DNA of 64,000 nucleotides, taken from positions 46,376 to 110,375 of the forward strand of contig CAZSOZ010000004.1 of NCBI GenBank assembly GCA_964608675.1, written 5' to 3'. The notes under the pieces were generated by a model. That model ran no database searches. It was given only the letters and a program-made list of their open reading frames with translations, and was not told where the DNA came from. Both the position numbers and the translations under genes were made by a program. The stretch's first letter is position 1, and every line of letters begins with the position of its first letter. This document shows positions 1 through 64,000 of the stretch, in pieces. The DNA comes from an uncultured archaeon (GTDB lineage: Archaea; Iainarchaeota; Iainarchaeia; Iainarchaeales; 1-14-0-10-31-34).

Positions 1-55
1 TGAATTCAATTCTGTTTTTTGTGTTAAAGTAAAGGTATTCTGTATGAGATTTCAT
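1..55 (-). CDS. yjbQ: YjbQ-family (secondary thiamine-phosphate synthase-like) protein, 5' end only; runs off the window
   Basis: Minus strand reads MKSHTEYLYFNTKNRIEF..., near-identical to the truncated copy at 976-1119, which extends to the YjbQ motif [12 protein letters not shown]. Confidence 0.7.
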   Translation of the reverse strand, partial: MKSHTEYLYFNTKNRIEF

Positions 56-127
56 AATAAGTTTTTTGTTTACAAACTCTTTTATTTTTTTTTGGTGTAA
101 CTGTTGTCTTTAAACAGGTTTTTTGGA

Positions 128-331
128 TTAAGCGATTGCAGTTTGTCTGGGTAGCATTGCTTTTAGCATATCTATTGTAGTTTTGCTTGCATTTAATATT
201 TCTATTTCAACCGGCTTGTTTTCTTTGGTGTAGTGTGTAATTATATCTCCTTCTTGTTCTGCAAAATCAGGTTTTTCAGATCTAAGCTCTATTACCATTA
301 TATCTGTTTGCTTATCATATTTATATTTCAT
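128..331 (-). CDS. DUF2283-family small protein (putative antitoxin)
   Basis: MKYKYDKQTDIMVI...PVEIEILNAS matches the YDxxxD...xIEIL pattern; overlaps the upstream DUF4258-like gene. Confidence 0.8.
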   Translation of the reverse strand: MKYKYDKQTDIMVIELRSEKPDFAEQEGDIITHYTKENKPVEIEILNASKTTIDMLKAMLPRQTAIA

Positions 332-557
332 ATCTTTCCCTCTTTGATTTATAAGTGGTTATGACTGTTAGGGAGTTAATGGTTTTTTCATATATAACTC
401 TTATCACATAGCCGTTTAAAGGCTTTTGTGCAATTTTTCTGTTGTAATTTCCTTCAATAACTATTTTGGGGGAATTCACGCAATCAGTTACCTGTTTTTC
501 ACTCAAACAGTATTTTTTCATTCTCTCTTTTGCGTGACTTGAAATTTCTATTTTCAT
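321..557 (-). CDS. DUF4258-family protein (putative RelE-like toxin)
   Basis: SSHAKERM N-terminus and IRVIYE...VITTY C-terminus; typical pairing with DUF2283. Confidence 0.75.
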   Translation of the reverse strand: MKIEISSHAKERMKKYCLSEKQVTDCVNSPKIVIEGNYNRKIAQKPLNGYVIRVIYEKTINSLTVITTYKSKRERYEI

Positions 558-661
558 TTAACAAATAAAGAAAAGAAAATAATAAATTAGAATGCTTTAA
601 TTTGCATTGGCTCGCAAAAAAACCTAAAACTTAAAATAAGGTTTTATGCTTACTATAAGCT

Positions 662-956
662 ATGACTGGAGAAAAAGAAATTCTTCTTAGCAGAAAAATT
701 CATTTTGTCCCTTTGGCTATTCTTTTTTTATTTTTTTTTGATTGTTTTTTATTTTTTTGATGTTGGTGGGGCAAGTCCCTTCAAAGAAAAATCAATTTAT
801 TTTAGGTATCTTGCTATCGTGCTCTATGCTTTAGGAATGGTTGTTTTAATCGAGGTTGGTACCAGAATCATGGTTTACGTTTATGGCGGGTCAATGAAAC
901 CAGAAGACTCAAGAAAAAAACTTTACAGTGACTTAAAGAATAAACACAAAAAATAG
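662..956 (+). CDS. Small two-TM membrane protein, apparently frameshifted in a T9 tract at 731-739
   Basis: ATG at 662 gives MTGEKEILLSRKIHFVPLAILFLFF; removing one T joins it to the 705-956 ORF (LIVFYFFDVGG...). Confidence 0.5.
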
Positions 957-988
957 CATATTACTTATACGTAATCTAAGTAATATGC
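956..988. repeat. Perfect inverted repeat, 12-bp arms with 9-bp spacer
   Basis: GCATATTACTTA (956-967), tacgtaatc, TAAGTAATATGC (977-988). Confidence 0.85.
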
Positions 989-1119
989 ATTGGATTAACT
1001 AAAACTAGTCCTTCTTTTATTTTGCTTTTAGAAACAACTTCTTCAACTTCTTTTGTAATGTTAACAAATTCTATTCTGTTTTTTGTTTTAATTTCAAGGT
1101 ATTCAGTGAAAGATTTCAT
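976..1119 (-). pseudogene. yjbQ: Truncated yjbQ 5' fragment (47 aa)
   Basis: [47 protein letters not shown] then TAG; about one third of a normal YjbQ. Confidence 0.85.
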
Positions 1120-1194
1120 AAAAATTTTTTTGTTTCAACATGTTTTTAATGAATTCCCTTTAATTTATTTTTACTGTATTTAAGGTGTTTTTTT

Positions 1195-2055
1195 TTGATT
1201 GCAAAAAACAATAAAGCAAAATTGTGTTCTTCATGCAAAGAACTTAATCTTCACTGTGGGACAATTGTTTTTTGCACTGACAGAAGAGTTAATGCTGAAG
1301 CTGTTTCTAATGCTTTAAAAAAACAGGGTTTTCCTGAAGAACTGGTTTTTTGCGTTAAAAGCTCTTATGGTCATGAAAGTGCAGGGAACAAAATTCATGA
1401 AAGCGATCCTTTAATTGCACAGGCGTTAAAATTGGGAATTGGCCCAGGGCATTTCGGAAAAATTGTTTCTGTTTTTGGGCACAGCAGTAAATGTGGGGGA
1501 ATGAATGCACAGCATGAACTGCATAAACTTGAATTTTTAATTGAAAAAGAAAAATTAAATAAAAACAAAAAAAAAGCAAAAGAATTAAAAGAAAAATTAA
1601 ATGAATTAAAAAAAGATGCAATTTCAGGATGGGTTGCATTAGATTTAAATGAATTTAAGTCTTTGGTTTCAGAACTTAAAAAAAAGTTTTTAGAAAAAGA
1701 ATTTGAAGAATTCTTGTTTTCTGATGACTTCAGAATTCTTTTAGAAGAATTTAATGTTTTTGTTCAATTAAAAAAATTAATTAACCGCAAAGATTTTCAG
1801 GAATATTATTTTAATGCTTTTAAGGATGGAAGAGGGAAAATTAAATTGATTGCAGGAATTTATTCTCCTAAAGAAAAAATTTGCAGGGGCGCTTACTGTA
1901 CTTCAACAGGAAAAGTAAACTTTGATTTTCCTTTTATTTATTCTGTGTTTGGAGAAAAAAAAGTAAAAGAAATACTTTCTTTTTTTAATTTATTTCATTT
2001 AAAAGGAAAACCTGAAATAGAATACAAAATAAGTTATGGGAAGGAAGGGATTTGA
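1195..2055 (+). CDS. Divergent beta-carbonic anhydrase-like protein
   Basis: CTDRR (CxDxR) and GHSSKCGG (H..C) zinc-ligand motifs, EFNVFVQL helix; Lys/Glu-rich insertion. Confidence 0.6.
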   Translation: MIAKNNKAKLCSSCKELNLHCGTIVFCTDRRVNAEAVSNALKKQGFPEELVFCVKSSYGHESAGNKIHESDPLIAQALKLGIGPGHFGKIVSVFGHSSKCGGMNAQHELHKLEFLIEKEKLNKNKKKAKELKEKLNELKKDAISGWVALDLNEFKSLVSELKKKFLEKEFEEFLFSDDFRILLEEFNVFVQLKKLINRKDFQEYYFNAFKDGRGKIKLIAGIYSPKEKICRGAYCTSTGKVNFDFPFIYSVFGEKKVKEILSFFNLFHLKGKPEIEYKISYGKEGI

Positions 2056-2110
2056 ACCCTTGACCTCCCGGTTATCAGCCGGGTGCTCCACCAAACTAAG
2101 CTACCCTCCC
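2037..2110 (-). tRNA. tRNA-Ile(GAT)
   Basis: GGGAGGG/CTTCCC acceptor stem, anticodon arm CCCGG-CTGATAA-CCGGG, TTCAAAT T-loop. Confidence 0.95.
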
Positions 2111-2113
2111 AAA

Positions 2114-2167
2114 CAAACTTTTTAGAAAAAAGTTTGATCAAAAAAAACCTTTTTAGAAAAAAGGTTT
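2114..2167. repeat. Two tandem REP-like palindromes
   Basis: CAAACTTTTT-AGA-AAAAAGTTTG (2114-2136) and AAACCTTTTT-AGA-AAAAAGGTTT (2145-2167). Confidence 0.8.
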
Positions 2168-2237
2168 GCTAAAAATGAAGTTTATGCTAAGCAGTAATAA
2201 AAAGTACTTCAAGTAAAACAATTTAAACTTAATGAAA

Positions 2238-2310
2238 TAGCCCCGAGGAGATTCGAACTCCTGTCAACGGGTCCAAAGCCCGCCATCCTTGGCCACTAGA
2301 CTACGGGGCT
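2238..2310 (-). tRNA. tRNA-Gln(TTG)
   Basis: AGCCCCG/CGGGGCT acceptor stem (A1-U72, typical of archaeal tRNA-Gln), anticodon arm GCGGG-CTTTGGA-CCCGT. Confidence 0.95.
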
Positions 2311-2545
2311 AAAAATGGGCTATTAATGTAATTAAAACAGAAATAGACTATAAAAAAGTGTGGGAAAAAACTATTAAATATTAATAAGCCGGCAAAAACA
2401 AAACAAAAAAAGAAGATAAATCTGAAAAAGCTAAAGGAGCTTTGTGTAAATAGTGCTTGAAATTGCTTACTTTTTACACAGAGTGAACACTTTTTACACA
2501 GGTTAAATTTATTAATTTCAAAAGTTAATAATTTAGTTGATTAAA

Positions 2546-2788
2546 ATGGCTGACTTTTGGGAAACTATTTTTTATATTGCTTTAGGAGTTTTTATTTTGT
2601 GGGCTTTGTTAAAAAGTTTTGGTATAATACAAAGTCCTGCATGGCTTGAAGTTGGCGTTCCAGCAGTTTCTGGCGGAGTAGCTATTGGAAGTTTTTATCA
2701 AAAGTTTAGGCAATTAGAAAAAACTGTAGAAGAAATAGGAAAGAAAACTAATGAAGTCTATGAAAAATGTCCTGCAGTTAAGCACTAA
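2546..2788 (+). CDS. Small membrane protein (two hydrophobic segments plus short coiled coil), transposon cargo
   Basis: ORF track 2537-2788; ATG at 2546 (MADFWETIFY); converges on the transposase 3' end. Confidence 0.65.
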   Translation: MADFWETIFYIALGVFILWALLKSFGIIQSPAWLEVGVPAVSGGVAIGSFYQKFRQLEKTVEEIGKKTNEVYEKCPAVKH

Positions 2789-3971
2789 AATTTATTTCTA
2801 TTCCTAATTCATTTGTTTCATGAATTACAACAACTATGTTATGACATAAGACTTTCAATAACAACTCGTTTTTTTGTGCTGTGTGTGTTTTTGATTTCAG
2901 GCAGTCGTTAAATTTTGATTTTATCATAAAAAATGTTGTTTCTATGTTGCTTCTTTTGTGATAGTGTTGCATGAATTCTTCTTGGTTGAATTTGAAGTAG
3001 TGATACATTTTTCTTCAAATGTGGTTTTTTCCTTTTGGAATTCCTCTTGCACTTTTTTTGAATGGAATGTAAGCTGTTCCGCCAAAGTCATCAATTAAAG
3101 CAAGGTTATCTCTTGAACTGTAAGCCATGTCTGCTGAAAACTCTTGAATATCAAAACCATTTTGTTTTGTTTGTGTGGCTAATGGAATTAAGTTAGGGCT
3201 ATCTCCTGTGCCTGTTCCATGACTTTTTGATACTTCACAGCTTGTTATTATGTTTGTTTTTGCTCCGCAGACTGCATGAAGTTTAAGCCATTCATGTCGT
3301 CTTTTTGTATTGTGTTTTTCTTTACAGTATTCATTAAATTTTGTTGTTCTGAATCCAGTTGAATCAATGCAAAATTTTTCTTCACAAGTTTTCAAAACAA
3401 TTCCTGACTTTGAAATTAATTGCTTTAAAGTTTTGGTTATTTGTTTCTTTTGCGTGAAGTGTCCGATTGAAGCAAAACAAGGGACTTTTTGAATTAATCC
3501 TTTTTCTTTTGCAAACTTTAAATCTGACATGAATCTTCTTAAAGAAAATTGAGAATAAACTTTTAGTGCTGAAGCAAACATTAAATCTTTTTCTGAAATT
3601 TTAGGTCTGCCAAAACTATAATCTGCTTCTTCAATGTTTTCTAATAAATCTTTTAGTAATTCCATGAATCTTTCTTTTTCTGTTTCTTGGCTTTTATTGT
3701 AAGCACTCCAAGTTTGAGGATAAGTTAATCTTTTTGTTTCAATTTTGCTTACTCCGTTTTTGATTGTAATTTTTTGTAAATAGTATTGAACTGCAAAAGC
3801 GTGTTTACAAGTGCAATCACTATTCTTATGGTCAGGACAACTACAAGAATAATCCTTTCTAACAAAATAATTTTTATTTCCTGATTGGCTTGGAACTATC
3901 CAGCCATCAACTCCGCTTTGAATTGTTTTAGTTTTTGCAATTTCAAAACCTTTCTTTTTTCTTAAATCCAT
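2778..3971 (-). pseudogene. SWIM zinc finger + DDE transposase interrupted by an in-frame TGA at 3015-3017
   Basis: CSCPD..CKH SWIM motif, IDSTGF, ADMAY and YHKRSNIETTFFMIK (Y-2-R-3-E-6-K); ORFs 3015-3980 and 2778-3008 are in frame (NHI*RKMYHYF). Confidence 0.9.
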
Positions 3972-4080
3972 TTTACTCAACCTCTCACATACTTATTAAG
4001 TACATACTTTATAAGTGTATACTATTAAAAACCTTTCGGTTCAATAAAGTATATAAATGGGAAATAACTTGTATAGTCCA

Positions 4081-4257
4081 ATGGCAGTATTCAAGAAAAA
4101 AATAACAGTAACTATGTTACGTTGTGAAAGATGTGGTTATGAGTGGCAACAGAGAGGTAAAAAACTCCCTGAAGTGTGTGCTAATCTAAAATGCAAAAGC
4201 AGATATTGGAATAGACCAAGACAACAACGAAAAACAAAGAAAGATGGTAAAAAATGA
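4081..4257 (+). CDS. Small zinc-ribbon protein, divergent from the transposase
   Basis: CERCGYEW...CANLKCKSRYWN; ATGA overlap with the methyltransferase; start may be 4057. Confidence 0.75.
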   Translation: MAVFKKKITVTMLRCERCGYEWQQRGKKLPEVCANLKCKSRYWNRPRQQRKTKKDGKK

Positions 4258-5567
4258 GCGTCACAGATAATTCAAGAAGAAGTTTAGGAGTTCATTTAAC
4301 TTCAGTAAACACATTTAAAAAATACGTTTTTCCAAAAATTAAAAACAAAATAAATGACTTTATTTGGGTTGACTTATTTGCAGGAGAAGGCAACCTTATT
4401 TTACCTATTCTTGAAAGTATTTCAAAAGACAAAAGAATTCAATTTTTTAAGGAAAACATTTTCTTGTTTGATATTCAAAAAGAAATGGTTAAAAAATCTG
4501 TTGAAAATGCAATAAAATATGGGATACCTAAAGAGATTGCAGAAAAAAACATAATTCAGCAAGATACCTTAAAAAATTTTCCAAAATTTTTACATGAACT
4601 AAATAAACCAATTTTCCATATAACTAACCCCCCTTATCTATATTTAGGGTATATAGGAAAACACAAAGAAATGAATATTCACTTAAGTTATTTTGAAGGA
4701 TATAATAAAGGATATCAAGACTTATATCAAATTGCCTTAATAAATGACTTAAGAAATAATCTACAAAAAATGATTTACATTATTCCATCAAATTTTTTAT
4801 TTGGGGCAGTAATTTCAAACAAAATAAGAGATGACTTTTTACCACAATACAAAATAAATGAAGCAGTAATTTTTGAAAAAAAAATATTTGAATTTACTGG
4901 CACAAATGTAATGATTTGTTTTTTTGAAAAAACTGAAAAATTAAATAGGATAATTGAATTTAATGCAACAAAAATTAACAGCCACGAAATAACAAGGCAC
5001 TATATTTTAACTAAAAAAAACAAATTTAGGGGCGGAAACTATTTTGAAGAATATGTAAAAACAAGAAAAGCAGTTAACCCCCTTGAAGTTAAATATTATT
5101 TAAAACAAGAAGAATTAGAAAAAAACAAAGGAAATAATAAAGTCATTCTTTTAGATTCAAAAAATTATACAGGGAAGAGTTACTCGCAAAAAGAATTTTT
5201 TGTAAACAATAAGTTATTTAATAAAATTAAATCAAATCCTTTGTTTATAAGGACAGTTGATACTGGTTCAGAAGAAGGCAGAGCTGGTTTATACAACATA
5301 AAAAAAACTTTTGAAGTTGACGGAATTTTTGTTAGTGGTGCAACTTACAGAACAAACCCAATACAACTTTTCATTACTCCAACTTTAAAAAACAATGATT
5401 CTGAAAAATTAAAAGAACAATTTAATCAAACTCTTGAAAATTTAAGAGATAAAACTGACAGTGAATTTATGACTACTTACAAATATACTAATGGAACAGG
5501 AAAGTATATTAGAAAGTATTTAGGGTTAAGTCAAGCAAAAAAGCTTTTACAAACAATAATTTTGTAA
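4254..5567 (+). CDS. N6-adenine DNA methyltransferase (gamma-type motif order)
   Basis: Motif I DLFAGEG followed by motif IV TNPPY; long C-terminal target-recognition region; adjacent to an endonuclease gene. Confidence 0.9.
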   Translation: MSVTDNSRRSLGVHLTSVNTFKKYVFPKIKNKINDFIWVDLFAGEGNLILPILESISKDKRIQFFKENIFLFDIQKEMVKKSVENAIKYGIPKEIAEKNIIQQDTLKNFPKFLHELNKPIFHITNPPYLYLGYIGKHKEMNIHLSYFEGYNKGYQDLYQIALINDLRNNLQKMIYIIPSNFLFGAVISNKIRDDFLPQYKINEAVIFEKKIFEFTGTNVMICFFEKTEKLNRIIEFNATKINSHEITRHYILTKKNKFRGGNYFEEYVKTRKAVNPLEVKYYLKQEELEKNKGNNKVILLDSKNYTGKSYSQKEFFVNNKLFNKIKSNPLFIRTVDTGSEEGRAGLYNIKKTFEVDGIFVSGATYRTNPIQLFITPTLKNNDSEKLKEQFNQTLENLRDKTDSEFMTTYKYTNGTGKYIRKYLGLSQAKKLLQTIIL

Positions 5568-5573
5568 ACAAAA

Positions 5574-6367
5574 TTATCTTTCATTTTCTTTTATAAAATC
5601 AGGTAGTAAAAGAGCACTTAAAGCATTTCCTGTTGAATTACAAAGACGTTTATAATATCTGCCACTTTCTTTAAACCAAACTACTCCATCAACTATAGCT
5701 ATTCTTATAACATTTCCTGATTTTTCTTCAGAAAATTTAACTATATTAAAATATTGATTATCTTGTCCGCCACCACCAGCAGAAATAAATTTTGCTCCAC
5801 CAACTATAAACTTTCCATTTTTTAGTTTGGCAATAAAATCTACATCTCCTTTTTCTTCAAGTTTACATTTTAATTCCTTTTCAGCAAACCATTGCATTTG
5901 TTTATCTGAGGCATTAAGAAAGACTGTTGAATTAGAAACTTTAAAGTCATTTAAAGAAACAGAAGGATATCCTATAGTTTTAACCCATGCCTTAAAAGCG
6001 TTTCCTAATCGTTTACTTGCACTTTTTGGTTCATTACATCTGTCTACAACTTCTCGCCAACTTAATTTTATATCCTTTTTGCTATGCGTTGTGTGGTTTG
6101 TGGATTGTTTTCTATTATCTTTTCATTAAGCTTTAAAGAGCCCATATATGAATCTTTAATAGGTGCTGCTTCTTTTCTGGAAAGAATTGAAATGCTTTTC
6201 ACTAATTCTTCCATATTTTTTTCTTCATACGCTTTTTTTATTTTATTCATTAATTCCTCAGAAATATCTCTCTTTTCTTCTGTTTGTGCAGGATAAACAG
6301 AATGGAGTTTATCTAAATATCCTTTAGAATTAGCAAAATTAATGCTTTTTTCAACCCAATTATTCAT
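5574..6367 (-). pseudogene. Tsp45I-like type II restriction endonuclease, frameshifted near 6066-6070
   Basis: MNNWVEKSINFANSKGYLDKL..PIKDSY..NPQTTQRIA continues in another frame as KLSWREVVDRCNEPK...VDFIAK..GGAKF..GGGQDNQ; resembles the Tsp45I family from memory. Confidence 0.8.
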
Positions 6368-6429
6368 ATTAACCAATAAAATATGCTATTACCTTTATTT
6401 AAGTTTTGGGATTTAATAATATTGGTAGT

Positions 6430-6648
6430 ATGGGCGGTTCATTAAATTACGAAAGAAGTTATGAAAAACTTCAGAAAGCAAGAAGCTTATCGGAAGAAGA
6501 AAAAAAAATAATTATGGCACGAAAAAGAGGGTTTCCTAATTGTAAGGGATTATATCCTGATTGCCCTGAAGTTCCTGATAAAAATTGTAGTCAATGTAAG
6601 ACCTGCCCTGTTTTAGACGAAACATATGAAAGAAGTTATAAAGTTTAA
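6430..6648 (+). CDS. Small Cys-rich hypothetical protein, transposon cargo
   Basis: ATG at 6430; CKGLYPDC...CSQCKTCP. Confidence 0.6.
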   Translation: MGGSLNYERSYEKLQKARSLSEEEKKIIMARKRGFPNCKGLYPDCPEVPDKNCSQCKTCPVLDETYERSYKV

Positions 6649-6752
6649 GGACTTTTTACACGGTTTTTTTACTTTTTACACAAAAACGACTTTTCACACA
6701 AAGCTAGCTAAAGGCAAACCATTAAATAGTTCTTTTTGTTTTATTTTTTTTT

Positions 6753-7322
6753 ATGTTAATAAAATTTTTTTTGCCTGCAATTTTGTTTTTATTTTTGTTT
6801 TCTTTTGGGTGTTTTGATTTAATTAAAGAAAGCCCTGGAGAAAAAGCAGTTAAATTGGCTGATCAACTGCCTGAAATTGATGTTACTGAAAGGCTGATTA
6901 AAAGTTTTGAGAACTCAGATGAATGTACTTTGAATGTTTATATTGAAAATTATTCTAGTTTACTGCAGGTTCAGGGAATGGGTTATTTTGAGCCAACACA
7001 GGAACAAAGAAAAGAAATGGGGTTGGCTTTAAATAAAACAAAAGATTGGGTTAATCAATGTAATCCAAGGCTTTCCAGACAACTGGAAATGCAGTCAGAA
7101 AACAGTTATGTTGTTTATTATGAAATGGAAACAAACAAAGATGCGGTTTGTGATGTTTCTTCTGAAAAAGTGAAAGTTTTTGTTGATTTACGAGAAGAAA
7201 AAGCGATAATTGAAGAAGGTTCAGTTTCTCAAAATAGTATTGAAGTGCTTGAAGAAGTATTGCATTATATGGGACCTTGTGCAGGATTAATGTTTTTTTC
7301 ATTGACTGTTATTGAAGAATGA
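6753..7322 (+). CDS. Hypothetical lipoprotein
   Basis: Hydrophobic N-terminus ending SFGC; acidic Cys-containing body. Confidence 0.7.
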   Translation: MLIKFFLPAILFLFLFSFGCFDLIKESPGEKAVKLADQLPEIDVTERLIKSFENSDECTLNVYIENYSSLLQVQGMGYFEPTQEQRKEMGLALNKTKDWVNQCNPRLSRQLEMQSENSYVVYYEMETNKDAVCDVSSEKVKVFVDLREEKAIIEEGSVSQNSIEVLEEVLHYMGPCAGLMFFSLTVIEE

Positions 7323-7398
7323 TTTTTTTTTAAAATAGTTTTTTAAAGCTTTTCAACTATTATCTTTTTTTTCTAGAATTGAATCGGGGGTAATTAAA

Positions 7399-8556
7399 TT
7401 GTCTGGTGTAGATCCAGTTATATCTGAAGTAATGTTAAAACTAATTATAATTTTGTTTTCAGCAAAACTTGCAGGATACATTTTTGATCGAATAAAACAA
7501 CCCAGAGTTTTAGGTGAACTTCTTGTTGGAGTGTTGCTTGGACCAAGCTTGTTTGGTTATATTACTGGTCATGAAGAAATCCTGATGTTTTTGTCTGAAG
7601 TCGGAGTAATTATTTTATTGTTTTTGGTTGGATTGGAATCCAATATCCATGAATTACTAAAAAGCGGAAAAAATGCTTTAATGGTTGCAGTAATTGGAGT
7701 GCTTGCTCCTGTATTATTGTCTTTGCCTTATCTGCTTTATATTGAAGTATTGGATTTTAATGCAGCTTTGTTTATTGCAGCAACTCTTACAGCAACAAGT
7801 GTCGGAGTAACCATGAGAGTTTTAAGCGAAATGAAAAAAATTACTTCGCTTGAAGGAAAAATTATTTTGGGGGCAGCAGTAATTGATGATGTTTTAGGAT
7901 TAATTATTTTGTCTGTTTTGGCAGGAATCGCTGAAACAGGAGGAGTTGAAATACTGAATGTAATTCAGACTATTGTTGTTTCTGCTTTATTCCTTGCAGT
8001 AACTATTGTAATTGGAATCAAGTTAGAAGAACCTATTTTGAAGATGATAAGATATTTGAAGGTCAGAAGAACTTTTATTGTTTCAGCAGTAATTTTTGCT
8101 TTGGCTTTGGGGTATCTTGCTCAAATGATTGGATTGGCTGCAATTGTTGGAGCATTTGCTGCAGGCTTAATTCTTGAAAGAGAAGAACACAAAGAAAACA
8201 TCATGAAAAAAACTGAAGTAATTGGAGACGTGTTTACTCCGATTTTTTTTGTGATGGCTGGAGTTGCAGTTAATGTTTCAACAATTAATATGGATTTGCT
8301 TCCATTAGGAATAATTTTATTGATTATTGCTTTGGTTGGAAAAATTGTTGCAGGCTTTGGTGTATTTGGAACTCCTGCTTCAAAGATGGCTGTTGGAGTT
8401 GGAATGGTTCCAAGAGGAGAAGTCGGATTAATTTTTGCTACATTTGGGTTAGCGCATTCTTTTATCGGAGATGGAATGTATTCAATTCTTGTTGTAGTAA
8501 TAATGCTGACTACTTTGTTTACTCCGCCTGTCCTCAAAAAATTAATGGATAAATAA
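7399..8556 (+). CDS. CPA2-family cation:proton antiporter (NapA/Kef-type)
   Basis: PRVLGELLVG, ATSVG, GAAVIDD, GMVPRGEV motifs; highly hydrophobic. Confidence 0.92.
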   Translation: MSGVDPVISEVMLKLIIILFSAKLAGYIFDRIKQPRVLGELLVGVLLGPSLFGYITGHEEILMFLSEVGVIILLFLVGLESNIHELLKSGKNALMVAVIGVLAPVLLSLPYLLYIEVLDFNAALFIAATLTATSVGVTMRVLSEMKKITSLEGKIILGAAVIDDVLGLIILSVLAGIAETGGVEILNVIQTIVVSALFLAVTIVIGIKLEEPILKMIRYLKVRRTFIVSAVIFALALGYLAQMIGLAAIVGAFAAGLILEREEHKENIMKKTEVIGDVFTPIFFVMAGVAVNVSTINMDLLPLGIILLIIALVGKIVAGFGVFGTPASKMAVGVGMVPRGEVGLIFATFGLAHSFIGDGMYSILVVVIMLTTLFTPPVLKKLMDK

Positions 8557-8582
8557 AAGAGAGATTCACTTCTCTTTTTTTT
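8555..8582. terminator. Bidirectional hairpin/T-tract terminator
   Basis: AAAAGAGAG-attcac-TTCTCTTTT plus T run, between convergent genes. Confidence 0.55.
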
Positions 8583-9607
8583 TATTTTTTTAAAAGAATA
8601 ATTAATGCAGTTAATAAAACTGCAATAACTGCGGTTAAATTTATTTCAGGCATTTCAGTTAGGTTTCCTATTACTGCAGGCCCTAATTCTATTATTTCAT
8701 AGCCGGAATTGTTTGCTTTGTTTTGTTCTGGAATCTGGTTTATAGGAATATAATATGCTTCTCCGTCATCCCAGTATGCGCTGTCTGGATCCATAGGGTC
8801 AACAAAGTATTCGGGAGAAGATTCAACGTAGTTGCTTACTGTCAGAAATTCTATTTTATAGTTTTGTCTTTCTTCAAAATCATAATTTGCAAGATTAATG
8901 TTTAAATCGTATTCTTCGTAGCCGGGAGCAGAAAACTCTAAATAAAAAGGGGATGGCCCGTAAACTGCTTGTCCTGTTCTTGGATCGCTGATTATTATGA
9001 ATGCTTTTGCTTGAATTGCTTGATTTAAATAATAATTTATTTTTGCTTGAACTCTTATTTTTCCGTTCACTGAATACCTGTTTGAGGGCTCTATTTTTGT
9101 TATCTGAAAATTCGAAACAGATAATACATCTGTTGTAATTGGTTTAATTGTTATTACAACTGAATCCTGCTTTATTTGTTCTGTTGAATCAGTTATTTTT
9201 AATGTAATGTTGTGGTCTCCAATACTTAAACCTGAATATGTATGATTTTCATCTGAAGAATACCATCCTGTGTCTTTGTTTGAATCCCATTTAATAATGC
9301 AGGGAGTATTTGTGCATGTTAAATGAGACATGAATTCAATTTCTGTTCCAATATAAAACTGGTTTCCATCTGAAGGATTTAAAATTTCTGCTGAAAGTGC
9401 TTCTGCAGGGCATCCGTCACCGGAAATATCTTCACATGCCCCCCATTTGCTTGAAACACATCTTTGTATTCCAGAACATCCTTCTGAAGTAGTGCATATT
9501 CTGATTCTTCCGTCAATACATCTGTCGTCAGGCACAAAATCAGCATTTATTAAAACAAGTAAAGAAACAAAAATAAATGCAGTCAAAAAATTTTTTTTGT
9601 TCATCAT
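8582..9607 (-). CDS. Surface protein with Cys-rich N-terminus, PKD/Ig-like domain and PEF-CTERM-like anchor
   Basis: Signal peptide; WDSNKD..LSIGDHNITLKITDS; ends MPEINLTAVIAVLLTALIILLKK. Confidence 0.7.
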   Translation of the reverse strand: MMNKKNFLTAFIFVSLLVLINADFVPDDRCIDGRIRICTTSEGCSGIQRCVSSKWGACEDISGDGCPAEALSAEILNPSDGNQFYIGTEIEFMSHLTCTNTPCIIKWDSNKDTGWYSSDENHTYSGLSIGDHNITLKITDSTEQIKQDSVVITIKPITTDVLSVSNFQITKIEPSNRYSVNGKIRVQAKINYYLNQAIQAKAFIIISDPRTGQAVYGPSPFYLEFSAPGYEEYDLNINLANYDFEERQNYKIEFLTVSNYVESSPEYFVDPMDPDSAYWDDGEAYYIPINQIPEQNKANNSGYEIIELGPAVIGNLTEMPEINLTAVIAVLLTALIILLKK

Positions 9608-9693
9608 TAGTATTATTGTGTTTCTGATATTTATTTGTTGTTTAAATAAGAATGCTTTAAATTGTTTTTTGTTCTTTTTTTTAGTTGATTGTT

Positions 9694-9876
9694 ATGGGTT
9701 TAACTGATATTTTTAAGAAAAAAGAAAAAGAAGAAGAAAAACCTGTTCCTGAAGGAAAATATCATGAAGTGTGTGCTTTGTGTGGTGGAACAGGAACAGA
9801 AAAAAAGTGGGCAGGACAGTACTGGCATAAAAAATGCATGAGAAAAGCAAGAAAAGGAGCTAAAGGAATGATGTAA
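9694..9876 (+). CDS. Small zinc-finger-like protein
   Basis: CALC...HKKC. Confidence 0.7.
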   Translation: MGLTDIFKKKEKEEEKPVPEGKYHEVCALCGGTGTEKKWAGQYWHKKCMRKARKGAKGMM

Positions 9877-9877
9877 G

Positions 9878-10924
9878 TCATTCAAAAAAAGGTTTTTCTA
9901 ATTTCATTTTTTGGCCTTTGATTGTTTTTCCTAAAATAACTGCATTCAATTCAAATTGTTTTTTTAGTTCGCTGACTATTTTTTCTGAATCTTTTTGTGA
10001 AACAACTAAAACCATTCCAATTCCCATGTTAAAGGTTTTGAACATTTCTTGTTCTGAAATGTTTCCGTTTTCTTTCAGCCATTTAAAAATAAATGGTACT
10101 TGAATTTTGTTTTGATTTATTTTGGCTGTAATTCCTGTAGGAAAAATTCTTGGAAGGTTGTCTATTAAGCCTCCTCCTGTAATATGTGCTATTCCTTTTA
10201 ATTCAAATTTTTTCATTAAAAATAAAACTTCTTTTAAATAGCTTTTATGGACTTTTAATAGTTCTCCTCCGATAGTTAAATCTTGTTTTTCTACTACAAA
10301 TTGTTCTTTTAGGCTTATTTTTGTTTTTTCAAGAACTTTTCTTGCAAGAGAATAACCGTTTGTATGGAGTCCTGTGGATGGAAGTCCTATTAATGCATTG
10401 TTTTCTTTTATTTTTTTTCCTGTAATTAATTCTTTTTTTTCTGTTATTCCTATTATTGTTCCTGCTATATCAATTTCTTTTTCGGCGTAAGTTCCGGGCA
10501 TTTCTGCTGTTTCTCCTGCAATTAATGCAATTGAATTTTCTTTGCATGCTTCTGCCATTCCTTTAACTATTTCTTCTATTATTTTTGGTTCAATTTTGTC
10601 TGAGGCAATATAATCAAGAAATGCAATTGGTTTTCCTCCGTGGCATAATATGTCGTTAACAGAATGGTTAACTAAATCTTTTCCGATTGAATCCCATTTT
10701 TTCATTTGTTTTGCAATAATTGTTTTTGTTCCTATTCCGTCAATGCTTGATAAAAGTATTGGTTCCTTGAATTTTTTTATTTCTTTTAAGTTTATTGCTC
10801 CGCAGAATAAACCTGAATCAAGCAAAACGTTTTCATTAAAAGTTGATTTAACGTGTTTTTTTATTCTTTGAACTGCTTCGTTTCCTTTTTCTATGTTTAC
10901 TCCTGCTTCAGAATAAGAAACCAT
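9878..10924 (-). CDS. purM: Phosphoribosylformylglycinamidine cyclo-ligase
   Basis: YSEAGVNI, DGIGTK, GETAEMP, GLHTNGYSLARK, HITGGG, TFNMGIG. Confidence 0.96.
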   Translation of the reverse strand: MVSYSEAGVNIEKGNEAVQRIKKHVKSTFNENVLLDSGLFCGAINLKEIKKFKEPILLSSIDGIGTKTIIAKQMKKWDSIGKDLVNHSVNDILCHGGKPIAFLDYIASDKIEPKIIEEIVKGMAEACKENSIALIAGETAEMPGTYAEKEIDIAGTIIGITEKKELITGKKIKENNALIGLPSTGLHTNGYSLARKVLEKTKISLKEQFVVEKQDLTIGGELLKVHKSYLKEVLFLMKKFELKGIAHITGGGLIDNLPRIFPTGITAKINQNKIQVPFIFKWLKENGNISEQEMFKTFNMGIGMVLVVSQKDSEKIVSELKKQFELNAVILGKTIKGQKMKLEKPFFE

Positions 10925-10934
10925 TTTTTTTTCC

Positions 10935-11606
10935 TCACAAAATTTTTGTCCCTGTTTTTGTTCCTGCAATTACAGTGCAGTCTCTTGTAAACAATCCGTT
11001 TTCTTTTATGCCTTTTATTAAATTAAGGTTTTTTTCGAGTTCTTTTGCATTTGTTATTGGAGAATGCATTTGCATGGAAATAACGTAATTGTTGTTTTCT
11101 GTTTCAACTGGCATGCATTTGTTTGAAACCTGAACTATTTCTGCATCAAATTTTTTGTTTAATTTAGTTAGAATTTCAATTGTTTCTGCAGGCTCTACTT
11201 CAAGGAGTATTTCTTCTGTTAATTCTTTGTTTAATTTGCTTTCATCTATTATTACTATAAATTTTTTTGCTTTGTAATCTATTTGTTTTTCTTTCAGGAA
11301 AGCATATCCTCCCATTCCTTTAAGCAGTTCTTTTTTTTGGTTTACTTGGTCTGCTCCGTCTACTGCTATATCAATTTTTTGAATGGAATTTTGGCTTACA
11401 ACTTTTAAATCTGAGTCTATTGCAAGTCGCATTGTTTTGTTTGAAGTAGCAATACAAATTAAATCTAGTTTTTCTTTTTTGTTTTTTTCTGCTAGTTTTT
11501 TTACGAATATTTCTGCAGTTGAACCGCTTCCTAGTCCAACTGTCATTCCTTTTTTTATGTATTTTAATGCTTCTTTTGCCGCGTTTTCTTTTTGTTTTTC
11601 ATTCAT
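10935..11606 (-). CDS. rpiA: Ribose-5-phosphate isomerase A
   Basis: GLGSGST, DGADQV, KGMGG. Confidence 0.95.
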   Translation of the reverse strand: MNEKQKENAAKEALKYIKKGMTVGLGSGSTAEIFVKKLAEKNKKEKLDLICIATSNKTMRLAIDSDLKVVSQNSIQKIDIAVDGADQVNQKKELLKGMGGYAFLKEKQIDYKAKKFIVIIDESKLNKELTEEILLEVEPAETIEILTKLNKKFDAEIVQVSNKCMPVETENNNYVISMQMHSPITNAKELEKNLNLIKGIKENGLFTRDCTVIAGTKTGTKIL

Positions 11607-11643
11607 TTTTTTCTCACAAAACATTAATTGAAAAGAAAAGATT

Positions 11644-12555
11644 TTAATTTGGTTTGAATGCCATCAATCCTGCTCCAATTATTCCTGCTTTTTCTTTGAA
11701 TTTTGCTTTAATTATTTTTGTATTTGAAGCTCTTTTGAATGCTCTTTTTTTTACTTCTTTTTTTGCCTGCTGAATTAAAATATTTGAATTGCTTAGTCCT
11801 CCGCCTAAAACAATTGCTTCAGGGTTAAAACAGTTTATTATGTTGGTTAAGCCTATTCCAAGAAATGTTCCTGTTTCTTTTAAAATGGAAATAGCTATTT
11901 TGTCTCCTTTTTTTGCTGCTTCATCTACTTTTTTTGGAGTCAACGGCCACATTTTTTTTAGTTTTGATTCAAATAATTCTGTTTTTATTTCAGTTAACTG
12001 CATTAAAGGTTTTATTCCAATGTATTGTTCTAGGCATCCATTGTTTCCGCAGGAACATTTTGGGCCGTTAAAATTTATTGTCATGTGGCCTATTTCTGTT
12101 AAATTGTTTTTTCCTGAATAAATTTTTTTGTTTATTATTATTCCTGAACCCACGCCGGTTCCTGCAGTTAACCCTATTATTATATTGAATTTTTTTGCGT
12201 TTCCAATTAATGCTTCAGCGTAAGCCATTAGAACTGCATCATTCTGCAGAAAAATTTTTTTTCTTGTTTTATTTTTTAATGCTTTAATTAAATTGGTTTT
12301 GTTCATGCAGGCAATGTTAGGGCTCTGTATTATAATTCCTTTTTTTGGGTCAACGTCTCCTGCAAACCCTATTCCTATTGCTTTTATTTCTTTTGAATCA
12401 AGTTTTTTGATTACTTTAATCAGGTTTTCAATTAATTTTTTTTTGCCGTAATGAGAGTTTGTTTCAATAGTAATTTGCTTTAAGATTTTTCCTTTTTTTG
12501 TGATTATTCCTGCTTTAATTTCTGTTCCTCCTATGTCTATTCCTATTGTTTTCAT
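11644..12555 (-). CDS. ROK-family sugar kinase (glucokinase-like)
   Basis: GIDIGGT, NDA, GTGVGSG, EIGH, CSCGNNGCLE. Confidence 0.93.
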   Translation of the reverse strand: MKTIGIDIGGTEIKAGIITKKGKILKQITIETNSHYGKKKLIENLIKVIKKLDSKEIKAIGIGFAGDVDPKKGIIIQSPNIACMNKTNLIKALKNKTRKKIFLQNDAVLMAYAEALIGNAKKFNIIIGLTAGTGVGSGIIINKKIYSGKNNLTEIGHMTINFNGPKCSCGNNGCLEQYIGIKPLMQLTEIKTELFESKLKKMWPLTPKKVDEAAKKGDKIAISILKETGTFLGIGLTNIINCFNPEAIVLGGGLSNSNILIQQAKKEVKKRAFKRASNTKIIKAKFKEKAGIIGAGLMAFKPN

Positions 12556-13530
12556 TTAATCACTTAAAAATTTTTTTAGTTTTGTTATCACTGGAACAGG
12601 ATAAGGGTTTACTTGGTTTTTTAATGCAAGATAATATGAAGTGAAATCTCCTAAATAAATTAAATAAAATAATTGTGTTAAAAGGCTTTTTCCTTTTGCA
12701 GTGAATTCAAGTATTGTGTTTTCTTTTGAAAAAACTTTTTTTGTGAATTCAATTCTTTTTTGTGTTTGGCTGTTTTCGTTTTTTGTTTTCAGGAAAACAA
12801 ACACTCCTTTTTTATAGTTCATGTTTATTTCATTATGGTTCATTTCTGGAATAACGTTTGCATGACAGAAGTCTTTTGAGTTTTCATTTATTTGTGTCAT
12901 CCATCTAAAGGAGGCAATTTCAGTTTTTTTTGTTGAATAAACAAAAACTGTTTTTTTCTGCATTTTTTCTGCTAAATCTGCTGCTTGTTTTTTTATTTTG
13001 TTTTTTTCTTTTTCTGCAAGTTCAATGAATTCCTGTATTTCTTTTTCTTTTCCTTGAATTAAACCAAGTTTTTTTAATGCAAAAATTAAAGGCACAACAA
13101 GAAAAGCTGTTGCTGCTCTTGGAGGATATCCTTTTGGAATTTTGATGAAGTAATTGCATTCTTTGCTGAATTTTTTTCCTGAACTTATTCCTAATATAAA
13201 TGCATTTTTTTGTTTTGCTTTTCTTGTTCCTTTCAGGGTTTCTTCTGTTCCTCCTGAATAACTTACTGCAATAAACAATGTTTTGTTTGAAACAAATTCA
13301 GGGATTGCATAATCATTGTTTGTTTGAATAGGAATTTTTAATTCGTTTCTGAATAAAGTTTCAAGTATTTTTCCTGTAATTCCTGAACCTCCCATTCCTT
13401 GAACCACGATGTTTTCAAAGCTTTTTTTTTCCAAAGAAACTTTTTTTCCTATTTCTATTCCTTGTTTTATTTGTTCTGGAAATTTTTCAAGCAGTCCTAA
13501 ATAATTGTTTTCGTCTATTTTTGTATTCAT
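12556..13530 (-). CDS. Bifunctional phosphoglucose/phosphomannose isomerase
   Basis: GMGGSG, SYSGGTEET, PPR, NENSK, PEMNHNE. Confidence 0.93.
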   Translation of the reverse strand: MNTKIDENNYLGLLEKFPEQIKQGIEIGKKVSLEKKSFENIVVQGMGGSGITGKILETLFRNELKIPIQTNNDYAIPEFVSNKTLFIAVSYSGGTEETLKGTRKAKQKNAFILGISSGKKFSKECNYFIKIPKGYPPRAATAFLVVPLIFALKKLGLIQGKEKEIQEFIELAEKEKNKIKKQAADLAEKMQKKTVFVYSTKKTEIASFRWMTQINENSKDFCHANVIPEMNHNEINMNYKKGVFVFLKTKNENSQTQKRIEFTKKVFSKENTILEFTAKGKSLLTQLFYLIYLGDFTSYYLALKNQVNPYPVPVITKLKKFLSD

Positions 13531-13546
13531 TTTTTTTTCACCTTTT

Positions 13547-14365
13547 TTATTTCAGAATCTCAGGAATTAATTCAATTAAATTTGATGCAGTAAAATATTG
13601 TCCTTTTTGTTTAAAGGCTTTTTCTCCTGTAAGCCCGTTAATTAGTGCTCCTGCTGAAGCTGAATCAAATAATGAATTTTTTGTTGCTAAAGCTGAAACA
13701 ATTCCTGCAAGAACGTCTCCGGTTCCTATTACTGCCATTCTTGGATTCCCTGTTTTGTTCAGAAAAGTTTTTTTTCTGTTTGAAATTATATCTGTGTTTC
13801 CTTTAAGCAGAATTGTTGTATTGAATTGTTTGGCTTTTTTTTCAGTTAATTTTATTCTTTCCTTTAATTTCAATGAAGGTTTTAATCCGAATTTTTCTTT
13901 GAATTCCATTGCATGAGGAAGATATAATGAATTTTCTGGTTTTCCTTTCAGCATTTTTATTGCATCTGCTTCAATTATTTTTTTGATTTTGATTTTTGGA
14001 ATTAATGCATTAACGAATTCGTTTGTTTTTTGGTTTTTTGTTATTCCGTTTCCGATTAAAACTGCATCAAAGTCATTTATTTTTTTAAGTATTTTTTTTG
14101 CGTGTTTTTTTTCAAAGTAGTTTCCTTTGAATTTTTTTGTTATTATGTCTGGAGAAAAAGTGTTTATGGCTAAAGCAGCTTTTTCTGGTGCAAACACTTC
14201 AACTAAATCAACGAATTTTAATGCTGATAAAGCGCATAAAGCAGGTCCTCCGATGTATTCAATGCTTCCTCCTATTATTAGCAGTTTTCCGTTTTTTCCT
14301 TTGTAGTCATTTTTTTTTCTTTTAAATAAAACTTTTTTCAGTATTTTTTTTGAAACAGTTTTCAT
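13547..14365 (-). CDS. nnrD: ADP-dependent NAD(P)H-hydrate dehydratase
   Basis: KGKNGKLLIIGGS, PHAMEF, GNPRMAVIGTGDVLAG. Confidence 0.92.
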   Translation of the reverse strand: MKTVSKKILKKVLFKRKKNDYKGKNGKLLIIGGSIEYIGGPALCALSALKFVDLVEVFAPEKAALAINTFSPDIITKKFKGNYFEKKHAKKILKKINDFDAVLIGNGITKNQKTNEFVNALIPKIKIKKIIEADAIKMLKGKPENSLYLPHAMEFKEKFGLKPSLKLKERIKLTEKKAKQFNTTILLKGNTDIISNRKKTFLNKTGNPRMAVIGTGDVLAGIVSALATKNSLFDSASAGALINGLTGEKAFKQKGQYFTASNLIELIPEILK

Positions 14366-16248
14366 TCTATTCCCTTTTTTTTGAGTTCTTCTTTTAAGAT
14401 TTTGCTTGCTTGTTTTCCTGAGGCTTTTCCTTTGATTTGAATCATTGCGTTTCCCATTAAAGCAGAAAACACGTTTGCTCCTTCTGTTTTTATTATTGCA
14501 GAATTTTTTTCAATTATTTCTTTAATTAAATTTCTTAGTTTTTTTTCTGAGAATTGTTCTTCCTGTAGTTCTTTTATTATTGCATTAACAGGTTTTTCTG
14601 GTTCTTTGCTCCATAAAGACAGTGCTTTTAATTGGTTTTCCTGCAGTAGTTTTTCCTCCCTTGTTTTTTCTAGTATTTCTTCAATCATTTCTTCTGAAAT
14701 GTTTTCTGTGTGAATTCCCTGTCTTTTTAATGTAGTGAGGCTTTCTAAAAGCAGTACTGCTGTTTTGGTTGGATTGAATCCTTTTTTTGTGAGTTTTTCA
14801 AAGAATTTTGCGTGATTGTTTAATTTCATTTTTTCTGCTAATTGTTCTGAGATTTTGTATTTGTTGATGTATTTTATTTTTCTTTGTTCTGGTGTAAGAG
14901 GAAGATTTTCTTTTATTTTTTCAAGTGTTTTTTTGTTTATTTTTTTGATCGGAACATCTGTTTCAGGATACATTCTGGCTTTTCCTCCTAATGGTCTGGA
15001 GTATTCTGTTGTTCCGTCAGGCAGAGCATTTCTTGTTTCTTCGGGGATTTCGTTTAATGCTGTAATGCTTCTTTGAATTACAGTTTTTAGTGCTTGTTCT
15101 GCTTTTATTTTTTCTGCTGAAACCAAAACAAATCCGTCTTGTTCTGAGCAATTTAATTTTTGTTTGGTTTTTTCTGTTTCTTTTTCTGAAATGCCGTATT
15201 TTGGCAGTTCATCTGAATGAAAGATTCCTTTTAATCCGGTTTTTGCTTTAACGTATTTTGCGAGTTCTGTTCCGAATCTTTTTTCTTTTTGAAGTTCTTT
15301 CCCTATTAATTTTTTGAATTTTGGAAGAAGTATTCCGAACACTTTTTTTCCTTTAATCATTTTGCATTCTGTTTCAGAAAAAATTTCAGTTAATTCAATT
15401 GTTTCTTGTTTTTCGAGTTCTTCTTTTGTCAGGTTTCTTTTTGCTAGTTCTGTTTTTAATTCAAGGAGATTAACTTGTCTTTCTGTTTCTTTTTCTATGA
15501 ATTTGTCTATCATTTCAAGTTCTTGGACTCCTTTTATTTCAATTCTTGCTCCTTTTTCAATTGAAATATTTATGTCCTGCCTTATGCTTCCTAATCCTCT
15601 TTTTGTTTTGCAGGTTCTTCTGAATAATTCTCCTATTTTTAATGCAGTTTCTTTTGCTTCTTTTGGGGAATAAATTTCGGGTTCTGTTGCTAATTCAATT
15701 AAAGGAATTCCAAGCCTGTCTAATGAATAAATTATTTGGTTGTTTTTTTCGTCTATTTTTTTTGCTGAATCTTCTTCTAATGCTATTGTTTGAATGTTTA
15801 TTTCTTTTTCTTTTAATTTAATTTTTCCTTTTAATGCTATCATGGCTGTTCTTTGAAAGCCTGATGTATTGCTTCCGTCAATTACTGTTTTTCTCATTAT
15901 ATGAATTGAATCAACTATGTTTGATTCTGCCATTAAAGCTATTTCAAGAACAGTGTTTAATGCTTGTTCGTCTATTTTTTTTGGGGGTTCTTCGTCTAAT
16001 TCAATTAAACAACAGGAATCATCAAAATATTTGTATACATAATTCTGTTTTTTGTTGAATGCCTCTAAAGCTGCTTTATCAAATTCTCCTAACTCTGATG
16101 CCACCGGCCTTAATTTTCTTTTAATTTCTAAATCTGCTTTTTTTTCCATTATTTTTGATGGACAACGGCAGAACAATTTTCCGGTATTAAGCTGTTGGTG
16201 TACTTCTAGTCCGGCTTTTAATCCGAGTTCTTTGTAATTTAATTCCAT
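14362..16248 (-). CDS. gatE: Glu-tRNA(Gln) amidotransferase subunit E
   Basis: GLEVHQQL, DGSNTSGFQRT, LDRLGIPLIE, RGLGSIRQD, RMYPETD. Confidence 0.97.
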   Translation of the reverse strand: MELNYKELGLKAGLEVHQQLNTGKLFCRCPSKIMEKKADLEIKRKLRPVASELGEFDKAALEAFNKKQNYVYKYFDDSCCLIELDEEPPKKIDEQALNTVLEIALMAESNIVDSIHIMRKTVIDGSNTSGFQRTAMIALKGKIKLKEKEINIQTIALEEDSAKKIDEKNNQIIYSLDRLGIPLIELATEPEIYSPKEAKETALKIGELFRRTCKTKRGLGSIRQDINISIEKGARIEIKGVQELEMIDKFIEKETERQVNLLELKTELAKRNLTKEELEKQETIELTEIFSETECKMIKGKKVFGILLPKFKKLIGKELQKEKRFGTELAKYVKAKTGLKGIFHSDELPKYGISEKETEKTKQKLNCSEQDGFVLVSAEKIKAEQALKTVIQRSITALNEIPEETRNALPDGTTEYSRPLGGKARMYPETDVPIKKINKKTLEKIKENLPLTPEQRKIKYINKYKISEQLAEKMKLNNHAKFFEKLTKKGFNPTKTAVLLLESLTTLKRQGIHTENISEEMIEEILEKTREEKLLQENQLKALSLWSKEPEKPVNAIIKELQEEQFSEKKLRNLIKEIIEKNSAIIKTEGANVFSALMGNAMIQIKGKASGKQASKILKEELKKKGIE

Positions 16249-16307
16249 TTAATTACCTTTTTTATAAATAAATGAGATAACTTAATTTAAAAGTTATTTA
16301 ATTAGTT

Positions 16308-17363
16308 TTATTTTTGCAGGTAAACTGTGTGGGTTGGAAAAGGAATTGAAATTTTTGCTTTGTTTAGTTCATTGTAGATTTCTTTTGTTAATTCTCTTTC
16401 TGTTGACCATACTTCAGTGTAATTGTCGCACCAGAATTTTGCAGTGAAATTTAAAGAAAAGTCTCCCATTGAAAGCATTTCAACTGCAGGTTCTCTTCCT
16501 TGTTTTTTTGAAACCATTGGATGATTTTTTATTAAATTAATTATGGTTTTCTGGACTTTTTCTGGTTTGGTTCCATAGCTTACTCCAAATTTTATTTCTC
16601 CTCTGCCGAATGAATTTGGTTGAGCATAATTTATTATTTTGCTGTTGGCCATAGTAGAGTTTGGAACAATTATTACTTCGTTTGAATAAGTTCTTACTCT
16701 TGTGCTTCTTAATCCAACTTCTTCTATTATTCCTATTTCTCCTGAATCAAGCTTTATTTTGTCTCCTAATTTAATTGATTTGTCTAAAAGAAGGGCTATT
16801 CCTCCGAATAAATTTGAAACAGTTTCTTGTGCAGCAAAAGCTAATGCAAGTCCTCCTATTCCTACTCCTGCCAGCAATGCTGTAACATCAAATCCAACTG
16901 AATCCAATAACATGATTGTTCCTAGAATTATTATTACTGCTTTGCTTCCTTTTGAGAATAAGGGAACCATTTGGTCGTCAAAAGAACTTTTTGTTTTTTT
17001 GGTTAAAGGAATCAAAATTTTGTCTCTGAACGCATCAACAAATCGTATTGCAGTCCAGCCTAAAACAATTATTACTGCTGATTTAAATACTGTTGAAAAC
17101 AATCCGTTTTGTATTCCAAGATAGTTGGCTGAAATAAATGCTCCAATCAAAAAAATCACTGCAGCAATTGGTTCTTCTATTATGTCAATTAACACGTCAT
17201 CCAAATCTGTTTTTGTTTTTGCTGTAATTTTTCTTCCTATAGTTTTAAAGAAATAGTATGCAATTTTTCCTAAAGCGTATGCTCCAATTAAAATTGTTAA
17301 TGCAATCAGAATGTCCTGCAATGAATGCCCTAAAAAAGTCTGTTGAAGTATTTCCAGAACCAT
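16308..17363 (-). CDS. mscS: Small-conductance mechanosensitive channel
   Basis: GIGGLALAFAAQETVSNLFGG, GLRSTRVRT, VPNS, ISIPFP. Confidence 0.93.
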   Translation of the reverse strand: MVLEILQQTFLGHSLQDILIALTILIGAYALGKIAYYFFKTIGRKITAKTKTDLDDVLIDIIEEPIAAVIFLIGAFISANYLGIQNGLFSTVFKSAVIIVLGWTAIRFVDAFRDKILIPLTKKTKSSFDDQMVPLFSKGSKAVIIILGTIMLLDSVGFDVTALLAGVGIGGLALAFAAQETVSNLFGGIALLLDKSIKLGDKIKLDSGEIGIIEEVGLRSTRVRTYSNEVIIVPNSTMANSKIINYAQPNSFGRGEIKFGVSYGTKPEKVQKTIINLIKNHPMVSKKQGREPAVEMLSMGDFSLNFTAKFWCDNYTEVWSTERELTKEIYNELNKAKISIPFPTHTVYLQK

Positions 17364-17487
17364 TAATTCACCGAAATAATATTCTTTGAATGATTAATCA
17401 TTTAAATCTTGCTTTTTGAATAAAAAGAATTTTATATGAGTATTTTCTTATTTTTAGTTAACAAATTTTTTTTTGGAGGAACTTTAA

Positions 17488-18168
17488 ATGAAGAAAATAA
17501 TATTTTTGTTAATTATTCTTTTTTTGACTGTGTCTTTTGTTGGATGCACTGAAGAAAAAAAAGATAAAACAAATGAAGATAAAAATGAAGATAAAAAAGA
17601 AAATGAAAATGTGAGCATTGAATTAATTGATTGCGGTTCTGATTCTGAATGCTGGGAAGAAAATTTAAAACAGTGCACTCCTGCAAAATTTGAAACAGGT
17701 TTAGGCGATCAAATAAGATTTCTTTTTACAATCAAAGGTTTTGAAGGAAATAAATGCAAAATATATCATTTAGCTGTAAAAAACCCTTCGCCTGATTTTG
17801 AGGGAACTTATTATGAATGCTTGATTCCAAATGACAAGCTCACACAGCAGGGTTATGAAGAATGGATTCAGACAAATTTGCTTACTTCCTGTACAGGTAC
17901 CTATGTGGATGCATCAAAAGATTTAATGGGTCCTTCTGATTGCATGGAAACAGGATTAAGGCCTGGAGTTGGATTCAAGAATGACAGCATTACAGGAGGA
18001 AAGCTTGTTAAAGTAACTGAAATTGGAGATAATGATGAAATAACAGTTGACGTTGACGGAACAACAGAAACAATTCAGATTTCAGAGACAAAAACAATTA
18101 ATGGAATCTCAATCGAAAATATTGTAATTGAAAACGGGATGGCGCAAATAAAACTTTGCAACAGTTAA
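17488..18168 (+). CDS. Hypothetical lipoprotein with an S-layer-like C-terminal segment
   Basis: FVGC lipobox, multiple Cys, VDVDGTTETI..KTINGI. Confidence 0.7.
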   Translation: MKKIIFLLIILFLTVSFVGCTEEKKDKTNEDKNEDKKENENVSIELIDCGSDSECWEENLKQCTPAKFETGLGDQIRFLFTIKGFEGNKCKIYHLAVKNPSPDFEGTYYECLIPNDKLTQQGYEEWIQTNLLTSCTGTYVDASKDLMGPSDCMETGLRPGVGFKNDSITGGKLVKVTEIGDNDEITVDVDGTTETIQISETKTINGISIENIVIENGMAQIKLCNS

Positions 18169-18184
18169 ATAAAAAAAAGCATTA

Positions 18185-18219
18185 GAAGCCAAACAATTGT
18201 TTGGTTTTCTTTTTTTTTT
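18185..18219. terminator. Palindromic terminator
   Basis: Perfect palindrome CCAAACAATTGTTTGG (18189-18204) followed by a long T run. Confidence 0.65.
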
Positions 18220-18708
18220 ATTCGATATTCACTTGTACTTTTTTGTTTACATCAAATTCTTTTTCTATATCAATTCTTGCCTGAACAAACCATTCGGTCC
18301 TGCTTGCACTTCCTGAAAGGAATTGCAAGGCCTGCACTGCTGTTCCAACACTTCCTTCCAGTCCTCTTCCTTTTTGCATGATATCTGTGGACACAAGAAT
18401 TCAAAGTCATATTATTTTCGGCGTATTCTTTTTTTCCATTTAAAGGCATTTCAAATTTGTGAATAAACTGTTGTTTTGTTTTTGTCTGGTTTCTGTTGTG
18501 TTTTCATATTTTAATTCTTATTCCTGAGCCGCCTAATCCAATTGTATTAGAAGAAAAAGTTGTTTTTACTCCTGCAAAAATTACTTTGAGTTGTTTTGCT
18601 TTGGCAGGCTTCTTCATTTTCACTTTAACTTTTCCTTTGATTGTCTCTCCGGGCTTGAAATTAAATTTTTCCAGGTTTATTTCAATTTTTTCTTTTCCGA
18701 AATAACAT
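18218..18708 (-). pseudogene. Degraded arrestin/SpoOM-like beta-sandwich protein gene
   Basis: Fragments in different frames: MLF/GKEKIEINLEKFNFKPGETIKGKVKVKMKKPAKAKQLKVIFAG...*...FEMPLNGKKEY.../EWFVQARIDIEKEFDVNKKVQVNIE*. Confidence 0.65.
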
Positions 18709-19242
18709 GTTTTTTGCTTTTAATCTTTTCTTTTTTTTGTAATCCAAAAACAACTGCAAATAATTTTTTGTTATCCGGTTTTTTTTCTTTAAACCCAAAA
18801 GTTTTTCTGTTTCATTTATTCCTTTTTTTGTTCCTTCTAACTCCAAATAAAATCCAATAAAAGGAAGTTCGTCTAACAAAATTTCAGTTGAATTTAATTC
18901 AAAACTTTCTCTTTTTTTTTCATAAACAAAAAAAGACTGAAAATTCATTTTTTCCAGTAATTCTTTTGTGCGTTTAAAATTTTTTATTTGTAGTTCGGTT
19001 TCTTTTCTTTCTTTGAATTTTCCTTTGGCTTTAACTGGAGATTTAAATGTCAAAGTATTTTTTTTTGCTTTTCTTAACCTTAACAGAAAACCTTTTTTTT
19101 TGAATAAAGAATCAGGCAAATCAAAAACTAAATTTAATTCTTTTTCTTTTTTTTTGAATTCAGCTTTTTTTTTCAGATTTTTTTTTATTTTATTTAATTC
19201 TTTTTTGTTTTTGATTTTGTGTTTTACTTCGATTTCAATCAT
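18682..19242 (-). CDS. CYTH-domain protein (class IV adenylate cyclase family)
   Basis: EIEVK, LRLR, TFK, YEKKRE, YLELEG. Confidence 0.9.
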   Translation of the reverse strand: MIEIEVKHKIKNKKELNKIKKNLKKKAEFKKKEKELNLVFDLPDSLFKKKGFLLRLRKAKKNTLTFKSPVKAKGKFKERKETELQIKNFKRTKELLEKMNFQSFFVYEKKRESFELNSTEILLDELPFIGFYLELEGTKKGINETEKLLGLKKKNRITKNYLQLFLDYKKKKRLKAKNMLFRKRKN

Positions 19243-19637
19243 TTTAATCCTAGAAATGACTTTAATTTTTTGATTAAATTTTTTTCTTTGTATTCATGTT
19301 TATCTGCTTTAAACAAAGTGTTCTGCTCCAGTATAAATGAATCAAAAGGATGATTGTGAATTAATTTTGCTATTTTATGTTTTTTGTGTTCATGGTAATT
19401 TAGTTCGCTTAATAATGCCAGTGCTTTAATAGAGCTTTCAAATGAATTTTCTCCTGCTTCATGAAGTAAAGCAGAAACTTCAATTATTTCTGTGTCTGCA
19501 TTAATTCCTTCTGTAAGCCTTAACGCGTTTTCTCTTACTCTGTATGCGTGCTGTATTTTTTTTGGTTCAAATTCAGTTTTAATGCGTTCTTCTACTTTTG
19601 AAACAATTCCCATTTTTTTTTCACTCTCCTGTTTCAA
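19239..19637 (-). CDS. Degenerate HD-domain-like protein
   Basis: HAYRV...SALLHE...NH...KAD; HD dyad altered to HE. Confidence 0.6.
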   Translation of the reverse strand: MKQESEKKMGIVSKVEERIKTEFEPKKIQHAYRVRENALRLTEGINADTEIIEVSALLHEAGENSFESSIKALALLSELNYHEHKKHKIAKLIHNHPFDSFILEQNTLFKADKHEYKEKNLIKKLKSFLGLK

Positions 19638-20952
19638 ATCCTTTTGCAGTGCTTCTTTTAGTTATTTCTCCTTTAAGGTTTTTTGAAATCATTTTTTTTG
19701 CTTCTTCTTTTGAGTAATTTCCTAACAGCCATGCCAGTTTAATGAAAGCTGTTTCTGGAGTCATGTCTTCTGCAGGAATTACCCCTGCATTCAATAAATC
19801 TTTTCCTGTTGAATAAACATTCATATTAATTCTTCCATAGAATGCCTGTGATGCCATTACTACAACAGCTTTTTCTGATAATTTTTTTATTTCTTCAAAA
19901 ATTTTTTTGTTTTCCTGGCTGCCTTTTCCTCCGATTGGAGCATGCCCTAAACCTGTTCCTTCTAAAATTATTCCTTTGAATTCTTTTTTTTGATAGAATT
20001 CTAATTGTTTTGCATTGAAGTTTGGATGAATTTTAATTAAAGCAGTTTTTTCTTCCATTTTTGTTTTTAATTTTAATTCTTGTTCTTCTTTTTTTCTTTG
20101 ATAATCTGTTTTTAGGTATTCTATTTTTTTTGATTCAAAATTTATTCTTGCAACAGGGATATCGTTTATTGTTTTAAATGAATCTCTTCTGCTTGAATGC
20201 ATTTTTCTGCTTTTTGTTCCTGAAAGAATAACACAGTTGTCATCTGAAGAACTTTCATGCATGCATATTCCTATTCCTGTAAAATCTGTTCTTGCAATAA
20301 ATTCTGTTGCACAAATTAAGTTCATTGCTGCATCTGATGAACCTCTGTCAGAACTTCTCTGAGAGCCGACTAAAATCACTGGAATATTTAATCCGTCTAA
20401 CATAAAACTTAGTGCGCTGGCAGTATAATGCAAAGTGTCTGTTCCATGCCCTAAAATTATTCCTTTTGGATTGTTTTCTTTTATTTCTTTTTGTATTTCT
20501 TCTGCTATTTTTTTGTAGTCTTCAAATCTCATTTCCTCTGAAAGCAGTTCCATTACATTTTTTGTTTTAATGTTTGCTGTTTCCATTAATTCAGGAATGT
20601 TTGTGATTAATTTTTCTTGTTCAATGGCTGGAGAGACTGCTCCTGTTCTGTAATCAATTCTTGATGCAATTGTTCCTCCAGTGCTTAAAATCGAAATTGT
20701 TGGCAGGCCGTCAACCTGTATTGTTTTTTTTATTTCTTTTTTTGTTTCTTCTTTTATTTCTCCTGTTTTTTCAATTTTTTTTATTCTGTTTGTTGCTATT
20801 CCAATATTGTAGCCTGATTTAAGCTTTAAAGTCAAAGTTTTTTCGTTTTGCGATGGAAGAATTATTCCTGTGTATTCTTCGTTTTCAGTTAAAATTTTTA
20901 TTTCTTCTTTTTCTTTAAAAGAAAATTTTTCTTTTAATTCCTTTAAATCCAT
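19621..20952 (-). CDS. gatD: Glu-tRNA(Gln) amidotransferase subunit D
   Basis: KLKSGYNIG, STGGTIASRIDYRTG, HGTDT, SQRSSDRGSSD. Confidence 0.97.
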   Translation of the reverse strand: MDLKELKEKFSFKEKEEIKILTENEEYTGIILPSQNEKTLTLKLKSGYNIGIATNRIKKIEKTGEIKEETKKEIKKTIQVDGLPTISILSTGGTIASRIDYRTGAVSPAIEQEKLITNIPELMETANIKTKNVMELLSEEMRFEDYKKIAEEIQKEIKENNPKGIILGHGTDTLHYTASALSFMLDGLNIPVILVGSQRSSDRGSSDAAMNLICATEFIARTDFTGIGICMHESSSDDNCVILSGTKSRKMHSSRRDSFKTINDIPVARINFESKKIEYLKTDYQRKKEEQELKLKTKMEEKTALIKIHPNFNAKQLEFYQKKEFKGIILEGTGLGHAPIGGKGSQENKKIFEEIKKLSEKAVVVMASQAFYGRINMNVYSTGKDLLNAGVIPAEDMTPETAFIKLAWLLGNYSKEEAKKMISKNLKGEITKRSTAKGFETGE

Positions 20953-21004
20953 TTTCAATCAGTTAAATAAAAGACAAAAAAGTATTTTAATTAATTCTTT
21001 GAAT

Positions 21005-21727
21005 TTAATCAATTAATTCAAATGTAATTCTGTCTCTTTGGCTTCCTTTGTTTTGTCTTCCAAGAATTTTTATTTTTCCTATTTCTTTTGTGTTAGAGAC
21101 ATGGGTTCCTCCGCAAGGGCATTTATCTATTCCGGAAATTTCAATTACTCTTATCTCTTGGATTGCTTCAGGTAGTCTGAAAAACAACACTCTTCTTTTT
21201 TCGTCAACTTCACTTAAAACTGTTTTTTTGTCTTTGAAGGAAATTTCAATTGGAATGGCTTTTTCCACTATTTCATTGAATTTTTTTTCATAATCTTTCA
21301 GTATTTCTTCATCAAAGCGAATTGGATGAAAATCCATTCTGCTTGAATTTTCTCCAATTTGGTTTCCAACAGTTCTTGCTCCATGCTTGTCTAAAATGAG
21401 TGCAGATAAAAGATGCTGGGCGGAATGCATTCTCATATATTTATAGCGCAAACCCCAATCCAAAACTAATTTGACTTCACTGTTTTTTTCCGGTACTTCT
21501 CTTTCCAAAAAATGAAGTATTTTTCTGTCTCTTTTTTTTACTTCTTTCACTTTGCTTTCTTTTTCATTCCATTCAGTTTTTCCTTTATCTGAAGGCTGTC
21601 CTCCTCCTTCAGGATAAAAAATTGTTTTATCCAATTTAATCCATTTTTCTTGTGGATTGGATTCAATTACTTTTGCTTTTGTTTCTTTCAGATAACAGTC
21701 ATTTAAATACAATAATTTTGTTTCCAT
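21005..21727 (-). CDS. alaX: Alanyl-tRNA editing protein AlaX-M
   Basis: FYPEGGGQPSD, MRMHSAQH, CGGTH. Confidence 0.92.
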   Translation of the reverse strand: METKLLYLNDCYLKETKAKVIESNPQEKWIKLDKTIFYPEGGGQPSDKGKTEWNEKESKVKEVKKRDRKILHFLEREVPEKNSEVKLVLDWGLRYKYMRMHSAQHLLSALILDKHGARTVGNQIGENSSRMDFHPIRFDEEILKDYEKKFNEIVEKAIPIEISFKDKKTVLSEVDEKRRVLFFRLPEAIQEIRVIEISGIDKCPCGGTHVSNTKEIGKIKILGRQNKGSQRDRITFELID

Positions 21728-21785
21728 AAACAAACAAAAAAAGAAAATCAATTAATATTTAATCTTTTTCAAATTCAATTGATTT

Positions 21786-22469
21786 ATGAAATTAGCTGGA
21801 TTGTTTTCAGGAGGAAAAGATTCTTGTTATGCGGTAAACTGGGCAATAGAACAAAAACATGAAATGAAGGCATTAATTTCAATTGTTTCAGAAAACCCTT
21901 ACAGTTTTATGTTTCATACTCCAAACATTGATTTGACTTTTTTTCAGGGGCAAGCAGCAGGACTGCCGGTTATGTATAAAAAAACTTTGGGTGTTGCTGA
22001 AAAAGAATTGGATGACTTGAAGGCTGTATTGTCTGAAGCCAAACAAAAATTTGAATTAGATGGAATTACCACGGGGGCACTGGCTTCTTCTTATCAGAAA
22101 AAAAGAATTACATCAATTTGCTTTGATTTAAATTTAAAGTGTTTTTCTCCGTTATGGCAGAAAAACCAGTCTGAATACGTAAAAGAATTAATTCAAAAAA
22201 AATTTGAAGTATTGGTTGTAGGGGTTGCAGCAAAAGGCTTGGGAGAAAACTGGCTTGGAAGGATTTTAGATAAAAAAGCTTTAAGTGAATTAATTGATTT
22301 GGATAAAAAAATTGGCTTGAATACTGCAGGAGAAGGAGGAGAATATGAAACTTTTGTTTTGGATGCGCCTTTCTTCAAAAAAAAACTTAAGGTAGTTGAT
22401 TCAGTTAAACATTGGAAAAAAACTTCTGGTTTCCTTGAAATAAAAGAATTAAAGTTAGTGAAAAAATAA
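21786..22469 (+). CDS. dph6: Diphthine--ammonia ligase
   Basis: SGGKDS, SFMFH, PLWQ, GEGGEYETFVLDAP. Confidence 0.93.
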   Translation: MKLAGLFSGGKDSCYAVNWAIEQKHEMKALISIVSENPYSFMFHTPNIDLTFFQGQAAGLPVMYKKTLGVAEKELDDLKAVLSEAKQKFELDGITTGALASSYQKKRITSICFDLNLKCFSPLWQKNQSEYVKELIQKKFEVLVVGVAAKGLGENWLGRILDKKALSELIDLDKKIGLNTAGEGGEYETFVLDAPFFKKKLKVVDSVKHWKKTSGFLEIKELKLVKK

Positions 22470-22620
22470 ACAAAGCCGACATTTTTGAATAAGCAGGGCT
22501 TTGGATGAATTTAAATCCAAGTATTTCAGCCTGCTTTAAGAAAAACAGTTAAATCTCTTGAAGAAAAAAGAAAAGTCAAGGGAATAAAAATTAAAAGAAT
22601 TAAACCGAAATAAAATTATT

Positions 22621-22646
22621 TTTGATTAAACTTTTTCTAAAAGTTT
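22621..22646. repeat. Degenerate copy of the REP-like palindrome
   Basis: TTTGATTAAACTTTTTCTAAAAGTTT closely matches the reverse complement of 2114-2143. Confidence 0.6.
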
Positions 22647-23289
22647 ATTTTTTTGCTTTTTTCCAGTCATCCAAAAATTTTTGTATTCCTTTGTCTGTTA
22701 AAGGATGCTTAATCATTTTGTCTAATACATTGAAGGGAATTGTTGCTATGTCTGCTCCTGCCTTGGCTGATTCAATTACATGAATTGGATTTCTAATAGA
22801 TGCAGAAATTAATTCTGCTTCAATTTCAAAGTTTTCAAAGATTTCCATTGTTTCTCTTATTACTTCCATTCCTTTGTTGCCTGCATCATCTAGTCTTCCG
22901 ACAAAAACACTCACATAGCTTGCTCCTGCTTTTGCTGCCAATAAAGCCTGGTTTGCAGAAAAAATTAAAGTGCAGTTGGTTTTGATTGCTTTCTTTTTTA
23001 ATTCTTTGATTGCTTTTAATCCTTCTTCGTTCATTGCAACTTTTATTACAATGTTTTTATGTATTTTTGAGTATTCAATTCCTTCTTTTATTATGTCTTC
23101 TGCTTTTTCTGCTGTTGCTTCAACGCTTATTGGTCCGTCAACAATTTTTACTATTTCCTGTATTATTTGCTTGAAGGGCTTGTTTTCTTTTGCTATCAGC
23201 GAAGGGTTTGTTGTTACGCCGTCAACTATCCCCATTTCATAATATTTTTTGATTTCCTCTATATTTGCTGTATCAATAAAAACCTTCAT
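22645..23289 (-). CDS. tal: Transaldolase / fructose-6-phosphate aldolase family
   Basis: DTAN, GVTTNPS, VIK Schiff-base Lys, NCTLIFS, GRLDD, ASIR, HPLTDKG. Confidence 0.93.
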
Positions 23290-23360
23290 TTTTTTTCACC
23301 TTTTTGAATAAATTTTTAATTGGAAATCATTTTTAATTGTTCTTTTTTTTTGATTTTTTT

Positions 23361-24341
23361 TTATTCTGTACAATTTGTGCCTTTAGATTGTTCTACTGCA
23401 TAATTTTTTGTTCCTAATTCAAATTCTTTAAACTGCATTGTGTTTTCCCATTTATTTTTGCATTCAAATGCATACCTGCAGTCAGTACAATAATGTCTTA
23501 TCTGGCATTCAGTTATTTTGTTTTCCCCCACTGTTTCAGGGTCAATTGTAATGTCTTTTTTTTCTTCGTTTATTCTGCATTCGTATTCTGGTTCTCCGAA
23601 AACATTCACTGTAAATTCTTTTTCAATGAAACCAAAATTTAATCCGGTTATTTTTGTTTTAATCATGTATTCTCCTGGAGAATTTAATTGAATTTCCTGC
23701 TGTAATTTTTTTGTTTCTTTTGCTTCAATTTTTGTTCTTTCACTGTTTTCGGTTTTAATTTTTTCCTGTTTTTTTGTTCCTTCTTCAAAAAAAGCAATAA
23801 ATACAGTTGTTTCCATTCTTGCATAATTTTCTGCTGTATTTCCTGTGTTTGTTATAGTGCTTTCAATTTTAAGTTTTTCTGAATTAAAATAAAAATCATT
23901 ATTGTAAATGAATTTTTCCAGTTTTATTTGAGCAGGAATTTCTCCTAAATATATTTTGCAGAAATAAATTCCCTGCAGTTCTTCGCATCTTGTGCTTACA
24001 ATTGGATTCATTTCTTCGTTGAATAATGTTTTTTCTTTTGTCCATTCAATTTTTTGTTCGCAGTCAGAGTTTTCCGAACAGCAATAATTGTATGAATTGC
24101 ATTCAAATTCAATAATTGTGTTTTTTGTTTCAAAATCTTTTTTGGTTAAAAGAATTCCTTTTGAAAATTTTATGTTGTATTTTGCTTTGAATTCCCCTAA
24201 ATTTTTTTTTGAATGCTCTAACTGGATTTTAATAATGTTTACTGTTTCTTCTTTGGGGAATGCAGCAGAAAAAAGGCTGATTAAAATGAATACAAGGTAA
24301 AGCACAACAATAAATCCTATTACTATTTTCATTGCATTCAT
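23361..24341 (-). CDS. Membrane-anchored extracellular protein with an Ig/CARDB-like region
   Basis: N-terminal TM, ITNTGNT, PGEY, paired Cys. Confidence 0.65.
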   Translation of the reverse strand: MNAMKIVIGFIVVLYLVFILISLFSAAFPKEETVNIIKIQLEHSKKNLGEFKAKYNIKFSKGILLTKKDFETKNTIIEFECNSYNYCCSENSDCEQKIEWTKEKTLFNEEMNPIVSTRCEELQGIYFCKIYLGEIPAQIKLEKFIYNNDFYFNSEKLKIESTITNTGNTAENYARMETTVFIAFFEEGTKKQEKIKTENSERTKIEAKETKKLQQEIQLNSPGEYMIKTKITGLNFGFIEKEFTVNVFGEPEYECRINEEKKDITIDPETVGENKITECQIRHYCTDCRYAFECKNKWENTMQFKEFELGTKNYAVEQSKGTNCTE

Positions 24342-24592
24342 TTTCTTTTTCTCCTTGTTTTTGTTATTCCTGCTTCTTTTCTGTAAACCAATAAAAGCAG
24401 TTTTCTTAAAACATAACTTATTCCAAACACTATAATCAAAAGAACAACTGCTTTATCCCATTCTCCTGATTTAAAAAAATAATCCCTGAATTTCCCTAAA
24501 TAATCACCGAAAAAAATCATGCCGTATGCAGCTAAAACAAATGCCGTCAAAAAAATTATTGTCCTGAACGAAAAAAGAATTTTTGAATTCAT
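24338..24592 (-). CDS. Small two-TM membrane protein
   Basis: Two hydrophobic stretches; ATGA overlap with the next gene. Confidence 0.65.
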   Translation of the reverse strand: MNSKILFSFRTIIFLTAFVLAAYGMIFFGDYLGKFRDYFFKSGEWDKAVVLLIIVFGISYVLRKLLLLVYRKEAGITKTRRKRK

Positions 24593-24629
24593 TATTTTAT
24601 TAAGGCTTTTTTAGTATTAATACTTTTTC

Positions 24630-26477
24630 TTATTTTTCTTTGGTTATTGTTTTTTGTTTTACGTACATTTTTTTGATTTCTTTTTCGGTTGTTGCTTGTT
24701 CTGCTTTTTTGTCTGTCCTTATTGAAATCATTCTGGGAAACCTTAATGCAAGTCCTTTGCCTTCTTTTCTTGCAGTCAAATGAACAGGACTTTTTGTTAT
24801 TTCATCTGCTCTTATTTCAATAACATATTTTGGTTCCACCCAGTAATCAGGCTTTAATTCTGATTCAACTCTTGCAGGCTTTTTTTTTGAAGAAATTTTT
24901 TTAAGCAGTTTTTCTAATTCAACTAATTGTTTTTCGCTTAATCCTGTTCCAATTTTTGCCACACTCTTAAACAGGTCTTCTTTTTCTGCGTACACTGCAG
25001 TAAGCAGTGCGCCTAAACCGAATTCAGTTCTTTTTCCTTTTCCAGTATAATATCCTATTATTACGCCGTCGATGGAATCAGTTAATTCTCCTTTATAGCT
25101 TCTTTTTAATTTAATCCATGCAAATTTTCTTGCTCCTGCAATATATTTCGCATTCAAATCTTTTGCAATTATTCCTTCAAGTCCTTTTGAAATATTTTCA
25201 TCAAAGAATTCATCAACTTTTTTTGAGGAATCAGTGTTAATTGATTTTGTTAAGGAAATTATTTTTCCTTGTTGAATTAGTTTTTCAAGTTTTTTTCTTC
25301 TTTCAATAAAGGGTTCTTCCATTAAATTTTTTTCTTCAAGCATCATTAAATCAAATACAAACAATTTTAACGGAAATTCTTTTGCTTTGTTTTCTATTCC
25401 GTATTTTCTTTTTCTTTGTATTGTAAGCTGAAATGAAAGAAATTCTCCTGTAATTTCATTGAAAGCAATTGCTTCTCCTTCAAAAATTGCTTTTTCTGCT
25501 TTAATTTGTTCTTTTATTGCTTTAACTATGTCAGGAAACATTTCAGTCATGTTTTCTGACTGCCTTGAATAAATCCATACTTTGTCTTTGTTTTTATGGC
25601 ATTGAATTCTGAAACCGTCATATTTTGCTTCTACTGCACATTTTCCTAATTTTTTTATTATTTCTTCTGATGAATTAAGTCTTTCTGCAAGAGTGGGTCT
25701 GATTGGAATTCCTGCAGTAATTTGAATTTCCTTTAATCCGTTCAATCCTTTTTTTTTTAAGATTTCTGCAATTGAACCTAAATCAGAATAAATGTTATAT
25801 TTTTCTTCTATTTTTTCTCTTAATTTTAATTTAATTCTTCTTTTGAATTCTTCTTTCCAGATTTTTTCTTTTATTTTTTTTTCTTTCATTTCTTTTTCTG
25901 TTTTTTTTATCCACTCCTGTTTTTGTTTTCCTTCTTCAAGAAGGTTTCCTGCCAATGAATCCATTATTGTTGGATCTCCTATTCCCAGCCTTAAGTTTTC
26001 CAGAGGAATTCTTGCAATATATTTTGCTTCTGTTCCTCCTGCAGAATTAAATAATTCTGCCATTAATTTTAGTTTTAGTTCTCTTGAACCTGTTCCTTCT
26101 ACTCTTGAAATTTTAAGAAAGTTTTCAAAAACCTTGTTTACAGTCAATTGGCTTGAAAATAAAGCCGACTGTTTTTTTTGTTCACAGAATTCTTCTGCAG
26201 TTAACCCTAAATCTCCTTTTTCTCTGAATTTTTTTTCTATTTCTTTTTTTGTGAAGCCGGTTGATTTAGCTAAAGCTTCAACCACCATTTTTTCTCCTAT
26301 TCCGGATTCAATTTTTTCATAATTTGCTCCAAGTTTTCCCTGGCATAAAAAAACAATTTTTTTTATGTTGCTTTCATTTGTTTTTTTTAGTAATTCAGCA
26401 AGCAGTTTGGTCATTTCAAGCCTTGAAGGAGTTTTTTCTATTTTATCAAAATAAGCGCTTAATTCTTTGAATTCCAT
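24630..26477 (-). CDS. lig: ATP-dependent DNA ligase
   Basis: EAKYDGFR, EGE, FDLM, EGIIAK, WIKLK, LRFPR. Confidence 0.97.
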   Translation of the reverse strand: MEFKELSAYFDKIEKTPSRLEMTKLLAELLKKTNESNIKKIVFLCQGKLGANYEKIESGIGEKMVVEALAKSTGFTKKEIEKKFREKGDLGLTAEEFCEQKKQSALFSSQLTVNKVFENFLKISRVEGTGSRELKLKLMAELFNSAGGTEAKYIARIPLENLRLGIGDPTIMDSLAGNLLEEGKQKQEWIKKTEKEMKEKKIKEKIWKEEFKRRIKLKLREKIEEKYNIYSDLGSIAEILKKKGLNGLKEIQITAGIPIRPTLAERLNSSEEIIKKLGKCAVEAKYDGFRIQCHKNKDKVWIYSRQSENMTEMFPDIVKAIKEQIKAEKAIFEGEAIAFNEITGEFLSFQLTIQRKRKYGIENKAKEFPLKLFVFDLMMLEEKNLMEEPFIERRKKLEKLIQQGKIISLTKSINTDSSKKVDEFFDENISKGLEGIIAKDLNAKYIAGARKFAWIKLKRSYKGELTDSIDGVIIGYYTGKGKRTEFGLGALLTAVYAEKEDLFKSVAKIGTGLSEKQLVELEKLLKKISSKKKPARVESELKPDYWVEPKYVIEIRADEITKSPVHLTARKEGKGLALRFPRMISIRTDKKAEQATTEKEIKKMYVKQKTITKEK

Positions 26478-26558
26478 AATAAAAATTACTTCCAATATCT
26501 TTAATGCTTTTGCTTTAAAAGCTTTTTTTAATGCTTTTTTATATACTGAAATTTTTTT

Positions 26559-26718
26559 GGGGCTGTGGTGTAGCCTGGTCTAGCATTGCGGCTTTGGGGC
26601 AAACTTTTTTTACAAAAAGTTTGAAAAATGGTTTTTGTTTTTTACAAAAACTTATTTTTTATTAATTTAAAGGTTTGCAAATTAGCCGTTGACCCCGGTT
26701 CAAATCCGGGCAGTCCCA
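26559..26718 (+). tRNA. tRNA-Pro(TGG) with 85-nt intron (26599-26683) at position 37/38
   Basis: GGGGCTG/CAGTCCC acceptor stem; GCGGC-TTTGGG|A-GCCGT; canonical bulge-helix-bulge (TTTG pairs with CAAA, then CAAAC/GTTTG). Confidence 0.93.
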
Positions 26719-26734
26719 ATTATTTTTTTTTTAG

Positions 26735-27358
26735 TTAAATTATTTTTATTTGGCTTAAAATTGGTTCACCGTTTTTTTCTTCAACTAAAATAGGGTAATT
26801 TCCTTTTTCAAGTCCTTTTACTGTTATTGTTGTTTTATAACTGCATTCACACGGCCATATTTCTTCAGGAGGAGCTCCAATTGGACCGTAAATAAATTTA
26901 TCTGAATCAATTGTTTCTTCTTCGTAAACTGTAATTATTCCATCTGGATCCATGTAAGCATTAACGCTTACTTCTGATGCCTTGCAGTATTTTTTTGCAT
27001 AAAATTCTATTTCAAGTGCATTTTTTTTTACTGAAATTTTTGGTTCTGCATTAATTTCTTCTTCTGTTGGATTTCTTTCATCTGGAACAAAAGCATTATC
27101 AATTATTTCCCCTAAACAGCCTGTTGTTTTCATTTCAAAAGTCAAAGGAATATTTTCTTTTGTTGGGTTTTTGTCGTCTGGTTCCGGAAGGGGAGCGTCA
27201 GGAACCTGCAAATAAAAATCTTCGGTGTCTTCATAAAATCCCTGGTTTTTTAAGTCTTCAGCTTGAGGTTCAGTTAAAGGAAACTGTGAAACAAGCACTG
27301 CAACAACAAGGATTACAGATAAAATTATTCCTGCATAATGCTTTGAATTTAATTCCAT
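26735..27358 (-). CDS. Membrane-anchored hypothetical protein
   Basis: N-terminal TM, acidic body, YC...CEC; ATG at 27358. Confidence 0.7.
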   Translation of the reverse strand: MELNSKHYAGIILSVILVVAVLVSQFPLTEPQAEDLKNQGFYEDTEDFYLQVPDAPLPEPDDKNPTKENIPLTFEMKTTGCLGEIIDNAFVPDERNPTEEEINAEPKISVKKNALEIEFYAKKYCKASEVSVNAYMDPDGIITVYEEETIDSDKFIYGPIGAPPEEIWPCECSYKTTITVKGLEKGNYPILVEEKNGEPILSQIKII

Positions 27359-27411
27359 GAATAAATTAGAGGAAACTAAGATATAAATTTTTTGGTTTTT
27401 TGTTTTTATTG

Positions 27412-27963
27412 ATGATTTCAGATTTAGTGAATTCAACTCAAAAAATAATGAAAGCTTTTCAAAAAAACGATTTAGTTAAGTTAAGGCAGTTAAGCAATAA
27501 TTTAATTGAACAGGCATCTCTTGAATCAGATGATGTTCTTGCACAGCTTTCTTTGATTTCTTATTCTTTGCAGAAACTTTTATCAAAACCCCACATAATT
27601 AAAACAGAGAAATGGAATAAAGTTAAATCCACAATAATGCTTTCTTTAAGCAAAGCAGTAAATCATTTAAAGAAAAAAAATTTAATTGGATTCAAAAAAG
27701 AGCTTAATGCTATTTCAGAAAAAGTCTTAGAAGTTGATTCTTCGATGGGCCGTTATATTGCAAACATTTATGAGAAAGCAAAAATAAAGCAGGCTTCAAG
27801 AGCTTATGCTTTTGGTTTAAGTTTAATGCAGGCAAGGAATTTGACTGGCGCAGACGAAAAAGAACTGCTTTCTTATATTGGAGCAACAAAAATTCATGAA
27901 GAAAAAACCATTAAAGGAATAAAGGAAAGAAAAAAATTATTGGAAGGGATTTTTAGTGAATGA
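27412..27963 (+). CDS. Hypothetical helical protein, co-transcribed with the PIN gene
   Basis: Long ORF; KAKIKQASRAYAFGLSL..YIGATK looks like a conserved C-terminus. Confidence 0.7.
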   Translation: MISDLVNSTQKIMKAFQKNDLVKLRQLSNNLIEQASLESDDVLAQLSLISYSLQKLLSKPHIIKTEKWNKVKSTIMLSLSKAVNHLKKKNLIGFKKELNAISEKVLEVDSSMGRYIANIYEKAKIKQASRAYAFGLSLMQARNLTGADEKELLSYIGATKIHEEKTIKGIKERKKLLEGIFSE

Positions 27964-28633
27964 AATAATTTTTGATTCCAGTTCAATTATTTCTGTTTCT
28001 CAGAATTGTTTAATGAAAGTACTGGAAAATTTATCCAAAAAAACAAGCAGTTCTTTTATTATTCCTAAAAGCGTGGAATTCGAGTCAGTAATCAGGCCCC
28101 TGAAAATAAATAAATTTGAATTAAATGCTCTGAGAATAAAGAAAGCAATTGAATTAGGCTGGCTTAAGACTGAAGAAACTGAAGTGGATTCATCAAAAGT
28201 AGAAGCTTTTGCAAACAACATTTTTTTTTCTGAAAACAAGCCGGTAAAAATAATCCACAAAGGAGAAGCAGAAACAATTGCTTTATACAAAAAACTTAAT
28301 GCTTCAGTTCTTGTAATTGATGAAAGAACTACCAGAATGTTGATTGAAGAACCAAAAAACCTTCAAAAAAAACTGAGGTTCAATTACAAAAAAAACATTA
28401 AATTGAATAAAACTAATTTGAATAAATTTTCTTCTTTTACAGGAAAAATCAATATAGTGCGTTCTGCTGAATTAATTGCTGAAGCTTTTGATTTGGATTG
28501 TTTTAAAGGAGAATTAGAAAATTCTGCTAAAGCTCTTGAAGCATCTCTTTATGCATTAAAATTCAACGGCTGTTCTGTTTCAATTAAAGAAATAAAAAAT
28601 TATTTGAATAAAAAATCAAGTGCAGTTAAATGA
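27956..28633 (+). CDS. PIN-domain protein
   Basis: IFDSSSII, VEFE, GEAETIAL, IDERTTR. Confidence 0.8.
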   Translation: MNEIIFDSSSIISVSQNCLMKVLENLSKKTSSSFIIPKSVEFESVIRPLKINKFELNALRIKKAIELGWLKTEETEVDSSKVEAFANNIFFSENKPVKIIHKGEAETIALYKKLNASVLVIDERTTRMLIEEPKNLQKKLRFNYKKNIKLNKTNLNKFSSFTGKINIVRSAELIAEAFDLDCFKGELENSAKALEASLYALKFNGCSVSIKEIKNYLNKKSSAVK

Positions 28634-29079
28634 AGATATCTAAAGTAGTAAAAGAAGATTTTGATGAAATAAGTTGTTTGGTAAAAGAGGAATTTCCTTA
28701 CACGAAAAAAAAAATGAATTCTGTTGAAAGAAGAATAAAAGATGGAAGCATTATTTTTACTGCACAAGAAAACAATTTTTTTTTGGGTTTTATTGAATTT
28801 AAAGTAATTTCTTCTTCTGCAAAACTTTTGGGGCTTGCAGTAAAAAAAGAATTCAGAAAAAAAGGAGCAGGCAAAAAACTTTTTGATTTTCTTATTGATT
28901 ACTCTAAAAAAAATAATTTGAAAAAAATTTTTCTTTTGGTTAAAGAAGACAACCTTAAAGCAAAAAAACTTTATAAATCAAAAAATTTTATTAAAACAGG
29001 TTTTTTACAGAAAAAAATTGAAGGTTCAAAAATAGAAAAAAGGGAATTAAATTTAACTCCTTTTAAGGGGTTAAGTTAA
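28630..29079 (+). CDS. GNAT acetyltransferase (RimI-like)
   Basis: LAVKKEFRKKGAG, NLKAKKLY..F. Confidence 0.88.
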   Translation: MKISKVVKEDFDEISCLVKEEFPYTKKKMNSVERRIKDGSIIFTAQENNFFLGFIEFKVISSSAKLLGLAVKKEFRKKGAGKKLFDFLIDYSKKNNLKKIFLLVKEDNLKAKKLYKSKNFIKTGFLQKKIEGSKIEKRELNLTPFKGLS

Positions 29080-30233
29080 GAATAAATAATTTTTATTACT
29101 GCATTAATTATTTTTTTTGGATGTCCTTCCATTTGCATTGCTTCAATTATTTCTTCTTTAGTGTATCTTTTTGAAGGGCCTTCAAGAGAAGAAACAAGTT
29201 TTTTTACTTTCTTTTTTTCTTGTTTGGTTAATTCTAGCAAGACTTTTTTGTCTATTTCTTTTCCGCCTACTTTATGAATTAATCCTTTAGTAAAAAATTT
29301 TGTTATACTTCCTAACTGCTGTGCTATAGTTAAATTTTCATTTTCTTTCTTTTTTTCTTTTTTGATGGAGTCAGGGTTAACAGGAATCATCCCCTGAAGA
29401 TTTTCCATTCTTTTTTCTTTATTAAACGGAATTTTTTTTGGTTCAGGTTCTTCATACTCTATTTTTTGAAAAGTTGATTGTGTTTCTTTTTTTTCAGGTT
29501 CAACAGAATTTTTGTATTCGCTTTTTTTTTCAGGTTTTTCTAATACAAATGCTTTCAGCAGTTTTTCTTCTTCTGAAAGATTTTTTTCAGGTTTTCGTGT
29601 TTCTTTTTCTGCATTTTTTTCAGGCAAAATTTCTTCTGCATTCTTTTTTTCTTTAATTGCTTCTTCTGATTTTCCTTTTTCAAATATTTTTTTGTCTCCA
29701 GGGCTTTTTTTTTCGCTTATTTTTTTATATCCTGAAGCAGTTTCTTTTAATTTTTCTAAAATTTTCTTTTTTTCTTCAGGTTCTTCAGGATGCAATGGTT
29801 TTTCTTCTATTTTCAGATTCATTGCATTTATTTTGTTTTCTTTTTTTTGTTTTTCTGTTTTATGCCAGTGTCCTTCTCTGAAAGGAATTTTTTTGCTTTT
29901 TTCTTTTGTTTCTTTTTTTTCTTCTTTTTTGTCAAGCCATAAGTGTTCCGGTTCTTTGTCTTTTATTATTAGTCCATCAATGTCTTCTTTTTCTAAATCT
30001 TTTCCTTTGATTTCTGCTAGTTCATCTCTTAATAACTCCATTTTGCTTTTTTCTTTTTTTATTTTTTCTTTTGTTTTTTTCTGCTGGCTTTCTTGTTTTT
30101 CTTCTTGTTCTTTTTTTTCTTTGGTTTCTGGGCTTTTTTTATTTTGTTCTTTTAATTGCCCTGCTTCTTTTTTTCTTTCTCTTAAATCTTTGTCTGATTT
30201 AACTAATTTTTCTATTTCTTTTACTGAAGTCAT
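29076..30233 (-). CDS. Lys/Glu-rich low-complexity protein
   Basis: 385-aa ORF dominated by K/E with a short helical C-terminus (EAMQMEGHPKKII). Confidence 0.7.
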   Translation of the reverse strand: MTSVKEIEKLVKSDKDLRERKKEAGQLKEQNKKSPETKEKKEQEEKQESQQKKTKEKIKKEKSKMELLRDELAEIKGKDLEKEDIDGLIIKDKEPEHLWLDKKEEKKETKEKSKKIPFREGHWHKTEKQKKENKINAMNLKIEEKPLHPEEPEEKKKILEKLKETASGYKKISEKKSPGDKKIFEKGKSEEAIKEKKNAEEILPEKNAEKETRKPEKNLSEEEKLLKAFVLEKPEKKSEYKNSVEPEKKETQSTFQKIEYEEPEPKKIPFNKEKRMENLQGMIPVNPDSIKKEKKKENENLTIAQQLGSITKFFTKGLIHKVGGKEIDKKVLLELTKQEKKKVKKLVSSLEGPSKRYTKEEIIEAMQMEGHPKKIINAVIKIIYS

Positions 30234-30305
30234 TTCATCACTCTCTATAATAAAGATTAATTGATATATAAAAAGTTTCCTTAATCAAAAAAAAAGTATT
30301 GTAAA

Positions 30306-31769
30306 TTAATAAGATTTTGCTATATAAACAATTTTTTCTGCTTTTTTTCCGCACGCAAGACATTTTCCTTCTGATTTTTCTTTGTTTTTAAGTTTTGAGC
30401 CTCTGATGCTTGCATTCATTTCTTTTTCAATTTTTTCGGCACATGCTTTTGATTCCATTGAAATTGAACAAAAATGCGCTTTAATTATTTTTCCTTTTTC
30501 TATTTCTTTTTTTGCTTTTTCAAGTGAGTCAACTGAAACAATGTTTTCTTTGAATTCTTTTTCTGTTTTTTTCTTTAATTCTTCAAGCTGGTTTTTTCCT
30601 TCTCTTAAAATGAATTTACTTAACTCATAAATTTTTTCTTTTGTTTTTTTTTCTGTATCTCTTCTGAAAACCGTTGCTTTTTTTTCTGTTATTTCTTTTT
30701 CTCCTAATTCTATTCTGAATGGAACGCCTTTCATTTCCCAAAAATAAAATTTTTCTCCTATGGTTTTGTCAGTTGAATCAATTTCAGTTCTGATTTTATT
30801 TTTTCTTAGTTCTTTCATTATTTGTTTTGCTTCACTTAAAACTTTTTGTTTGTTTTTGTCGTTGTAAATTGGAATAATCACTGCTTGTAATGGAGCAACA
30901 CTAAAAGGAAACACTAATCCTTTGTTGTCTCCGTGTATAGAAATTATTGCTGCAAAAATCCTGCTTACTGCAGGACCATAGCATGTTGTCCAGCAGTATT
31001 CTTCTTTGCCTTTTTCGTTTGTAAATTTTACTTCAAATGCTTTTGTAAATGACTGTGAAATAATGTGTGTTGAAGGCAACTGCATTACTTTTCCGTCTGG
31101 CATTAATGTGTCTGCAGCAAAAGTGAATTCTGCTCCTGGAAACTTGTCCCATTGAGGTCTTTCTAAAAAAATAAAAGGCAAACCAAAAACATCACCTAAA
31201 ACTTCTTTTGTTGTCTGCATGTCTTCTTCTGCCTGTTTTAATGCATTTTCTTTTGAATCAAATGCATTGTGTGTTTCAATCCAGTAAAATTCCCTGCTTC
31301 TGATAAAAGGTCTTGTAGCTTTTGTTTCATATCTGAAAACTTGTGCTCTTTGATAGGTTTTGAAGGGCAAATCTTTGTAAGAGCGAATCCATAAAGAAAA
31401 CATTTGATAGAATGCTGTTTCTGAAGTAGGCCTTAAAGCCATTTTTTCTTCTAGTTTTTCTCCTGCGCCTGTTTCTGTTACCCAAAACACTTCTGGAGTA
31501 AATCCTTTTACGTGTTCTTTTTCCATTTTAAAATTTTTTTCAGGAATTACAACTGGATACCAGTAAGGTTTGTGGCCTTTTAATTGCAGGGTTTCTTCTA
31601 AGTAATCGTACATTTTTTCCATTGCCAGAACACTCCATGGCTGGAAAACAATAAATCCTTTAATATTATAACGCAGGTCGCCTAATTCAGCTTTTTTTAC
31701 TATTTCGGTGTACCAATTTGAAAAATTTTTTTTCTTGTCAAAATCAAACGTCACTTTTTCTTTTGCCAT
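30306..31769 (-). CDS. proS: Proline--tRNA ligase (archaeal/eukaryotic type)
   Basis: HVKGFTPEVFWV, RPTSET, FRYETKATRPFIRSREF, WEMKGVP, C-terminal AKSY. Confidence 0.97.
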   Translation of the reverse strand: MAKEKVTFDFDKKKNFSNWYTEIVKKAELGDLRYNIKGFIVFQPWSVLAMEKMYDYLEETLQLKGHKPYWYPVVIPEKNFKMEKEHVKGFTPEVFWVTETGAGEKLEEKMALRPTSETAFYQMFSLWIRSYKDLPFKTYQRAQVFRYETKATRPFIRSREFYWIETHNAFDSKENALKQAEEDMQTTKEVLGDVFGLPFIFLERPQWDKFPGAEFTFAADTLMPDGKVMQLPSTHIISQSFTKAFEVKFTNEKGKEEYCWTTCYGPAVSRIFAAIISIHGDNKGLVFPFSVAPLQAVIIPIYNDKNKQKVLSEAKQIMKELRKNKIRTEIDSTDKTIGEKFYFWEMKGVPFRIELGEKEITEKKATVFRRDTEKKTKEKIYELSKFILREGKNQLEELKKKTEKEFKENIVSVDSLEKAKKEIEKGKIIKAHFCSISMESKACAEKIEKEMNASIRGSKLKNKEKSEGKCLACGKKAEKIVYIAKSY

Positions 31770-31835
31770 AACAAAATCACTGTCTTAAACTATTTAAAAC
31801 AAACATTTTATTTATAATGTATTTAATTACTATAT

Positions 31836-32600
31836 ATGAATTCTCTTTTTGAGAAAAATTATAATTCCAGAGAACTTGCAGAAATGTGGACTGATTTTAT
31901 TGACTGGAATAAAAGAAGAAAAGGAGAAAAAGGCTTTCTGAAAAAAATTTTGCATGAAAATAAGGTTAATTCTGTTTTTGAATCTTCTTTAGGAGATGGC
32001 TGTGATTCTATTTATTTAATTAAAGAGGGTTTTGATGTAGTAAGCAATGACCTTGATTTTGAGTTCATCAAGAAAGCTCAAGAAAACGCAAGAAAAGAAA
32101 AGGTTAAATTAAATGTAACCAGTTTTGACTGGAGGGAATTAGGAAAGCATTTTGATAAAGAATTTTTTGATGCAGTTTTATGTTTAGGCAATTCTATTAC
32201 TTATTTATTCAAAAAAGAACACAGGCTTAAAGTATTAAGAGAATTTTATGGCTTGATTAAAAAAGAAGGGGTTCTGGTTATAGATGAAAGAAACTACCAG
32301 TATTTTTTAGATAACAGAAAAGAAATTTTGAAAGGAAATTTTAAGTACTCTAAAAATTTTGTTTATTGCGGAGAAACTGTTCGTGCGTTTCCCTTTGAAA
32401 TAACTGAACAAAAAGTGGTAATGCAATACGTTGATAAAAAAAGAAAAAAGAAAGCTGAACTGGTTTTGTATCCTTTTAAGAGAGGCGAACTGCTTTCTTT
32501 ATTGAATGAAGCAGGTTTTAATAAAGTTCAGGTTTTTTCTGACTACAAAAAAGGATTTAATTCTGAAGCAGATTTTTATACTTATGTTTGCTCCAAGTGA
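31836..32600 (+). CDS. Glycine/sarcosine N-methyltransferase-like protein
   Basis: WTDFIDW, DWREL, FDAVLCLGNSITYLF, IDERNY, YCG. Confidence 0.8.
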   Translation: MNSLFEKNYNSRELAEMWTDFIDWNKRRKGEKGFLKKILHENKVNSVFESSLGDGCDSIYLIKEGFDVVSNDLDFEFIKKAQENARKEKVKLNVTSFDWRELGKHFDKEFFDAVLCLGNSITYLFKKEHRLKVLREFYGLIKKEGVLVIDERNYQYFLDNRKEILKGNFKYSKNFVYCGETVRAFPFEITEQKVVMQYVDKKRKKKAELVLYPFKRGELLSLLNEAGFNKVQVFSDYKKGFNSEADFYTYVCSK

Positions 32601-32618
32601 AGCATGAATTTTTGTATT

Positions 32619-33002
32619 TCAGTTTTCGTTGATTTTTTTCCATGCTTTTCTTAATGCTTTTCTTATTGGGTGTTTTGTGATTCGGGTTTTTTCTTTTTTT
32701 CCGATTATTTTTGTTTTTTTTGTTTTGACAAGTTTTCCTTTTTCATCATATTTTTCTTCTATTTTTTTTGTTCTGTTTTTTCCTCTTAAATTTCTGTCGG
32801 TAATTATTTTTTCCCTGCTTTTGGGTTTTCCTGTGTAATCCCACACTGCGTGTTCTTCAAGGTCTCCTCTTATTCTTCTTTTGACAAACCTGTCTTTTGC
32901 GTATATGTCTTGTTTAACAGAATTGCGAACAATTCTTCTTATTGGCCCTTCAGCTAATTTTGCTTTTCTCATTTTTTTTCTGCTTAATTTTTTTAAAGGC
33001 AT
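32619..33002 (-). CDS. Highly basic hypothetical protein
   Basis: 127-aa K/R-rich ORF. Confidence 0.6.
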   Translation of the reverse strand: MPLKKLSRKKMRKAKLAEGPIRRIVRNSVKQDIYAKDRFVKRRIRGDLEEHAVWDYTGKPKSREKIITDRNLRGKNRTKKIEEKYDEKGKLVKTKKTKIIGKKEKTRITKHPIRKALRKAWKKINEN

Positions 33003-33079
33003 ATTAAAATCAATAAATTAAAAGAATTAGATGTTTAAATTTGTTTCTATTCACAAAAAAAAAACAGAATGAAATTAAG

Positions 33080-33150
33080 TGTAGGCGCAGGAGCGTAAGG
33101 TCGTGCTAGCATTATTTTGTGTGTACAGGCATCCGCTGACTAAACCGCGA
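33080..33150. ncRNA. Candidate small RNA directly 3' of tRNA-Pro(GGG)
   Basis: About 70 nt of GC-rich non-coding sequence in an otherwise very AT-rich intergenic region. Confidence 0.3.
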
Positions 33151-33152
33151 AT

Positions 33153-33226
33153 TGGGGCCGCCGAGATTTGAACTCGAGCCACAAGCTCCCCGAGCTTGGA
33201 TCCTAACCAGACTAGACTACGGCCCC
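33153..33226 (-). tRNA. tRNA-Pro(GGG)
   Basis: GGGGCCG/CGGCCCC acceptor stem; anticodon arm CAAGC-TCGGGGA-GCTTG. Confidence 0.9.
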
Positions 33227-33232
33227 AAAAAA

Positions 33233-34357
33233 CTATTTTTTTTCTAAAACTTGTTCATAAAATTTTTCCAGTTCGTTTGCTCTTTTTTCTTTTGAGTTTT
33301 TTCTGGCTGTTTCAACTGCATTAGTTGAAAGTTTTTCGTATAATTTTTTGTTTGAAAATAATTTATTTATTTTTTCTTTTGCTTCTCTTGCATTAAAGGG
33401 TTCAAATAAAAATCCATTAATTCCTTCTTTGATTGTTTCTGGTACTGCCATTTTGTCTGCTCCAATGCACGGCATTCCTGTTGACATTGCTTCGGCAATA
33501 GTTAATCCTTGTGTTTCCATTGTTGCAGCAGTGACAAAAACATTTGATTCAGCAACTTTTTTTACTAAGTCTTTTCCTTTTAATGCTCCGTTAAATTCAA
33601 TTCTTTTTTCTAGTCCTTTTTCTTCTGCTTTTTTTTTGAGTTTTTGTATTGCTGGACCTGAACCTATTATTGTAAGCAAAGCATTTTTTTCCAGCAATGA
33701 AAGAACCTCAATTAAAACTTCAATGTTTTTTTCAAATGAAATTCTTCCAAAATACACTAATTTTTTTTGCTTTAAGTTTTTATTGCATTTAATTGAATTA
33801 AATAATTCAAAGTTTATTCCGTTTGGCAAAACTTTAATGTTTTTTACTTCGTTTTTTTCTAATTCTTTTGCAGACTGTTTTGTTGGGGTGGTAATTAAAT
33901 CGCATTTATTGTAAAACAGTTTTGTGTAAAACCAGACTCCTTTTTTTGCTATTCTGCTTTCTTTCATGAAAGGAATCGGCAAATACATCATGAAGTCTGG
34001 TAGATAAGTATGATATGTGCCTATAACTTTTTTTTTGAGTTTTTTTCCTGAATTTAATCCTATCCAGCCCACTGAAAAAGGAGTGTGGCAGTGAATTATA
34101 TCTGGATTAAATTCTTTTAGTTTTTTTTGTGCTTCAAAAGAAAAAATTGAACTTATTCTGTATTCTTTGTAGGTAGGCAGAGAAAAACTTGGAATCCAAA
34201 ACACATTAAATTTTGTTTTTGTTTTTTCTTTTGGTTTTGGAGCAAAAATAAGTATTTTGTGTCCTTTTTTTTTAAGTTCTTCTGCAAAATTTTCTATTGA
34301 AATTGTTACTCCGTTTATTTGAGGCCAGTATGAATCAGTAAAAAAAGCTATTTTCAT
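33233..34357 (-). CDS. GT4 glycosyltransferase
   Basis: DSYWPQINGV, HCHTPF, GRISFEKN, ETQGLTIAEAM. Confidence 0.93.
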   Translation of the reverse strand: MKIAFFTDSYWPQINGVTISIENFAEELKKKGHKILIFAPKPKEKTKTKFNVFWIPSFSLPTYKEYRISSIFSFEAQKKLKEFNPDIIHCHTPFSVGWIGLNSGKKLKKKVIGTYHTYLPDFMMYLPIPFMKESRIAKKGVWFYTKLFYNKCDLITTPTKQSAKELEKNEVKNIKVLPNGINFELFNSIKCNKNLKQKKLVYFGRISFEKNIEVLIEVLSLLEKNALLTIIGSGPAIQKLKKKAEEKGLEKRIEFNGALKGKDLVKKVAESNVFVTAATMETQGLTIAEAMSTGMPCIGADKMAVPETIKEGINGFLFEPFNAREAKEKINKLFSNKKLYEKLSTNAVETARKNSKEKRANELEKFYEQVLEKK

Positions 34358-34392
34358 GCAGAATTATTGAATTTAACTTCTTTAAATGTTTT

Positions 34393-35106
34393 CTATCTGA
34401 CTCCTTCGTATTTTCTGCTTGCTTTTCCAAATAAATGAAAATTTAATGCGTTTTTTAAATGAAAAAAAATATAGTAAAAATAACCCCATTTTTTTACTCT
34501 TCTTGCAGAAACTTTTACTTCACTTTTTGGATTCCATTTAATTTTTCCTGTTTTTTTGAGCCGGTTAAATAAATCCAGGTCTTCGCAGGTAACAAAGGTT
34601 GTGTCAAACCCGTTTATTTTTTCAAATGCAGTTTTTTTTACTGAAAGATTTGAACCCACTGCATTATGCATTCCAATTAAAGAAAAAAGCCATAAAAAGA
34701 AAGGCATTATTATTTTGCTTGTTTTTTTTTCTATTCCGCTTACATCTGAAAAGTAAACGCTGCCATATTGTCCTACTGTTTCAGGGTTTTTTTCAAAGAA
34801 ACTGTAGTTTTCGTGAACCCAGTTTTCTGGAACAATTGCATCTGCGTCAGTAAACAATAAATATTTTCCTTTTGATATTTTTGCTCCTGCCTGCCTTTCA
34901 GCTGAAATTCTTCTCTTTTTTTCTATTATAATTCTTGCTCCAAGGCTTTCTGCTATTTCTGCTGTTTTGTCTTCGCTGTTTCCGTCTGCTACAATCACTT
35001 CATATTTTCCGTGAAATTTTTGTGCATTAATTGATTTCAAACACTGTTCGATTCTTTTCTCTTCGTTCAACGTACAGACAATAACTGATACATCTATTTC
35101 ATTCAT
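34393..35106 (-). CDS. GT2 glycosyltransferase
   Basis: CTLNEE, DGNSED, DAD, CEDLDL, SARR. Confidence 0.92.
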   Translation of the reverse strand: MNEIDVSVIVCTLNEEKRIEQCLKSINAQKFHGKYEVIVADGNSEDKTAEIAESLGARIIIEKKRRISAERQAGAKISKGKYLLFTDADAIVPENWVHENYSFFEKNPETVGQYGSVYFSDVSGIEKKTSKIIMPFFLWLFSLIGMHNAVGSNLSVKKTAFEKINGFDTTFVTCEDLDLFNRLKKTGKIKWNPKSEVKVSARRVKKWGYFYYIFFHLKNALNFHLFGKASRKYEGVR

Positions 35107-35160
35107 TTTATCTTTTAATAAAAAAGCAGAACTAGAATAAAAGCTTTTGTTTGTTTTTTG

Positions 35161-35530
35161 TTAGCCATAAGCAAAGCGAAATAGTATGCTTTTGGTTGTC
35201 ATTGTCAGCTGACACCAGCGCACGATTTTTAATCGTGTTAATATGCTTTTACGGCATGCACTGTTGTTTACAGAAAGAATTGCGAATGGGGACACTGGGA
35301 GTCGAACCCAGATTGCTTGGTTTCCGCCATGCCTTTTTCGAAAAAAGACAAGTTGCCAAAAAGGTTCGCTGAAGCGAACGCCGTGCAAAGCAATGTCTTT
35401 TTTTTTGATACAATTTTTTTCCGAAAAAAGTTGTCTGGAGCCAAGCGGGATAGCCATTACCCTATGTCCCCGAACTGTTCGCTTAGTTCACATGCGTGCA
35501 CTATTTTCGCTGCGTTTGATGCAGTTGCAA
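35161..35530 (-). ncRNA. Candidate structured precursor/ncRNA enclosing tRNA-Trp
   Basis: GC-rich leader and trailer with several hairpins; 35498-35513 is complementary to 35171-35189. Confidence 0.5.
35287..35471 (-). tRNA. tRNA-Trp(CCA) with about 113-nt intron (35322-35434)
   Basis: GGGGACA/TGTCCCC acceptor stem; CTTGG-CTCCAG|A-CCAAG; GTTCGACTC T-arm; splice motif is a relaxed BHB. Confidence 0.9.
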
Positions 35531-35597
35531 TTAAAAAAAGTACTTGGAAAAGTTAATAAATGATTAGAGTATATTTTAATAGATTGAAGGGATTTAA

Positions 35598-36872
35598 ATG
35601 AGGAAGTTGGAGGTATTGTTTTGTTTGCTTTTATTCAGCGGTTTTGCTTATAGTTTGTCGTCTGCTGAAGTAACTAATTTTTTTCGTTCTGAATCTCATT
35701 TTTTGGAGTCTAATCAGTCTTTTAGTGAAACCCCTTTTTTTGTTGAGCATAAAGGAAAAAATTATTGGGTTGTTGTTTTGATTTCAGAGAATACTCCAAC
35801 TGGTTTTGTGGCTGTTCCTTCTGATAAAAAAGAGGTTGTTGAATCTAATTCAGTTAACAGAAATTTGTTTCGTACAGCTTATATTTTGTATTCTGTTAAT
35901 TCTTATAAATCTAATTCCCGGTGGATTTTTTCTAATTCAAATAAAGGAAAATTTAATACTTTATCCATACTTTTATCTGCTGATGTTCCGTTTAAATTGA
36001 ATTCAATTAAAGAAGGAACATCTGATTCTGAAATAAAAAATAAAGTGAATTTAATGCTTTCAATGCTGGATTTATTATCAGAAAAATCAAGTGAAATTGA
36101 ATCTGCTTTTGGTTCTGCGATTCAGTTTGAATTAAATTTTGTTTCCAGTCCTGATTCTTCTGATGCTGATGTTTTAAGAAGCAGGTATGAAAACGTGTTT
36201 TCTTTGCTTCAGGAATTCAAGGAATTGAAATTGAATTATTCTTTGCAGGCAATTGAATTAAAGAAATTGATTTCGGAATCTGATTTAACTCCTAATGAAA
36301 AACAGCAGTTTTTGAATCTTGCTTCTGAGCCCCAGCAGTTGAATTCAATTGATTCAATTTTTTCTTTGTCTGCTGACACCCAGCAGAGAGTTGATGAAAT
36401 TTTTTCTGCTGTTAATGCTAAAGTTAATTCTTGGGTTGATAATGTTTTTGTTATGATTGAAAGAAATAATGCTTTTGAAGAAATTTACGGGCAGGATTCT
36501 GCTTTTTATTCTAAAACAAAAAATAATTTTTACAGTTTGAATGATGCTTATTCTTATATAACTGATGAAGATAATTCGATTTTTTGGAAAGAGCAGGGGA
36601 GGCTTTCTTCTTTTAAAAAAAATTTTTCTGAAGCAGAGAAAGCTTTTGAACAAAAGAGTTATTCAAGAAGTATTTCTTTTGCGGAAAAAGCTAAAGCTGA
36701 TGCAATTGCTGTAATTAATGCAGGTTTTTATGAATCAGAAAATTTTTTAACTAAAAATTTGAGCGTAATTATTTTGGGTTTGGTTGCATTGCTTGTTTTG
36801 CTGATTTTGTTTAACAATAGAAAAAAATTTTTTAAGCCTGCAGAAGAATCCAAACAAGAATTCAAATTTTAG
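35598..36872 (+). CDS. Secreted, C-terminally anchored helical protein
   Basis: Signal peptide, coiled-coil-like body, C-terminal TM plus basic tail. Confidence 0.75.
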   Translation: MRKLEVLFCLLLFSGFAYSLSSAEVTNFFRSESHFLESNQSFSETPFFVEHKGKNYWVVVLISENTPTGFVAVPSDKKEVVESNSVNRNLFRTAYILYSVNSYKSNSRWIFSNSNKGKFNTLSILLSADVPFKLNSIKEGTSDSEIKNKVNLMLSMLDLLSEKSSEIESAFGSAIQFELNFVSSPDSSDADVLRSRYENVFSLLQEFKELKLNYSLQAIELKKLISESDLTPNEKQQFLNLASEPQQLNSIDSIFSLSADTQQRVDEIFSAVNAKVNSWVDNVFVMIERNNAFEEIYGQDSAFYSKTKNNFYSLNDAYSYITDEDNSIFWKEQGRLSSFKKNFSEAEKAFEQKSYSRSISFAEKAKADAIAVINAGFYESENFLTKNLSVIILGLVALLVLLILFNNRKKFFKPAEESKQEFKF

Positions 36873-36930
36873 GTTTTTTTTTGCACGAAAGACTTTTAAA
36901 TGAGAAAAGAGTATATTTATATGATTTTTT

Positions 36931-37560
36931 ATGGGGGCTGAAAAGGTTTCTTTGAATGTTGAAAACATTTCTAATAATATTAAGAACATTTTTTCTAAGA
37001 ATGCAGGGGAATCAGATGAAGCCCGAAGCAGAAAATATGATTTTTTTCTTCAGAAAATGGATTCTTTGGAATCAAAATTAAAGGAATTAGAGCAGGTTTC
37101 TTCTGTTGGTTTGCCTTTGTCTGAAGCAAGGGACAATCTTGACAGACTGAAAAGCATTGAGGAACAAAATAATAGAACTGAATCAAAACTTAATTTGTAT
37201 ATTGCTAAAGTTCGTGAATTAAAGAGTTCAATTGAAGCATTAAAGGATTTATCTGGACAAAAGGTTACGGCTTCCCAGCTTAATTTTTTGGATGAAAAAG
37301 TAAAAGGGCTTGAAGAATTAAGTGATGAAATACAAAAATCAAAAACAAAAGAAGTTTTGATTCAAGTAATTGAAATTCTTGAAAAGCTTGATAAAAGGGT
37401 TGTGGAATTAGAGAAAAAAACAGGAGAGCTTGTTACTAAGGAACGTTCTTTTTCTTCTTCAGTGAATTCAGATTATTCTGATTTTGATAAAACTGATTAT
37501 GTTTCTGAAGAAAATTCATCAGAAAACAAGAGTTTTTTTGACAAACTTTTTCACAGGTGA
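36931..37560 (+). CDS. Coiled-coil protein, first gene of the pilus-like operon
   Basis: Heptad-like L/E/K pattern, no TM. Confidence 0.7.
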   Translation: MGAEKVSLNVENISNNIKNIFSKNAGESDEARSRKYDFFLQKMDSLESKLKELEQVSSVGLPLSEARDNLDRLKSIEEQNNRTESKLNLYIAKVRELKSSIEALKDLSGQKVTASQLNFLDEKVKGLEELSDEIQKSKTKEVLIQVIEILEKLDKRVVELEKKTGELVTKERSFSSSVNSDYSDFDKTDYVSEENSSENKSFFDKLFHR

Positions 37561-37564
37561 TTGA

Positions 37565-38119
37565 TTGGTTTTTCTTGAAGAAGAAAAAGCAAAAACTTGG
37601 GATACTTCAAAACAGGAATTTGTTTTTTTGAAAAAAAAAGCTGATTTGCTTGAATTAGAGAGACAGCGTTATTTGGTCAGCCAGATGAATCAGATTGAAC
37701 AGAGAATCGGAATGATTAAAGGTTATTTTTCCGGTGAAGAATATTTTGGAGAATCTGCTTTTGTTGTAAAAAAACTTGATGAACTTGAAAGGAAATCTAA
37801 ATTGTTTTCTGTACGTCCTGAATTATTTAATTTTTATGTTGAGGAAGCCACAGGAAAACAGAAAAAAATAAAGGCTTCTTTGAATAATTTTGTTTCTTTT
37901 TCTGATGTCCAGGGTTTGCTTGAAAGAATTGCTTCGATTGTTGCTTTGTATGGAATTATTACTGGAGGCAAAGTTAAGGGCCTTCTTTCAAATGTTTTGA
38001 AGAGAATTGAAGGCCTTCAAAAGAGAGCTCAGAATGTAGAGGAAACAATGAAGAGAATTGAAAGCAAGTCATTTAAAAAAATGGTTGATGAAGTAAAAGG
38101 GGATTTAAATGAAGTATAA
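37565..38119 (+). CDS. Coiled-coil hypothetical protein
   Basis: GGTGA RBS before a TTG start; overlaps the ATPase gene. Confidence 0.7.
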   Translation: MVFLEEEKAKTWDTSKQEFVFLKKKADLLELERQRYLVSQMNQIEQRIGMIKGYFSGEEYFGESAFVVKKLDELERKSKLFSVRPELFNFYVEEATGKQKKIKASLNNFVSFSDVQGLLERIASIVALYGIITGGKVKGLLSNVLKRIEGLQKRAQNVEETMKRIESKSFKKMVDEVKGDLNEV

Positions 38120-39782
38120 AATAAGGGATTGTTCTAATTGTAATGGATTGAATGACCTTTCTTTTAAGCAGTGTTTTGATTGTGTTAAGCCTTCTCCTGA
38201 TTTGGATTTAATTATTTTTAAAAACAAGACTTTTACTAAACAGCATTACCTTAAAGATAACAGGTTTGTTGTTTATCCTTTTTTTGTTGATGTTTTAATT
38301 AAACCGGTTGATAAAAAAGCAAAAATTTTGTCTTCTTATAAAATAAAGGATGCAACAGTTAATGTTGTTGAATTAAAGGATACTATTCAGCCTGTTTATT
38401 CTTTAGGCGTAGAGTATCTTGAAAAAAATTTTAATGAATTAATTGATTTAAGAAAGGAATTTGAGAAAGGAGAATTTTCAAGTGATTTGCTTAAAATCTG
38501 GATTAAACAGCATGGTGTTTTGGATTATCTTTTATCTGACCCCAAAATTCAGGAAATTAATATTAATCCCCCTGAATTCCAGACTCCTTTTACTGTTGTT
38601 CATGAAGAATTTGATGAATGTAGGACAAATATTTTTCCAAGCATTGATTTTTTGAATTATTTGTCTACTTATTTGAAGATTGAATCAGGAAGGCCTTTGA
38701 ATAAATCTCAGCCTCAATTGGATGGAGAATTGTTTGTTGAAAATCAAAGAGCAAGGGTTGCAGCAGTAGTGGAGCCTTTTTCTGTTCATGGAATAGGTTA
38801 TAGTATTAGAAAGCATAGAGAAAAACCTTGGACTTTGCCTTTGTTTATTGATAACAATACTGTTTCTCCTGTTTTTGCGGGTTTAATGTCTTTTGTTTTA
38901 ACTCATGGAAGAACTTTTGTGGTTGCAGGCCCCAGAGGATCGGGGAAAACTGCAATGCTTGGTTCTGTTATAAGTGAAATTCTCCCTAAATATAGAATTA
39001 TTACTATTGAAGACACAAAAGAGCTTCCGGTTGATTTCTATAAAAATTTGGGTTATGATTTGTTGTCTCTTAAAGTAAGGTCTGCTTTAATGGATAAAGG
39101 TCTTGAAATTCCTTATGATCGTGGATTAAGAACTTCTTTGAGACTTGGGGATTCTTTTTTGATGGTTGGAGAAATCAGAAGCAAGGAAGCAAAAGTTTTG
39201 TATGAAGCAATGCGTGTAGGAGCTTTATCTCATTCTGTTGGAGGAACAATTCATGCTGATACTCCTTATGGTGTTTTTGACAGGGTTGTAAATGATTTGG
39301 GTGTTCCAAAAGGTTCATTTAAGGTAACTGATTTTATTATTATTGAAAACCAGATTAAGAGTGCTGCAGGCCTTCATAGAAAAAGAAGAATTTTAAAGGT
39401 AGTTGAAGTTTTAAAGGATTGGAAAGACGAACCGGTTTTTCAGGAATTAATGGTTTATAATCCTAAAACTGATTTGCTTGAACCAACAAGTGTTTTGTTG
39501 GAAGGAAAATCTGTTGTAATTAATGATGTTATTTCAAGAGTTAAAGGTTATTCAAAGCCTGCGGATGCAGTTAATGATATTATGTTAAGGGCTTGGGCTA
39601 AAGAACTTCACGTTAAATTAAGCGAGGGAATAAAAGATAAAATGGAGGCTGATTTTAATTTGAGGCTGAATGTTTCTTTCAGTAAACTCTTTGAAGAAAT
39701 TGAACCCATTAAAAGCGATAAAAAAACTGAGGAATTCAAAAAAGAGTTTGAAAAGATTGCTACAAGTATACTTAAATTATAA
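38109..39782 (+). CDS. Type II/IV secretion ATPase (VirB11/TadA/ArlI family)
   Basis: Walker A GPRGSGKT, Asp box IEDTKEL, Walker B MVGEIR, His box GTIHAD; N-terminal CxxC...CxxC. Confidence 0.93.
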   Translation: MKYKIRDCSNCNGLNDLSFKQCFDCVKPSPDLDLIIFKNKTFTKQHYLKDNRFVVYPFFVDVLIKPVDKKAKILSSYKIKDATVNVVELKDTIQPVYSLGVEYLEKNFNELIDLRKEFEKGEFSSDLLKIWIKQHGVLDYLLSDPKIQEININPPEFQTPFTVVHEEFDECRTNIFPSIDFLNYLSTYLKIESGRPLNKSQPQLDGELFVENQRARVAAVVEPFSVHGIGYSIRKHREKPWTLPLFIDNNTVSPVFAGLMSFVLTHGRTFVVAGPRGSGKTAMLGSVISEILPKYRIITIEDTKELPVDFYKNLGYDLLSLKVRSALMDKGLEIPYDRGLRTSLRLGDSFLMVGEIRSKEAKVLYEAMRVGALSHSVGGTIHADTPYGVFDRVVNDLGVPKGSFKVTDFIIIENQIKSAAGLHRKRRILKVVEVLKDWKDEPVFQELMVYNPKTDLLEPTSVLLEGKSVVINDVISRVKGYSKPADAVNDIMLRAWAKELHVKLSEGIKDKMEADFNLRLNVSFSKLFEEIEPIKSDKKTEEFKKEFEKIATSILKL

Positions 39783-39802
39783 TGATTGAGAAATGATTTT
39801 TC

Positions 39803-41683
39803 ATGTATTTTGAATTTATTTATTTGCTGGGAAAAAAATTCAGGTTTTTTCCTAAAATTAAGAGTTTGGACAGAAAGTTTTCTTTGGTTGAATTTCCTTT
39901 TTCTTCTTCAGAGGTTTTATCTGGTGCACTTTTAGTTCTTTTTATTTCGCTTTTTGTTTCAATTATTTTTTTTGCTGTTCTTCCTTTTTTGGGTTATGTT
40001 TTTTTGCTTGCAGGAGTCATTGTTTCTTTTAGTGCTTATGTTTTTGCTTCCGGAATTTTTCCTGCTCAAAGAACAATTGAATTAAAAAATCAAATGCTTG
40101 AAGCCCTGTTGCAAATGTCTAATTATATTTCGCTTAATTCAAGTTTTGAGTCTGCTTTTTTTAATGCAGGCGATTCTTTGGCAGGAACACTAAAAAAACA
40201 GTTTGATGACATTAAAATAAAAATAAGAAAAAAGGAATTTCATACTTTAGGAGAAGCTTTTGAGAAATATATTCCTGTTTGGATGGAATTGAATCCGTCT
40301 TTTGTTAAAGGCTTGAATTTGCTTCAAACGGCTTCTATTGCAAGAGAGGAAGAAAAAGATGAAATTATTGAAGAAGTAATTGAAACTGTTTTGCAGGAAT
40401 ATTATTCTAGCGGAAAAAGGTCAACTGAAAAGCTTTCAAATCAGACTTCTTCTTTGCTTTCTATTGGGGTTATGATGCCTTTAATGTCTTTGATTTTACT
40501 GCCTTTGGTTACAATTTTTTTGCCGAATTTTTCTAATTTAATGTTTCTGGCTTTTTTTTATAATGTTCTTGTTCCTGCTTTGCTTTTATTGATGGCAATG
40601 AATTTTGCCCAGAATAGAATTCAGGTTTCTGGAATTAATTTGTCTGAAAGCCCTAAATATAAGCCTGTTCCTAAAATTTTTTTTGTTTTGCCTTTTTTAA
40701 TTGCATTAATTTTTTTAGTTCCTATGATTCTGCATTTGCTTTCAATTGACTTGAGTTCAAGTGAAACCATTGCAAGAGAATTTACTCTTTCTTCTATTTT
40801 TACTATTTGGCTGGGTTTGTTTGGAGTCTTTATTGCAATTGAATCTTTTTTGTTTGTTTATGTTAAAATGAATGAAAAATTATGGAATGAAATAAATGAA
40901 ATGGAAAAAGATTTGCCTCATTTGCTTCAAATTATTTCAAGTTATTTGTCTTTGAATCGTTCTCTTGAAAGCGTGATAAAAGATATTATTGAGGACTACA
41001 AAAACCATGGTTTTGGAAAGCACCCTACAGTTAAAATGCTTTCTTTTATTAAGAATTCTTTATTTAATTTAAAGAAAGGAATTCATAAAATTATTTCAGA
41101 GGATTTAAGGAAGGTTGCTTCAAGCAAAAAAATTTCAGAGGTTTTAACAAGAATTTCTGTTTTTACTACTGTTGACCAGCAGTCTGCTGCAAAATCAGCT
41201 AAAATGGTTAGAAGCCAGCAATTAAATGTAAATAAATTAGATGAATACATTCAGACTCTTTTGGCTGAAACAATTTCTGTTGTAAGTATTTCAGTTAACA
41301 TGCTTGCACCTTTGCTTTCAAGCACTGCTATAATAATGTCTATGGCTATTGTAATGTCTCTTGAATTCATTAAAGGTCAAATAAATAAAATTTTATTAAG
41401 TATTGGTTCTACTCCCACTGAACTTCAGTTAGTTAATCTTGAAAGCATTATTCCACCTACTTCTTTGATGGTGGTAGTGGGTTTTTTCTTTTTAGAAATC
41501 ACTATTATTTTGTCTGTTTTTCTTTCTAATATTGAGTCAGGAACAGACAAGTTTTTGATTGCAAAAACAATTATGAAAAGTTTGTTTACTGCTTTTCTAA
41601 TTTTTTCTGTTTTATTGTTTTTTGGTCATATTCTTTTTACTGAAATAGTGTTTAAGGAAGTTACAATCGGAGGAATTGTCTGA
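39803..41683 (+). CDS. TadC/ArlJ-like membrane platform protein (two GspF-type repeats)
   Basis: Repeated TM pair plus cytoplasmic helical domain (MLEALLQMSNY..SFESA; LPHLLQIISSY..SLESV); directly follows the ATPase. Confidence 0.8.
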   Translation: MYFEFIYLLGKKFRFFPKIKSLDRKFSLVEFPFSSSEVLSGALLVLFISLFVSIIFFAVLPFLGYVFLLAGVIVSFSAYVFASGIFPAQRTIELKNQMLEALLQMSNYISLNSSFESAFFNAGDSLAGTLKKQFDDIKIKIRKKEFHTLGEAFEKYIPVWMELNPSFVKGLNLLQTASIAREEEKDEIIEEVIETVLQEYYSSGKRSTEKLSNQTSSLLSIGVMMPLMSLILLPLVTIFLPNFSNLMFLAFFYNVLVPALLLLMAMNFAQNRIQVSGINLSESPKYKPVPKIFFVLPFLIALIFLVPMILHLLSIDLSSSETIAREFTLSSIFTIWLGLFGVFIAIESFLFVYVKMNEKLWNEINEMEKDLPHLLQIISSYLSLNRSLESVIKDIIEDYKNHGFGKHPTVKMLSFIKNSLFNLKKGIHKIISEDLRKVASSKKISEVLTRISVFTTVDQQSAAKSAKMVRSQQLNVNKLDEYIQTLLAETISVVSISVNMLAPLLSSTAIIMSMAIVMSLEFIKGQINKILLSIGSTPTELQLVNLESIIPPTSLMVVVGFFFLEITIILSVFLSNIESGTDKFLIAKTIMKSLFTAFLIFSVLLFFGHILFTEIVFKEVTIGGIV

Positions 41684-41775
41684 TGAACAGAACTATTGTT
41701 ATTTTGGTTGAATTTGTTATTGCAGTTGCTGCTTTGGCTGTAATGCTTTTTTATGTAATGGGGGCTGTTTCTTAA
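41683..41775 (+). CDS. 30-aa single-TM pilin-like peptide (not in the ORF track)
   Basis: MNRTIVILVEFVIAVAALAVMLFYVMGAVS; TGATG and TAATG overlaps on both sides. Confidence 0.7.
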   Translation: MNRTIVILVEFVIAVAALAVMLFYVMGAVS

Positions 41776-42179
41776 TGGAATCACTTGAATTAGTTTTTTT
41801 TCTTTTTTTTGCAGTCATTTGTTCTTCTTTTATTATTATTTTTTTGACGGGTTTTGATTTTGTTGGATTAAATGATTTTGTGGCAAACATGTTTTCTCCT
41901 GAAAACCAGAAACCTGACTTAAAGGAAGTTGATTTGTATGGTTTTGCTGAAGTTTCTTATGACTGCTGGTCTTCTTGTGGTTTTGGAGCAGAAGACAAAA
42001 ATTGTTTTTCGGTTTTTTTGAAGTCTGATGAATATGATTCTGTTTCAAAAGAAACAATTGAATCTTTTTTTCAGAAAATTAATTTATGTAGTGACTGCAA
42101 TATTTTAATGGAAAACGAAATTTTTCTTCCAAGAATTGTTTCAGTTAAATGCTGGAATCATGCATTAAAAATTGAATAA
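41775..42179 (+). CDS. Pilin-like protein
   Basis: MESLE plus hydrophobic helix; CWSSC..C motif. Confidence 0.65.
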   Translation: MESLELVFFLFFAVICSSFIIIFLTGFDFVGLNDFVANMFSPENQKPDLKEVDLYGFAEVSYDCWSSCGFGAEDKNCFSVFLKSDEYDSVSKETIESFFQKINLCSDCNILMENEIFLPRIVSVKCWNHALKIE

Positions 42180-42231
42180 AACAAATGCAAACAAATATAA
42201 ATTACTATAACCTCATAATTAATGATTTAAA

Positions 42232-42618
42232 ATGGAAATGCCAATTAATGTAGTTATAACTTTGTTTGTGGGTTTGCTGGTTGGAGGCTTAATTGTTTTT
42301 TTTGCTCAAAACATTGTTTTTTCTTCTGAACAGCAGTTTATTGAATTTTTAGATGAAGAAGAAAACGGTTTTTTTGATTTAAAGGAAATTACTGAAAGCC
42401 AAATTGGTTTTTTGGTTAAATCTTGTTATGAAAAAAGTTTTGGAGAATCTTTAGATAATGAATTGTGTTATATTGTTCACGGGGAATCCCCTGCTTTTTT
42501 GGATTCAGATAAAGTTTTTGAGTTTTCAGGGGTTGAAGCAGAGGTTTCAAATGAAACCTCAAAGTTTTTTTTAATTGAATGGAATGCTAAAGAAAATATT
42601 GTGGAGGTTACAACATGA
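42232..42618 (+). CDS. Pilin-like protein
   Basis: MEMPINVVITLF hydrophobic helix; CYEK..CY. Confidence 0.65.
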   Translation: MEMPINVVITLFVGLLVGGLIVFFAQNIVFSSEQQFIEFLDEEENGFFDLKEITESQIGFLVKSCYEKSFGESLDNELCYIVHGESPAFLDSDKVFEFSGVEAEVSNETSKFFLIEWNAKENIVEVTT

Positions 42619-43184
42619 AGTCAAAGGGAATGGAAATGGCAATACAAATTTTTATTGTTTTGTTTGTTTTGCTTGCTGTTTCAATGTTAGTTTTACAGCT
42701 TGTTTCAGAACAGTTTTCTGAAAGAGGCCAGGATTTAGAGGAACAAATAAAAAAAGATGAACTTAAAAGGCAGGTAAACAATGCAAAAAGCGAGTGCAGG
42801 CAGTTATGTAATGGAAATTCAATGGAAGACCACGTAAAATTTTGCATTAAAAATTTTGATTTAACTCCTTCAGGAACAATTTCTTATAATGAAAAAGAAG
42901 ACATTCTTCCAGGATTTGGAGTGTGTACAGATCAAGTTTACTGCGCTCAATTGATTACTGATTGTTCTATGGGTGCTTCAAAGCTTACTATGGAATCCTG
43001 TAAAGAAATAATTTGTAATCATTGGGGTGATTTTGGAATTGAAGAACCGGCATTAAGCAGTAAATTAAGGGAATTTGTTCAGCCTGGAGATTGTTTCAGC
43101 AAACTCAGCGAAGAAGAAAAACAAAGCCATTGGTTTAATGTTTTTTATGGCATAACAGACTCTTCTGAATTAAGTTGTTCCTAA
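42615..43184 (+). CDS. Pilin-like protein with class III signal peptide
   Basis: MKSKG|MEMAIQIFIVLFVLLAV; Cys-rich head. Confidence 0.75.
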   Translation: MKSKGMEMAIQIFIVLFVLLAVSMLVLQLVSEQFSERGQDLEEQIKKDELKRQVNNAKSECRQLCNGNSMEDHVKFCIKNFDLTPSGTISYNEKEDILPGFGVCTDQVYCAQLITDCSMGASKLTMESCKEIICNHWGDFGIEEPALSSKLREFVQPGDCFSKLSEEEKQSHWFNVFYGITDSSELSCS

Positions 43185-43203
43185 AAAAAAGGGATTGATT
43201 TGA

Positions 43204-43608
43204 ATGGAACAGACAGTGTGGTTTTATGTAGGCGTGCTTGCAACCTTTATTGCTCTTGCAGGCATTGCTTCTGTTTTTCTTTTGAATGTAGATGAAAAAA
43301 AGGAAGCAGAATTGAATACTGCAATACAAAAATTCAAGCAAAAAGCTTCTTTTGTATGCAGTTCTGATGAACAAACTTTAATTAGTGAAATGATTTTAAT
43401 TCCAAGCGGTTCCAGTTTTTTTTCTCAGGAAAATTCTATTTGTTTTGTTTTTAATAAAGAAAAAAAATGTGAATTAATTAATTGTCCTGTTTTAATGGAG
43501 GAATTAAATTTAACTGACGAAAAAATAATTAAAACTTATGATTTTCATGAATTTTCTTGTTATTTTGAGAAATCAAGGGAGGGTGTAATAATTGAATGCC
43601 GCGGCTAG
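43204..43608 (+). CDS. Pilin-like protein
   Basis: MEQTVWF hydrophobic helix; VC..IC..C...C pattern shared with 43592-43987. Confidence 0.65.
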   Translation: MEQTVWFYVGVLATFIALAGIASVFLLNVDEKKEAELNTAIQKFKQKASFVCSSDEQTLISEMILIPSGSSFFSQENSICFVFNKEKKCELINCPVLMEELNLTDEKIIKTYDFHEFSCYFEKSREGVIIECRG

Positions 43609-43987
43609 TTCTTCCGGAGAACTAATTTTGTGGTTTGGAACCTTTCTTGCAGTATTAATTCTTGCTTTTTTTTATTTGGATTCTTTTTCTTTTTTTAGCA
43701 GGCCTTTTGAAATGGTTTCTCAGGATGTTGATGGAATTGTTTCTTTATCCAATGAAGCATGCAGTGTTTTTGAGTTTTCTGCTTTATATAATCCTGTTGT
43801 AGAAGAGGGAATTTTTTTTGTTGATGACAAAAATGTTTGCATTATTTCTGATGAAATTCAGTTATGCAAAAACACTTTATGCAGTTTTGTTGAAAAAAAA
43901 GAATTTAATTTAAAGAAAGTAAAATTTTTGAATATTTTAAAAGAAAAAAATTCAGAGGGAATTAATGTTGAAGCAGAAAATATTTAA
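43592..43987 (+). CDS. Pilin-like protein
   Basis: MNAAA|SSSGELILWF; Cys pattern as in the neighbouring gene. Confidence 0.6.
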   Translation: MNAAASSSGELILWFGTFLAVLILAFFYLDSFSFFSRPFEMVSQDVDGIVSLSNEACSVFEFSALYNPVVEEGIFFVDDKNVCIISDEIQLCKNTLCSFVEKKEFNLKKVKFLNILKEKNSEGINVEAENI

Positions 43988-44381
43988 TGAAAAAGGAATT
44001 TATTCAGTTACCACTAATTTTATGTTGATTGTAATTTTGGTTGTTTCTTTTTTGTTTTTGATTTCTTTTGGAGCAGAATCTTTTTCAAGGCAGAAAGAAT
44101 TTTCTGAATCTTCTGATTATTTAAAGGAATCATTTTCTTTAAAAGAACAGGTTGTTTTGTGTACAGGAAAATTAACTCATGAAAAACTAAATGAATTTGA
44201 AGAAGATGTTTGTTTGAATGAAAAAATTAAGGGCTTTAAAATAGAATCCCTTGATTTTTTTGACTGCAAAAAAGAAGAATGGTTTTTTGGAGAAAACGAT
44301 TCCTGTAATAAAAAAATTTCTTTTTATTTGAATATTTATGAAAAAAAAACTTGTTTGGGGAGAATTATTTTATGTATTTAA
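43965..44381 (+). CDS. Pilin-like protein with class III signal peptide
   Basis: NEKG|IYSVTTNFMLIVILVV. Confidence 0.7.
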   Translation: MLKQKIFNEKGIYSVTTNFMLIVILVVSFLFLISFGAESFSRQKEFSESSDYLKESFSLKEQVVLCTGKLTHEKLNEFEEDVCLNEKIKGFKIESLDFFDCKKEEWFFGENDSCNKKISFYLNIYEKKTCLGRIILCI

Positions 44382-44390
44382 GGTGATTTA

Positions 44391-46895
44391 ATGAGTGCGG
44401 TTTCAAATGTTTTTTCTGCAGTAATAATTTCTGTTTTAGTGCTTTTTGCGGTTTTAGTGGTGCAAATAAATGAAGCTGATTATTTTGCTTCACAGTTTAA
44501 GTCTAATGAAACCTCTTTTTTTCAGAAGAAAGCTGAATCTGATTTGGATGCTGTTTTATTTGTCTCTGAACCAAATTCAAATCTTTCTTTAATTGAATTG
44601 ATTTCAAGCATGGTTTATTACAGAAAAAAAAATTTTGATTTTGGAGAAGACAGGTATTTTAATGCAGATAAAACTGTTGAAAGCGTTTTTGATTCTGTTT
44701 TTGGAAAAGAAAATTATTTTTTGAAAGCAGAACATAAATTAAGCAGAGTTAGATTGTTTTTTTTGATTGATGGAAGCAGGTCAATGCAGGATGACGTTCA
44801 AAAAATTTCTTCGGTTTTGCCTTCTATTGAATCAATTCTTGAAAAACAGGACGTTGAAGTGCAAACAAAAATTTTTATTGGCAAGAATGCAATTGATTGC
44901 AGTAATTTTTTTGGTTATGAATGTCAGGAAATAGATGAAGTTTTTCTTTATCAAGGATTCCCTGAATTAGTTGGTTTGCTTGGACACGAATATGGCGGAG
45001 GCCCTTATGCTTTAAAAGGAGATTTTTATGAGGATTGGGCTTCAATGGCTTTGTTTGCTTCAGTTAATTCAGAGAAAACAAGTATTTCTGAAGGAGTAGT
45101 CACTTTGATTTTTCCTGTAAGTGATGAACTTTCAACAGGAAGTGAAGCAGATTATTGTTATGAAAATTTTAGAAGATACGGCTTTAATTCTAAAACTGAA
45201 TGCATGGTTTGCAGTACTGATTCAGGTTATGAAAGATCAAAAAAAACAATTGATTTTGCTTTAAAGGAAATGGATTCTTTTGATTATCTTGTTTTTCCTG
45301 TTATTGTAAGTGGATGTGGGATTCCTGAAGAAATCTGGAAAACAACCGGAAGCTGTGGCAACGAAAATTGTGATGGATGCATAGTTGGAGAAGATAATAC
45401 TGCTTGTTATCATCCGGAGGTTTTTAATGATTCAAGTGAATCAATTAAAGGGCACATGGAATATTTTTCAAAAGAAAAAAACGGAGAAGAAAATTTTTTT
45501 GTTGTTGATTTATCTCAAGGGTATTCAGAAGAAATTTTAAAACAACAGCTTCTTTCTGTTTTAAACAATCATGTTTTTTTTTCTTTTGAATCCGGAACAT
45601 TTAAGCCTGAAGAAGAAAGAATTTCAGTTAAAAGGGTTCTTCCTTTAAGAGGAAGAACAGTTTCTGAGTTAACGTTTTGGGCTTATACTGAAAGAGAGCA
45701 TTATTTTTTGGGTTCTCCTGAATCTTTTTTTGGAGATAAACCTGTTGCAGTAATTGACTTAATTAAGGATTCAAATCCTTATTTAATTTATGCTGACGGA
45801 AGCTCTTCTTTTGATCCTTCGGGAGGAGAACTTTTGTTTGAATGGAAACTTGACGGAGAATTGATTTCAACAGAAGAATCTTTTGAAAAGCTTTTTTCTG
45901 AAGGAGATGAAGGCATTCATGAATTTTATTTAACTGTAATTAATTCAGAAGAATTTGATGCTAGTGCATTAAAATCAATTTGTGTTGGCTCTGAAAGTTT
46001 TTGTGAGGAACAGGAAAAAAAGAAATTTTTTGTTGTTCCAATTGAATTTTCTTTAGAGGATTCTGTTTTTCAGGAATTTTCTGAAAGGCATTGGAATAAT
46101 TTTGTTTCAAATATTTTGTGTTCTGATAAAATTGAAAAAATTTTATTGATGCCTGATGACTTTGATTCAGGAAAAGGATGCACTTCAAATTTACTCCGTG
46201 AATGCATTCAAACTCCAAGTCAAGCACAAGAAATTTTAAATAAAATTGATGATTGTGTTCAGCTTGCAGGCTATTCTGTTTCACAGAATGACAGAATTTT
46301 TGGGATTACTTCTCAGGATATTTCTGTAAGAATGCAGAATGGTTGTTCGAATGCAGTTGCAGGATATACAATGGGAATAGGAACAGAAAATACAGTGTTA
46401 TCTGAATACAATTTTGTTGAAACAAGCACGCATGAAATAGGGCATACTTTTGGATTGTGTGAAGAATATAGTTTGAGTTCTTGGATTGCACAAAATAAAG
46501 TCAGTTCTTTTGGTGAATGCAAGAATGATTATCCTTTGGAATGCAAAGAATTTAATCAAGAGTTATGCGATAATGATGGAGTGTGTGATTATTATGGTTT
46601 TCCTCAAAGAAACGGAAATCCGGAAACTTGTTTAACTTGTCCTAATCCTCCTTTTGACTGTGTTTCTGCTGGAAGCTCTTGTGGAAATGAAAGATGTGAT
46701 TCTGGAGAAAACGTAGGAAACTGTCCTCAGGATTGTTTTGGAATAGATTGTTTTGGAACAACTCTTTCTGATGGAATGCATTCAGTTATGGGGCCTGCGG
46801 GAATTGACGGCGAAATCGACGGATTTAATTTAATAAGTGGATATGAAGAAAAAGGAAAAGATCATATTAATGAATTAATTTGCGAGGGTAATTAA
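44391..46895 (+). CDS. Large pilus-associated protein: vWA + PKD + zinc metallopeptidase + Cys-rich repeats
   Basis: N-terminal hydrophobic helix; MIDAS LIDGSRSM; ADGSSSFDPSGGELLFEWK; HEIGHTFGLCEEY; CGNERCDSGENVGNCPQDC. Confidence 0.8.
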   Translation: MSAVSNVFSAVIISVLVLFAVLVVQINEADYFASQFKSNETSFFQKKAESDLDAVLFVSEPNSNLSLIELISSMVYYRKKNFDFGEDRYFNADKTVESVFDSVFGKENYFLKAEHKLSRVRLFFLIDGSRSMQDDVQKISSVLPSIESILEKQDVEVQTKIFIGKNAIDCSNFFGYECQEIDEVFLYQGFPELVGLLGHEYGGGPYALKGDFYEDWASMALFASVNSEKTSISEGVVTLIFPVSDELSTGSEADYCYENFRRYGFNSKTECMVCSTDSGYERSKKTIDFALKEMDSFDYLVFPVIVSGCGIPEEIWKTTGSCGNENCDGCIVGEDNTACYHPEVFNDSSESIKGHMEYFSKEKNGEENFFVVDLSQGYSEEILKQQLLSVLNNHVFFSFESGTFKPEEERISVKRVLPLRGRTVSELTFWAYTEREHYFLGSPESFFGDKPVAVIDLIKDSNPYLIYADGSSSFDPSGGELLFEWKLDGELISTEESFEKLFSEGDEGIHEFYLTVINSEEFDASALKSICVGSESFCEEQEKKKFFVVPIEFSLEDSVFQEFSERHWNNFVSNILCSDKIEKILLMPDDFDSGKGCTSNLLRECIQTPSQAQEILNKIDDCVQLAGYSVSQNDRIFGITSQDISVRMQNGCSNAVAGYTMGIGTENTVLSEYNFVETSTHEIGHTFGLCEEYSLSSWIAQNKVSSFGECKNDYPLECKEFNQELCDNDGVCDYYGFPQRNGNPETCLTCPNPPFDCVSAGSSCGNERCDSGENVGNCPQDCFGIDCFGTTLSDGMHSVMGPAGIDGEIDGFNLISGYEEKGKDHINELICEGN

Positions 46896-47555
46896 ATGAA
46901 AAAAATTTTGATTTTGGTTTTTTTTGTTTTGTTTGTTTCTTTTGTTTCTGCTGAAAAAATACTTGAAATGCAAATACTTTTTGAAAAATCTGGAAAAATT
47001 TCAGTTGATTCTGTAAGAATAATTCAGGGGTTTTCTGACAAAAAAAATGAATCAGGGCAGTTTACTGTAAAATTGCTGGATGAAGAAAAAAATAAAGTTT
47101 ATGAAAACAGGATTTTTGTTTCTTTTTATTCTCCTGGTTTGTTTGGTGAATTAAATGAAGTAATGCAGACAATAAAAATTCCTTTAAGAGGAAAAGAAAA
47201 AATTGTTTTAATTGAATTTGAAGAAAAACAAGTTTTTTTTGAAGAAATTTTTGTTCTTGTATGCAACAAAAATGGAATATGCGATGAAAAAGAAACTTTT
47301 TTAGGCTGTCCTGATGACTGTCCTTTAAGCGAAAAAGATGGTTTTTGTTTGAATCAGCTTGATGGAATTTGTGATCCTGACTGCTTAAAAGGAGTTGACT
47401 CTGATTGCACTGAAAAATTTGAAGAAGACCTGAAAGACCCTGAAAAAAAACCAGAATCTGTAAATCTTATTTTTTTGGTTTTAGTTTTAGGAGGTATTTT
47501 GATTTTGGTTTTTTTGTTTTTTTATTTAAGAATTCAGTCAAAAACAAAGCTTTAA
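46896..47555 (+). CDS. Secreted Cys-repeat protein with C-terminal TM
   Basis: Signal peptide; CNKNGICDEKETFLGCPDDC, DGICDPDC. Confidence 0.75.
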   Translation: MKKILILVFFVLFVSFVSAEKILEMQILFEKSGKISVDSVRIIQGFSDKKNESGQFTVKLLDEEKNKVYENRIFVSFYSPGLFGELNEVMQTIKIPLRGKEKIVLIEFEEKQVFFEEIFVLVCNKNGICDEKETFLGCPDDCPLSEKDGFCLNQLDGICDPDCLKGVDSDCTEKFEEDLKDPEKKPESVNLIFLVLVLGGILILVFLFFYLRIQSKTKL

Positions 47556-47592
47556 TAATAAAGAAACTTTATTTATGGTAGAGGTAAATTAA

Positions 47593-49503
47593 ATGGTTTT
47601 TTCTGCAAAAGGAAATGCGTTGGTTTCAATTATTGCAGCTGTATTAATTTTAGCTACAGTTGTTGTTATGGTTTCTTATTTTTTTCCTTTTATGCCGGAT
47701 AACTCGGATTCAAGCCAAAAAATACAAAATGAAACAAATTATGTAGTGAAAAAATCAATTCTTGTTTCTTTGGATGATTTCATGAGAAAAGGTTTTTCAA
47801 AAAACCCTGTTTGGTATTATAATAATCCTTCTCCTCCTCTGCTTCCTGAATTGACTGCTGATTTGAATGAACAGCTTAACTCTGATTTGAATTCTTTTTT
47901 GGAGGAATTAACGGAAAAAAGAAATTATTTTTTTGGGGAAAACATTTTGCTTGAAGTTAAAGCTGATTTTACTGATACTTCTGAATTAAATGAAATACTT
48001 GCGGAAATTGATTCTCTTCCAGATGATTTTATAGAAATAGAATTAAATGATTTTTTAGTCAGTTCTTTAAGCAGGGATAAAAATAAAACTCTTGATTTAA
48101 GTGAAGAAAAAATTTTTGCTTTAAGGACTTGGTTTTTGTATAAAAAAATGTTTTTTTGGACAAAAGAACTTAATTTGTCTGAAGAAGCATGCAATTCAAT
48201 TGAAAAAAATAGTGTCTGTAATTTAAGTTATTGCTGGTGTGGAAACACTACTACTGAAATGATTTCTGATTCAACTTTATTCAGGCATGCGAATTTATCT
48301 CAAATTATTTTTGATTTTAATGAAAGTATACTGGAAAATTTAGAAGAACTTAACTCTGATTTTTTTGGAACAGGGATTTCCTGTACAATTGATTATAATA
48401 ACTTTTTTTCTGATTTTGTTGTTTCAAGAGAACAAAAGTGTGTAAGTGACTGCGCGTATAATACTTGTCTTGAAGACCAGACTGAATGCGGAGAATTGTT
48501 TATCCGAAAAACTTCAAATGTATGTGCTGAATGGAAATCAACTGAAGAATATTTTGTGGATAATTTTAATAGAAGGCAGGTTTTAATTAAAAACAAAAAC
48601 TTTTTATTGAATGAAATTGAACCAAAAAATGTTCTTGCTGACTGCGGGCAGGCTACTGTTGAAAACATTGCTCTTAATCCTGGAATTTTTTCTGTTATCA
48701 AGCTTTCTTGTTCTGATTCAAATGCTTTAATTGAAGGTTTTGAAAATGTTTCTCCTTTGAATGCAAGCATTTATTTGGCTGTTTCAGTAATTTCTGCATG
48801 TGAACCTGATTACGTGCATTTGGAAGACATGCAGGGTGGATGCCCTAATTTCAGTGAATTTGGAGAAAATGGGGATGGAGATGATAACGGAGACGATAAC
48901 GATAATGATGATGACGACAATGATGATGACGGAGACGATGTAGATGATAATGATAATGATGATGATGGAAATGGAGAAGACGAATGTGATCCTCAAACAT
49001 ATCAATCAAGATGTTATGATTGTGTTGAAGGAAAAATAATTGAAAAGCCTTTAAGTGATGCCTGCCCTGAAATGAATCCAACTAACTGTCAGTATATTAA
49101 ATGTAAAGAGGAAGGATGTCAATTAAGAAACAAATGCCCTTCTGCTTGTGCTCCGTGCAATGCTGAAACAGGAAAATGCATGGAAATAAATTGTGTTGAA
49201 CAAACAGGGAATGTTTGTGCGAAATGCAGAGCGTATGGAACAAGTTATTCTTGTGTGATTCAGGAGCCTGACTGCAGTTTAATGAGCAATGAATGCGAGC
49301 AATACGAATTGGATGACACGTGTACTTGTAGGTTAGCTAATTCTGTTTCATGTGATTTGCCTTCAAAATGCAATGGTTCTGTAGTCCAAAAACATTCTTG
49401 CGAGCCTTCTACAGGAAATTGTATTTATGTTGATGAAGAAGATTGTTCTTTAAGCGGGGAAATTTGTGAAGAAGGAGAATGCAAAGAAGGAGAACCTTTG
49501 TAA
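47593..49503 (+). CDS. Large pilin-like adhesin with Asp-rich linker and Cys-rich C-terminus
   Basis: MVFSAKG|NALVSIIAAV; D/N/G tract at about 48865-48985; numerous C-terminal Cys. Confidence 0.75.
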   Translation: MVFSAKGNALVSIIAAVLILATVVVMVSYFFPFMPDNSDSSQKIQNETNYVVKKSILVSLDDFMRKGFSKNPVWYYNNPSPPLLPELTADLNEQLNSDLNSFLEELTEKRNYFFGENILLEVKADFTDTSELNEILAEIDSLPDDFIEIELNDFLVSSLSRDKNKTLDLSEEKIFALRTWFLYKKMFFWTKELNLSEEACNSIEKNSVCNLSYCWCGNTTTEMISDSTLFRHANLSQIIFDFNESILENLEELNSDFFGTGISCTIDYNNFFSDFVVSREQKCVSDCAYNTCLEDQTECGELFIRKTSNVCAEWKSTEEYFVDNFNRRQVLIKNKNFLLNEIEPKNVLADCGQATVENIALNPGIFSVIKLSCSDSNALIEGFENVSPLNASIYLAVSVISACEPDYVHLEDMQGGCPNFSEFGENGDGDDNGDDNDNDDDDNDDDGDDVDDNDNDDDGNGEDECDPQTYQSRCYDCVEGKIIEKPLSDACPEMNPTNCQYIKCKEEGCQLRNKCPSACAPCNAETGKCMEINCVEQTGNVCAKCRAYGTSYSCVIQEPDCSLMSNECEQYELDDTCTCRLANSVSCDLPSKCNGSVVQKHSCEPSTGNCIYVDEEDCSLSGEICEEGECKEGEPL

Positions 49504-50643
49504 TTATGAATAAATTTCTATTAAATCCTTGTTTTTTAGTTTGAAGTCTTTGGATACTTTTTGGCCTGGAAAAGAACTTGAACCCCATACTTTAACATAT
49601 TTTAAATTTTGTGCGAAATCTCTGTGCAGAACTTTTGCCACTTCTTTTACTGTTGTTCCTTCAGCTAAAACTAATGGTTCGTTTAAGTCTTCTTTTTCTC
49701 CGGGTTTTCTTGTATAAACAAGAATTTTTCCGAGCAAAGAAAAAATTTCTTTTTTTATTTTTTGAATGTTTTCTTTTTTGAAGGAAATTGTTTTGATTTC
49801 TTTTTTGTTTAAGTCTTTTAATTCGTTTTTTTTTCCTTTTCCTTTTGTTGTTATTGCTAAAAGTTTTTTGTATACTATTCTGTTGTCTAAGACTTCTGAA
49901 ATTTTTTTTAAATCTGCTTTTTCGTTTATTATTACGTTGCAGTTCTGTAAAGACATGTTTTTTAGGAAATCAATTAATGTTTTTTCTTCTACTTTAAGAA
50001 ATTTTTTTCCTGTAATGTCTATTCCAGGAAACTTTGATTGAGTTATTTGAATTAAAGGCTTTTTTTCATTTAATTTAATGTTTGCTTCTTTTGTTTCTTT
50101 TAATAAAAGATTTAATTGCTGTTGTGCTTTTTCTTCTTCTATTACGGCTACTATTGCGTCTGCGTTTCTTATTACTGAAAGCAGTTGTGTTCCGTTTGCT
50201 TTTCCTTTTGATGAACCTTCAATTAATGCAGGAACTTCAACTAACTGTACCATTGCTCCCTGGAAATCCATTGTTGCAACCTCTGGTTTGGTTGTAGTGA
50301 ATTCATAGTTTCCTGTTGTTAGTTCTGCGTTGGTTATTGAATTAATCAGAGAACTTTTTCCTGTATTTGGAGGGCCTATCACTGCAATTTGGCCTACTCC
50401 TTCTTTTTTTACGTTTATTGAATAACCTGAACCCCTGCTTTTAACTTGATTTTTTTGTTTTTCTATTTTATTTTTTATTGCAGCAATTTTTTTGGTTATT
50501 TCTGCTCTTAATTTTTCTGCTCCTTTGTGTTTTGGGGCCGCGGACTTCATTTCCTGCAAGGCTGCAAGCTTTTCTAAATCAGTTTTTGCTTCACGGTATT
50601 TTTTTTCTGCTATTGCATATTCGTAGTCAGCATTTGAAGGCAT
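49504..50643 (-). CDS. OBG/DRG-family GTPase with TGS domain
   Basis: PKHKGAEKL, GPPNTGKS, YEFTT, VWGSS.FPGQKV. Confidence 0.9.
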   Translation of the reverse strand: MPSNADYEYAIAEKKYREAKTDLEKLAALQEMKSAAPKHKGAEKLRAEITKKIAAIKNKIEKQKNQVKSRGSGYSINVKKEGVGQIAVIGPPNTGKSSLINSITNAELTTGNYEFTTTKPEVATMDFQGAMVQLVEVPALIEGSSKGKANGTQLLSVIRNADAIVAVIEEEKAQQQLNLLLKETKEANIKLNEKKPLIQITQSKFPGIDITGKKFLKVEEKTLIDFLKNMSLQNCNVIINEKADLKKISEVLDNRIVYKKLLAITTKGKGKKNELKDLNKKEIKTISFKKENIQKIKKEIFSLLGKILVYTRKPGEKEDLNEPLVLAEGTTVKEVAKVLHRDFAQNLKYVKVWGSSSFPGQKVSKDFKLKNKDLIEIYS

Positions 50644-50669
50644 ACTATGATTCTTGCTTGAAAAGGAAT

Positions 50670-51278
50670 TTAAATTTTCAGGTTATTTTTTTGGGCTTCA
50701 AAGACAACGAGTTCTTCAAAAAAAAGTTTTTTTCTTTTTATGATTTTGAATTCAAGTCCTTCTTTTTTCATCAGGTTTTCGGTTTCTTTTATTCCGTTTA
50801 AGTCTGACTGCAAAAAAAAGCATTTTCCATTTTCTTTTAAATGTTTTTTTATTTCAGGAATAAATTTGTCAATTATTTTTCTTCCTTTTTTTCCTCCGTT
50901 TAATGCTTTTTCCAGCCAGTCATTTTTTTTGCCTTCTTTTTCAAGATAAGGAGGATTAAAATAAATTAAATCAAATTTTTCTTTTATTTTTGAAAACAAA
51001 TTGCTTTTTCTTATTTCAATTTTTAGTTTATTTTTTTCTGCATTTTTTTGAGTTAATTTTAATGCAACAGGATTAATATCTGAACATAAGACTTCAGCTT
51101 TTTGTTTTGCTGAAATCAATCCTATTAATCCTGTTCCACATCCTAAATCCAGTACTTTTGCCTGAGGAAACACTTGAATGCATTCACTTAAAAGAATTGA
51201 GTCTTCTGCAGGAAAATAAACTTGTTTTTCTTTGAATAAATTTATTCCCTTTATTTTAATTGGATTCATTTTCTTCAT
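50670..51278 (-). CDS. HemK2/MTQ2-family protein methyltransferase
   Basis: YFPAEDS, LDLGCGTG, FNPPY, GGKKGR. Confidence 0.9.
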   Translation of the reverse strand: MKKMNPIKIKGINLFKEKQVYFPAEDSILLSECIQVFPQAKVLDLGCGTGLIGLISAKQKAEVLCSDINPVALKLTQKNAEKNKLKIEIRKSNLFSKIKEKFDLIYFNPPYLEKEGKKNDWLEKALNGGKKGRKIIDKFIPEIKKHLKENGKCFFLQSDLNGIKETENLMKKEGLEFKIIKRKKLFFEELVVFEAQKNNLKI

Positions 51279-52515
51279 TTTTGCAGGCTTCTAATTCAGG
51301 ATGAATTTCACAAATGATTTCATTTATTTTTTCTATTTTTTCGTGTCCTTGAATTACATACTGGCAGTCAAAAACCAAAGCAGGAATATACCTTATATTG
51401 TATTCTTGTGCAAGCTGGTTTTCGTCTTGAATTTTTGAGAGAGGCTGTTCTTCTTCGATGCATGTTCTGAACTGGTTTAAGTCAGGCATTTGTGTTGCAA
51501 CTAATCCTGCATTAATTACTTCAGGAAGATAGTTTTCAATAGGGTCTCTTTGCAGGCCGAATGCTTCAGGAAAAGCTTTTTCATACAAATAGCGATTGAA
51601 TCCAAAAAATCTTCCTTGTTCTTTTGCGCATTCAGCTACAAAAGCAGTTATTTTGCTTGCTTCTCCGTGAACCAAATAATTTTTGTGTTCGTAAATTATT
51701 TTTCCTGCAAATGTTTCCCTTGCGTTTTTGGTTTTTTCAAAAATCATTGCACAGCCTGGAGTCTGATAATCACAAAATTCTTCAACAAAAACTTTTTCTT
51801 GTTCTGCAGGGCACTCTTGGATTTTATTTAAAAACATTATTGAATGAGGTGTTGCATCCAAATAGGATTCTGAAACAACATAATAATCATTTTTTTTAGT
51901 GAATGCTTCTTTAATCAGGTTTTCAACAAAAGGATATTCTTGAATTTGTTCTGCGTTAATCAAAGCAGTTGGAATACTCTTTAAATTAAATTCTTCAATA
52001 AAATGCTTGTTTTCTTCTAAAGCTAAATCAATAAATTCAATATGCATATTTATGTCTCTGTATTCAAAGTTTGCAATAACTGAATTGTTTTTGTCGCAGA
52101 AACTGCATTCAGAAGAATAAAAATTTTTTATTTCAACTAATGGCCGGCTTTCTTTTGAATTCCATTGGCTTTGGTTTATTTCCTGCTGGTTTAAAACTTT
52201 GTCTAAAGCAAGACCTGCAAAAATAAGCATTACAATAAATAAAAACGCATTAATCCAGGGAAAACTTTTCTTCTCTTTTTGGGTTTTGTTTGATTCAGTT
52301 TTTTGGGCTTCATTTTTCTTTTTTTCTGTTTTATTTTCAGTTTCCAGTAGTTTCGAGCTGTTTATTTGATTTTCTTTTTCTTTAGTTTGTTCTTTGTTTT
52401 CTTTTTCTTCAGGTTTTTGTTCCTGAAAGCTTGTTTTGTTTTTTCGTTCAGCATATTTCTTTGCTTCATTTTCGTTTAATTTTTTTTCCTTCATTTTTTT
52501 TTCACTTAAAAACAT
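51256..52515 (-). CDS. Membrane-anchored thioredoxin/DsbA-like protein
   Basis: TM, CSFC..IPT thioredoxin fold, second DsbA-like domain (CDYQTPGC, AECAKEQGRF, YIPA). Confidence 0.8.
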   Translation of the reverse strand: MFLSEKKMKEKKLNENEAKKYAERKNKTSFQEQKPEEKENKEQTKEKENQINSSKLLETENKTEKKKNEAQKTESNKTQKEKKSFPWINAFLFIVMLIFAGLALDKVLNQQEINQSQWNSKESRPLVEIKNFYSSECSFCDKNNSVIANFEYRDINMHIEFIDLALEENKHFIEEFNLKSIPTALINAEQIQEYPFVENLIKEAFTKKNDYYVVSESYLDATPHSIMFLNKIQECPAEQEKVFVEEFCDYQTPGCAMIFEKTKNARETFAGKIIYEHKNYLVHGEASKITAFVAECAKEQGRFFGFNRYLYEKAFPEAFGLQRDPIENYLPEVINAGLVATQMPDLNQFRTCIEEEQPLSKIQDENQLAQEYNIRYIPALVFDCQYVIQGHEKIEKINEIICEIHPELEACKNEENESN

Positions 52516-52566
52516 GCTTTTGGTTCATTTTTTAAATTTAATGAGTTTGTTAGTTTTATTGATTAA

Positions 52567-53307
52567 ATGTTTGTAGATGTTCATTGTCATCTGGAAATGA
52601 ATGATAACCCTGAAAAAGTGATTAAAGAATCTTATGAATATTCTGTTGGAAAAATTGTTTCTTCTTCTGTTGATTTGGATTCAATGAAAAAAAATCTTTT
52701 GTTGTCAAAAAAATTTCTTGAAATTGAATGCTGTTTTGGTTTGCATCCAAGCAATATTCTTTCAATGGACAGCAGGGAAATTAAGGCTTCCTTTAAATTT
52801 ATCGAGCAAAATCTTTTTTTCTGCAAAGCAGTCGGAGAAATAGGACTTGATTTCAAGCATGCTGAAACAAGAAAACAAAAAAACAAGCAGATTGAATTGT
52901 ATAAAGAACAGCTTTTTATTGCAGAAAAAAACTTGCTTCCTGTTGTAGTTCACTCACGTTTTGCAGAAAAAAAGTCTCTTGAAATTCTTTCAGGATTTAA
53001 AGGCAAAGTTTTGCTTCACTGGTTTGACGGAAACAAACAGGCTTTAAAAAATGCAGTTGAAAGAAATTATTTTTTTTCTGTCGGGCCGGCAATACTTTTT
53101 AATCAGGATTATTTAAAGAAAGTTCTTTTGATTCCTTTGAATCTTTTAATGCTTGAAACTGATTCTCCTGTTGAATTTAAAGGAAAACCTGCAAGACCTT
53201 TTTGGGTAAAAAAAGTAGCAGAAAAACTTGCAGAAGAAAAACAAATTAGGTTACATAAACTTGAAAAACAAACTACAAAAAATGCCAGGCAATTTTTTTC
53301 TTTTTGA
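52567..53307 (+). CDS. tatD: TatD-family hydrolase
   Basis: DVHCH, GLHP, GEIGLD, HSR, HWF, ETDSP. Confidence 0.93.
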   Translation: MFVDVHCHLEMNDNPEKVIKESYEYSVGKIVSSSVDLDSMKKNLLLSKKFLEIECCFGLHPSNILSMDSREIKASFKFIEQNLFFCKAVGEIGLDFKHAETRKQKNKQIELYKEQLFIAEKNLLPVVVHSRFAEKKSLEILSGFKGKVLLHWFDGNKQALKNAVERNYFFSVGPAILFNQDYLKKVLLIPLNLLMLETDSPVEFKGKPARPFWVKKVAEKLAEEKQIRLHKLEKQTTKNARQFFSF

Positions 53308-53313
53308 TTTTTT

Positions 53314-54339
53314 TTATTTTTTTTGTGCTTGAATTATTTTGTGCTGTGTTCCTTTTGCCAGACTTTTATGGTTTCCAAAAACTTCATTTAATTTTTTTTC
53401 CAAAAAAACTGCTTTGTTTAAAACCAAAACAATTCTTCCTTTTTCATTAAGATATTTTTTTGAATCCAAAACAAATTTTTCTAAAAAATTTCTTTTTTCA
53501 TGAGTAGGAGGATTAGATACAATTAAATCAAATTTTTCATTTATTTTTTGAAAGGAATCAGAAACAACAGCCCTTGCATTTTTTACTTTATTTAATGCGA
53601 TGTTTTTTTTTGCAAGATTTACTGCTTTTGCATTTGAATCAAGCATTAAAATCTTTTTTTCAGGATTTTCTTTTGCAAGAATTATTCCTATTGTACCTAA
53701 CCCGCATCCAAAGTCAAGCACTTTTTGTTCGTTGAATTTTTTCAGGTTTTCAAGCAGTAATTCTGTTCCTTTATCAATTTTTTTTCTTGAAAAAATTCCA
53801 AAAGAAGATTCAAACACAAATTTTTTTCCATTAAAATTTAATTCAATTAATTGTTTTTCTTTTTTTCCGGTTTTTTTTTCAGGTATTTCTGTTTTTTTTT
53901 CTGAAACAATTAATCTTAATCCTCCTTTAATTGAAATCGTTTCTGCGTTTTTGAATAATTCTTTCATGTTTTTTTGAAAGTTTTTTGCTCCCCTTGAGGT
54001 TTTTCCAATAAAGTAAATTTTTCCTTTTGTTTTTGTTTTTTTTCCTGCAGTTTCAATTAATTCGATTGTTTCTTTTCTTCCCATAAAATCTTCATGAAAG
54101 ACAACTGAAAAATCAAATTTTTCTTTTATTTCATCAAAAAATTCATAGAAAACAGTTTTCACGTTTTTGTTTTTTATTTTTTTGTCAACCAAATTTTTTT
54201 CATTTAATTTCCTGAATACAGCTTTAATTTGATTATGTTGTGAAAGGAATTCAATTGCATTCAAGTCAGGCTTGCCTAAAAAAAGTATTTTTCCTTTTTC
54301 TTTCATTTTTTTCAGGAGTTTAAGTTTTTGTTTAAGCAT
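53314..54339 (-). CDS. RsmC-like class I SAM methyltransferase
   Basis: GIFSRKKIDKGTELLL, LDFGCGLG, SNPPTH; degenerate N-terminal MTase repeat. Confidence 0.85.
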   Translation of the reverse strand: MLKQKLKLLKKMKEKGKILFLGKPDLNAIEFLSQHNQIKAVFRKLNEKNLVDKKIKNKNVKTVFYEFFDEIKEKFDFSVVFHEDFMGRKETIELIETAGKKTKTKGKIYFIGKTSRGAKNFQKNMKELFKNAETISIKGGLRLIVSEKKTEIPEKKTGKKEKQLIELNFNGKKFVFESSFGIFSRKKIDKGTELLLENLKKFNEQKVLDFGCGLGTIGIILAKENPEKKILMLDSNAKAVNLAKKNIALNKVKNARAVVSDSFQKINEKFDLIVSNPPTHEKRNFLEKFVLDSKKYLNEKGRIVLVLNKAVFLEKKLNEVFGNHKSLAKGTQHKIIQAQKK

Positions 54340-54405
54340 ATTACTTTTTTTGTTAAACCAAAATAAATATATATTTTTTCTGACAGAATCTGTTATTACT
54401 TTGGA

Positions 54406-54924
54406 GTGAATATTATGTTATTTGAGTTTTTGGTGGTTTTAATCATTTCTTTGATTTTTGGAAACGGGCTTCTTTTTCTTGTTTCTCCTCAATCCAAACA
54501 GGATATTTCTTTTTTGAAGGAGCAGATTCAGGAAAATAAACCAGATGCTTTTGAGGAACAAGCTTTGCCAGGCAGTGTTTATGTTGATGAAATTTATTCT
54601 GTTCAGGCTTCTTTGAGGACAGCAAACGAAAAAATAAAACTGGCTCATGAAAGAATCAATGAATTAGAGACTTCTTTGCAGGCAATTAATTCAATTATTG
54701 TTTCTTCAAAAAGAGAAAGCCCTGATTTTGAATCAAAGGTTAAAAGCCTTGAAAAATTCAAGAGAAATACTAAAATTGAATTGGAAGCAATAAAAAAACT
54801 GTTGAAGCAGTTAAATGAATTCAAAAAAATTAAAGGCAAAAAAACTGTTTCAGCCAAAAAAAAAGAAAAGGAGTTGAATAAAAGAATTCATGAACTGGTT
54901 TTTAATACAAAAAAGTCAAATTAA
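54406..54924 (+). CDS. Membrane-anchored coiled-coil protein
   Basis: N-terminal TM, heptad region. Confidence 0.65.
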   Translation: MNIMLFEFLVVLIISLIFGNGLLFLVSPQSKQDISFLKEQIQENKPDAFEEQALPGSVYVDEIYSVQASLRTANEKIKLAHERINELETSLQAINSIIVSSKRESPDFESKVKSLEKFKRNTKIELEAIKKLLKQLNEFKKIKGKKTVSAKKKEKELNKRIHELVFNTKKSN

Positions 54925-54959
54925 ATCTTTTTTTATTTTCTTTTACTTAAATTTTTTTT

Positions 54960-55532
54960 ATGGAAAAAAAGGTTTCAATGGCAATTGAGTGCCCTTGTTG
55001 TAAGGGAAAAGCTGTCATGACTGAATCAATCATGGAAATTCCTTTTTTTGGCAGGACTCTTTTTTCTAATTTAAAGTGCAGTGAATGCGGTTTTAATTTA
55101 AATGATGTTTCTTCTGATGAAGAAAAAATTCCTCTTCGTTTTACTGTTAAAATTGAATCAGAAAAAGATTTAACCGTAAAAATAGTGAAGTCAAGTACAT
55201 CAACAATTAAAATTCCTGAATTAGGAGTAAGAATTGAACCCACTCCTTCTTCTGAAGGATATTTCACTAACATTGAAGGTTTGTTGAATAAAGTTGAGAA
55301 CGCTCTTTCTTTCACTTCTTTTGAAGAAGAGGAAGAACATGATTCAGGAAAACTAAAAGAAAAAATAACCAAAAAAATTCAAGAAGCAAAACAAGCAAAA
55401 ATTCATTTTACAGTTATAATTGAAGATCCTTTTGGAAACGGAGCATTAATCGGAAAAAAAACACAAAAACAGAATTTAACTGAAAAAGAAGTTTTTGAAT
55501 TAAAGAAAAGAATGAGTTTTTTGGATAACTGA
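54960..55532 (+). CDS. ZPR1 zinc-finger protein
   Basis: CPCC..IPFFG..CSEC, IPELG, TNIEG, EDPFGN. Confidence 0.93.
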   Translation: MEKKVSMAIECPCCKGKAVMTESIMEIPFFGRTLFSNLKCSECGFNLNDVSSDEEKIPLRFTVKIESEKDLTVKIVKSSTSTIKIPELGVRIEPTPSSEGYFTNIEGLLNKVENALSFTSFEEEEEHDSGKLKEKITKKIQEAKQAKIHFTVIIEDPFGNGALIGKKTQKQNLTEKEVFELKKRMSFLDN

Positions 55533-55586
55533 TTTTGTATAAGTTTTTAATGTTTTTTCAGTTCTTTTTTTATTGGGCTGCAAAAA

Positions 55587-56570
55587 ATGACAAAAGTAAT
55601 CCTGCTTTCAAAAAAAGAAATAACTGAAATTCTTTCTTTAAATGAAGCAATTCCTGTAATAGAAAAAGCTTTTTTTGATTTTGCTTCAGGAAAAGCAATT
55701 CTGCCTTCTGCTGTAGGTTTTCCAGTTAAAGAACATTCAGGAGAAATGCACATTAAATCAGGTTATATGCCTGAATTAAATACAGTTGCAGTAAAAGTTG
55801 CTTCAAGTTTTGCTAAAAACTCTGAAAAAAACCTTCCAAGCGTTCTTGCAACAATTCTTGTTTTTGATTCCAATACAGGGGAAATTAAAGCTTTAATGGA
55901 TGGAATTCATATTACTGCTGTAAGAACTGCTGCAGTCGGAGCAGTTGCAGCAAAATATTTGTCAAAAGAAAATTCTAAAACAGCAGGAATAATTGGTTCT
56001 GGAGTTCAAGCAAAATTACAGCTAAAAGCTTTGCTTGAAGTTCGTTCAATAAAAAAAGCAAAAGTTTATTCAATAAACAAAATTCAATTGCAGGAATACA
56101 AAAAAGAATTAAACGGCTTTAAGGGAATTCAAATTGAATTAGTTTCTTCTCCAAAAGAAGCATGCGAGAATTCTGATATAATTATTTCCTGTACTCCTTC
56201 TCTTCAACCAATAATTAAAGCTGAATGGATTTCTTTTGGAACTCACATTAATGCAATTGGTTCTGATAACCCAAAAAAACAAGAGCTTTTTTGTGAGGTA
56301 TTAAAAAAAGCAGATAAAGTTGTTGCAGACAGATTAGAGCAGTGCAGGAATGCAGGAGAAATTCATCATGCATTAAAAGAAAAAATTGTTTCTGAACAAA
56401 AAATAATTGAATTAGGAGACATTATTTTAAACAAAAAAAATGGAAGAGAAAACCCTGAAGAAATAACTGTTTTTGATTCAACCGGCATAGCAGTGCAGGA
56501 TATTTCTGTTAGTGCTTTAGTTTTAAGTAAAGCAGAACAAAAAAATTTAGGAAAGATAATTGAAGTTTAA
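55587..56570 (+). CDS. Ornithine cyclodeaminase/mu-crystallin family (possible alanine dehydrogenase)
   Basis: ITAVRTAA, GSGVQA, HINAIGSD, FDSTGIAVQD. Confidence 0.9.
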   Translation: MTKVILLSKKEITEILSLNEAIPVIEKAFFDFASGKAILPSAVGFPVKEHSGEMHIKSGYMPELNTVAVKVASSFAKNSEKNLPSVLATILVFDSNTGEIKALMDGIHITAVRTAAVGAVAAKYLSKENSKTAGIIGSGVQAKLQLKALLEVRSIKKAKVYSINKIQLQEYKKELNGFKGIQIELVSSPKEACENSDIIISCTPSLQPIIKAEWISFGTHINAIGSDNPKKQELFCEVLKKADKVVADRLEQCRNAGEIHHALKEKIVSEQKIIELGDIILNKKNGRENPEEITVFDSTGIAVQDISVSALVLSKAEQKNLGKIIEV

Positions 56571-56582
56571 GAGGTGAAAAAA

Positions 56583-57782
56583 ATGGAAAAAGACGTTAAA
56601 AATAAAGGATTTGGAACCAAATGCGTTCATGCAGGCTATAAGCCTGACAAAAATGCAGGAGCACACACTGTTCCAATTTATCAGAATTCAACTTATGTTT
56701 TTGAGAACGCAGAACAAGGCGCTTTAAGGTTTGGAGGAAAAGAAAAAGGATTTAAGTATACAAGATTGTATCCCTGCAGTCCTACTCATAAAGCTTTTAC
56801 TGACAAATTAGCAGTCCTTGAAAACACTGAAAAAGGAATGGCTTATGGTTCTGGAATGGCTGCAATTTCTGCTGTTTCTTTTAGTTTGCTTGAAAAAGGA
56901 GATCATATTCTTTCAGGAAACACTCTTTACGGCTGTACAGTGGATTTTTTTGATCAAATTTTAAGAAAAAAATATGGAATTCAAGTAAGTTTTGTTGATT
57001 CAACTGAACCTGAAGAAATAGAGAAAGCTTTAACTGATAAAACTAAAATGGTTTTTTTGGAGACTCCTGCTAATCCTACTATGAATGTTTCTGATATAAA
57101 AGAAATATCTAAAATTGCTCATGAAAAACAAGCTAAAGTTGTAGTGGACAATACTTTTGCTTCTTCTTATTTTCAGAAACCAATTGATTTGGGGGCTGAT
57201 GTTGTAATGCATTCTTGTACTAAATATATTGGAGGCCATGGAGATTTAGTTGGAGGAGTTTTAGCGGGTTCACAAGAATTCATTGAAAGCACTAATTCAG
57301 TCAATCATTCAGTTGGTTCTACTATGGGAGCCCATGAAGCATATCTTTGTGTAAGAGGTTTAAAAACTCTTCATTTAAGAATGGAAAAACATCAGGAGAA
57401 TGCTTTTGCTGTAGCAAAATTTTTGGAAGACCATAAAGCAGTTGAATGGGTTAAATACCCTGGACTTGAAAGCCATCCACAGCATTTAATTGCAAAAAAG
57501 CAGATGACTGGATTCAGTGGAATGATTGCATTCGGATTAAAAGGCGGTTTAAATACAGGAAAAACTTTAATGAATTCAGTTAAATTAATGTCTTTGGCTG
57601 TAAGCCTTGGTTCAGTTGACACTTTAATTCAGCATCCTGCTTCAATGACTCATGCAATTATTCCAAGAGAAGCAAGACAAAAAGCAGGAATAACAGATGA
57701 TTTAGTGAGAATTTCAGTTGGAATAGAAAACAAAGAAGACATTATAGAAGACTTGAATCAGGCAATTTCAAAAAGCTGTTAA
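56583..57782 (+). CDS. mgl: Methionine gamma-lyase
   Basis: YTRL, SGMAAI, LYGCT (MGL-type Cys), ETPANP, SCTKYIGGHGD, AVSLG..HPASMTH. Confidence 0.85.
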   Translation: MEKDVKNKGFGTKCVHAGYKPDKNAGAHTVPIYQNSTYVFENAEQGALRFGGKEKGFKYTRLYPCSPTHKAFTDKLAVLENTEKGMAYGSGMAAISAVSFSLLEKGDHILSGNTLYGCTVDFFDQILRKKYGIQVSFVDSTEPEEIEKALTDKTKMVFLETPANPTMNVSDIKEISKIAHEKQAKVVVDNTFASSYFQKPIDLGADVVMHSCTKYIGGHGDLVGGVLAGSQEFIESTNSVNHSVGSTMGAHEAYLCVRGLKTLHLRMEKHQENAFAVAKFLEDHKAVEWVKYPGLESHPQHLIAKKQMTGFSGMIAFGLKGGLNTGKTLMNSVKLMSLAVSLGSVDTLIQHPASMTHAIIPREARQKAGITDDLVRISVGIENKEDIIEDLNQAISKSC

Positions 57783-57787
57783 ATAAA

Positions 57788-58480
57788 TTATTTTTTTGTT
57801 TTCCAGCTTTTTCTTGTTTTTTTGTTTAATGAATTTTCTCTGAAATCTTTTGCCAGAACGCTTGCTGCTCCAATTACAGGCTCCAAGTCATCTCCTTTAA
57901 CTAAAAACCTTCCTTTTTTTATTCCTTTTAGTTTTTGTCCGTCAATGACTATTTCACTTTTTTCATTTAATGAATCAAAAAAAAATGCAATTGAATTAAT
58001 TGCTTTTTCTTCAATGGAGTTCATTGTTTCTCCTTTTTTTCTTAATTCATCTATGTATTCAGGATTCAAAGAAAAAATTATCTGGCTTTTTGATTTTTCT
58101 GTTGCAATCCTTGTTTTTTCTTTTAAGTTTTTTGTTTTCTTGCTGTCCCTTAATTCAAGCAATTTGCTTTTTTCTCCCAAAACAGCGGAAATCACAAAAG
58201 GGCCTGTTTTTTCTCCTCTTCCGGTTTCATCTATTCCTATAATTGTCTTGCTTTTAACTTTAATTATTCTAATCAATTCATCAGAAATTTTTTCACAGTC
58301 TTTTCCCTGAATCATTAGTTTTCCAGAAGAATAAAGTGTAACTGTTGAATCATCTATTTTAACCCTTTTTTCTTCAAAAGCATTGTTTGTTTTTATGTCT
58401 TCAAATTTACTTAAAACTTTTTTTATTTGCTCTTTTTCTTTTGAATTAAAGTTTAGCACTTTTTGCATTTTTTTCTCCAA
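57788..58480 (-). CDS. RNase HIII-like protein (TBP-like N-domain plus RNase H type 2 core), short C-terminus
   Basis: VTLYSSGKLMIQG; GIDETGRGE, LRDSKK, IDG, KGD, AASVLAK. Confidence 0.8.
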   Translation of the reverse strand: MEKKMQKVLNFNSKEKEQIKKVLSKFEDIKTNNAFEEKRVKIDDSTVTLYSSGKLMIQGKDCEKISDELIRIIKVKSKTIIGIDETGRGEKTGPFVISAVLGEKSKLLELRDSKKTKNLKEKTRIATEKSKSQIIFSLNPEYIDELRKKGETMNSIEEKAINSIAFFFDSLNEKSEIVIDGQKLKGIKKGRFLVKGDDLEPVIGAASVLAKDFRENSLNKKTRKSWKTKK

Positions 58481-58517
58481 TAAATATTAAACCTGAATGC
58501 AATATATTCTTTTTGTT

Positions 58518-58709
58518 ATGCTTGAATGCGTTATCTGTGGAAAAGAATTTGGAAAAATAAAAGATAAAATAATTTTATGCAGATACAAAAACGGAATAGT
58601 GCATCAGGAATGCTGTATTAAGCAGTGTTCTGTTGATGGAAAACCCTGCAGGCATTCAATGGGAATTTTTCGCAGAAGCAAATTCAAAGAAGAAAAATTC
58701 TGGAATTAA
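58518..58709 (+). CDS. Small Cys/His-rich zinc-binding protein
   Basis: CVIC..C..HQECC..C..CRH. Confidence 0.65.
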   Translation: MLECVICGKEFGKIKDKIILCRYKNGIVHQECCIKQCSVDGKPCRHSMGIFRRSKFKEEKFWN

Positions 58710-58727
58710 AAAAAGAAAAAAAATAAA

Positions 58728-59087
58728 TTATCTTTCGCATTTAAAGCAGGAAATTTTTTCGCATTCTTTGTCTTTACATTTCCATTTGGTTGACCATTTT
58801 TTCATTGCATCAATTACCTTTATAAAGTCTCTTCCGCTTTCAGTTAAACTGTACTCTGATTTAATTGGAAAAGTTTTAGCATTAATTTTCTTTTTAATTA
58901 AACCAATTTTCTTTAATTCTTTTAGTCTGCTGGAAAAACTTCTTGGATTAACTTTTTTTAATTTAGATTTAATTTCAGAATACCTTTTTGCTTTATATTT
59001 ATTTTTGCATAATTGTACAAGGATTTCTAAAGCCCATTTTTTTCCAATAAAGTCAGTTACTTCAAAAACAGGACATTTTTTCTTCAT
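58728..59087 (-). CDS. HxlR-family transcriptional regulator
   Basis: CPV..IGKKW, SRLKEL, EYSLTESG; C-terminal CxxxxCxxxxCxxC. Confidence 0.9.
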   Translation of the reverse strand: MKKKCPVFEVTDFIGKKWALEILVQLCKNKYKAKRYSEIKSKLKKVNPRSFSSRLKELKKIGLIKKKINAKTFPIKSEYSLTESGRDFIKVIDAMKKWSTKWKCKDKECEKISCFKCER

Positions 59088-59189
59088 ATTTATAAATAAA
59101 AACAAGAATATTTATATACCTTTCTATATAAAATATAGTAAGTATACTTTGTATACAAAAAGTTTGTTAATTTGAGGGAGGTAAATAAA

Positions 59190-59387
59190 ATGGAAAAGAA
59201 TGTTTTAGATTGGCTTGCATTAGTACTGGTTATTGTAGGCGGACTGAATTGGGGTTTAGTCGGAATAGCAAACATGGATTTAGTTGCATTAATTTTCGGT
59301 TCAATTCCAATCCTGCAGCAGTTAGTTTATATTGTAGTTGGATTAGCAGCAATTTACATGATTTACTTTGCAACAAAACAAAAGTAA
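59190..59387 (+). CDS. DUF378 membrane protein
   Basis: LVIVGGLNWGLVG..DLV..IFG..VYIVVGLAA. Confidence 0.92.
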   Translation: MEKNVLDWLALVLVIVGGLNWGLVGIANMDLVALIFGSIPILQQLVYIVVGLAAIYMIYFATKQK

Positions 59388-59410
59388 AGTAAATAACTTG
59401 CTTTACTTTT
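59380..59410 (+). terminator. Hairpin terminator
   Basis: AAAAGTAAAGTAA-ataac-TTGCTTTACTTTT followed by T-rich sequence. Confidence 0.6.
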
Positions 59411-59494
59411 ATTTCTTTTTTTTATTTAATTTTTTTTTACATGGTTTTTTTACATGGTTTTATAAAATAATTTTTATTTTAAGGAGGTATTAAA

Positions 59495-60184
59495 ATGGAA
59501 GAAGAATTTAAAGAAAAAATTTCAATGCCTTTAATTGGAGATTCAGCTCCGTCTTTTAAGGCAAAAACAACTATGGGGGAAATAAATTTTCCTGCAGATT
59601 ATAAAGGAAAATGGGTAATTTTGTTCAGCCATCCAGCAGATTTTACTCCTGTTTGCACAACTGAGTTCATGACTTTTGCTTCAATGCAAGAAGAATTCAA
59701 AGAACTTAACACTGAATTGATTGGATTATCTATTGATAGCCTTTATGCTCATATTGCTTGGCTTAGAACAATCAAAGAAAAAATTGAATTCAAGGGCATG
59801 AAAAACGTTGAAGTAAAGTTTCCATTAATAGAAGACCTTACAATGGAGGTTGCAAAAAAATTTGGAATGGTCCAGCCTAATGCTTCAAACACTCAAGCGG
59901 TTAGAGCAGTTTTCATAATTGATGATAAAGCAAAGGTAAGAGCAATCCTTTATTACCCTTTATCTAATGGCAGAAACATGGATGAAATCAAAAGGCTTGT
60001 AATTGCCATGCAAAAATCAGATAAAGAAGGAATTGCGACTCCCGCTAACTGGCAGCCAGGAAACGACGTAATTGTTCCTCCGCCAAAGTCTTGTGGAACA
60101 GCAAAAGAAAGAGTGGAATCAAAAGAAGAAGGCAAATACTGTCTTGACTGGTTCATCTGCTTTAAAAAAGAAAAAAAGAATTGA
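59495..60184 (+). CDS. Peroxiredoxin (Prx6/archaeal type)
   Basis: HPADFTPVCTTEF, GRNMDEI, TPANW, CLDWFIC; AGGAGG RBS. Confidence 0.95.
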   Translation: MEEEFKEKISMPLIGDSAPSFKAKTTMGEINFPADYKGKWVILFSHPADFTPVCTTEFMTFASMQEEFKELNTELIGLSIDSLYAHIAWLRTIKEKIEFKGMKNVEVKFPLIEDLTMEVAKKFGMVQPNASNTQAVRAVFIIDDKAKVRAILYYPLSNGRNMDEIKRLVIAMQKSDKEGIATPANWQPGNDVIVPPPKSCGTAKERVESKEEGKYCLDWFICFKKEKKN

Positions 60185-60229
60185 ATTAATTTTCTTTTTT
60201 CTTTTTTTAGTTAAATTTTTATATTAAAT

Positions 60230-60754
60230 ATGCTTTATACTATCATGCATTATTTGATTGCTTTAATTTTTTGCTTATTCTTGTTTCCTTTAGCTTTCGC
60301 TGACATTGGGCCCAGCCCTTCCTATTCTTTTTCTATTGATAATGCATCAGATTTCTCTGAATACAAATTTTATTATGCAGGAAACATTTGGCCAGAACAG
60401 CTTACTTTAATTGAACAAGGAAATTCTGTTTACAAATTAAACACTAAAATTAAAGTTTATGCGGTTCCATTACAGTATGCAACTCAGAAAGAAATTCCTG
60501 AATCAGAGTTTGCTGAAGTTTCAGCTCAAAGCATTGTATCTGATGTAATTGATCTTCAAGCCGGAGAAACAGTTTTTGAAGTTAAATCTTTTAGCAAAGA
60601 AAGCAATAAACTGGTTTTAGAAAAAAAAAGCAATGTCTCTGATGTACAAGGATTTGATTTTGGTTCGTTGATAATTTCGTTGATTTTAGCAGCCGGAATT
60701 ATTGTTTTAGTGTTTTTTGCAGTTAAATCTTTGAAGAACAAAGGGAAAAAATGA
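60230..60754 (+). CDS. Secreted protein with C-terminal TM anchor
   Basis: Signal peptide AFA|DIGP; C-terminal TM plus basic tail. Confidence 0.7.
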   Translation: MLYTIMHYLIALIFCLFLFPLAFADIGPSPSYSFSIDNASDFSEYKFYYAGNIWPEQLTLIEQGNSVYKLNTKIKVYAVPLQYATQKEIPESEFAEVSAQSIVSDVIDLQAGETVFEVKSFSKESNKLVLEKKSNVSDVQGFDFGSLIISLILAAGIIVLVFFAVKSLKNKGKK

Positions 60755-61074
60755 ATCCTTTTTTGATTGAATTTTTTACTGCATTTTTTTTAACTAATTT
60801 AATTGAATTCATTCCCTTTAATTTTTTAATTAAAAAACCTTTGAAAGAAAAAATTGTTTTTTTGATTTTAATTAATTCCATTACTTTATCATTGTTTTGG
60901 TTTTTGGTTCCATTTTTTTTTGATTATTATTTGATTGCATTTCTTTTATTTGAATTCTTAATTTTTTTAGCTGAAGCTTTTATGATTAACTTTTTCTTTT
61001 CACAGTCTTTAAAGAACTCTTTTATTGCTTCTTTTTTAATGAACTTTCTTTCTGCCTTGATTGGCTTTTTTTGA
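60751..61074 (+). CDS. Four-TM membrane protein
   Basis: TNLIE..IN..E..E..MN pattern; ATGA overlap with the upstream gene. Confidence 0.7.
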   Translation: MNPFLIEFFTAFFLTNLIEFIPFNFLIKKPLKEKIVFLILINSITLSLFWFLVPFFFDYYLIAFLLFEFLIFLAEAFMINFFFSQSLKNSFIASFLMNFLSALIGFF

Positions 61075-61153
61075 ATAACAAGTTTTTTTTTTAATGCAAA
61101 CATTTTTATTTAATAAAACACTAATAATTCACTTGTATTAAAGGTGTTTTTTT

Positions 61154-63352
61154 TTGAAAAAATTATTGGCTGCAGTTTTTTTTATTTTATTTATTTCAAT
61201 TGTTTTTGCTTTCCCTGATTCTCATTACAAAACCTTGTTTTTTGAAGCCCAAGAAAAGTTTACCGGCTTTGCTTGTGTTCTTCCAGACCAATTCCCTGAA
61301 ACAAAACAAGACTGTCATATTGACTTGCTTTGCCCTGAAGAAAAAGACTCATGCAAAGATCTTGAAACAGAGTTTCTTAAGATTGCTCAGTGGGCGGCAA
61401 CACAGTATTCTGCAAAACAAGCAGAACACTGTGAACAAGTTGATTTAGATTATGCTGAAGCATGCAAAGTAGTTGACCAAACAGCTTGCAGTAATGCATG
61501 GAAAAACAAATCTAATTGGAATGAATTAACTGAAAAAGAAAAAGAAGTTTGTGCTAATATAAATAAAGAAGCCTGTGATGAAATAAGAAGTGAATTCGAG
61601 TTATGCAAGCCTTATCTTTTCTGGGCGCTTCCAGATGGAACAGGAACTTGCGGAGTTAAATGCCAAATATATTATGCTTTAAATGAATTGCAATCCTGTT
61701 ATCAGGAGTCATTTACAAAAAAAATCGAGTTATGCCAGCAACTATATAAATTTGGTTATAAACAAGGAGGAGAAAGCAGTGCAAAAGAAACAGTTATTAA
61801 AAGTTTCAGGAAAAACGATTTTTCTGCTTCAGGAGATTACTGGCGTGCTTTATCTCTTTGCTTGGCTAATGTTGAGGGAATAGAAGAAAGCATTCAATTC
61901 TGGGAAGACACCATAAAAAAAAAACAAGAAAGAATTAATTCAGATTATGAATATAAAGCAGAATATCAGTCATGGATTGATTCTAATCCAAACAAAACAG
62001 AAGAAATAGCAAAAAGACAGAAGTGGATTGCTGAAATTGAAAAAGACATTCAAAACCTAAAAACAGAAATTTCAGAGTCCCAACAAAAAAAAGAAAACCT
62101 TGAATACAATTTTTTGGATAAAAGAGTAAATGAAGCTTTAGCTAAAATGACAGCAGAAGAAGACAAACTTCATGGAATAATTCAAAAAGCATTAAGTAAT
62201 CCTGATAACCAGAAAATAGACGGCTTTAAAGAAAGAATTCAGTTTTTCTGGGAAAAAGTTTCTGGCATTGCAAAAGAAATAAATCTTGTTTGTGCTTCAG
62301 GAAAAAGCCAGACAATAAAAGAAAAAATGCCTGTCCTTGAAGAAAAAATAAAACAGCTTCACGAAGAAGAATTAGGGGATTTAGTTGATATAACTGGAAA
62401 AACAAAGGATTGTGGCAGTTATTGTTCTCAAACAGTAACAGAAACAATAGGAGAATTTTATGATAGAATATTTGAATTCAGGGATTATTCTGTGTTAATG
62501 GATTTTATTAATGGCCAAAAAGATATTGCTGGTCCGACAAAAGCTGAATGTGAAGCAGAATGCACTTCAAAAATCCCTTTTTCTTTTGGAAAACTTGAAG
62601 GACAAGAATGCACTTGTCCTTGCAGGCAAGGATATGTTTCTTCAGAAGGAAAATGCTTTCAGAAATTAGATGCTGTTCCAAAAAAAGATGATTTAAAGAA
62701 AAACAGGTTTTCAAGAGAAAAAATAAGTTTAGAGAATCCTCCTGAACCACCTCCATTAAATGAAAAAACAAAGAAACAAATAAAAAAAATTCTTGGCTTG
62801 AATGCAGATGAATTCAAGCAAGGAATGGGTCAAGGAAAAAAAGCAGGTATTTTTATAAGTGCAGGAATAGGAGACTATGAAAGGCTTTGGATTGGAAGCA
62901 AAATAAATTTAATGTATGCTTTTATGAAATACCTTGGATATGAAGTAAGCATTTATGACAGGCATTCAGATGAAGTCATATTGAATGCAATGTTTGGTCC
63001 TGAAGTTGATGCAGTAGCCTCTTTTTCTCATGGAGCAGAACCAGGCCTTCAAGGACTTCCAATTGATGGCAGTGTACTGGAAACAACAGGAGCAGATTAC
63101 AGGAGAAAACACTATGAGAAAAGCGGGATGGCAACAAAAGAAGCAAGAAAAAAAGCCAACAGCGAAAACAGTCTTGGCTGGAGTTTTTGTTATAATCATA
63201 GTTGTCATGGAGGCGATGCAGGATACAAGGAACTTGCAGACTTTGCTTTAAGAGAAGGAGGAGTTTATTTTGGAGAAAAAGGAATTCTTTGGGCAACAAG
63301 TTATCCTGATCTTTCTTATACAAAATCTTTTGCTGGAGGAGGAAGTTCTTAA
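61154..63352 (+). CDS. Large secreted Cys-rich/coiled-coil protein with putative caspase-like (clan CD) C-terminal domain
   Basis: Signal peptide; Cys-rich region; coiled coil; EGF-like CTCPCRQGY..C; Pro linker; FSHG and HSCHGG. Confidence 0.65.
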   Translation: MKKLLAAVFFILFISIVFAFPDSHYKTLFFEAQEKFTGFACVLPDQFPETKQDCHIDLLCPEEKDSCKDLETEFLKIAQWAATQYSAKQAEHCEQVDLDYAEACKVVDQTACSNAWKNKSNWNELTEKEKEVCANINKEACDEIRSEFELCKPYLFWALPDGTGTCGVKCQIYYALNELQSCYQESFTKKIELCQQLYKFGYKQGGESSAKETVIKSFRKNDFSASGDYWRALSLCLANVEGIEESIQFWEDTIKKKQERINSDYEYKAEYQSWIDSNPNKTEEIAKRQKWIAEIEKDIQNLKTEISESQQKKENLEYNFLDKRVNEALAKMTAEEDKLHGIIQKALSNPDNQKIDGFKERIQFFWEKVSGIAKEINLVCASGKSQTIKEKMPVLEEKIKQLHEEELGDLVDITGKTKDCGSYCSQTVTETIGEFYDRIFEFRDYSVLMDFINGQKDIAGPTKAECEAECTSKIPFSFGKLEGQECTCPCRQGYVSSEGKCFQKLDAVPKKDDLKKNRFSREKISLENPPEPPPLNEKTKKQIKKILGLNADEFKQGMGQGKKAGIFISAGIGDYERLWIGSKINLMYAFMKYLGYEVSIYDRHSDEVILNAMFGPEVDAVASFSHGAEPGLQGLPIDGSVLETTGADYRRKHYEKSGMATKEARKKANSENSLGWSFCYNHSCHGGDAGYKELADFALREGGVYFGEKGILWATSYPDLSYTKSFAGGGSS

Positions 63353-63849
63353 TGACTAAACTAAAAGTTTTTTCATTTATTTTATTGTTTTTGTTGTTAG
63401 CCGGTTGCCTTAACCCTGAACCTGAGGATGTAAACAAAAGCAAAACCCTTGAACCAAAACCAGTTGATGATTCAGATTTTTCTGTTTATTCTAACGCCAT
63501 TGAAATCAAGTTAAATTCAGCTGGAATTAATGTAACTAAAGTTGAAGTAAAAGAAGATGTTATTGAAGTTTATTTTATTCAGCCTTCTTCAAGTGACATA
63601 GAAGAAGTTTATTCTGTTTGGTCATACATTTTTGGTGTTGCAGTAAATAATGCTCCTTCAGGCAATGCATTAAAAGGAAACAATAGAATTGTATCGCTTT
63701 TTTGTTCTTTTGATGACGGAGAACAAATAAAAGTAACTTCAGGCTTTAAAGAAATCCTGTCTTTTTTGAATGAAGAAACAAATACTTGGAATTTTATTTA
63801 TTCTTGGGAAACAGAATCTCTTACAAAAGGACCTCAAATTCCAGAATAA
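63352..63849 (+). CDS. Lipoprotein translationally coupled to the preceding gene
   Basis: LLAGC lipobox; TAATG overlap. Confidence 0.75.
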   Translation: MTKLKVFSFILLFLLLAGCLNPEPEDVNKSKTLEPKPVDDSDFSVYSNAIEIKLNSAGINVTKVEVKEDVIEVYFIQPSSSDIEEVYSVWSYIFGVAVNNAPSGNALKGNNRIVSLFCSFDDGEQIKVTSGFKEILSFLNEETNTWNFIYSWETESLTKGPQIPE

Positions 63850-63883
63850 CTTTTTTGTTTCATTCAATCTCTTATAAATATAA

Positions 63884-64000
63884 AGCTCAGAGTTGAGTTA
63901 AATCATCATGCCGTCTGCTCACGGCAGTAGAGCCGCACAACTTTCAGTTGAGCTTGCTCGCTCTGCTCGCGTTGAACCGGTCAGCAGGTGTTAACCTCAT
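63884..64000 (+). ncRNA. Candidate structured RNA or 5' leader, cut by the window end
   Basis: GC-rich, three stem-loops downstream of a TTATAAATA box, then AGGTG RBS-like sequence. Confidence 0.45.

Follow-up and report, generated by a model that had tools for sequence, protein, structure and literature searches.

What kind of genetic unit has brought a restriction-modification (R-M) cassette together with a transposase gene in an uncultured archaeon, and how would such a unit move? R-M and other defence genes are mobile, and the vehicles that carry them are poorly defined, above all in archaea. The locus considered here lies near the start of a 64,000-nucleotide stretch of DNA (the window). 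We consider it highly probable that the element, distantly related to IS903, is a 4,268-bp non-composite unit transposon which carries R-M cargo, is built of reassorting modules and is present here as a decayed copy.

Boundaries and gene content of the element

The element extends from 2438 to 6705 (4,268 bp). Its terminal inverted repeats (TIRs), AGCTTTGTGTAAATAGT at 2438-2454 and the reverse complement of AGCTTTGTGTGAAAAGT at 6689-6705, agree at 15/17 positions, and they are flanked by an exact 9-bp target-site duplication (TSD), AGCTAAAGG. A preliminary description of the window had reported these repeats, and direct reading of the sequence confirms them. The tip of the window's element is AGCTTTG, and the repeat at 2438-2454 is 17/17 identical to the end of a related element, L024. 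The same description had placed cargo on both sides of the transposase gene, consisting of a membrane protein, a Zn-ribbon protein, an adenine methyltransferase, a Tsp45I-like restriction endonuclease and a Cys-rich protein. Inspection of open reading frames (ORFs) and Pfam matches bears out this gene content, with no integrase among the element's genes. The features are as follows.

2429..2437, no strand: target-site duplication, left copy AGCTAAAGG (sequence and repeat detector)
2438..2454, plus strand: terminal inverted repeat, transposase-proximal end, the family's canonical 'right' end (arm AGCTTTGTGTAAATAGT)
2469..2500, minus strand: two subterminal 12-nt end sites, 2469-2480 and 2489-2500, inverted relative to the terminal copy (repeat search)
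2537..2788, plus strand: 83-aa hydrophobic ORF between the element end and the 3' end of the transposase gene (translation)
2778..3980, minus strand: transposase with SWIM-type N-terminus and DDE_Tnp_1, pseudogene with one in-frame stop (Pfam E 1.9e-20)
3015..3017, minus strand: in-frame TGA, Trp in relatives (homologue alignment)
4057..4257, plus strand: 66-aa Zn-ribbon protein, divergent from the transposase gene, transposon backbone (alignment and profile search)
4254..5567, plus strand: cargo, 437-aa N6-adenine-type DNA methyltransferase, intact (Pfam N6_Mtase E 2.2e-6; NPPY motif)
5574..6376, minus strand: cargo, type II restriction endonuclease of the Tsp45I family, disrupted near 6069/6070 by loss of 1 nt (both pieces match Pfam Tsp45I)
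6406..6648, plus strand: cargo, 80-aa Cys-rich small protein accompanying the R-M cassette (homologues in L260 and L289)
6651..6682, minus strand: two subterminal 12-nt end sites, 6651-6662 and 6671-6682, oriented as the terminal copy (repeat search)
6689..6705, minus strand: terminal inverted repeat, cargo-side end, the family's canonical 'left' end (arm AGCTTTGTGTGAAAAGT)
6706..6714, no strand: target-site duplication, right copy AGCTAAAGG (sequence; homology to the same-genus genome G004 begins at 6715)

Neither the 83-aa ORF at 2537-2788 nor the Cys-rich ORF at 6406-6648 has a Pfam match, and the former has no homologue in the other family loci.

The repeats were found with a detector that requires an exact 9-bp direct repeat immediately flanking a 17-nt inverted pair. 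Applied to window positions 1-12000 at a threshold of at least 13/17, it returned the pair at 2438-2454/6689-6705 as the sole hit. At a threshold of at least 15/17 the 1.2-Mb assembly holds 5 pairs and three Markov-simulated genomes hold 0, 1 and 0; with five such pairs in an AT-rich genome, the repeat statistic by itself is weak. It is context that lifts the window's pair above chance: three of the pairs listed at 14/17 or better enclose a family transposase gene (the window's own, C1:332748-338166 at 16/17 and C6:22892-27623 at 14/17), and tip and 9-bp TSD recur together at other loci (see below).

A tRNA-Gln gene is located about 120 bp from the insertion and does not include the duplicated 9-mer. 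The genome contains one copy of the element and no solo ends, and the surrounding region varies among same-genus genomes. Cargo retained at this locus by relatives lacking the transposase had been named as an observation that would count against the transposon; none of five same-genus syntenic loci holds the transposase or any cargo, and the flanking genes are present. The right flank is homologous to G004 from 6715 onward, immediately past the TSD. A search for an empty site in related genomes or reads, also proposed earlier, recovered no exact one: the left intergenic flank was too diverged in the five same-genus genomes, and contigs from three runs contained no joint spanning the element (3-5x depth).

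The transposase and its relation to IS903

Profile and alignment relate the transposase distantly to IS903 (IS5 family), and its score falls below the cut-off of the IS5 model. Its best NCBIfam match is NF033579 at 121.1 bits, under the cut-off of 140 (relatives score 110.5-121.4); a 1,057-bp IS903-type element used as a control, L115, scores 352.8 bits. Alignment of the family with the IS903-type transposase in hhalign gave a probability of 97.4%, an E-value of 1.5e-11 and 23% identity over 261 columns. Residues D201, D276, E339 and K346 are invariant in the family alignment (70 sequences), and the Y-2-R-3-E-6-K signature is conserved (HYHKRSNIETTFFMIK in the window's protein), with equal spacing in the L115 protein. 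The preliminary description had taken this signature as a pointer to IS4, and both NCBIfam and hhalign instead identify IS903 of the IS5 family as the nearest known group. Placement in the IS4 family was rejected: the NF033592 score is 22.5 bits, where the cut-off is 115, and is far under the IS5_2 score. The traits of the IS903 group that are present are the DDE_Tnp_1 core, detectable homology, the 9-bp TSD and a GGCTTTG-like tip, while a score at the NF033579 cut-off and the compact, roughly 1-kb one-gene form with a single repeat per end are absent. An AlphaFold2 model of the transposase (pLDDT 88) retrieved DDE transposases in Foldseek, including ISCth4 (E 2.3e-4) and Tn5 (TMq 0.45).

The N-terminus carries a CxCxnCxH motif (CSCPDHKNSDCTCKH in the window's copy), in which C43, C55 and H57 are invariant and C45 is nearly invariant across the 70 sequences. 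Pfam SWIM had no match at E<=0.001 for the N-terminus of the window's or L025's protein and reached 19.4 bits against a cut-off of 19.6 for L027; PF04434 is precomputed for some homologues.

A family of bounded elements with variable cargo

The transposase family comprises 777 clusters at 50% identity (E<=1e-30). We studied 78 loci with flanks of +/-10 kb, drawn from the best 80 of 294 confirmed matches and therefore biased toward close relatives of the query alignment. An RGCTTTG tip together with an exact 9-bp duplication is found at 45 of the 78; at the remaining 33 no exact TIR/TSD pair was detected, many of these loci being interrupted by contig ends. The 9-bp rule missed at least one true element, L049, which has a 10-bp duplication. 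The bounded elements measure 1,802-13,394 bp (median 4,518), and a check for tight, cargo-free ends around homologous transposases, as had been suggested, found just one of the 45 under 2.6 kb. DNA methyltransferase genes are present in 21 of the 45 (20 of 30 archaeal elements and 1 of 15 bacterial ones), with partner nucleases that include MamI, BglI, Mrr and HSDR_N-fused IIG types, and also Vsr. Equally well bounded is cargo outside R-M: NYN/HxlR, an arsenic-resistance set, ThsB-TIR and an AAA_14 ATPase. These counts uphold the earlier proposal of a non-composite, single-transposase transposon with defence cargo. That proposal had named DPANN-like archaea as hosts, and they are indeed included, but the range is wider and takes in methanogens and four bacterial phyla (Acidobacteriota, Planctomycetota, Pseudomonadota and Verrucomicrobiota). 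Its expectation that annotation would say only 'transposase' holds for the source names of the homologues, and we found no description of the family in print.

Structurally, the window's element has the make-up of a unit transposon or transporter IS, and movement of a whole unit is seen in another family member. Two copies about 197 kb apart on one bacterial contig, L048 and L049, are 99.76% identical over 3,815 bp; the matching span stops no more than 2 bp from the TIR tips, and the two copies have separate duplications. This pair shows that the whole unit moves, in that family member as distinct from the window's copy.

The ends of the family contain a repeated 12-nt site, with at least four terminal copies in 36 of 48 elements and a density of 13.75 per kb in the terminal 150 bp versus 0.16 per kb internally. 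The low internal density argues against two nested or adjacent elements with internal ends beside the transposase gene. Canonical positions are +6, +24 and +44 at one end and -63, -43 and -17 at the other; with the transposase gene on the plus strand, the layout is ->->-> at one end and ->-><- at the other. The window's sites at 2469-2500 have the spacing of the canonical -43 and -63 sites, and the L115 control has two terminal copies of the 12-nt site only. Position and conservation suggest that the repeats serve as transposase recognition sites.

A profile of the Zn-ribbon protein (alignment A3) matches 23 of the 78 loci, and at 19 of these the gene is divergent from the transposase gene and no more than 400 bp upstream of it. 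It is present in L024, which has the same backbone with other cargo, and absent in L260, which has another backbone with the same cargo. On these comparisons the Zn-ribbon protein is a backbone component, and its position and conservation make regulation of the shared promoter region, or help at the ends, its most likely role.

Reassortment of backbones and cassettes

The L260 element carries a cassette with 88.7% nucleotide identity to window positions 4210-6661, in which the methyltransferase protein is 90% identical to the window's and the endonuclease homologue is intact (267 aa). Its transposase is only 67% identical to the window's at the nucleotide level; the TIRs of L260 differ as well, and a separate 9-bp TSD flanks the element. 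L024 shares all 17 nt of the window's TIR and carries Dcm/Vsr cargo instead. The Cys-rich protein is 85% identical in L260 and 48% in L289, its gene adjoining the endonuclease gene in both, and directly after the Cys-rich gene L260 retains one window-type 12-nt repeat. The modularity of backbone and cargo is clear: backbones and cassettes reassort.

Decay of the window's copy

The transposase gene has a TGG-to-TGA change at 3015-3017, at a position that is Trp in 4/4 aligned homologues and invariant in 70 sequences (W314 of alignment A4). Past the TGA, 76 codons with the catalytic E and K remain open. The endonuclease gene is frameshifted, one base short relative to L260 near 6069/6070, and the two fragments correspond to positions 1-95 and 156-258 of Pfam Tsp45I. 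A contig from run X2, which is possibly the window's own source, shows 0 differences over 2828-3398, with the same TGA, and 0 differences and 0 gaps over 5628-6387. The preliminary description contained neither the in-frame TGA nor the frameshift. An adjacent methyltransferase and endonuclease, both intact, as expected of a Tsp45I-type R-M system, are not found in the window owing to the frameshift, and do occur in L260. Only the methyltransferase and the small genes are still open in the window's copy which, judged by these two lesions, is defective in transposase and endonuclease and a decaying relic. It offers an example of decay to an orphan methyltransferase.

Proposed mechanism and alternative explanations

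In the mechanism that we propose, the element would have inserted near the tRNA-Gln gene with duplication of 9 bp of target. The transposase, in which an RNase-H-fold DDE domain is combined with the N-terminal CxCxnCxH zinc module, would recognise the 12-nt site, of which each end has three asymmetrically arranged copies, pair the ends and cut at the RGCTTTG tips, and the ends would be joined to a target cut with a 9-bp stagger, like IS903. All DNA between the ends would be carried along, here a Tsp45I-type type II R-M cassette. Host protection and post-segregational killing are established R-M behaviour, and by analogy the cassette would be protective for its host, and such killing would stabilise the element.

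The strongest competitor to a cargo-carrying transposon is a mobile cassette: the R-M genes would themselves have inserted into, or recombined with, a compact IS, and the cargo transposon would be a by-product. The same cassette in the backbones of the window and L260 speaks for this, as does the 12-nt repeat that L260 keeps, although recombination between two transposons at their end repeats fits that repeat at least as well. Among 80 metagenome loci with methyltransferase homologues, 79 lack the family transposase (15 of those 79 with a Tsp45I-like endonuclease), and the endonuclease stands beside the methyltransferase at 16 of the 80; PMC2853133, in the excerpts considered here, also describes R-M units with inverted repeats and 8-bp duplications at their borders. 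The compact form is not dominant in the family, however, non-R-M cargo is just as neatly enclosed, and the cassette here has neither a recombinase nor repeats of its own, so that we regard a mobile cassette as unlikely.

Two further readings carry still less weight. The transposase might still be made by readthrough or recoding of the TGA, which would keep its level low in an active element; the stop is in frame, the codons beyond it are open and the X2 contig, from the single study found, has the same TGA. Against this, relatives have TGG at the invariant position, no other family member examined has a stop at this codon, this genome commonly uses TGA as a stop (it ends 158 of 497 long open frames), and the broken endonuclease of the same element fits general decay, which makes an active element very improbable. 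Finally, AT-rich DNA might produce such repeats by chance, and the block might be an ordinary genomic island, placed beside tRNA-Gln by a site-specific recombinase, for instance. The five flanked pairs in the genome, the nearby tRNA gene and the variable region are in keeping with such an island, but it lacks an integrase, the duplicated 9-mer lies outside the tRNA gene, L048/L049 share element-exact homology, and 45 of 78 loci, in unrelated hosts, repeat the combination of tip, TSD length and triple-site layout around a homologous transposase gene; we give this reading almost no credence. The unit transposon remains our preferred explanation.

Significance and comparison with known systems

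The family provides a concrete, bounded vehicle whose ends can be found by a rule (RGCTTTG tip, 9-bp duplication and three 12-nt sites per end), and for annotation it means that 'transposase' genes can mark 3-7 kb units with contents readable as mobile cargo. It opens questions on how a one-protein DDE transposase acts on an asymmetric multi-site end, on the roles of the SWIM module and the Zn-ribbon protein, and on R-M stabilisation. We give an even chance to a broader joint reading, in which a domain-spanning, unnamed lineage of IS903-derived unit transposons (SWIM-type N-terminus, 3+3 asymmetric end sites and often a Zn-ribbon partner) would be a main vehicle for R-M and defence cassettes among DPANN and methanogenic archaea, with other cargo in soil bacteria; cassettes would be swapped by end-repeat recombination, and intact members could be the first natural transposon vectors for DPANN-type archaea.

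IS903 shares with the family a DDE_Tnp_1 domain with Y-2-R-3-E-6-K, the best NCBIfam model, GGCTTTG tips and a 9-bp target duplication. IS903 makes a 9-bp TSD, although the L115 copy has no target duplication; inverted pairs 1,057 bp apart in L115 confirm the IS903 repeat. In IS903, 1,057 bp long, a single gene lies between ends that each have one 18-bp repeat, whereas the transposases of the family are extended at the N-terminus by about 85 residues that include a SWIM-type zinc motif, and its elements have three asymmetrically arranged 12-nt sites per end that IS903 lacks, often a divergent small Zn-ribbon or AbrB-type gene, and 1.5-12 kb of cargo. The CxCxnCxH zinc module on a DDE transposase recalls the eukaryotic Mutator/MULE transposases. 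These belong to an IS256-like lineage with SWIM C-terminal to the catalytic core, while here the core is IS5/IS903-like and the zinc motif N-terminal.

Tn7 has several transposase-binding sites per end, arranged differently at its two ends, as are the predicted sites here, and Tn7-like elements need TnsA, B, C and a targeting protein. They are much larger, multi-protein systems, whereas the present elements have a single DDE transposase, which belongs to an unrelated family, and a 9-bp TSD, and nothing points to a dedicated attachment site. A further likeness is that Tn7-like cargo is rich in defence systems, according to the portion of PMC8649781 considered.

Transporter IS (tIS, ISfinder/TnCentral) likewise have one transposase and one inverted-repeat pair with passenger genes inside. 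A curated resource (2021) states that cargo-carrying IS-like transposons occur only in the IS1595 and IS66 families; the present family, related to IS5/IS903 and with cargo as the rule rather than the exception, extends them to that lineage. A precedent for the cargo is the transposon-like R-M units of Furuta, Abe and Kobayashi (2010; PMC2853133, in excerpt), in which R-M genes lie inside inverted and short direct repeats and which are read there as mobile R-M units. Those were found after linked mobile genes had been removed and have 8-bp duplications, whereas here the transposase, its family and the end architecture are identified, and a unit is present in two copies (L048/L049).

Ends, genes and copy number of the window element

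The 9-bp sequence AGCTAAAGG is present twice in the window, at 2429-2437 and 6706-6714. Directly inside the left copy, AGCTTTGTGTAAATAGT at 2438-2454 agrees at 15 of 17 positions with the reverse complement of 6689-6705, and these terminal inverted repeats (TIRs) delimit an element of 4,268 bp. A detector requiring a 17-nt inverted pair immediately flanked by an exact 9-bp direct repeat returned, at ≥13/17 over window positions 1-12000, this pair alone. The ends proposed from the sequence in the preliminary description stand. The repeat statistic is not strong by itself, the genome being AT-rich: at ≥15/17 the whole 1.2-Mb assembly holds five pairs, against 0, 1 and 0 in three simulated genomes. 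The weight comes from the relatives' loci and the family context. There is one copy of the element in the assembly; no further match to its ends was found there at ≤2 mismatches, and the genome yielded no solo ends or miniature derivatives. ORF calls and Pfam matches recovered the gene content already described, a transposase with cargo on both sides:

2537-2788, + strand: hydrophobic ORF, 83 aa
2778-3980, - strand: transposase (Pfam DDE_Tnp_1, E 1.9e-20)
4057-4257, + strand: Zn-ribbon protein, 66 aa
4254-5567, + strand: methyltransferase, 437 aa (N6_Mtase E 2.2e-6, NPPY motif)
5574-6376, - strand: Tsp45I-family endonuclease
6406-6648, + strand: Cys-rich ORF, 80 aa

A family of bounded, cargo-carrying elements

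Scanning one genome per species gave 294 transposase loci confirmed by tblastn, of which 78, drawn from the best 80, were kept. An element was called where RGCTTTG-type TIRs (≥12/17) and an exact 9-bp duplication (TSD) span the transposase gene. This rule is satisfied at 45 of the 78 loci, with lengths of 1,802 to 13,394 bp (median 4,518) and a single element below 2.6 kb; two of the 45 (L032 and L053) are apparently the same DNA as two others (L025 and L027). TIR/TSD pairs enclosing cargo, which the preliminary description expected around SWIM+DDE homologues, are thus found, and ends tight around the transposase gene are not the rule. Its expectation that annotation would say only 'transposase' is likewise borne out by the source names of family members. 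Pairs lacking the tip motif number 23 over all loci, 21 of them at the 12/17 floor. Contig ends interrupt many of the 33 loci that lack a pair, and the 9-bp rule passes over at least L049, where the duplication is 10 bp long. A logo of 47 duplications gave no target consensus.

Several members illustrate the range. L025 (4,742 bp, perfect 17-nt TIR, TSD ACTACAAAA) carries NYN, HxlR and AbrB-like genes, and L027 (3,575 bp, TSD TAGTAAGTT) a C5-methyltransferase and a 230-aa ORF. L024, truncated by a contig end, has the window's exact TIR with a Zn-ribbon gene, Dcm, Vsr and a 280-aa ORF. Two more elements lie elsewhere in the window's own genome, each around the gene of a 40%-identical paralogous transposase. 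One (L258, C1:332748-338166; 5,419 bp, TIR 16/17) encodes a transposase with a Zn-ribbon N-terminus in place of the SWIM-type one and three cargo ORFs of 327-382 aa without a Pfam match; the other (L259, C6:22892-27623; 4,732 bp, TIR 14/17) has a broken transposase and carries Vsr, Dcm and an HTH_17 protein. The family is sizeable: of 8,000 candidate proteins scored, 6,683 attain E≤0.001, and 50%-identity clusters number 4,927 at E≤1e-3, 2,565 at 1e-10 and 777 at 1e-30. The plasmid collection contains no member of the family: the closest transposase in it (ISRhba5-type IS5) is 26% identical, none of 22 records spans 80% of the transposase query, and the methyltransferase has no match.

Cargo content

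The 213 non-transposase ORFs of ≥60 aa in the 45 elements were scanned against Pfam. A DNA methyltransferase domain occurs in 21 elements, and the proposal of a defence-cargo type of DPANN-like archaea holds in part: by record titles, 20 of 30 archaeal elements carry such a domain, but 15 of the 45 elements are bacterial (one with the domain). Partner nucleases comprise MamI, BglI, Mrr_cat, GmrSD/HNH, HSDR_N-fused type IIG enzymes with S subunits, and Vsr. Further cargo includes ThsB-TIR, SocA/Panacea, an AAA_14/DUF4143 ATPase, NYN with HxlR, DUF4365, DUF5131, AEP-TOTE, and an arsenic-type set of ArsR, LMWPc and SBF. The last is seen at L078 (8883-13987, Pirellulales), where ArsR, an ArsC-like low-molecular-weight phosphatase and an SBF/ACR3-type transporter look like arsenic resistance, not defence. 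The largest element (L046, 6493-19886; 13.4 kb) contains a second DDE_Tnp_1 gene and three separate modules of restriction-modification (R-M) type, namely an Eco57I-like IIG enzyme, Vsr with Dcm and HATPase_c_3, and an N4/N6 methyltransferase with a BglI-like endonuclease; it probably represents two elements, either nested or fused.

Homologues of the window's cargo genes were not found at the other transposase loci. A quick maximum-likelihood tree with SH-aLRT supports only, used solely for differing cargo among near neighbours, places the window transposase in a clade of seven, the cargo of the other six being Dcm R-M, an AAA_14 ATPase, NYN, Dcm/Vsr, a type IIG enzyme and, at L260, the Tsp45I cassette (methyltransferase, endonuclease and Cys-rich gene).

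Whole-unit movement and module exchange

In this family the whole unit moves. Two copies on a single Acidobacteriaceae contig, separated by about 197 kb (L048 and L049), are 99.76% identical across 3,815 bp; homology stops ≤2 bp from the TIR tips, and flanks and duplications differ between the copies.

The cargo is modular. A scan with the window methyltransferase confirmed 209 loci, 80 of which were kept; a Tsp45I-like endonuclease lies beside the methyltransferase gene in 16 of these and a family transposase in only one (L260), and therefore the R-M pair also occurs outside transposons. The L260 element (5,113 bp, TSD GTTTTCACA) has an intact 405-aa transposase with 67% nucleotide identity to the window's, and TIRs (AGCTTTGCTCTTAAAT...) unlike the window's. 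Its cassette matches that of the window at 88.7% nucleotide identity over window 4210-6661, from the last 48 nt of the Zn-ribbon gene to the first subterminal repeat, where L260 retains one window-type repeat. We infer that the cassette was exchanged between two transposons through recombination near the end repeats. This comparison also assigns the Zn-ribbon gene to the backbone and the Cys-rich gene, which also adjoins the endonuclease gene in L289, to the cassette.

The insertion locus in same-genus genomes

The genes flanking the insertion (tRNA genes, a 189-aa ORF and an antiporter) are present in five same-genus genomes; at all five syntenic loci the transposase and every cargo protein are missing. 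Homology in G004 starts at 6715, the first base past the right TSD, and G003 is similar. The empty site sought from the preliminary description is matched in the missing genes and the right border, but no exact empty site was recovered in these five genomes despite the shared flanking genes, because the left intergenic flank is too diverged. The region adjoining the insertion is rearranged within the genus, the orientation of tRNA-Gln relative to tRNA-Ile being reversed in G001, G003, G004 and G005 as compared with the window.

Several other features were observed nearby. A stretch of about 65 nt at 2112-2185, between the tRNA-Ile and tRNA-Gln genes, recurs on many scattered contigs, with 82-100% identity in same-genus and same-family genomes (G001, G002, G003, G004, G005, G006, G008 and G021); it gave no tRNA call and no Rfam match at E≤0.1, and could be either a short dispersed repeat or a small RNA that has escaped recognition. 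The tRNA-Gln gene is uninterrupted in the window (2237-2311) and matches in two pieces about 48 bp apart in G001:C31:24600-24727 and G004:C120:1871-1995, possibly an intron. Directly after tRNA-Gln on G003:C5 (L021, ~2190-2360) lie about 170 bp that are strikingly G+C-rich in an otherwise AT-rich genome, with internal GTGCTATCTGCGATAGCAC-like repeats, which may represent a structured RNA or a mobile-element remnant. At window 128-557, two small overlapping minus-strand ORFs (67 and 78 aa) look like a toxin-antitoxin-type pair; positions 142-545 match several related genomes at 69-81% identity.

Decay of the window copy

The window copy carries two lesions that the preliminary description had not recorded. 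The transposase frame contains an in-frame TGA at 3015-3017, where four aligned homologues have Trp in a column invariant across 70 sequences; TGA is an ordinary stop in this genome, closing 158 of 497 long open frames. The endonuclease frame shifts near 6070, one base being missing at ~6069/6070 relative to the intact 267-aa homologue in L260. Contigs from one sequencing run (X2) span both junctions and both lesions with zero differences, support that is not independent because the study may be the window's own source. Logan contigs from three runs of one study, at 3-5x depth, neither contain a joint spanning the element nor vary at the TGA. We consider this copy immobile and non-restricting, with an orphan methyltransferase left. 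Mobilisation in trans by the two paralogous transposases of the genome is unlikely because the ends of the paralogues differ.

Organisation of the ends and a possible mechanism

With the transposase gene on the + strand, a 12-nt inner part of the TIR lies at +6, +24 and +44 of the cargo-side end in direct orientation; at the transposase-side end, the copies at -63 and -43 are oriented as on the cargo side, and that at -17 is inverted. The window matches this layout exactly (6689, 6671 and 6651 at one end; 2443, 2469 and 2489 at the other). At least four terminal copies are present in 36 of 48 elements; the terminal 150 bp contain 13.75 sites per kb, the interior 0.16 per kb. Among 47 elements, sites occur at +24 in 26, +44 in 25, -17 in 32, -43 in 23 and -63 in 16.

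For elements with such ends, a 9-bp duplication and these catalytic residues, established DDE transposase chemistry and the example of IS903 suggest that cleavage would take place at the tips of the ends, which would be joined to a target carrying cuts staggered by 9 bp. To judge by position and conservation, the SWIM module, the small partner protein or both may contact either the 12-nt sites or the divergent promoter, and the two ends could be told apart by their asymmetric layout. R-M systems provide both defence and post-segregational stabilisation, and R-M cargo might bring its carriers both benefits.

Comparison with known systems

In the literature, as far as its available text goes, we found neither IS903-related cargo transposons described nor elements that combine SWIM with DDE_Tnp_1. 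The available part of the TnCentral preprint confines transporter IS (tIS), IS-like units with passenger genes, to the IS1595 and IS66 families, and the words 'SWIM' and 'passenger' are absent from that of a 2026 survey of archaeal IS. Furuta et al. 2010 (PMC2853133) describe, in the portion available, IR-bounded R-M units among the systems remaining once linked mobile genes were removed. It is a realistic possibility that curators already have family members without a name or under another one, since ISfinder, TnCentral and supplements lay outside this comparison.

Among NCBIfam models, NF033579 ('IS5 family') fits best: the window protein scores 121.1 bits and relatives 110-121, short of the cut-off of 140. 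The earlier placement with IS4 has to be abandoned, as the IS4 model reaches only 22.5 bits. The IS903 inverted repeat, used as a query for IS903-type elements, was found in inverted pairs with a spacing of 1,057 bp at many loci on viral contigs. One such element, our control (L115), has a 322-aa ORF matching NF033579 at 352.8 bits, and hhalign aligns the family with its protein at 97.4% probability (E 1.5e-11, 23% identity, 261 columns). An AlphaFold2 model of the transposase (pLDDT 88, pTM 0.76) matched generic DDE transposases in a fold search (ISCth4 at E 2.3e-4; best TM 0.45, to Tn5); we know of no solved IS5-family structure.

IS903 generates a 9-bp target duplication, and the family has this in common with it, together with the GGCTTTG tip and the Y-2-R-3-E-6-K spacing. 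These likenesses and the hhalign match therefore make the family a distant relative of the IS903 group. The family differs from IS903 in about 85 additional N-terminal residues with an invariant CxCx9CxH pattern; Pfam SWIM is not reached by the window protein at E≤0.001, and the L027 protein scores 19.4 against a cut-off of 19.6. Its ends are multi-site, with the 12-nt part repeated at fixed positions, whereas the IS903-type control has two terminal copies only. A small partner gene is a further difference. Its Zn-ribbon pattern (CxRCxHxW...PxxCPxCKSPYW) gives a profile that matches 23 of the 78 loci. At 19 of these, the matched gene is oriented divergently from that of the transposase and lies no more than 400 bp upstream of it; AbrB/MazE-like or winged-helix genes take this place in other elements. 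Finally, in this family, unlike IS903, cargo is the rule.

Follow-up and report, generated by a model that had tools for sequence, protein, structure and literature searches.

The leaders and trailers of archaeal pre-tRNAs are usually treated as short, unstructured and unconserved pieces of RNA. RNase P normally contacts a single-stranded leader, small RNAs linked to tRNAs are known, and archaeal tRNA-Trp introns at the 37/38 site can carry a box C/D guide RNA. In Haloferax, a tRNA-like element lies upstream of 5S rRNA and is cut by tRNase Z. Bacterial REP, BIME and REPIN sequences and MITEs are short imperfect palindromes that occur extragenically in tens of copies, in both orientations and often at 3′ ends, and REP/BIME elements have possible roles as stabilisers or terminators. 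Archaeal rRNA processing stems consist of one long helix, with two 3-nt bulges, between the leader and the trailer of the same RNA. According to a circular-RNA sequencing study in Haloferax, RNase P and tRNase Z remove archaeal leaders and trailers, and EndA cleaves tRNA introns and rRNA processing stems at their bulge-helix-bulge motifs, whereby circular products arise; the bulge-helix-bulge-flanked circles reported there are tRNA introns, rRNA precursors and one 5′ UTR (PMC7714728). Complementary flanks are described for split and circularly permuted tRNA genes (Nanoarchaeum, Thermofilum, Cyanidioschyzon; PMC3978253).

The locus considered here is a tRNA-Trp gene in a 64,000-nt stretch of archaeal DNA, called the window below (the whole stretch that was analysed), which belongs to a genome assembly of 1.2 Mb in 53 contigs that is 94%-complete. 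Sequence comparison places the host among the small DPANN archaea, with MAGs of “Candidatus Iainarchaeum” as its nearest named relatives; the glycosyltransferase encoded next to the tRNA is 70–72% identical to MAG proteins, one of these MAGs being titled “Candidatus Iainarchaeum archaeon.” The gene is preceded by a leader module, L, and followed by a trailer module, T. Like archaeal rRNA processing stems, L is a conserved structured flank of a stable RNA that would be removed in maturation, and in this genome it also stands directly before 23S rRNA; unlike these stems, L and T fold locally, usually occupy one side of a gene only, show no co-adaptation within a locus and flank many tRNAs. Both resemble REP/BIME/REPIN sequences and MITEs in being multi-copy palindromic repeats found in both orientations, whereas a covarying pseudoknot, an exact position at stable-RNA 5′ ends and a fixed orientation to the gene set L apart from REP/BIME/REPIN sequences. 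As with the element upstream of Haloferax 5S rRNA, the stable RNA that follows L has its mature 5′ end right at the 3′ boundary of L; unlike that element, L gives no Rfam tRNA match, and it precedes tRNAs that RNase P can process anyway. Compared with split and permuted tRNA genes (PMC3978253), the 3′ and 5′ flanks at the tRNA termini are likewise reverse-complementary and the introns have a “trailer plus leader” look, but tRNA-Trp is contiguous and in normal order, and its complementarity is family-wide, not pair-specific.

The tRNA-Trp gene and its surroundings

The gene lies on the minus strand at 35287–35471, where Rfam family RF00005 matches with 46 bits (gathering score 29, E = 1.7e-8) over the full model, positions 1–71, plus an insertion of 117 nt, and where aragorn -i calls Trp(cca) with a 113-nt intron; the anticodon C34 C35 A36 is read from the sequence at 35438–35436. 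A tRNA-Trp had been proposed here by an earlier sequence-only reading and is borne out by both programs (Table 1). The flanks of 60 and 125 nt given in that reading fit because the 185-nt gene includes the 113-nt intron, of which it made no mention, and they had rightly been called GC-rich: G+C amounts to 45.8% in the leader (35472–35530, 59 nt) and 38.9% in the trailer (35161–35286, 126 nt), against 30.2% in the window. Default ARAGORN and a gathering-score Rfam scan of the whole window both missed the gene, so that under standard scans such genomes seem to be without tRNA-Trp. An intron-bearing tRNA-Pro in the window (~26558–26719, with an 83-nt intron according to aragorn -i) was missed by default scans as well.

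Table 1. Features of the tRNA-Trp region, in window coordinates and in the order in which the minus strand would be transcribed
Feature	Position	Strand	Basis
Divergent ORF, start (intergenic limit)	35598		
TATA-like box TTTATTAA	35553..35560	minus	read in sequence
Leader module L	35472..35527	minus	model R1 match C4:81847-81902(-), 54.1 bits, obtained by construction because the Trp copy sat in the seed
L1 hairpin of leader, degenerate	~35497-35527	minus	
Helix S1 of leader	35494-35496 with 35480-35482	minus	
Helix S2 of leader (GAACT/AGTTC)	35485-35489 with 35472-35476	minus	
tRNA-Trp 5′ exon, positions 1-37	35435..35471	minus	Rfam alignment, aragorn -i, sequence
tRNA-Trp intron, 113 nt, canonical 37/38 site	35322..35434	minus	sequence, Rfam alignment, aragorn -i
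tRNA-Trp 3′ exon, A38 to discriminator A73; CCA not encoded	35287..35321	minus	sequence, Rfam alignment
Trailer hairpin CTGT/ACAG	35261-35273	minus	sequence, trailer fold
Trailer hairpin	35243-35257	minus	sequence, trailer fold
Trailer hairpin CACGATT-AAA-AATCGTG	35221-35237	minus	sequence, trailer fold
Trailer hairpin TGTC-AGCT-GACA	35203-35214	minus	sequence, trailer fold
Trailer module T	35150..35195	minus	model R2 match C4:81525-81570(-), 44 bits, obtained by construction because the Trp copy sat in the seed
T4 and T6 runs downstream of T	35120..35142	minus	read in sequence
Glycosyltransferase ORF, start (ATG; intergenic limit)	35106		

The TTTATTAA box that had been noticed upstream of the leader is present 22 nt upstream of 35530, and L model position 1 follows 25 nt after its end. 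Other copies of L that open a transcription unit have TATA-like words 25–45 nt upstream, and the box is a putative promoter of pre-tRNA-Trp. At the other end, the T4 and T6 runs are a candidate archaeal oligo-T terminator ahead of the ATG of the next gene. BLAST of the tRNA-Trp intergenic region against 41 genomes returned matches limited to the exons, parts of the intron and, in one genome of the same genus, the ends of both neighbouring genes, and this limitation gives a false impression of unconserved flanks, for which structure-aware models are needed. Relative to shuffled sequences, the fold of the whole 370-nt unit has a z of −3.2, that of the trailer −2.1 and that of the intron −2.0, while the leader alone reaches +0.58, with 142 of 200 shuffles folding equally well. 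It is the comparison with other copies that supports a structure of the flanks, and the tRNA-Trp sequence by itself adds little.

The intron can be drawn by eye with two 3-nt bulges, AGA and AAA, around a 4-bp helix with one C·C mismatch, i.e., a putative bulge-helix-bulge that a strict scan for this motif did not return. Like the box C/D-bearing introns of archaeal tRNA-Trp, it is long and located at 37/38; unlike in these introns, GATGA and CTGA words are missing in this genus. Both words are absent from the 185-nt gene, intron included, and a box C/D guide sRNA was rejected on this ground. None of the Trp introns of five genus-level genomes (this one and four others) holds either word, such words are present in the Trp introns of three more distant relatives (L006, L007, L008), and one related Trp locus (L010) has no intron. 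An intron-encoded box C/D guide may have been lost in this genus.

About 13 of the ~45 tRNA genes of the genome bear introns of 70–180 nt, which start with modules seen elsewhere as 3′ trailers and end with leader-like modules, such an intron resembling a trailer fused to a leader. A second type of flank module, composed of an A/T-rich hairpin (AAC, T5–6, loop, A5–6, GTT) and then ATCAAAAAA, opens the tRNA-Trp intron (35410–35434) and is found 3′ of 23S rRNA (L025, ~1100–1160), of RNase P RNA (L026, ~1440–1500) and of several tRNAs; its reverse complement directly precedes other tRNAs. A spurious call of a “tRNA with 478-nt intron” came from contig C39, which is G+C-rich in a genome of 30% G+C and is probably a foreign contig in the bin; the small contig C36 is listed alongside it.

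The leader module L

L is a module of ~57 nt made of a 5′ hairpin, L1, which has a GA-rich internal loop, and of a pseudoknot part, L2, in which two helices, S1 and S2, are interleaved. The last pseudoknot helix reaches to position −1 or +1 of the mature RNA, and to −1 in the case of tRNA-Trp. Searches relied on a model, R1, built from 14 aligned copies of this genome with S1 left out; an nhmmer profile of the hairpin only was too insensitive for counting copies. Paired cells make up 83.7% in the 14 own-genome copies (66.8% in shuffles) and 94.5% in 40 distinct copies from relatives (71.5% in shuffles). Among these 40 copies, both partners have changed in 14 of the 16 pairs, and slid controls fall to 25–54%; S2 is 98% paired with five of its six pairs compensatory, and S1 is 88% paired with four of five, its pairing being an independent test since the search model lacks this helix, whereas the copies are paralogs and relatives, so that covariation counts do not represent independent events. 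As the interleaved helices both covary, L2 can be classed as a predicted H-type pseudoknot, in which the two helices, with linkers of only 1 nt, may form together. The tRNA-Trp copy is among the weakest full copies (54 bits vs. up to 70), with a poorly paired L1 stem.

Two properties of the alignments bear on what kind of element L is. Its stems are ~95% Watson-Crick and G·U is as rare as A·C (4 vs. 3, 1 vs. 1 and 8 vs. 8 in three context classes), which is unusual for an RNA selected on one strand; near-pure Watson-Crick stems fit either an element that folds in both orientations or selection at the DNA level. In the internal loop of L1, compared by eye with the K-turn consensus, YGA stands opposite GAA(K) beside a 2-bp mini-stem that appears to covary, and neither orientation shows a 3-nt bulge. 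Readings of this loop as hammerhead-like or as a K-turn were set aside, as its core letters, judged by eye, do not seem to fit the consensus.

Four copies of L were scanned with Rfam 15 without any family match, the three non-Trp copies giving none at E ≤ 0.1. Over 34900–35800 and at E ≤ 10, the flanks of tRNA-Trp yielded only sub-threshold scores (mir-124, 20.6 bits for a gathering score of 49; CRISPR-DR33, 15.1 for 39). The sequence-only reading had supposed an undescribed structured RNA around the tRNA and had named Rfam and covariation as the checks: at gathering score the tRNA is the sole match and the flanks belong to no family, and the leader is a conserved structured family with covariation both in own-genome copies and in those of relatives. 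No account of conserved structured tRNA flanks in DPANN or Iainarchaeota was found in open-access full text, and the L family seems to be undescribed.

In this genome, R1 has 23 matches, 16 of which are full copies and seven partial (first hairpin only). Eleven of the full copies immediately precede a stable RNA encoded on the same strand, namely 23S rRNA and ten tRNAs (Ile-tat, Ser-gct, Ser-gga, Glu-ttc, Leu-cag, Trp, Gly-tcc, Ala-tgc, Val-cac and Val-tac). Another two, in reverse complement, follow the 5′ exon immediately within the introns of Arg-cct and Tyr, and three more, also in reverse complement, lie at a CDS stop or 25 nt beyond it. All 16 turn their pseudoknot side to the gene, and in this genome none of the 16 is located in the 5′ region of a protein gene. 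When the flanks of all tRNAs of the genome are set side by side, the Trp leader resembles at least ten other tRNA leaders, and the end of the Trp trailer resembles many other trailer ends. One copy outside the window (C4:30692–30748; locus L128, 393–449), located between two ORFs that converge, has a direct repeat of 27 bp on its two sides, a duplication of the final codons and stop codon of the upstream ORF that looks like an insertion footprint.

R1 also matches 21 of 41 related genomes, i.e., all nine of the family (this genome included) and 12 of 32 from other families of the order; families f1, f10 and f24 have L, and none was found in f2 and f27. In a sample of 151 genomes of the phylum, 45 have a match at E ≤ 1e-4, and only one of these 45 lies outside the order. 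In 40 related loci, 41 copies were found and classed by script: 13 abut a tRNA 5′ end (gap −2 to +3), four follow a tRNA 3′ end, two fall within the predicted span of an intron-bearing tRNA, one begins at an ORF stop and the script gave no class to 21, among which, by eye, three precede 23S-like 5′ ends and one precedes tRNA-Tyr. The Trp copy, itself a seed sequence, gains independent support from related Trp leaders, which score 50.6 bits (L005), 41.7 (L006) and 29.1 (L003) with R1. L stands before the Trp genes of G001, G005 (pseudoknot part only) and G007, before Ile-tat in G004 and G007, and before Glu-ctc in G001 and in G017, a member of another family (anticodons as called by aragorn). 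When the same tRNA is compared between genomes of the same genus, the preceding copies differ in all stems, and these differences, together with a range of 23–41 copies per genome in the genus, suggest turnover of L. Tandem tRNA spacers of three relatives (L041, L044, L065) hold a reverse-complemented L and, 9–30 nt on, a forward L; the two neighbours differ in all stems, which argues for local folding rather than a long duplex.

The trailer module T and its complementarity to L

The hairpins that the earlier reading had listed in the flanks (GAACT/AGTTC, CTGT/ACAG, CACGATT-AAA-AATCGTG and TGTC-AGCT-GACA) are all present. The four short hairpins of the trailer are not conserved at related Trp loci, where other hairpins are found instead. 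Module T, at the end of the trailer, contains the GCATACTATTTCGCTTTGC of that reading and has a hairpin core at 35165–35184, with a CTAT/ATGG stem and a pyrimidine-rich loop of 12 nt; read on the opposite strand, T roughly matches the hairpin of L1, loop included. A model, R2, built from eight trailers (Trp and seven others) has 16 matches in this genome, of which nine are at tRNA trailer ends, Trp included, eight of these nine being the seed sequences themselves; four others are copies of L read on the other strand, two lie 16–24 nt after CDS stops and one is elsewhere. Genomes of the genus hold 11–27 matches each. With search filters off, the T hairpin was found in none of the trailers of eight related Trp loci.

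The sequence-only reading had closed the whole unit with a helix between leader and trailer (35498–35513 with 35171–35189). These segments can indeed pair, at −12.1 kcal/mol and with three bulges, but the helix does not appear when the 370 nt are folded to minimum energy. With the trailer dinucleotide-shuffled, 196 of 500 shuffles give a leader duplex at least as good as the best real one; run on leader and trailer in full, this prediction admits very large loops and fails to tell the real sequence from shuffled ones. Among eight same-locus and different-locus combinations, the L1 × T duplex of tRNA-Trp (−14.7 kcal/mol) ranks eighth, the weakest tested; same-locus partners rank fifth of eight for Ser-gga and sixth of eight for Glu-ttc, and are never the best, while different-locus duplexes reach −30 to −50 kcal/mol. 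Most genes with L, 23S included, are without T, and most genes with T are without L. Leader and trailer are complementary because T is roughly the reverse complement of L1, and their helix is best seen as a probable by-product of this mirror relation, not as a co-evolved closing stem. With no co-adaptation within the locus and no T at the eight related Trp loci, the conserved closing stem did not hold up, and a processing stem of the rRNA type was rejected for tRNA-Trp on the same evidence. In the rRNA operon of this genome, an 8-nt word ~100 nt upstream of 23S (L025, ~4310–4320) exactly complements a word directly after the 23S 3′ end (~1150–1160); the two may be part of a conventional 23S processing stem located outside L.

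The idea of an undescribed ncRNA or processing scaffold fared better in one part than in the other. An undescribed precursor scaffold is a fair description of the region; a single larger RNA that hosts tRNA-Trp, comparable to GOLLD, is not, since the same modules flank at least 20 other genes here. GOLLD and other large tRNA-hosting ncRNAs of Rfam were also rejected because only the tRNA matched at gathering score.

Possible roles and origins of the modules

Whereas the comparisons above demonstrate the family membership, structure, positions and taxonomic spread of the modules, what L and T do is something that we infer from sequence. On balance, and by no wide measure, we favour the view that the 370 nt are a pre-tRNA-Trp region with locally folding, lineage-wide end-modules that are cut off by ordinary enzymes. 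The 370 nt would be the primary transcript region of an intron-containing tRNA-Trp gene, with a putative transcription start. Its 5′ leader would be one copy of L that folds locally, and its trailer a chain of short G+C-rich hairpins ending in T, the mirror form of L1, which would likewise close transcription units of other tRNAs and of mRNAs. Serving the precursor as “bookends,” L and T might keep the tRNA domain folded apart from its AT-rich flanks and might protect or mark the ends of the transcript. RNase P would then cut at the boundary between L and the tRNA, tRNase Z would presumably cut at the 3′ end, and the intron would be removed by the splicing endonuclease and RtcB; RNase P RNA (101 bits), one EndA gene (C2:254890–255150, 93 bits) and RtcB (590 bits) are present in the genome. 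A purely structural role as bookends leaves the conserved letters of the L1 and T loops unexplained, and it is strained by the Watson-Crick-only stems, the insertion-like repeat, the turnover of copies and the weak L copy of tRNA-Trp itself. Moreover, a helix that ends at −1 is of no obvious aid to an RNase P that contacts a single-stranded leader.

The main and serious rival is an origin as a repeat family. In this view L and T are palindromic repeats, selfish or neutral, of the REP/BIME or MITE kind, which would be mobile or spread by recombination as DNA and amass at transcript boundaries, where they are tolerated because processing enzymes remove them, any terminator or stabiliser role being secondary; we regard this as a distinct possibility, though hardly the probable answer. 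The multiplicity of L in both orientations, its wide range of copy number within one genus, its patchy distribution across families and the lack of an excess of G·U over A·C all agree with it, as do the direct repeat around one copy, the differences in every stem between same-tRNA copies, as if these had been replaced, and the occurrence of the same kinds of hairpins in leaders, trailers and introns. Against it stands the placement of L. Eleven of 16 full copies are exactly at stable-RNA 5′ ends, although such genes are a small minority, and none is 5′ of a protein gene; the orientation to the gene is constant; and L precedes the same genes across genera and even families. As DNA bears no mark for the end of a mature RNA, exact abutment would be hard to explain by insertion alone. 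Furthermore, no IS200/IS605-type Y1 transposase (PF01797) was matched in the 94%-complete genome, and mobilisation of the REP/RAYT type was rejected for this reason, repeats being present.

Two further readings, both improbable in our estimation, start from the modules as such. On the one hand, RNase P and tRNase Z could release L and T as small stable RNAs that act elsewhere, for example through pairing of L1 loops with T loops or through a protein that binds the GA-rich internal loop. Conserved loops on variable stems, the apparent covariation of the mini-stem, the complementarity of L and T between different loci and module boundaries that coincide with expected cleavage sites would suit such products; however, the conservation of the T loop may just mirror that of L, the internal loop, by eye, misfits a canonical K-turn, and L-derived intron sequence pairs, again by eye, with the other end of the intron instead of folding alone. 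On the other hand, L and its mirror form could, with similarly little likelihood, be recognition modules of one dedicated end-defining system, in which a protein or RNP would recognise the pseudoknot whichever way it faces and cleave at the gene-side boundary. It is an equally doubtful extension that this system sets where tRNAs and 23S begin, where tRNAs and some mRNAs end, and where long introns are spliced, and we give as little credence to long introns being a trailer module fused to a leader module on this account.

Least probable of all is the processing stem of the sequence-only reading, in which leader and trailer pair and EndA cuts a bulge-helix-bulge to give a circular pre-tRNA and a ligated leader-trailer: near-reverse-complementary L1 and T families, strong duplexes between some different loci, EndA and RtcB in the genome, introns that resemble a trailer-type and then a leader-type module, a 4-bp segment between bulges on opposite strands of the closing helix (by eye) and an L before 23S, archaeal rRNAs using such stems (PMC7714728), are outweighed by the weakest of eight duplexes at Trp, the missing T of related Trp trailers, the separate occurrence of L and T, the mismatched stems of adjacent L pairs, the shuffle-level energies outside the minimum-energy fold and closing-helix bulges of 1 and 2 nt, not 3 and 3. 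A strict bulge-helix-bulge scan, whose specificity is low, gave 63 mostly AU-rich, chance-like hits, none with flanking helices, and whole tRNAs are not among the bulge-helix-bulge-flanked Haloferax circles reported in PMC7714728.

With ordinary processing of locally folding end-modules as the favoured view, the flanks of tRNA-Trp stand as a real and apparently undescribed structured feature that is modular and repeated. One tRNA in four, and 23S rRNA too, has L exactly at its 5′ end, and the mirror form occupies 3′ ends and intron starts. If functional, the modules would suggest that stable-RNA maturation in DPANN archaea includes a layer not recognised so far, and the sequence link that they make among leaders, trailers and introns would bear on the kinship of split, permuted and intron-bearing tRNA genes.
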